A stretch of DNA of 15,764 bases from Octopus sinensis (Eukaryota): assembly GCF_006345805.1 (NCBI RefSeq), contig NW_021825351.1:1-15764 (forward strand), in the 5' to 3' direction. Positions 1 to 15,764 of the stretch are shown piece by piece. A program made the position numbers and the translations under genes. How positions within the stretch are numbered: position 1 is the stretch's first letter; each line of letters opens with the position of its first letter. Under the pieces are notes generated by a model that was not told where the DNA came from, ran no database searches, and saw only the letters and a program-made list of their open reading frames with translations.

Positions 1-232
1 GAGAGGAGAAGAGGGGGGGAGGGGAGGAGAGGAGGGGAAGAGAGGGAGAGAGAGGAGGGGAGGAAAGAGGGAGAGGGGAGAAGAAGGGAGTGAGGGAGGA
101 GGGAAGGAGAGAGGAAAAGAGGGAAGAAGGGAAGGGGAGTAGGGGTGAAGGATGAAGGACTGAAGAAGTAGGGGTCGGGGGGGAAAGGTAGGTGAGGGGG
201 GGAGAGAGAGGGGGTTAGATGAGGAGGGGGGA
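1..232. repeat. Polypurine (G/A) low-complexity tract; pyrimidine-rich on the minus strand immediately 3' of the PLE ORF relic
   Basis: Almost only G/A (gaggag, gggaagg) for about 230 nt, abutting the end of the GIY-YIG relic. Confidence 0.85.
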
Positions 233-233
233 G

Positions 234-560
234 TTTGAGACCAAATGGCGTATAAGAGCGAAGAGAGAAGATTAATTCTTGTTCACGGCGCAAACGGGAA
301 TCCGGATGGCCTCTGTGTAAGGACAACCGCCACAGATAGGTGTTGCAAGGAGTGACCTGTGGAGCGGAAATGGCGTGAGACCGGTGTGTCGTTCACAAGG
401 TGGATGTCACGAAGTTGTTCCGCGAACCGGTCAGCCAAGCGGCGTCCGTTTGTGTCCGATGTACAAGGATGGCAGAGAGAGCAAGAGACGCAATAGATAA
501 TATTGCTGGAGGTGCAGGTGAAGGAGTGGATGATGGAATAGGGTCGATGATGGGTGCTAG
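234..560 (-). pseudogene. Penelope-like element GIY-YIG endonuclease relic (frameshifted)
   Basis: Minus-strand translation HSFTCTSSNIIYCVSCSLC, then LYIG in a shifted frame (ttg tac atc gga, 455-466), then GRRLADRFAEQLRDI..NDTPVSRHFRSTGHS, then in another frame SRLRREQELIFSLRSYTPFGLK. This is the PLE endonuclease layout: IIY-CxxC-YIG, R..EH, HF...H, RE..I..L...P.GLN. Confidence 0.85.
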
Positions 561-577
561 TGAGATATACATATATA

Positions 578-739
578 CGACGGGCTTCTTTCAGTTTCCG
601 TCTACCAAATCCACTCACAAGGCATTGGTCGGCCCGGGGCTATAGCAGAAGACACTCGCAAGGTGCCACGCAGTGGGACTGAACCTGGAACCATGTGGTT
701 GGTAAGCAAGCTACTTACCACACAGCCACTCCTGTGCCT
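578..739 (-). mobile_element. tRNA-derived SINE family A, 5' half (head + CORE-like segment)
   Basis: Reverse complement of the copy at 15563-15725; Pol III box A TGGCTGTGTGG and box B GGTTCAGTCCC on the minus strand. Confidence 0.9.
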
Positions 740-785
740 ATTACCGCTCCTGCGCCTTATATATATATAAGTATTCATATATGTG

Positions 786-985
786 CGTCGTCATTTTCAT
801 CGTTGTCATCGCCGTCATTTTCATCTTCGTCATCATTTCCATCTTTGTCGCCCTTTTCATCTTCGTCATCATCGTCATAACAATCACTATGCAGCCGTCA
901 TTGCTTTTAAACTGATAAACGTGACAGCAATACATTCATCCATCCTCCTCATCCTCCTCATCGTTGTCGACCTCCTCCGTCGTTA
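786..985. repeat. Degenerate (TCA/TCG)n trinucleotide repeat with a repeated ttttcatcttcgtcatc unit
   Basis: Directly visible; explains the Ser/His/Asp-rich spurious ORFs. Confidence 0.8.
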
Positions 986-1159
986 GCATTATTATTAAGG
1001 ACATTCAGTGCAGGATGCATTTTTTGCACAAGTCCTATAAATACGCAAGCGTGTGTGTGATAGAGAGAGAGAGAGAGAGTGTGTGTATGTGTGTGTGGAG
1101 AGAGAGAGAGAGAGAGAGAGATTTCATATGTGTGTGTGCGTGTGTGTGTATATATATTT

Positions 1160-1335
1160 CTCTCCTTTTTTCTCTCCTTGTTTCTCTCCTTTTTTTCTCT
1201 CCTTGTTTTTTTTCTGTGTCCCTTTCTGTAGAAGAGCGTAGGCTCGAAACGTAAAAGACTTTTTCTATTCCTGAGCGTTATACTAATACATCTGTTTGTT
1301 TTGTATACCACCTGTCTTTTTCGTAAACTCTCCCT
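1160..1335 (+). mobile_element. Non-autonomous PLE-pLTR-like element with minimal hammerhead-like motif, flanked by dinucleotide microsatellites
   Basis: TC-rich leader, then CTTT-CTGTAGA-A-GAGC-gtag-GCTC-GAAAC-GTA-AAAG (1222-1257). Similar to the reverse complement of 5718-5920 (gaagagc..gctcgaaacgt...ttcctgagc...taatac). Confidence 0.6.
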
Positions 1336-1350
1336 ATATATATACACACA

Positions 1351-1410
<60 letters not shown>

Positions 1411-1622
1411 AAAAATGGTCCGTTCCATGCTGTTTTACCTTTTCGTTTCTCGTAGTTTTCTACGTCTATTTGTGGTGTCCTGTACACACGTATATATATT
1501 TATATATGCATGTATATATACATTTAGATGTAGGTACGTACATTATGTTTGTATGTATGCATATATTTTATTTATTACACTATATATATATATATATATA
1601 CTATATATATATATTAAATGTT

Positions 1623-1727
1623 GTGACGTATATTGCCAATAAATATGGCTAACCCCTAAGGGTGGATGCTACTGTAGTTTGTAGCCCCTTAGGGGTTAGC
1701 CATATTTAAATGGCAAATATACGTCAC
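1623..1727. repeat. Inverted repeat/hairpin beside (TA)n
   Basis: Perfect 23-bp core TAAATATGGCTAACCCCTAAGGG (1640-1662) vs 1686-1708, extending imperfectly to GTGACGTATA/TATACGTCAC. Confidence 0.85.
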
Positions 1728-1934
1728 GATGTGTTGTAGCTACTGTTTATAACTCGCTCTGAGATTTATTTTTGTATATTGATGTTTTTTTAAATAAATA
1801 TTTGTATTCTTATCTTAAATATATTGAATTCTATACTGTATATATTTATGTTATTATGCTTGTAGTTTTGTTAATTAAATAAGACAATATTCTTATATCT
1901 TAAAGCTGATAAACCAACTAATATAATATATATA

Positions 1935-2284
1935 TGCGTGGTGCCAAGGACTCCAAATTTGCCATCAAGATGTAGGACAAGATACTGTGATAGCCTGGGC
2001 TTCAGAGGCCCACAGCTCTTCAATATCCTCCCGAAGAACCTGAGCGACCTGCATGGGGTGGATGCGGATGTCTTTAAAGTAGGACTGGACCTCTACGTGT
2101 CAGGTGTCCCAGATGAACCAACTTCACGGCAGGAGGTGCAGATGAGGGCAGCTGCATCGAACTCTCTCATGCACCAAATGGCAATTGCTAAAAACCATTC
2201 GTGAAGTAAAATCATGTAGCAACACCAAATGGCGGTGCCCCAGCATGGCCACAGCTCGTGAGCTGAAACTAGAATCAATCAATC
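1935..2284 (+). mobile_element. 5'-truncated LINE (CR1/L2 group): ORF2 C-terminus, 3' UTR stem-loops and (AATC)n tail
   Basis: ORF 1938-2204 reads ..SLGFRGPQLFNILPKNL..VFKVGLDLYVSGVPDEP..RAAASNSLMHQ, resembling the WN/FNxLP...FKxxLD C-terminus of CR1/L2-type RTs. Followed by GGCGGTGCCCCAGCATGGCCACAGCTCGTGAGCTGAAAC (2231-2269) and (AATC)3. Confidence 0.75.
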
Positions 2285-2303
2285 AAATATATATATATAC
2301 ATA

Positions 2304-2538
2304 GAGGGTGAGCCAAAAAGTAGTCCCCATTTTCTGGGAAGTCGTGCCTTTGTTGTTTTGTATGTTGTTGCTGACAGTTTTCAAAGTCACTGAATCTGGG
2401 TCATGCATCGTGTTCATAATACTCTTTGACATACTAAACTCGTTGAACAAAAATGAGGGGTCAAAAGTATCGCCCAATTGGGGAGTCATACATATCAGCC
2501 CTAAAACAGGAATTGGGCGCTACTTTTGACTGAACCTG
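2304..2538. mobile_element. Tc1/mariner-type MITE with TA target-site duplication
   Basis: Left end TA|GAGGGTGAGCCAAAAAGTAGTCCCCA; reverse complement of right end TA|CAGGTTCAGTCAAAAGTAGCGCCCA; TA at 2302-2303 and 2539-2540. Confidence 0.65.
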
Positions 2539-2553
2539 TATGTATCTATGCGA

Positions 2554-2777
2554 GTGTGTCTTTGCGTCTCTGTTCCCTCCCCATTACCGCTCGACAACCG
2601 GTGTTGGTGTGTTTATGTCCCCGTAACTTATGCTATGGGCATAAAGAGACCGATAGAATATGTAGTAGGCTTTTTAAAAAAGAAAAGGTCCTGGGGTCGA
2701 TTTGTTCGACTAAAAATTATTCAAGGCGGTGCCCCAGTATGGCCGCTGTTAAGTGATTGGAACAAAAGAATAAAAGA
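2554..2777 (+). mobile_element. SINE family A, 3' half (diverged)
   Basis: gacaaccggtgttggtgtgtttatgtccccgtaac...ggggtcgatttgttcgactaaa...ggcggtgccccagtatggccgc...aaaagaataaaaga matches the reverse complement of about 2786-2985. Confidence 0.85.
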
Positions 2778-2785
2778 TATATACA

Positions 2786-3173
2786 TACTCTTTTACTTGT
2801 TTCAGTCATTTGACTGCGGCCATGCTGGAGCACCGCCTTTAGTCAAGCAAATCGACCCCGGGACTTATTCTTTGTAAGCCCAGTACTTATTCTATCGGTC
2901 TCTTTTGCCGAACCGCTAAGTAACGGGGACATAAACACACCAGCATCGGTTGTCAAGCAATGCTAGGGGACAAGCACAGACACACAAACACACACACGCA
3001 TATATAGATATACATATATACGACAGGCTTCTTTCAGTTTCCGTCTACCAAATCCACTCAGAAGGCTTTGGTCGGCCCGAGGCTATAGTAGAAGACATTC
3101 GCCCAGGGTGCCACGCAGTGGGACTGAACCCGGAACCATGTGGTTGGTAAACAAGCTACTTACCACACAGCCA
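2786..3173 (-). mobile_element. Near full-length SINE family A (tRNA head, CORE-like segment, internal (TA/TG)n, distal domain, LINE-like tail)
   Basis: Colinear with 8323-8715; box A/B at the right end; GGCGGTGCTCCAGCATGGCCGCAGTCAAATGACTGAAACAAGTAAAAGA tail at the left end. Confidence 0.92.
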
Positions 3174-3324
3174 TGCGTGTGTGTAGATAAATAGATTGAT
3201 ATACATACATGCATACACTTAAATATATTTATGCGTTGTGTGTATATATATACATAAAGGGGTGGCCTATTAAATTCGGTGCCCTTGCTGAAATATATGA
3301 TGCAAATGTATGTATATGACCCTC

Positions 3325-3341
3325 TGTGTGTGTGTGTATAC

Positions 3342-3372
<31 letters not shown>

Positions 3373-3488
3373 TGTGCGTGTGTGTGTGCCAAAGTGGTGT
3401 TTCGGGGGTGGGGGTTCAAAGAAAATATCAAATATCAAAGCGGGAGAAATAATGCTAGCGTCGAAAGTGGTGGTGGTGTTAGTAGTAC

Positions 3489-3527
<39 letters not shown>

Positions 3528-3609
3528 CAGTAGTAGTAGTAGTAGTAGTAGTTGTGATGGTGGTTGTGCCTGCAGCAGCAGTGTTTCGGTGCTCGTTGCC
3601 CTTCATATG

Positions 3610-3646
<37 letters not shown>

Positions 3647-3937
3647 AAGTATGTGTATAGGTATGTATGTGTCGAAACGAATGTATATACAATTGTGTGT
3701 GTATGTGTATAAACAAACACACCCGCACACACACCACATATATATATGTGCACGTACATATAATATTATATATATAATATATAATATAATATATATAATA
3801 TATATATATATATATGCTGCTGATGTACATATACATCTGTTGATACACACACATACATATATATACACATATATATATGCTGGTGTGTGTGTGTGTATAT
3901 ATATATATATATTATATATATACACACATATATATAT
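3325..3937. repeat. Compound microsatellites (TG)n, (GTA)n, (TA)n, (CA)n
   Basis: Directly visible, e.g. (GTA)n at about 3482-3550. Confidence 0.9.
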
Positions 3938-4203
3938 CGCATAAGTTGATGGGGTTGGACTCAACTGATGGTGGTCGTGGCGAATTCTTGCAAGTGGTGC
4001 TTGTTGTTGTTGTTGCTTAGTGGTGGTGGTTGGGCCTCTGCAAGTGTTACCGGTGCTGGTGGTGGTGGTGGTGGTGGTGGTGGAAATGAAGGTTACCAAC
4101 CTACCCCGTACCCGTCCAACCACCCACGATCCTTACCCCACAAGGCCTCCCAGTATCTCGCTGGCTGAATGATATCGCAGTCGCGGTCGCAGCTACAAGG
4201 ACG

Positions 4204-5125
4204 ATGGAGGAGGTGATAGTGGTGGTGGTAGTGATGGTGGTAGTAATGGTGGTGGTAGTGGTGGTGGTAGTAATGGTGGTAGTGATGGTGGTGGTGGTGG
4301 TGGTGATGACGATGGCAGTGGAAGCAGTGTTGACGTGGGTAGTGGTGGTGATCGTCGTAATGCTGGTGGTGATGATGATGGTGGATTTACTCGAAATGAT
4401 AGTGGTGCCAGTGGAAGTTGTGGAAGCAATGCGGGTGGTGGTGGTGGTGGTGGTAGTGGTAGTTGTTGTGGTGGTGGTGATAGAATGTAGAAGTGCAGGT
4501 GATGGTTGATGTAGTGGAGGTGGTTGTAGTGGCGGTTGTGATTCTGATGGTGAAAATGGATGTAGTGTAAGCGTTGGTGGTGGTGATGTCGGTGGTAGTA
4601 GTGGTGATGGTGTTGGTGGTGGTGGTGGGGTGGTGTGTGGTGGTGGTGGTAGTGGTGGTGGTGGTGGTGGTGGTGGAGGTGGTGGTGGTGGAGGTGGTGG
4701 TGGTGGTGGTGGTAGTAGTGGTGGTGGCTGTAGTGGTGATGGTGTTGGTGGTGTTGGTGGTGGTGGTGGCTGTAGTGGTGATGGTGGTGGTGGTGGTGGT
4801 GGTGGAGGTGGTGGAATTGGTTCTGTTCTTTGGTCTTTGCGGCGGTGTGGTGGCGTTAATAGTTGTTTCGAAGCTGGCGGTGGCGATGTTAATGGTGATG
4901 ACGGTTGTATAGGTAGTAGTTGCGAGGGGTGATGGTGGGCACAACAGCAGTGGCCAATATTTATGGTTGTACCGGTGGTTGTGTGGTAGTGGTGGCGGTG
5001 GTGGTGGTGGTGGTGGAAGCAGAGTCGTTCATACTGAACAAGATGGTGGTGGAGGGCGGTTGTTGCTATTAGTGATAAGTTGAGGAAAAGCCATAGATAA
5101 CAGCAGCAGCAACAGCAGCAGCAGC

Positions 5126-5180
<55 letters not shown>

Positions 5181-5240
5181 TGGTGTGGTGGTGGTGGTGG
5201 TGGTGGTTGTTAGTGTTGATGTTGGCGTTGATGATGGAGG
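4204..5240. repeat. About 1-kb compound trinucleotide tract: degenerate (GGT)n, then (CAG)n 5101-5127 and (TAG)n 5128-5179
   Basis: Directly visible; yields poly-V/G/P/T/H/Y ORFs in several frames. Confidence 0.9.
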
Positions 5241-5483
5241 TGGGCGGGACACAACGGAAGGGGTTTTAGGGATCGGGGTGGAGGGTGTTTAATCCGGGGT
5301 AGAAGAGAGGGTGGTTCGGTTGACGGTACGTGTGGTTGGCGGTATTTTCTTTTCATCCTGCGTGTTTAAAATTATTTCCCCCCCCCCTCTTAGGGTATTT
5401 TCTATGTGTGTTGAAGGGGAGGGAGATGGGTCGAGTGACAAGGCAAGAAGGACACATTCTTTCAGAGAATTAGGGGATATATA

Positions 5484-5515
<32 letters not shown>

Positions 5516-5649
5516 AATGTACGTACATATATGTATGTATATCTATCTGTCTCTCTCTCTCTCTATATAATATATATATATATACACACACACACACCTA
5601 TATATAATATATATATATTATATATATATATATTATATATATATATATT

Positions 5650-5706
5650 GTGGTGCTCCAGCATGGCCGCGCTTTCGGGCTGAAACATTTTTAAGGATTT
5701 AAGGAT
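5650..5706 (+). mobile_element. Isolated LINE/SINE 3' tail variant in (TA)n
   Basis: GGTGCTCCAGCATGGCCGCGCTTTCGGGCTGAAAC followed by a repeated TTTAAGGA tail; homologous to 2231-2269 and 15189-15240. Confidence 0.75.
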
Positions 5707-5717
5707 ATATATATATA

Positions 5718-5920
5718 GTTAATCCAAACATAAAAACACAAAGAGAAAACACAACAACGCGAGGACGTGGAATAAATATAGTATTATTGGATGCTCAGGA
5801 AAGAAGGAGAGTGTAACGTTTCGAGCGGAGCTCTTCGTCGGAAACATAGGAGAAGGAAAGATCCAGAGAAGGGAAGACAGAGGGAAAAAAATAGTCAAAA
5901 GTACACACGCGGTCACATTT
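5718..5920 (-). mobile_element. Non-autonomous PLE-pLTR-like element with minimal hammerhead-like motif
   Basis: Minus strand CCGACGA-A-GAGC-tcc-GCTC-GAAAC-GTTA (5841-5814); TC-rich leader; 3' end abuts (TA)n; related to 1160-1335. Confidence 0.55.
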
Positions 5921-5928
5921 TGAATATA

Positions 5929-6173
5929 TTCTTTTACTTGTTTCAGTCATTTGACGGCTGCCATGCTGGAGCACCGCCTTTAGTCAAACAAGTCGACATT
6001 AGAACTTATTCTTTATAAGCCTAGTACTTATTGTATTGATCTCTTTAAGGCGAACCGCTATGTTACTGGGACGTAAACACACCAACATCGGTTGTCAAGC
6101 GATTATGGATGGGGGATAAACACAGACACAAATATATACATAAATATGATATATACATCGGGCTATTTCCAGT
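5929..6173 (-). mobile_element. SINE family A, 3' half with a remnant of the head junction
   Basis: cttttacttgtttcagtcatttgacggctgccatgctggagcaccgcctttagtc... matches 2786-3030. Confidence 0.85.
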
Positions 6174-6187
6174 ACTGAACCTTTCAG

Positions 6188-6249
6188 GGCGGTGCTCCAG
6201 GATGGCCGCAGTCAAATGACTGAAACAAGTAAAAGAATAAAAGAAAGAA
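6188..6249 (+). mobile_element. SINE family A tail
   Basis: ggcggtgctccaggatggccgcagtcaaatgactgaaacaagtaaaagaataaaaga. Confidence 0.85.
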
Positions 6250-6267
6250 TATATATATACAAACTGA

Positions 6268-6451
6268 CCATGTTGGAGCACCGCCTTGAAGGGTTTTTTA
6301 GTCGAAGAAATCGACTCTGGGACTTATTCTTTGCAAGCCTAGCTAGTACTTGTTCTACCGGCCTCTTAGGCTTAGCCGCTAAGTTACGGGGACATAAACA
6401 CACCAACACCGGTTTTTAAGCGATGGTAGTGGGGACAAGCATAAACACAAA
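6268..6451 (-). mobile_element. SINE family A, 3' half lacking the extreme tail
   Basis: ccatgttggagcaccgcc...gggacttattctttg...ccgctaagttacggggacataaacacacc matches other copies. Confidence 0.85.
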
Positions 6452-6469
6452 TGCACACATACATAAATA

Positions 6470-6501
<32 letters not shown>

Positions 6502-6565
6502 ATATATATATATATATATATAATGAAAAGAATGGAGTCGAACGAAGATTTTAACAAAATTCCTT

Positions 6566-6652
6566 TACTTTCGACATATGTTTCGAAGACTGCGTATTCT
6601 TAATTCTGAAGGAATGAAGGTTGCATTATCCCGTCTTCTCACCAGGAAATAC
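6566..6652 (-). ncRNA. Type I hammerhead ribozyme motif with one core substitution, inside a ~250-bp element (6523-6770) bounded by (TA)n
   Basis: Minus strand GUAUUUC-CUGGUGA-GAAGAC-(42 nt)-GUCUUC-GAAAC-AUAU-GUC-GAAAGUA. Helix II is 6 bp, helix III is AC/GU within the palindrome ACAUAUGU, helix I is UUUC/GAAA, and the cleavage triplet is GUC. A6 is replaced by G. Confidence 0.7.
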
Positions 6653-6788
6653 AAGGAACCTCTATCAGCCTCGAGACGAACAAAAGCTTCTTACCGTCTG
6701 CCTACATGGTTTCCACAGTGATGTCGATTAACAGAATTATCCATACTAGGATAATTCATTCATCTACTTAAATATATATATATATATG

Positions 6789-6856
6789 CGGCGGGCTTCT
6801 TTCAGTTTCCGTCTACCAAATCCATTTACAAGGATTTGGTCGGCCAGGGGCTATAT
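6789..6856 (-). mobile_element. SINE family A head fragment
   Basis: cgggcttctttcagtttccgtctaccaaatcca...ttggtcggccaggggctata. Confidence 0.8.
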
Positions 6857-6860
6857 ATTA

Positions 6861-6915
6861 CGAGGGTGAGTCAAAAAGTAATGGCGCCATTTTGTTTAGA
6901 ACAGGTATAATTGCG
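6861..6915. mobile_element. Tc1/mariner-like terminal fragment
   Basis: TA|CGAGGGTGAGTCAAAAAGTA resembles the left TIR at 2304. Confidence 0.45.
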
Positions 6916-6957
6916 TTGTCTCCATTTATTTGGTTTTCGGCCAAGAAAGGAAATATT

Positions 6958-7483
6958 AGGATCTTTTCGGTTTGACCGGCAGTTTTTTCTAGCGGTGTCA
7001 TATGAAACTGTCACCCATAATTATGACCCTAGTTTCGATCTATTGCATTTCAATCTATTTTAGGGTTAGGGTTACGGGTGGGGGGAATGGTATCTTTTTT
7101 TTCTTCAGAAATGTAAATAAAAAATTTTAAACTTCGTATACTGGTAGAATGTGTTTATAAAACATCTTTTTCTCTTGGCTTTATTGAGAAAATTCTAGAG
7201 TTTGTAAGATATTTGTTGTTTTTTTTCTTTAATTTCTGCAATTTCAACCAATCACTGACGTCCATTGAGGTAAAAAAAAACATTCTGTGCCGTATGAATA
7301 TGTCCCTCGTTTAAGAAACAGATTGGGTTTATTTACATTTGTGAAGAAAAAAAGATACCCTTCCACCCACCCCTAACCCTAAAACAGATTGAAATGCAAT
7401 AGATCGATACTAGGTCATAATTATGGGTGACAATTTCATATGACACCGCTAGAAATAACTGTCGTTCAAACCGAAAAGATCCT
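6958..7483. mobile_element. MITE/foldback element with ~160-bp terminal inverted repeats
   Basis: AGGATCTTTTCGGTTTGA...AAATGTAAATAAA (6958-7121) pairs with about 7328-7483, ending TCAAACCGAAAAGATCCT; no clear TSD. Confidence 0.85.
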
Positions 7484-7676
7484 CATAATTAACTGATCCT
7501 CGTTGTATGTTTTTTTTTCACCCAAAGCGAAGAACTTGTTAACACCTCCTCTTGAACACACACAAACACACAGACACGCCCGCACACACACACATATATA
7601 CGTAACACATACATACGTAACACATACATATACACATATATACATATATAAACACGCACGCGCGCACAGAGACAAT

Positions 7677-7707
<31 letters not shown>

Positions 7708-7713
7708 ACACAC

Positions 7714-7885
7714 ACGGCAGTCTTCTACGCTCTTTCCGTTTACCAAATTCCACTTCGAAGACATTGGTCTGTCTGTCTGTGTGTCAACTCATTCACCACA
7801 GCAGAGAATTAAAGAAACACTCGCGAAAGAGACCAATTAAGAAACTGCCTGAAACCGGAACCAGATTCTACGAAGCCAACTTCAG
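7714..7885 (-). mobile_element. Old, highly diverged SINE family A head
   Basis: tttccgtttaccaaattccact..acattggtc...gaaaccggaacca loosely matches the head. Confidence 0.4.
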
Positions 7886-8198
7886 CACCAAACAGCTTTA
7901 CATGAAAGTGACTCGAGGAATAGGACTTGGCTGCTATTTTTAGCATGTCAAACGGCTAAAGAGGTTAATCACGGGCAAATTTGTGAAGGAGTCCAACCAA
8001 GCATTTGCTTCTTGTGTCTGCGTCAGTATTTTCTGAAGTGGTTGACTGATCTGATATTACACGTATTAGAGGAAGGGGGAGAGGGGGGAATGGTAAGAGG
8101 AGAGGAATAGAGGGAGGGAGTGTCGAACAATACGTGTCACTGTGACTTCTGTGTGTGTGTGTGTGTGCGTGTGTGTGTGTGTGAGTGTGTGTGTACAC

Positions 8199-8290
8199 GC
8201 TGCTTTTAAATAAAGCATATTACTCTACCACTGGTATTTGAGTACTCTTTTTTCCACCTTGTTTCACATTTATGTGTTTACTCCGGTATA
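8199..8290 (+). mobile_element. 3' terminal ~90 bp of the pLTR-like element also present at 14728-14932
   Basis: Near-identical reverse complement of 14724-14813; contains AATAAA and ends in (TA)n. Confidence 0.8.
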
Positions 8291-8291
8291 T

Positions 8292-8322
<31 letters not shown>

Positions 8323-8715
8323 TACTCTTTTACTCTTTTACTTGTTTCAGTCATTTGACTGCGGCCATGCTGGAGCACCGCCTTTAGTCGAGCAACTCGA
8401 CCCCGGGACTTATTCTTTTTTGTAAGCCCAGTACTTATTCTATCGGTCACTTTTGCCGAACCGCTAGGTAACGGGGACATAAACACACCAGCATCGGTTG
8501 TCAAGCAATGCTAGGAGGACAAACACAGACACACAAACACACACACAAACATATATAGGACAGGCTTCTTTCAGTTTCCGTCTACCAAATCCACTCACAA
8601 GGCTTTGGTCGGCCCGGGGCTATATAGTAGAAGACACTTGCCCAAGATGCCACGCAGTGGGACTGAACCCAGAACCATGTGGTTGGTTAGCAAGCTACTT
8701 ACCACACAGCCACTC
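8323..8715 (-). mobile_element. Near full-length SINE family A
   Basis: Tail, distal domain, (CA/TA)n linker, CCTTGGGCAAG-like CORE segment, box B and box A; colinear with 2786-3173. Confidence 0.92.
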
Positions 8716-8784
8716 ATTATATATATATGCAAGCATGTATGTAGATGTGCAGGAGAGTATTCATGCATTTATATGTGTGTGTGT

Positions 8785-9061
8785 GGAGGCGTAATGGCCC
8801 GGTAGTCTTAGGATCGCGGTTTCGATTCCCGGACCGGGCGTTGTGAGTGTTTATTGAGGGAAAAACAGCTAAAGCTCCACGAGGCCCCGGCGGCGGGGGC
8901 GAACCCTGCTGTACTCTTTCCCAACAACTTTCTCCCTGTTTCTGTTGTACCCTGTAATTCAAAAGGGCCAGCCTTGTCATACCCTGTGTCATGCTGAATC
9001 TCCCCCTGAGAACTACGTTAAGGGTACGGGTGTCTGTGGAGTGCTCAGCCACTTGCACGTT
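8785..9061 (+). mobile_element. tRNA-derived SINE family C (head appears internally deleted)
   Basis: GGAGGCGTAATGGCCCGGTAG (box A-like) and GGTTTCGATTCCC (box B-like) with abnormally short spacing; body unrelated to families A and B; single copy in the window. Confidence 0.6.
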
Positions 9062-9095
9062 CCGAGGTCAACTCTACCTTTCGGGGGTCGATAAA
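9062..9095 (+). mobile_element. Fragment of the SINE family B central domain
   Basis: ccgaggtcaactctacctttcgggggtcgataaa resembles gccgaggtcgacttcgcctttcatcctttcggggtcgataaa (reverse complement of 10873-10913). Confidence 0.6.
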
Positions 9096-9469
9096 AAAAG
9101 ATAATATTAACCCAAGGCTGGAGCAGCCATTGCTCTATCTGAGTCGCATATCCTAAACCTTCCGGGAAAATCACGAGAACGCTGAAAGTGACGTAGTATG
9201 GGCGGTCTCTTTCCGGTCGCCTCTACTTGGACACAAGCACGTGATGATGTCCATAGTCTGTATATGTGTGTGGGGAGGGGATATTTGTGTGTGTATATGT
9301 ATATATGGGTTCATCTGTGTGTTTGTATGTATGTGTGCGTATGCTTAAATCCAACAAGCGCTAATTGTGTTGGTATAGATCAACGTATAGAGGCACACAG
9401 AGAAAATCCTGGGAAGAGGATGGGAGGAATAACCAGGGAACAGAAGTAGAAACGTTTGCGGAAAATTGA

Positions 9470-9497
9470 TACGTTTCGGACTGTGGTCCTTCCTCAG
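9470..9497 (-). ncRNA. Minimal hammerhead motif with intact catalytic core, within a pLTR-like element (~9345-9530)
   Basis: Minus strand CUGAGGA-A-GGAC-caca-GUCC-GAAAC-GUA; ACGU palindrome for a dimeric helix III; helix I is weak. Confidence 0.6.
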
Positions 9498-9725
9498 TGA
9501 CACAAGATTACGTCCAGCAGTGTTGTTTTATTTACAGCAATAATATGATGCAAAACGTGTGTGTGTGTGTGTGTGTGTGTTTTGTTGTTGTTATTATCAT
9601 TATTATAACCATCAGTATTACAATTATTTTTAAGCTGCCGGAGTTACAAAGACCCGGATGTTTCATCATGCATGGCAATTGTCGTGTTAGGATGCGACAG
9701 TCATCTGTGAAAATGTACCACTCAC

Positions 9726-9782
<57 letters not shown>

Positions 9783-9783
9783 A

Positions 9784-9828
<45 letters not shown>

Positions 9829-9954
9829 ATATATATATAAAAGGAAATGAAGAAAATGCTGACAAAATAATTTAAGTAATTTAAGTAATTTAATTAGGTG
9901 AAAGTTCTTTTTACGGTTGCGCATTTGTTATGCTTATCAAAAGTTTTTTCCTCT

Positions 9955-10000
<46 letters not shown>

Positions 10001-10085
10001 AGAGAGAATGAAGCAGGAGATTAGAAAGCCTAGAAGAAACGAACCTATGGGAAATAAGGGAGTGTTGCTTTTTGTGCTTGTGGTT

Positions 10086-11128
10086 CGTGGGAGGAGGTGC
10101 TTGAGTCGTGCGGGCCCGGTCAGCCGTTAGAGAACTCACAGGAATCGACCCATGGTAAATTGTGACATGGCTGTTGTTCACAACAGAACATGTGCAACAT
10201 GTCGAAAGGTGTGCCTCTCAGTTGGCAGATTAAAAAGGCATGTAAGAAGGGTTCATACCTATTTCTTTATTACCCACAAGGGGCTAAACATAGAGGGGAC
10301 AAACAAGGACAGACATAGGTATTAAGTCGATTCCATCGACCCCAGTGCGTAACTGGTACTTAATTTATCGACCCCGAAAGGATGAAAGGCGAAGTTGACC
10401 TCGGCGGAATTTGAACTCACAGCGTAACGACAGACGAAATACGGCAACGCATTTCGCCCGGCGTGCTAACGTTTCTGCCAGCTCCCCGCCTTCTTCTAGA
10501 AGGGTTCATATCTATTTCTTTACTACCCACAAGGGGCTAAACACAGAGAGGACAAACAAGGACAGACAAACGAATTAAGTCGATTACATCGACCCCAGTG
10601 CGTAACTGGTACTTAATTTATCGACCCCCCGAAAGGATGAAAGGCGAAGTTACCTCGCGGCGAATTTGAACTCACAGCGTAACGACAGACGAAATACGGC
10701 AACGCATTTCGCCCGGCGTGCTAACGTTTCTGCCAGCTCCCCGCCTTCTTCTAGAAGGGTTCATACCTATTTCTTTACTACCCACAAGGGGCTAAACACA
10801 GAGAGGACAAACAAGGACAGACAAACGAATTAAGTCGATTACATCGACCCCAGTGCGTAACTGGTACTTAATTTATCGACCCCGAAAGGATGAAAGGCGA
10901 AGTCGACCTCGGCGGAATTTGAACTCAGAACGTAACGACAGACGAAATACGGCTACGCATTTCGCCCGGCGTGCTAACGTTTCTGCCAGCTCGCCGCCTT
11001 CTTCTAGAAGGGTTCATACCGTGGCACTTGTTCCTTCTGCCAGCCACCACAGCTATGCATTATGTCATAGAATGAGCAAAACCTTTGCCAGGCTCAAGTC
11101 TAATGCGAGGACCTTGCATCATCAATGA
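10086..11128 (+). pseudogene. Decayed C2H2 zinc-finger region, probably an RTE-type LINE ORF C-terminus, interrupted by the SINE triplet
   Basis: One frame reads RGRRCLSRAGPVSR*RTH...CATCRKVCLSVGRLKRHVRRVHT (10191-10259) and continues after the insertion as VALVPSASHHSYALCHRMSKTFARLKSNARTLHHQ*. The CxxCGRxCxSxxGLxSHxRxH pattern is typical of RTE C-termini. Confidence 0.6.
10245..11020 (-). mobile_element. Tandem triplet of tRNA-derived SINE family B (Meta/MESC-like central domain); units 10245-10497, 10498-10752, 10753-11005; 15-bp TSD
   Basis: AGAAGGGTTCATA(C/T)C at 10245, 10498, 10753 and 11006. Minus-strand head AAGGCGGCGAGCTGGCAGAAACGTTAGC...GAGTTCAAATTCC; central GCCTTTCATCCTTTCGGGGTCGATAAATTAAGTACCAG. 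Confidence 0.9.
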
Positions 11129-11465
11129 CTCAATTCAGTGATTGTTTCTAGCAATGGTTTTGTTCGTATACGAGAAAGCAGCTAAAATATATGTACGTCT
11201 TTTCCATTTTTTTAATTATTATAAATCTTCCACTGAGGAGGGAACCGGTTTCCAACAAAGATACAAGCCTCCATCTTTGGGATGTAGTTAACACAGACAA
11301 ATTCACATTTGGAACTTAAGTAAAGTCTTGCATATTTTTACTGTTCCACTCAGAGATTGTATTTGTAATGTACGAGTTAGCCAGTCGGTTTCTCATTCTG
11401 AAAATCCCAGTTCATCCAGATTCTCCTTTAAGCATTTACTAACAAAAATCTAGTGGTATGAATAT

Positions 11466-11865
11466 GGGATCTTTTCACTTTGACCGACAGATTTTAAAAA
11501 TAATTTCTTTCTAACTAAACACTTTTAAACTTCGTATACTGGTAGAATGTGTTTATAAAACATCTTTTTCTCTTGGCGTTCTGGAGAAAATTTAATATAT
11601 AAAAACGAAATATACACCGCCGGAAGTTGTAGTTGACAAGCAACAGCAGTAATTGTATTCACCTCAGCAGACGTCATTGATTGGTTGAAATTGCCGAAAT
11701 ACGAGAAATTTAACAAGAAATAGCTTACAAACTACAGAATTTTCTCAAGAAAGCCAAGAGAAAAGGATGTTTTGTGTGACACATTCTACCGGTATACGAA
11801 GTTTAAAAGTGTTTAGTTACAAAAAAATTATTTTTAAAATCTGCCGGTCAAAGTGAGAAGATCCT
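11466..11865. mobile_element. MITE with ~125-bp terminal inverted repeats, related to 6958-7483
   Basis: GGGATCTTTTCACTTTGACCGACAGATTTT... pairs with ...AAAATCTGCCGGTCAAAGTGAGAAGATCCT. Confidence 0.85.
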
Positions 11866-12058
11866 GAATAGAATATGAAATTATTATGTATGTATGTATG
11901 TATGTATTTAATGTTCTCCGCTCTGACGAAGCATACTTTGAAACCTGGTGGCCAAGTTGCAAGTGAACGCTGACCTAAAATAAACCCCGTTCTGTTTTTA
12001 ACAACATTGACTTACTGTTTGTGGCGGATTCACTTCGTGACAAGTTGCCATCTACATA

Positions 12059-12094
<36 letters not shown>

Positions 12095-12704
12095 CTATTT
12101 TTATGTCGGTATGTAGATGCATGTGTGTTTCTGTGTCTGTGTCTGTGTGTGACATTTTACTACAGCCAACCAAAATAATGAATGGCTTAAGGAACGAAAG
12201 ATAAAATTTAACCAACAACACAACCAACCCCGTTTCTATCAAGATTTCGGTCATAGCACATGGCGGCGGCAGCGGTGGTGGGAGCGGAGAAGGTGACGGT
12301 GACGCTGGCTGACTGGCTGACTGGCTGGCTGGCAGGCTGGTCGGCTAGCTGGTGGCAATGTAGCGGTATGAGGTCTTTGTGGTGGTGGGTGAGGACGGAG
12401 ACGGCGATGGTGGCGGTGGTCATGATGTGGTGAGCGAGTGTAAGTGTTGTTGGCAGTGATGTTGAAGGTGTTGGCGGTGAAGGTGGGTGATACTGCTGCT
12501 GTCATTGATGATGATGGAGCTATGGGGCTGTACAGGGGTTACTTGGAGGAATGCTGTTGGTGGGTTCTGTGTGCCGAGAGGGCGGGGCGGGTGGGGCCAT
12601 TAGGGACGGTCATCGTAGTAGCGGAAGTGTATAGGATACGGCGCGCGCGCGAAGTAGTAGTAGTACTAGCAGTCAGCCTTCCATTATGTTCTTTGTTTTC
12701 ATCA

Positions 12705-13022
12705 ATGCTGATTTATAACGAGAAAGCCTTCCAAATGTGGCCATCCTGTCGACGTAATTATCTAATTGTTTGTTTGTTTTTTTTGTTACATTTCAGACCG
12801 TTGGGTGTGATTTGTAAGTATCCGTCATGTCTTTTGTATAACCGTGCTGACCTACGATGAAAAGCCTTCCAAGTGTGACCATCCTGTCGGTGTGCCGTTT
12901 TCATATTTTAACAGGTAGAATGTGATTTGAAATTTCCCTTCGTATCAGATGTTTTAGCTTGATTAATCAAGCTAATCTATAATAAAAGGCTTTCCGAACG
13001 TGACCATCCGGTCGATGTAATT
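12705..13022. repeat. Three degenerate tandem units with ~125-140 bp period
   Basis: AAAGCCTTCCAAATGTGGCCATCCTGTCG at 12723, AAAGCCTTCCAAGTGTGACCATCCTGTCG at 12861, and AAAGGCTTTCCGAACGTGACCATCCGGTCG at 12985. Confidence 0.75.
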
Positions 13023-13028
13023 CTTTTG

Positions 13029-13088
13029 TCTTTTATTCTTGTGGTTCAATCATTGGACTGCGGCCACACTGGAGCAGCTACTTGAAGG
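13029..13088 (-). mobile_element. Old SINE family A tail
   Basis: tcttttattc..ttcaatcattggactgcggccacactggagca matches the tail reverse complement. Confidence 0.65.
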
Positions 13089-13096
13089 GGGTGGAT

Positions 13097-13247
13097 CGTT
13101 CATGAGCAACCTGCGGCCCACAGGACGTTCTAGGATGGCATGCTTAAGGAAATATTTAGCTTGAAGTCTTTAGTAGTGCGGCCCACCCACCTAATGGTGA
13201 GCCCTGTCTCATCCGGTTCACTTCGCGAAAACGATTGCCCATGCATG
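13097..13247. mobile_element. Possible hAT (Charlie-like) MITE relic
   Basis: Ends CGTTCATGAGCAA and TTGCCCATGCATG are inverted at 10/13 positions; two subterminal TGCGGCCC motifs; no 8-bp TSD seen. Confidence 0.45.
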
Positions 13248-13291
13248 GTTTAACACAAGTCGACGTAAATGGACCGACACCGGTTATCAAC

Positions 13292-13745
13292 TGGTGGTGG
13301 TGGTGTTGGGACAGAAAAACAAATGGTGGTAGTGTTGGTAATGGCCGTAGTGGTGGTGGTGATGGTGGTAGGATGGGTGGTGGTGGTGGTGGTGGCGCTG
13401 GTTGTAGGTGGTGGTCATAACAGTTGTGGTGGTGGTGGTAGAGGGAGTGATGGTAGTGACAGTGGTAGTGGTGGTTGTCATCGTCGTGCTGATGGTGGTA
13501 GTGGTGGTGGTCGCCGTTGTGCTGGTGTTCGCTATGGTGGTAGGTGGTGGTTATAGCAGTGATGGTGATGGTGGTGGTGGAGGTGCTAGTGGTTGCGTTG
13601 CCGACGGTTACTGGTGGTGTTGGTGGTTGTCATAACGGTGTCACTCAAGACAGCGGCAGCAGCAGTGGGGTTGGTTGTGGTGGTGGGCTTCTTACTGCCG
13701 TGGCGGTAGCGGCGGTGGCGGTGGTAGTGTTGCTGACATTAATGG
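13292..13745. repeat. Degenerate (GGT)n tract
   Basis: Directly visible. Confidence 0.85.
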
Positions 13746-13871
13746 TAGCGGATTCTAAACTCGATGAATCTTTCAAAACTCATTAAAAAAAACTCAAATG
13801 CTTTTGAGTTTTTCTCCTTTCGATATATTCCTGCATCTGTACTTTATCCTCCGTCAAAGACGCTGGACAAT

Positions 13872-13874
13872 CCA

Positions 13875-13927
<53 letters not shown>

Positions 13928-14207
13928 CCCTACCACCACCACTACTACTACTAATGCTGCTGCTACTACTACTACACTACTACTACTACTACCCCCTACC
14001 ACCACTACTACTACTACCACCACCACCACTACTACTACTACCACCACCACCACTACTACTACCACCACCACCACCACTACTACTACTACTACTACCGCTA
14101 CTACCACCACTACTACCACCACCACCAATTCTACTACCACCACAACCACTACTACCACCACAACCACTACTACTACCACCACCACCATCATCACTACTAC
14201 TACTACT
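13872..14207. repeat. (ACT)n/(ACC)n compound tract
   Basis: Directly visible. Confidence 0.9.
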
Positions 14208-14398
14208 GGCTGTCACCCTCTCTTTCACTTCACGTATCTCTCTTCCGTTTCCTCTCTCCTTCTCAATACTCATCAACCCCCTTCTCTCTCTCTCTCTCAC
14301 TCTCTTTCTCTCCCTCTTTTTCTTTTCTCTATTCCTCCATACTTCGACTTAAGTCGTTTCACGTTACGTCTTTTTTGTACGGTTCGTGGTTCTTTTTG

Positions 14399-14435
<37 letters not shown>

Positions 14436-14438
14436 AAA

Positions 14439-14687
14439 TATTATTAGAGACAAAACCACTATTTTGCAAAACAAACAAGGAAAGACTTAATCAATACATA
14501 AAATTTTAATAAATAGTCTATTTGACTATTTATTAAAAGTTTATGTATTGATTAAGTCTTTCCTTGTTTGTTTTGCAAAATAGTGGTTTTGTCTCTAATA
14601 ATAGTTTATAATATTTTACTATAAAATGGATTTATATCCTAAATCTGATTTTTTCCCTGTAATTTTGGATTTATTCCCTAATATTTA

Positions 14688-14693
<6 letters not shown>
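14439..14693. mobile_element. AT-rich element in (TA)n with an 80-bp hairpin (arms 14439-14518 and 14524-14603)
   Basis: One mismatch in 80 bp, 5-nt loop TATTT; the right arm continues unpaired for about 90 nt to the next (TA)n. Confidence 0.75.
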
Positions 14694-14727
<34 letters not shown>

Positions 14728-14728
<1 letters not shown>

Positions 14729-14932
14729 CGGAGTAAACACATAAATGTGAAACAAGGTGGAAAAAAGAGTACTCAAAACCAGTGGTAGAGTAATATGCTT
14801 TATTTAAAGCAGCAGAAAATTCAACAAAATCTGTTACTCTGAGTTTCACGTTGCCAGCAAAAACTGTCCGATGAACGGCAACGAGAAACTCAGAGTAACA
14901 GATTTTGTTGAATTTTCTGCTGCTTTAAATAA
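14728..14932 (-). mobile_element. pLTR-like element with a 56-bp inverted duplication and a hammerhead-like motif
   Basis: Arms 14800-14855 and 14877-14932 (one mismatch); CCGATGA-ACG-gcaa-CG(A/T)-GAAAC-TC at 14868-14891; second copy of the 3' end at 8199-8290. Confidence 0.7.
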
Positions 14933-15188
14933 GTATATATATATATATGTGTGTGTGTGTGTGGTGTGTGTGTGTGTGTGTTAAAAAGAACCACGTACCG
15001 TACAAAAGTATATATATATATATTGATTTGAAAACCCCACTTGAATGGGAGAAAGCGCTAATACATGTTCTAAGTTATATGATGTATAAAAACATGTAAT
15101 ATACAAATAAATATCTGTAAATATAAACCATCCGATTTTCTGAGTACCTCATTTCTTCTAATATATATATATATATATATATATAGAA

Positions 15189-15240
15189 GGCGGTGCTCCA
15201 GCATGGCCGCAGTCAAATGACTGAAACAAGTAAAAGAGTA
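15189..15240 (+). mobile_element. SINE family A/LINE tail in (TA)n
   Basis: ggcggtgctccagcatggccgcagtcaaatgactgaaacaagtaaaagagta. Confidence 0.88.
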
Positions 15241-15562
15241 TGTATGTATGTATGTATATATATATATAAACAGCAAATTTTAGATACTTTGCTTGTTATA
15301 ACTTAGAATAACTTCGAAAGGTTTTGGCCAGTATTGGCCCCGGGCCATGTCTAACTTAATAGCATTAATATACATTACCGTGTATATTTATTAAAGTGGT
15401 TTTGAGTTTAAGAATCCCTTTGCGTGTAGCAATAGCCCTTAATAAAATGAAAGTATTTATATATTAAAGGAAAAATTATATATGTTGTATAAATCTTTCC
15501 CCTTAACTATTTTCTTTCGCTGGCTACTTGATAAATTCTTATAAAGATTTTATACTTATATA

Positions 15563-15725
15563 GGCGCAGGAGTGGCTGTGTGGTAAGTCGCTTGCTTACC
15601 AACCACATGGTTCGGGGTTCAGTCCCACTGCGTGGCACCTTGGGCAAATGTCTTCTACTATAGCCTCGGGCCGACCAAAGCCTTGTGAGTGGATTTGGTA
15701 GACGGAAACTGAAAGAAGCCCGTCG
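15563..15725 (+). mobile_element. SINE family A, 5' half (probably continues beyond the window)
   Basis: Box A TGGCTGTGTGG at 15573-15583, box B GGTTCAGTCCC at 15616-15626, then ACCTTGGGCAA (CORE-like). Confidence 0.92.
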
Positions 15726-15764
15726 TATATGTATATATATATATATGTATGTTCATGTATGTTT

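What the first reader, a model, noticed from the sequence alone, without database searches (positions are those of the whole stretch)
1222..14891. Six hammerhead-like motifs in distinct small non-coding elements embedded in microsatellites: candidate family of non-autonomous Penelope/retrozyme-like elements
Seen: the pattern C(U/C)GnnGA - helix II - GAAAC - short, mostly palindromic helix III recurs at 1222-1257 (+), 5814-5841 (-), 6566-6652 (-), 9470-9497 (-), 11923-11949 (+) and 14868-14891 (+). Helix II differs in sequence but stays paired (GAGC/GCUC, GGAC/GUCC, GAAGAC/GUCUUC, ACG/CGU; weak at 11923). Each motif lies in a 150-250 bp ORF-less island between (TA)n/(TG)n tracts, and a PLE GIY-YIG relic is in the same window. 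Established: PLE terminal repeats carry minimal type I hammerheads that can cleave as dimers. Inference: several families of microsatellite-targeting, ribozyme-bearing non-autonomous retroelements mobilised by PLEs; most individual copies carry core mutations.
Basis: partly seen in the sequence, partly recalled or inferred. Interest (0 to 1): 0.78.

Follow-up and report, generated by a model that had tools for sequence, protein, structure and literature searches.

The report
Penelope retroelement ends with altered hammerhead
Four of the six motifs are hammerhead (self-cutting RNA) motifs at the ends of truncated Penelope-like jumping genes, a known arrangement; however, one family has spread to over 13,000 copies with a changed letter in the ribozyme core that likely slows or stops cutting, which offers a direct test of whether these elements need to cut at all.

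Summary
The motifs are real, but they are not a set of non-autonomous elements. Four (1222, 5814, 6566, 14868) are the 3' pseudo-LTR ends of 5'-truncated autonomous Penelope-like elements (PLEs): two Neptune-type and two Hydra-type families with 598 to 16,040 exact motif copies. Each was traced upstream to a GIY-YIG frame (three also to RT) in longer copies. Motif 9470 is a lone copy with a canonical core. Motif 11923 is single-copy, poorly formed and probably chance. Hammerheads in PLE ends are known (PMC4209133, PMC8557442).

The new point concerns family A (1222). Its core is CUG-U-N-GA, with U in place of the 'invariant' A6: 13,318 copies against 474 with another base. The change is inherited: it is in both pseudo-LTRs of 7 of 7 full-length copies found. 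On a tree of flanks only, positions 7 and 17 mark subfamilies, while copies lacking U6 are scattered singletons. U6 is predicted to zip the core into a hairpin, and published mutagenesis says CUGA changes give low activity. Most likely this is a slowed or silent hammerhead kept as an RNA structure. Cleavage is untested, and one key paper (Lünse 2017) could not be read.

The parts
2..564 (-). 5'-truncated family-A Neptune-type PLE: end of the GIY-YIG frame and start of the 3' UTR, cut by the contig end before its hammerhead
   Evidence: 89.7% DNA identity over 581 bases to L241; 86% protein identity; 8205 candidates in G000, 150 scored
1178..1335 (+). 3' end (pseudo-LTR) of family A, subfamily A7/A17, ending at (TA)n
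   Evidence: 96% to L091 over 128 bases, 74-80% to the young subfamily; 16,040 exact motif copies
1222..1257 (+). Minimal type I hammerhead with variant core CUG-U-A-GA (U6 at 1229): helix I 1222-1225/1254-1257, helix II GAGC/GCUC, palindromic helix III AC-GU, predicted cut after A1253
   Evidence: sequence; U6 in 13,318 copies against 474
5705..5929 (-). 3' end of family B (Neptune-type); hammerhead 5845-5811 with core CCGACGA (U4C); helix I damaged in this copy
   Evidence: 88.8% to L023; 10,697 exact copies; full pLTR-ORF-pLTR copy L187
6513..6722 (-). 3' end of family C (Hydra-type endonuclease); hammerhead 6649-6569 with long helix II insert and helix III AC-AUAU-GU; A6G is private to this copy
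   Evidence: 83-94% to L251 and L123; 598 exact copies; GIY-YIG frame ends about 640 bases upstream in L148, L149
6724..6770 (+). Inverted piece of the family-C tail, the usual PLE inverted junction
8199..8290 (+). Family-F tail fragment without the hammerhead
   Evidence: 94% to L253
9466..9497 (-). Lone minimal hammerhead with canonical core CUGAGGA, helix II GGAC/GUCC, broken helix I; likely an old PLE relic (inferred)
   Evidence: single-copy; 117 loose look-alikes against 1 control, mostly with hammerhead cores and unrelated flanks; E 2e-6 to a profile of 30 of them, which shares the anchor motif by construction
11923..11951 (+). Hammerhead-like string, probably chance or too decayed to assign
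   Evidence: single-copy; G at position 17, no helix I
14727..14855 (-). Inverted arm of family F with the long tail; starts inside helix II and has no core
   Evidence: 94% to L253
14856..14932 (+). 3' end of family F (Hydra clade); hammerhead 14864-14901, core CCGAUGA, 2-pair helix II with GCAA loop, helix III ACU-CAG-AGU, helix I CUGU/ACAG
   Evidence: 97% to L253; 4,438 exact copies; 723-aa RT-EN frame upstream in L253

Best explanation
Four of the six motifs are hammerhead motifs in the 3' ends of 5'-truncated, autonomous Penelope-like retrotransposons (two Neptune-type, two Hydra-type), and the family at 1222 carries an inherited U in place of core base A6 that likely slows or silences cutting while the RNA structure is kept. 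Shown: family membership, link to GIY-YIG or RT-GIY-YIG frames, tandem pseudo-LTRs in families A and B, 3' ends at (TA)n, and heritable core variants. Inferred from known PLE biology: the element's protein nicks (TA)n and copies its RNA from the 3' end, usually stopping after 150-300 bases, which leaves short ORF-less islands and inverted junctions; these islands are dead copies. Inferred for family A (about 55%): U6 pairs with A15.1 and closes U4-G5-U6 on A15.1-C15.2-G16.2 into one hairpin, so the motif now serves mainly as a conserved structure, probably for the element's own protein, and cutting is dispensable.
For: A: CUGUUGA motif downstream of the frame in 8 of 8 long-ORF copies. Full pLTR-ORF-pLTR with the variant in both ends in 7 of 13 targeted loci, pLTR identity 160/167 to 175/175. 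Frame in line within 1.5 kb in 3 of 30 unselected copies. Pfam RVT_1 E 1e-7; GIY-YIG E 0.006, below its cut-off. B: L187. C and F; the F protein has RWK, DKT, CxCx5C, CxxC and CxH, the Hydra marks of PMC8557442 section 11. (TA)3+ follows the 3' end in 28, 28, 19 and 30 of 30 loci (no background control). U6: 13,318 against 474; of the first 100 non-U copies 68 have C, 23 A, 9 G. Helix-free patterns: U6 form 19,825, A6 form 6,335, controls 4 and 8. Tree of flanks only, 117 copies: position 7 needs 17 changes (shuffled 63.6), position 17 needs 28 (57.3), position 6 needs 22 for 22 non-U copies (21.4), so no non-U copy founded a clade. Subfamily majority sequences differ by 3-29%. Predicted pairing of 6 with 15.1 is 0.98 in the young subfamily, 0.42-0.63 in others, 0.00 with A6. 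All 16 minimal motifs beside Neptune relatives in 80 metagenome loci have A6, so U6 is derived. Literature: single changes in CUGA give low activity (PMC9901934, passages); natural A6C below 0.1 per min (PMC3088659 section 8); hammerhead cleavage not needed for insertion in vitro (PMC11167929, passages).
Against: No cleavage or RNA-end data for any motif. The positions that vary in family A (7 and 17) are exactly those free in an active hammerhead, and G17, which blocks cleavage, marks no subfamily (C or G at 17 in 214 of 13,318, about half G). This fits continued catalysis as well as a silent hairpin. The hairpin gains only 0.2-2.4 kcal/mol over the open fold. The mutagenesis data come from other hammerheads, not from a PLE dimer with its protein. 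Sampling was anchored on helix II and GAAACGU, so invariance there is partly built in; non-U6 and C/G17 copies were deliberately enriched and 24 young copies dropped before the tree. For C only the endonuclease end was seen, no RT. No copy with a fully intact frame from start to stop was shown.
Confidence: 0.8

Rival explanations
1. The U6 motif is still a working ribozyme: slow alone, but active as a dimer or when the element's RT-endonuclease opens the hairpin, so U6 acts as a safety catch. The element identity is as in the best explanation.
For: Only positions 7 and 17 vary by subfamily and G17 marks none. All other core bases, helices I and II and the AC-GU palindrome are kept. Full-length copies hold two motifs per transcript. 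The Anolis PLE hammerhead cuts only with its protein present (PMC11167929).
Against: Changes in CUGA give low activity. U6 is predicted to sequester the bases that must form helix III.
Confidence: 0.3
2. U6 is a neutral passenger: it was fixed once in a successful lineage and the motif has no function now.
For: One ancestral change explains all copies. Other parts of the pseudo-LTR are also conserved between subfamilies. Naiad PLEs thrive without canonical hammerheads (PMC8557442).
Against: The 40-base motif stays fixed except at 7 and 17 while flanks diverge up to 29%. Position 7, next door, changed repeatedly between subfamilies and position 6 did not.
Confidence: 0.12
3. The islands are non-autonomous retrozyme-like elements mobilised by PLEs in trans.
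For: Most copies are short and ORF-less, and many family-B copies start about 85-95 bases upstream of the motif. One 510-bp four-unit array of hammerhead plus 5' UTR exists.
Against: Upstream extents form a ladder up to the frame. Tandem copies are rare. The array's junction occurs 5 times: 4 in one array and 1 on a small contig with the same flanks.
Confidence: 0.08

Closest known systems
Minimal type I hammerheads in pseudo-LTRs of metazoan PLEs (Cervera and de la Peña 2014, PMC4209133)
   Same: Core + extra base + G-C-opened helix II + GAAA + palindromic helix III + NUH + short helix I; mostly solo truncated copies; several families per genome.
   Different: Their consensus is CUGANGAH and the only core variant in the parts read is U3-A8. 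Family A has U6 and family B mostly C4, which a CUGANGA descriptor would miss.
Neptune clade PLEs (features as summarised in PMC8557442)
   Same: One RT-GIY-YIG frame, DKG motif, CX2-5CxxC linker (C-x4-C-x2-C), CCHH endonuclease, (TA)n targets (families A, B).
   Different: Long low-complexity 3' UTRs (about 1 kb in A, about 3 kb CA-rich in L187) and variant hammerhead cores. Clade assigned by motifs, not by a tree with reference elements.
Hydra clade PLEs, including Hydra-1_oBim and Hydra-2_aMil (PMC8557442, files S1, S2)
   Same: RWK, DKT, CxCx5C, CxxC and CxH marks; (TA)n targets. The F hammerhead has the layout of Hydra-2_aMil (helix I CUGU/ACAG, CUGAUGA, helix III ACUC..GAGU, cut after A).
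   Different: F has a 2-pair helix II without the G10.1-C11.1 pair, with all four letters seen at 11.1. The motifs of F and C were not found in that supplement, so they are other families than Hydra-1_oBim.
Non-LTR retrozymes of animals (PMC7229834; bioRxiv 10.64898/2026.07.22.740005)
   Same: Type I hammerhead in short non-coding DNA, related to PLE pseudo-LTRs.
   Different: Retrozymes are tandem repeats with a hammerhead in each unit; the window's islands are solo or inverted 3' ends of coding elements.

Membership tests
PLE minimal type I hammerhead | Core CUGANGA | tested here: not met
   Family A: U6 in 13,318 of 13,792. Family B: C4 in 70 of the first 100. Met by the majority of C and F (24 of 30) and by 9470.
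PLE minimal type I hammerhead | GAAA, palindromic helix III, NUH site | tested here: met
   A, B, C, F and 9470; not met at 11923 (G17).
PLE minimal type I hammerhead | Helix II opened by G-C, helix I of 3-6 pairs | tested here: met
   Met in families A, B, C. F lacks the G-C pair; helix I is damaged at 5814 and 9470.
PLE minimal type I hammerhead | Self-cleavage as a dimer | not testable with these tools
   Only assembled contigs were on offer, which cannot show RNA ends.
Neptune-type PLE (A, B) | RT followed by CX2-5CxxC linker and GIY-YIG | tested here: met
   A. B: L187, frameshifted, 51-74% to A.
Neptune-type PLE (A, B) | Partial tandem with pseudo-LTRs | tested here: met
   A: 7 of 13 targeted loci. 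B: L187.
Neptune-type PLE (A, B) | Placement in the clade by RT phylogeny | not tested
   No reference proteins were held as sequences.
Hydra clade PLE (C, F) | RWK, DKT, CxCx5C linker, CxxC and CxH around E and N | tested here: met
   F: all marks in the 723-aa frame of L253. C: only CxxC and CxH of the endonuclease were seen.
Non-LTR retrozyme | Tandem units each with a hammerhead, no coding parent in cis | tested here: not met
   0, 2, 0, 0 of 30 loci with a same-strand neighbour; one local array elsewhere.
Non-LTR retrozyme | Circular RNA | not testable with these tools
   No raw RNA reads were available.

The most novel reading that the evidence does not exclude
A retroelement lineage has rewritten an 'invariant' base of the hammerhead core and keeps the new state under selection. 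U6 zips the core shut, turning the ribozyme into a protein-gated switch or a non-cutting handle for the element's own reverse transcriptase, and this variant is now the commonest minimal hammerhead of its layout in this genome (about 20,000 copies), invisible to standard CUGANGA searches.
Probability: 0.4. Interest if true: 0.7.

Novelty: new variant of a known kind. Interest (0 to 1): 0.45.

Why it matters
What hammerheads do for Penelope-like elements is open: processing the precursor, helping the protein, or merely riding along (PMC8557442, PMC11167929). A recently spreading family whose core is predicted to be crippled, beside sister families with intact cores in the same genome, is a natural experiment that one bench assay can read. 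It also means descriptor-based counts miss most such motifs here (19,825 U6 against 6,335 A6 for the same layout). The rest of the finding is ordinary PLE debris.

Tried and rejected
Rfam scan: no hammerhead. Pfam on the window relic: nothing. My first scan of 29 GIY-YIG loci found no family motif because it demanded A or G at position 6; the printed sequence showed the U6 form. Family search for 9470 and 11923: no close family; the DNA search skips common words, so these are not proof of rarity. A seventh candidate at 11234 (CUGAGGA plus palindrome) belongs to a repeat that has no GAAA, so rejected. U6 in families with another helix II: the 466 hits were, in the 100 listed, almost all mutated family-A copies. 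Expression and cleavage: no RNA holder listed; contigs laid twice gave no ends and no splice joint, and since they did not list the known variation at position 7 either, they are not used for position 6. Upstream extension of six family-B loci reached a frame in 1 of 6; one of the six (L184) was fetched by mistake for another locus. Extension of four C loci did not reach an RT. A guessed 5' junction pattern gave 1 hit; a looser one worked. Earlier scan findings: nothing in this genome; eight others listed, none used. Literature searches for an A6U hammerhead and for hammerhead + Penelope + octopus gave none. Lünse et al. 2017 and Nelson and Uhlenbeck 2008 were not held; either may bear on A6U. 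One supplementary file of PMC4209133 could not be searched.
Full report
Setting. The window is the start of contig C1822 of G000, a 2.7-Gb animal genome. It is dense in microsatellites and SINE-like repeats. I take the host to be an octopus from recalled likeness of those repeats; this was not tested.

Observation. All six strings exist. A descriptor fitted to them gives 4 hits against 0.10 in 200 shuffles. Rfam sees no hammerhead, as expected for minimal forms.

Copy number. Exact motif counts, with reversed controls of 0: family A (1222) 16,040; B (5814) 10,697; C (6566) 598; F (14868) 4,438. 9470 is found once at up to 3 mismatches, though 117 loose look-alikes exist against 1 control, most with hammerhead cores and unrelated flanks. 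11923 is found once.

What the islands are. A: the window's GIY-YIG relic retrieves a young family. The six of 29 loci printed carry motif A about 1.0-1.3 kb behind the frame, as do 8 of 8 long-frame copies. In 30 unselected copies, 3 reach the frame within 1.5 kb and the rest stop at 13-405 bases. Seven of 13 loci picked for a 5' continuation are complete pLTR-ORF-pLTR units of 3.8-4.5 kb. B: L187 is a 6.3-kb unit with the motif at both ends of a frameshifted Neptune-type frame. C: a Hydra-type endonuclease ends about 640 bases upstream in L148 and L149. F: a 723-aa frame with all Hydra marks lies upstream in L253. The 3' ends run into (TA)n in 28, 28, 19 and 30 of 30 loci; inverted partners occur in 10 of 30 C loci and 14 of 30 F loci (pairs counted from both sides), same-strand neighbours in 0, 2, 0, 0. 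This is the pattern of 5'-truncated and inverted PLE insertions described in PMC4209133 and PMC8557442. One retrozyme-like 510-bp array arose from family A, but its junction occurs only in that array and on one small contig with the same flanks.

Core variants. C is canonical; the window's G6 is private. B has C4 in 70 of the first 100 of 8,638 copies. C4 also occurs in 6 of 16 minimal motifs beside Neptune relatives in metagenome loci and in an F subfamily, and a natural U4C is known to keep some function (PMC3088659). F lacks the first pair of helix II. Family A has U at position 6 in 13,318 copies against 474; the exceptions are mostly C, as decay of T would give. A search anchored only downstream of the cut site found no A6 among 40 unanchored hits. 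With helix II left free, the U6 form numbers 19,825 and the A6 form 6,335 (both patterns require U4).

Is U6 kept? Subfamily majority sequences differ by 3-29%, while the 40-base motif differs only at 7 and 17 (groups were defined on those two positions and helix II was the anchor, so this is partly circular). The fairer test is a tree of flanks alone (117 of 153 copies, after dropping 12 without a readable core and 24 young near-duplicates; rare variants were enriched on purpose). Positions 7 and 17 follow the tree (17 changes against 63.6 shuffled; 28 against 57.3). Position 6 does not: 22 non-U copies need 22 changes. So every sampled lineage that multiplied had U6, and reversion to A never founded a clade. 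All 16 minimal motifs of outside relatives have A6 (the same scan does detect U6 in the window), so U6 is derived.

How it likely works. Shown: structure, linkage and inheritance. Inferred: insertion by target-primed reverse transcription at (TA)n with early stops. Predicted: U6 pairs with A15.1, closing the core into a hairpin (probability 0.42-0.98, against 0.00 with A6), which competes with the dimer helix III. Published data on other hammerheads say CUGA changes give low activity, and that a PLE inserts in vitro without hammerhead cleavage but cleaves only with its protein. I put a slowed or silent, structurally retained motif at about 55%, a protein- or dimer-gated active ribozyme at 30%, and a neutral passenger at 12%. 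The free positions 7 and 17 and the lack of a G17 subfamily keep the active reading alive.

Papers, as seen. PMC4209133: parts 1-2 of 4 of the text, part 2 of 3 of supplement 2 and a search of the supplements. PMC8557442: passages, section 11, supplement searches and part 2. PMC3088659: passages and section 8. PMC11167929, PMC9901934, PMC7229834, PMC6765202, PMC13282606: passages. bioRxiv 10.64898/2026.07.22.740005: part 1 of 5. Lünse et al. 2017: reference line only. The published alignments seen all have A6, but their descriptors require it. Searches for an A6U hammerhead found none; this is not proof of absence.

Verdict. A known kind of element, misread as non-autonomous, with one new variant worth an assay. 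Interest 0.45.

Noticed in passing
window 11190-11450 (+): A dispersed repeat (81 exact copies of a 15-mer, 2 controls) that starts right after a microsatellite and holds CUGAGGA followed by a palindrome, a further hairpin and no GAAA. Identity unknown; no PLE frame was linked in 25 loci.
   Followed up: partly
L454:2520-4330 (G000:C5, about 121.298-121.300 Mb) and L464: Four-unit 510-bp tandem array made of family-A hammerhead, pseudo-LTR tail and 5' UTR: a retrozyme-like derivative, seen at one locus and one look-alike contig.
   Followed up: yes
window 10245-11020: Three tandem 253-bp copies (94% alike) of a SINE-like repeat.
   Followed up: no
window 563-745, 2539-3181, 5926-6480, 6765-6860, 8312-8715, 15187-15750: Many copies of two or three SINE-like families, some as inverted pairs; ARAGORN finds no tRNA.
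   Followed up: no
window 1875-2204 (+): A 109-codon frame that looks like the C-terminal end of a non-LTR retrotransposon protein (recalled likeness); no Pfam match.
   Followed up: no
window 1623-1727, 14373-14614 with 14965-15007, 6951-7490, 11467-11864: Inverted-repeat (MITE-like) elements.
   Followed up: no
L360:7-620: Another Hydra-type family end with a hammerhead-like motif (core CCGAAGA, long helix II, helix III as in family F).
   Followed up: no
L262, L280, L292, L303 and other metagenome loci: Neptune relatives from other hosts share one minimal hammerhead (helix II GGGC/GCUC) with either U4 or C4, so U4C recurs outside this genome.
   Followed up: partly

Follow-up and report, generated by a model that had tools for sequence, protein, structure and literature searches.

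A hammerhead motif within an inverted Penelope-like element insertion

The window, the whole 15,764-nucleotide stretch of Octopus sinensis DNA analyzed here, contains on its minus strand, at positions 6566..6652, a decayed copy of a type I hammerhead motif, recognized from the sequence, a descriptor and a covariance model. The motif lies inside a 248-bp, doubly truncated and inverted Penelope-like element (PLE) insertion at 6523-6770, a parent retroelement that the initial annotation of this DNA had overlooked. By comparison with paralogues, the insertion consists of a 5'-truncated pLTR arm on the minus strand (6523..6722), which ends at the first fixed 3' end of the family, and an inverted second arm on the plus strand (6724..6770), which comprises the last 47 nt of the tail and ends at the second fixed 3' end. 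It is set in a (TA)n target microsatellite, identified by repeat detection on one side (6459..6522) and from the sequence on the other (6771..6787).

Read from 6652 to 6566, the minus strand gives CUGGUGA, a 6-bp helix II, GAAA, a 2-bp helix III and GUC. The core CUGANGA box, here CUGGUGA with A6 changed to G at 6642, occupies 6639..6645 and is followed by the 5' strand of helix IIa, GAAGAC (6633..6638, alignment columns 30-35), a 42-nt helix II extension (6591..6632, delimited by folding and alignment) and the aligned 3' strand of helix IIa, GUCUUC (6585..6590). The GAAA core segment (6584..6581) leads into the helix III palindrome ACAUAUGU (6574..6581), predicted from alignment and folding to form 2 bp in the monomer and 8 bp in the dimer, and the GUC site (6575-6573) precedes the scissile bond that sequence and hammerhead numbering predict at 6572..6573. 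In the monomer of the window copy, an A-U and a C-G pair, the only two of helix III, close the AUAU loop. The 3' strand of helix I (6555..6572), which carries an invariant bulged U at 6567, pairs with 6646-6660 according to alignment and folding, in four contiguous pairs followed by an A-G mismatch or bulge and then an extension. In this layout, helices I-III, the 42 enclosed nucleotides, the cut between 6573 and 6572 and the G at 6642 are exactly as in the initial annotation.

A relaxed hammerhead descriptor returned 6566-6652 as the sole site in the window and no site in 200 shuffled windows, and a covariance model of the family gives 6551-6667 a score of 113.6 bits, as expected by construction. 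Rfam gave no hammerhead match at E<=10 for either the whole window or one intact paralogue. Two degenerate minimal hammerhead-like motifs with a short helix II, at 5841 and 9497 on the minus strand, both fail the pairing test.

The parent element and its two 3' ends

When used as a genome query, 6523-6770 has at least 72 matches at 88-98% identity (40 scored of 2628 candidates), which split into a part corresponding to 6722-6523 and an inverted part corresponding to 6724-6770, each running into (TA)n. Longer copies carry a single ORF encoding a reverse transcriptase (RT) with RW, DKT, FDISSFYPS and YRDD motifs, plus, at the C-terminus, a GIY-YIG endonuclease (EN) with CxxC..E..N..CxH, for which Pfam returned no RT or GIY-YIG match; the window copy has no ORF. 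Among 20 loci selected by RT, the hammerhead unit is found either downstream of the ORF, in tandem upstream of it, or inverted beside it, at 73-90% identity, and it follows the ORF or precedes it in tandem in 19/20 RT-selected loci besides L031. In L031 the cut site is ~600 nt past the ORF stop, and in L015 and L054 the next ATG comes 255-263 nt after the cut site. The ORF in front of diverged hammerhead subfamilies is the same one, at about 50-80% identity in amino acids, and among the 40 long-loop loci L065-L104 a protein match was found in 16, the others being too truncated or belonging to other lineages.

Arms of the element end at two fixed 3' sites. Of 52 arms, 23 run into (TA)n between +45 and +56, counted from the cut site, and a further 26 do so between +191 and +222; two of the remaining arms continue into the next ORF and one ends near the first site at a short TA run. 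All ten simple two-arm loci have one arm ending at each site, and the window copy matches this pattern, with its long arm at the first site and its 47-nt stub at the second. These ends give a PLE tail of ~150 nt, compared with the tails of 30-40 bp described for PLEs in the available part of PMC8557442. The inversion junctions of two independent insertions, L002 (C1:74278226) and C2:198505685, are almost the same as that of the window copy, a hint of a preferred template-switch point. The family is covered by contigs assembled from presumed-RNA runs; their depth profile has the shape seen in an unlabelled run, and they list no pile-ups of starts or ends.

Placement among Hydra-type PLEs

Hydra PLEs have been defined by a C-terminal EN, RWK and DKT motifs and the absence of CCHH; in addition, CxxC and CxH surround E and N, a CxCX5C linker is present, the hammerheads are canonical and insertion is into (TA)n (Craig et al., 2021; the portion available in PMC8557442). 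The octopus family has the C-terminal EN, DKT (L048, L051, L054) and CxxC..E..N..CxH, and (TA)n, the Hydra-type insertion target, is present at one of the two 3' sites in 49/52 arms. With Hydra-clade PLEs, including Hydra-1_Obim, it shares an RT followed by C-terminal GIY-YIG with DKT and no CCHH, E and N enclosed by CxxC/CxH, a hammerhead close to the 3' end, and (TA)n insertion with 5' truncation and an inverted arm, as far as these are described in that source (PMC8557442). The family differs from the clade in that the RWK position reads RW(L), and an Asn-rich stretch takes the place of CxCX5C, which is present within 60 aa upstream of EN in 0/29 rows (the 29 rows being 27 endonuclease starts, some of them the same copy twice, plus 2 spurious ones). 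Retention of (TA)n targeting after loss of CxCX5C argues against a need for the linker in microsatellite targeting. Domain II measures 53-60 nt in the family, whereas the Hydra entries in file S2 have about 10-26 nt, and by-eye comparison indicates that both the hammerhead and the protein sequence of Hydra-1_Obim differ from those of the family (PMC8557442, same portion).

Among the 71 nearest proteins, DK[TS] occurs in 50, YRDD in 68 and CxC-x4-8-C in 58. The closest proteins in the database, at 25-39% identity, have Hydra-like motifs; judged by motif rather than by a tree, the family appears to work like a Hydra PLE. The Naiad clade was considered and rejected, since Naiad elements have an N-terminal EN and no canonical hammerhead, whereas the family has a C-terminal EN and a full hammerhead. 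The Octopus bimaculoides protein P0046, named 'GATA zinc finger domain-containing protein 14-like', resembles the RT of a related PLE whose linker is Asn-rich, and its name is likely a misannotation. The window also holds, at 283-560 on the minus strand, a degenerate GIY-YIG-like frame (FTCTSSNIIYCVSCSLC) that resembles Neptune-type PLE endonuclease rows and has no Pfam match.

Conservation of the core and of a dimer-forming helix III

The initial annotation had proposed looking for CUGAUGA among the paralogues, and the core proves to be conserved there: a genome pattern with CUGAUGA has 2331 matches (0 for the reversed control), compared with 70 for the G6 form, which is scattered over subfamilies. 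In the closest copies, CUGAUG at positions 3-8 is present in 40/40 other aligned arms. Position 7, the free position, varies across a broader alignment of 42 copies (U in 30/42), and G6 is a 3% minority. The helix III palindrome is present in 42/42 aligned copies, with either AUAU or AUGU with G-U wobbles, and its variant ACAUGUGU keeps pairing through G-U; the conservation of palindrome and core is in part fixed by the search pattern. The earlier proposal that the self-complementary segment permits a dimeric helix III is borne out by a predicted 8-bp duplex of -7.0 kcal/mol and by this conservation.

A double hammerhead is the unconstrained dimer fold of the near-identical paralogue L003 and of 10/42 copies in all, the window copy not among them. 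In none of the 42 copies is the catalytic fold the minimum for the monomer; it lies a median of 3.0 kcal/mol above that minimum, and helix I has a probability >0.5 in only 18/42. The dimer folds of L003 and other copies agree with the dimer model for metazoan PLE hammerheads, as set out in the available parts of the publications (PMC4209133; PMC6765202).

Relative to 2331 intact matches, A6G occurs 70 times, A9G 22 times and A-to-G changes in helix II 10 times, an A6G excess of about 3-4x over background A-to-G that may reflect a hotspot of mutation, editing, or G6 donors having been copied. The idea that A-to-I editing generally causes decay was rejected, as there is no strand bias (A>G 7.8 and T>C 6.7 per 1000).

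A structured extension of helix II

The initial annotation described the 42 nt enclosed by helix IIa as an insertion and a long loop. They are neither a loose loop nor specific to one copy, but a stem-loop extension found across the family, in which folding reveals two additional stems that show compensatory changes from one subfamily to another, the outcome of a check on loop II that the initial annotation had suggested. The long form CUGANGA-(40-70 nt)-GAAACAYRUGUC has 4566 matches in the genome (control 7), compared with 381 (control 4) for the form with 10-39 nt, and is the commonest of this helix III type. The extension consists of stem IIb (5 bp in paralogues), an asymmetric internal loop, a distal stem and a UUC loop, so that helix II is built in three tiers of 6, 5 and about 8 bp. 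In 56 of 79 distinct sequences the extension folds with z < -2 (median -2.7 against shuffles), and in 66 of 79 it closes the helix at the core.

We assembled an alignment (A1) of 42 hand-picked, diverse copies over 125 columns, excluding near-duplicates as well as L090, L094, L095 and L100. In 42/42 copies domain II has a length of 53-60 nt, and the drawn structure pairs 89.9% of cells, compared with 32-46% in slid controls. Two-sided changes were found at 11/28 pairs, in 54 cells versus 20.4 in shuffles (0/500 reaching this); the shuffle control ignores relatedness, which inflates the test, and the structure was drawn from the same sequences. Helices I and II covary across the 42 copies, which upholds the identification as a type I hammerhead; changes that mark subfamilies occur in helix I (18-107, 21-104), in helix IIa (34-85) and inside the extension itself (pairs 40-79, 41-78 and 53-74). 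The distal stem is 72% paired, a value that depends on gap placement. RNAalifold applied to A1 did not predict the drawn structure and returned only a competing UUCGA/UCGAA hairpin, which has no two-sided changes. We infer that the extension is selected as a structure.

Several unpaired positions are also conserved, namely U46 and A49 of the internal loop (41/42 each) and the bulged U of helix I (column 108, 42/42). As to the tertiary contacts that had been suggested for loop II, no conserved Watson-Crick contact joins loop II to the helix I flanks in the 42 copies of A1; the best candidate reaches a minimum of 0.83 over three U-A/U-G pairs, and a conserved pseudoknot from loop II was sought and not found within the 125 columns. 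Holding the extension unpaired changed little (helix IIa probability >0.5 in 25 versus 24 of 42 copies; competing hairpin in 11 versus 6), so that a role as stabilizer of helix IIa is weakly supported at best.

Four further loci (L090:3479-3603, L095:579-707, L094:579-700 and L100:579-692) have the same helix III type and a domain II of 51-66 nt in unrelated sequence, and are possibly independent long-helix-II lineages. Their hammerheads have no ORF link that we could find; L090 scores 31 bits with the family model, and L095 holds two further hammerhead-like motifs at 3547-3727. Short-loop hammerhead families with the same helix III palindrome and a domain II of 13-15 nt were also observed (L056-L064), one of which, L060, weakly matches the end of a Hydra-type endonuclease. 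In metagenome contigs the family pattern had 10 matches, none with a GUC helix III or family sequence, and these were treated as chance.

Decay of the window copy

In the window copy, GAAA and GUC are present and the core departs from the CUGANGA consensus at G6. All three helices can be drawn, as the initial annotation had it, and this much of its claim that they pair stands; the predicted fold, however, is different. The minimum-energy structure is an alternative fold rather than a hammerhead (z -0.29), and the probability of helix II is 0.02, compared with 1.0 in L003, from which the window copy differs at five positions. Private changes at 6630 and 6594 break stem IIb, and the extension folds with a z of only -0.62. 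The private change at 6630 is predicted to be responsible for the misfolding, as the paralogue base at this position raises the modelled helix II probability to 0.87, while restoring A6 alone leaves it at 0.04. The descriptions of this motif as best-formed, and of A6G as its only defect, are therefore not supported, and a failure of the A6-restored RNA to cleave would not refute a ribozyme in the family.

Given A6 in 40/40 other aligned arms and the rarity of G6 across the genome (70 vs 2331), the A6G of the window copy appears to be private decay after insertion. A natural A6C hammerhead variant is described as having low activity, with cleavage <0.1 per min, in the available part of PMC3088659; a rate for a core A6G hammerhead was not found in the literature searched. 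Contigs spanning 6642 and 6630 carry the family alleles instead of those of the window copy, and the insertion at 6523-6770 contains no second, partner hammerhead. With A6G, a predicted misfold and no partner, the window copy is most likely dead.

Comparison with known hammerheads

Hammerheads in Hydra PLE pLTRs are already known, as is a palindromic, dimer-forming helix III in PLE pLTRs. The metazoan PLE and retrozyme hammerheads resemble the family in being type I, with a CUGANGA/GAAA core, a pLTR location, a helix III of 1-2 bp with a palindromic loop, and predicted activity as dimers, and differ from its three tiers in a helix II of 4 bp (canonical) or 6-8 bp (minimal) with a short loop (Cervera and de la Pena, 2014; available part of PMC4209133). 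A 'long' helix II in fungal viruses is 6-8 bp (PMC13725137, as far as available). The spike-moss hammerheads PLE-X1_sMoe and PLE-X1_sTam, marked as non-canonical, are also long in domain II, their loops measuring 35 and 29 nt (that of sMoe capping a 9-bp stem), but they belong to an unrelated PLE lineage with unrelated sequence and have no palindromic 4-nt helix III loop, and the accessible portion of the source, which includes file S2, shows no covariation for them (PMC8557442).

In the CChMVd (-) viroid hammerhead, an extended domain II likewise has an asymmetric internal loop, GU:CGCACA, which contacts hairpin loop 1 in a tested interaction (PMC2632901, available part), whereas the octopus family has an open helix I and a first internal loop that lacks conservation, and no conserved Watson-Crick contact was found in it. 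The Poseidon element PAc of Anolis is alike in having a pLTR hammerhead near the ORF start, an AC-rich tail region and two RT start sites that match the genomic tail; its ORF starts in stem II and its two sites are adjacent, in contrast to an ATG about 260 nt downstream and genomic 3' ends about 150 nt apart in the family. The Poseidon hammerhead is protein-assisted, and its mutants did not block insertion in vitro (available part of PMC11167929).

Neither a three-tier helix II, nor a ~150-nt tail between fixed 3' ends, nor (TA)n targeting without a linker zinc finger was found for the Hydra clade in the literature searched, and the family and its hammerhead were not found there either. Long loop II variants may exist among the dimeric PLE hammerheads of Lunse et al. 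or the Terminons of Arkhipova et al. 2017. The words 'hammerhead' and 'ribozyme' are absent from the octopus repeat annotation in the available portion of PMC13282606. Long-loop hammerheads may be undercounted elsewhere, because Rfam and short-loop descriptors miss them.

Interpretation

On the observed family link, ORF, layout, covariation and private mutations, we consider it very probable that the window motif is a mutated, likely inactive type I hammerhead from the pLTR of a high-copy Hydra-type PLE, inserted in inverted form in (TA)n. Two pLTR hammerheads on one intact tandem transcript would join through the ACAU(A/G)UGU palindrome into a double hammerhead, cutting after GUC about 600 nt past the upstream stop and about 260 nt before the downstream ATG, and this cleavage would trim the element RNA. 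The window locus itself is a dead transposon scrap and the family is of modest importance, yet with its ~150-nt tail it extends the model in which PLE insertion has two start sites, and its conserved extra domain is suited to a clean deletion test of protein-assisted cleavage.

As for what the extension does, our first guess, held at slightly below even confidence, is that it may serve as a binding platform for an element protein via the conserved unpaired U..AC of the internal loop, a suggestion made by analogy with Poseidon, given that no conserved Watson-Crick contact was found between loop II and the helix I flanks and that helix IIa was barely affected. Tertiary docking on helix I is a more doubtful role, plain stabilization slightly more so, and neutral carriage improbable. 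A bolder and rather unlikely version of the platform would have the extension dock the RT-endonuclease and tie cleavage to RNP assembly, in an element with two RT starts 150 nt apart and (TA)n targeting retained after loss of the linker zinc finger that has been proposed to direct it; if true, nature would here offer a hammerhead gated by protein, whose rules could be read from its thousands of genomic variants.

The family motif might instead be vestigial in its catalysis and persist only for a structural or protein-binding role in the PLE RNA. The predicted competing folds are in keeping with this, as are the Poseidon data, in which hammerhead cleavage is dispensable for insertion in vitro and RNA-seq shows no cut ends (PMC11167929, as far as available), and an inverted pair (C11:77133299 and 77133509) with G6 in both arms, which suggests that a G6 template may have been copied. 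However, subfamilies with proteins of no more than about 50-80% identity still share the core, GUC and palindrome, and position 7 varies while G6 stays at 3%, which makes the vestigial reading improbable.

That the window copy works as a fast hammerhead, with its long loop II docked on helix I and perhaps a host function, we regard as very improbable. Beyond its drawable helices, the invariant bulged U of helix I, a G-A opposition after helix IIa in the young subfamily and the viroid precedent for tertiary contact by the internal loop of a long domain II (PMC2632901, available part) would favor it; the G-A opposition is not conserved (A in 19/42), the 42 copies have no conserved pairing of loops with the helix I flanks, and A6G, the predicted misfold, the missing partner motif and the family alleles in contigs over 6642 and 6630 all count against it. 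A non-autonomous retrozyme or SINE, in which a short tandem hammerhead repeat forms circular RNA, is just as remote: most copies are short and retrozymes derive from PLE pLTRs (10.64898/2026.07.22.740005, available part), but the window holds no tandem array of the motif, the copies form a nested series of 5' truncations, with inverted arms, of a single element that bears the ORF, and the non-coding head-to-tail hammerhead repeats of a non-LTR retrozyme were not found.

Other repeats in the window

The PLE insertion, which we read as a decayed Hydra-type copy, is flanked on both sides by fragments of two SINE-like dispersed families, the first at 565-741, 3006-3181, 6776-6860, 8549-8715 and 15560-15738 and the second at 2539-2997, 5926-6481, 8312-8557 and 15187-15271. 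Coverage over 6791-6841 is extremely deep in all runs examined. At 10245-11020 a 253-bp unit is repeated 3.1 times in tandem with 94% matches, and long inverted repeats, possibly MITE-like, occur at 6951-7490, 11467-11864, 14427-14614 and 14800-14932.
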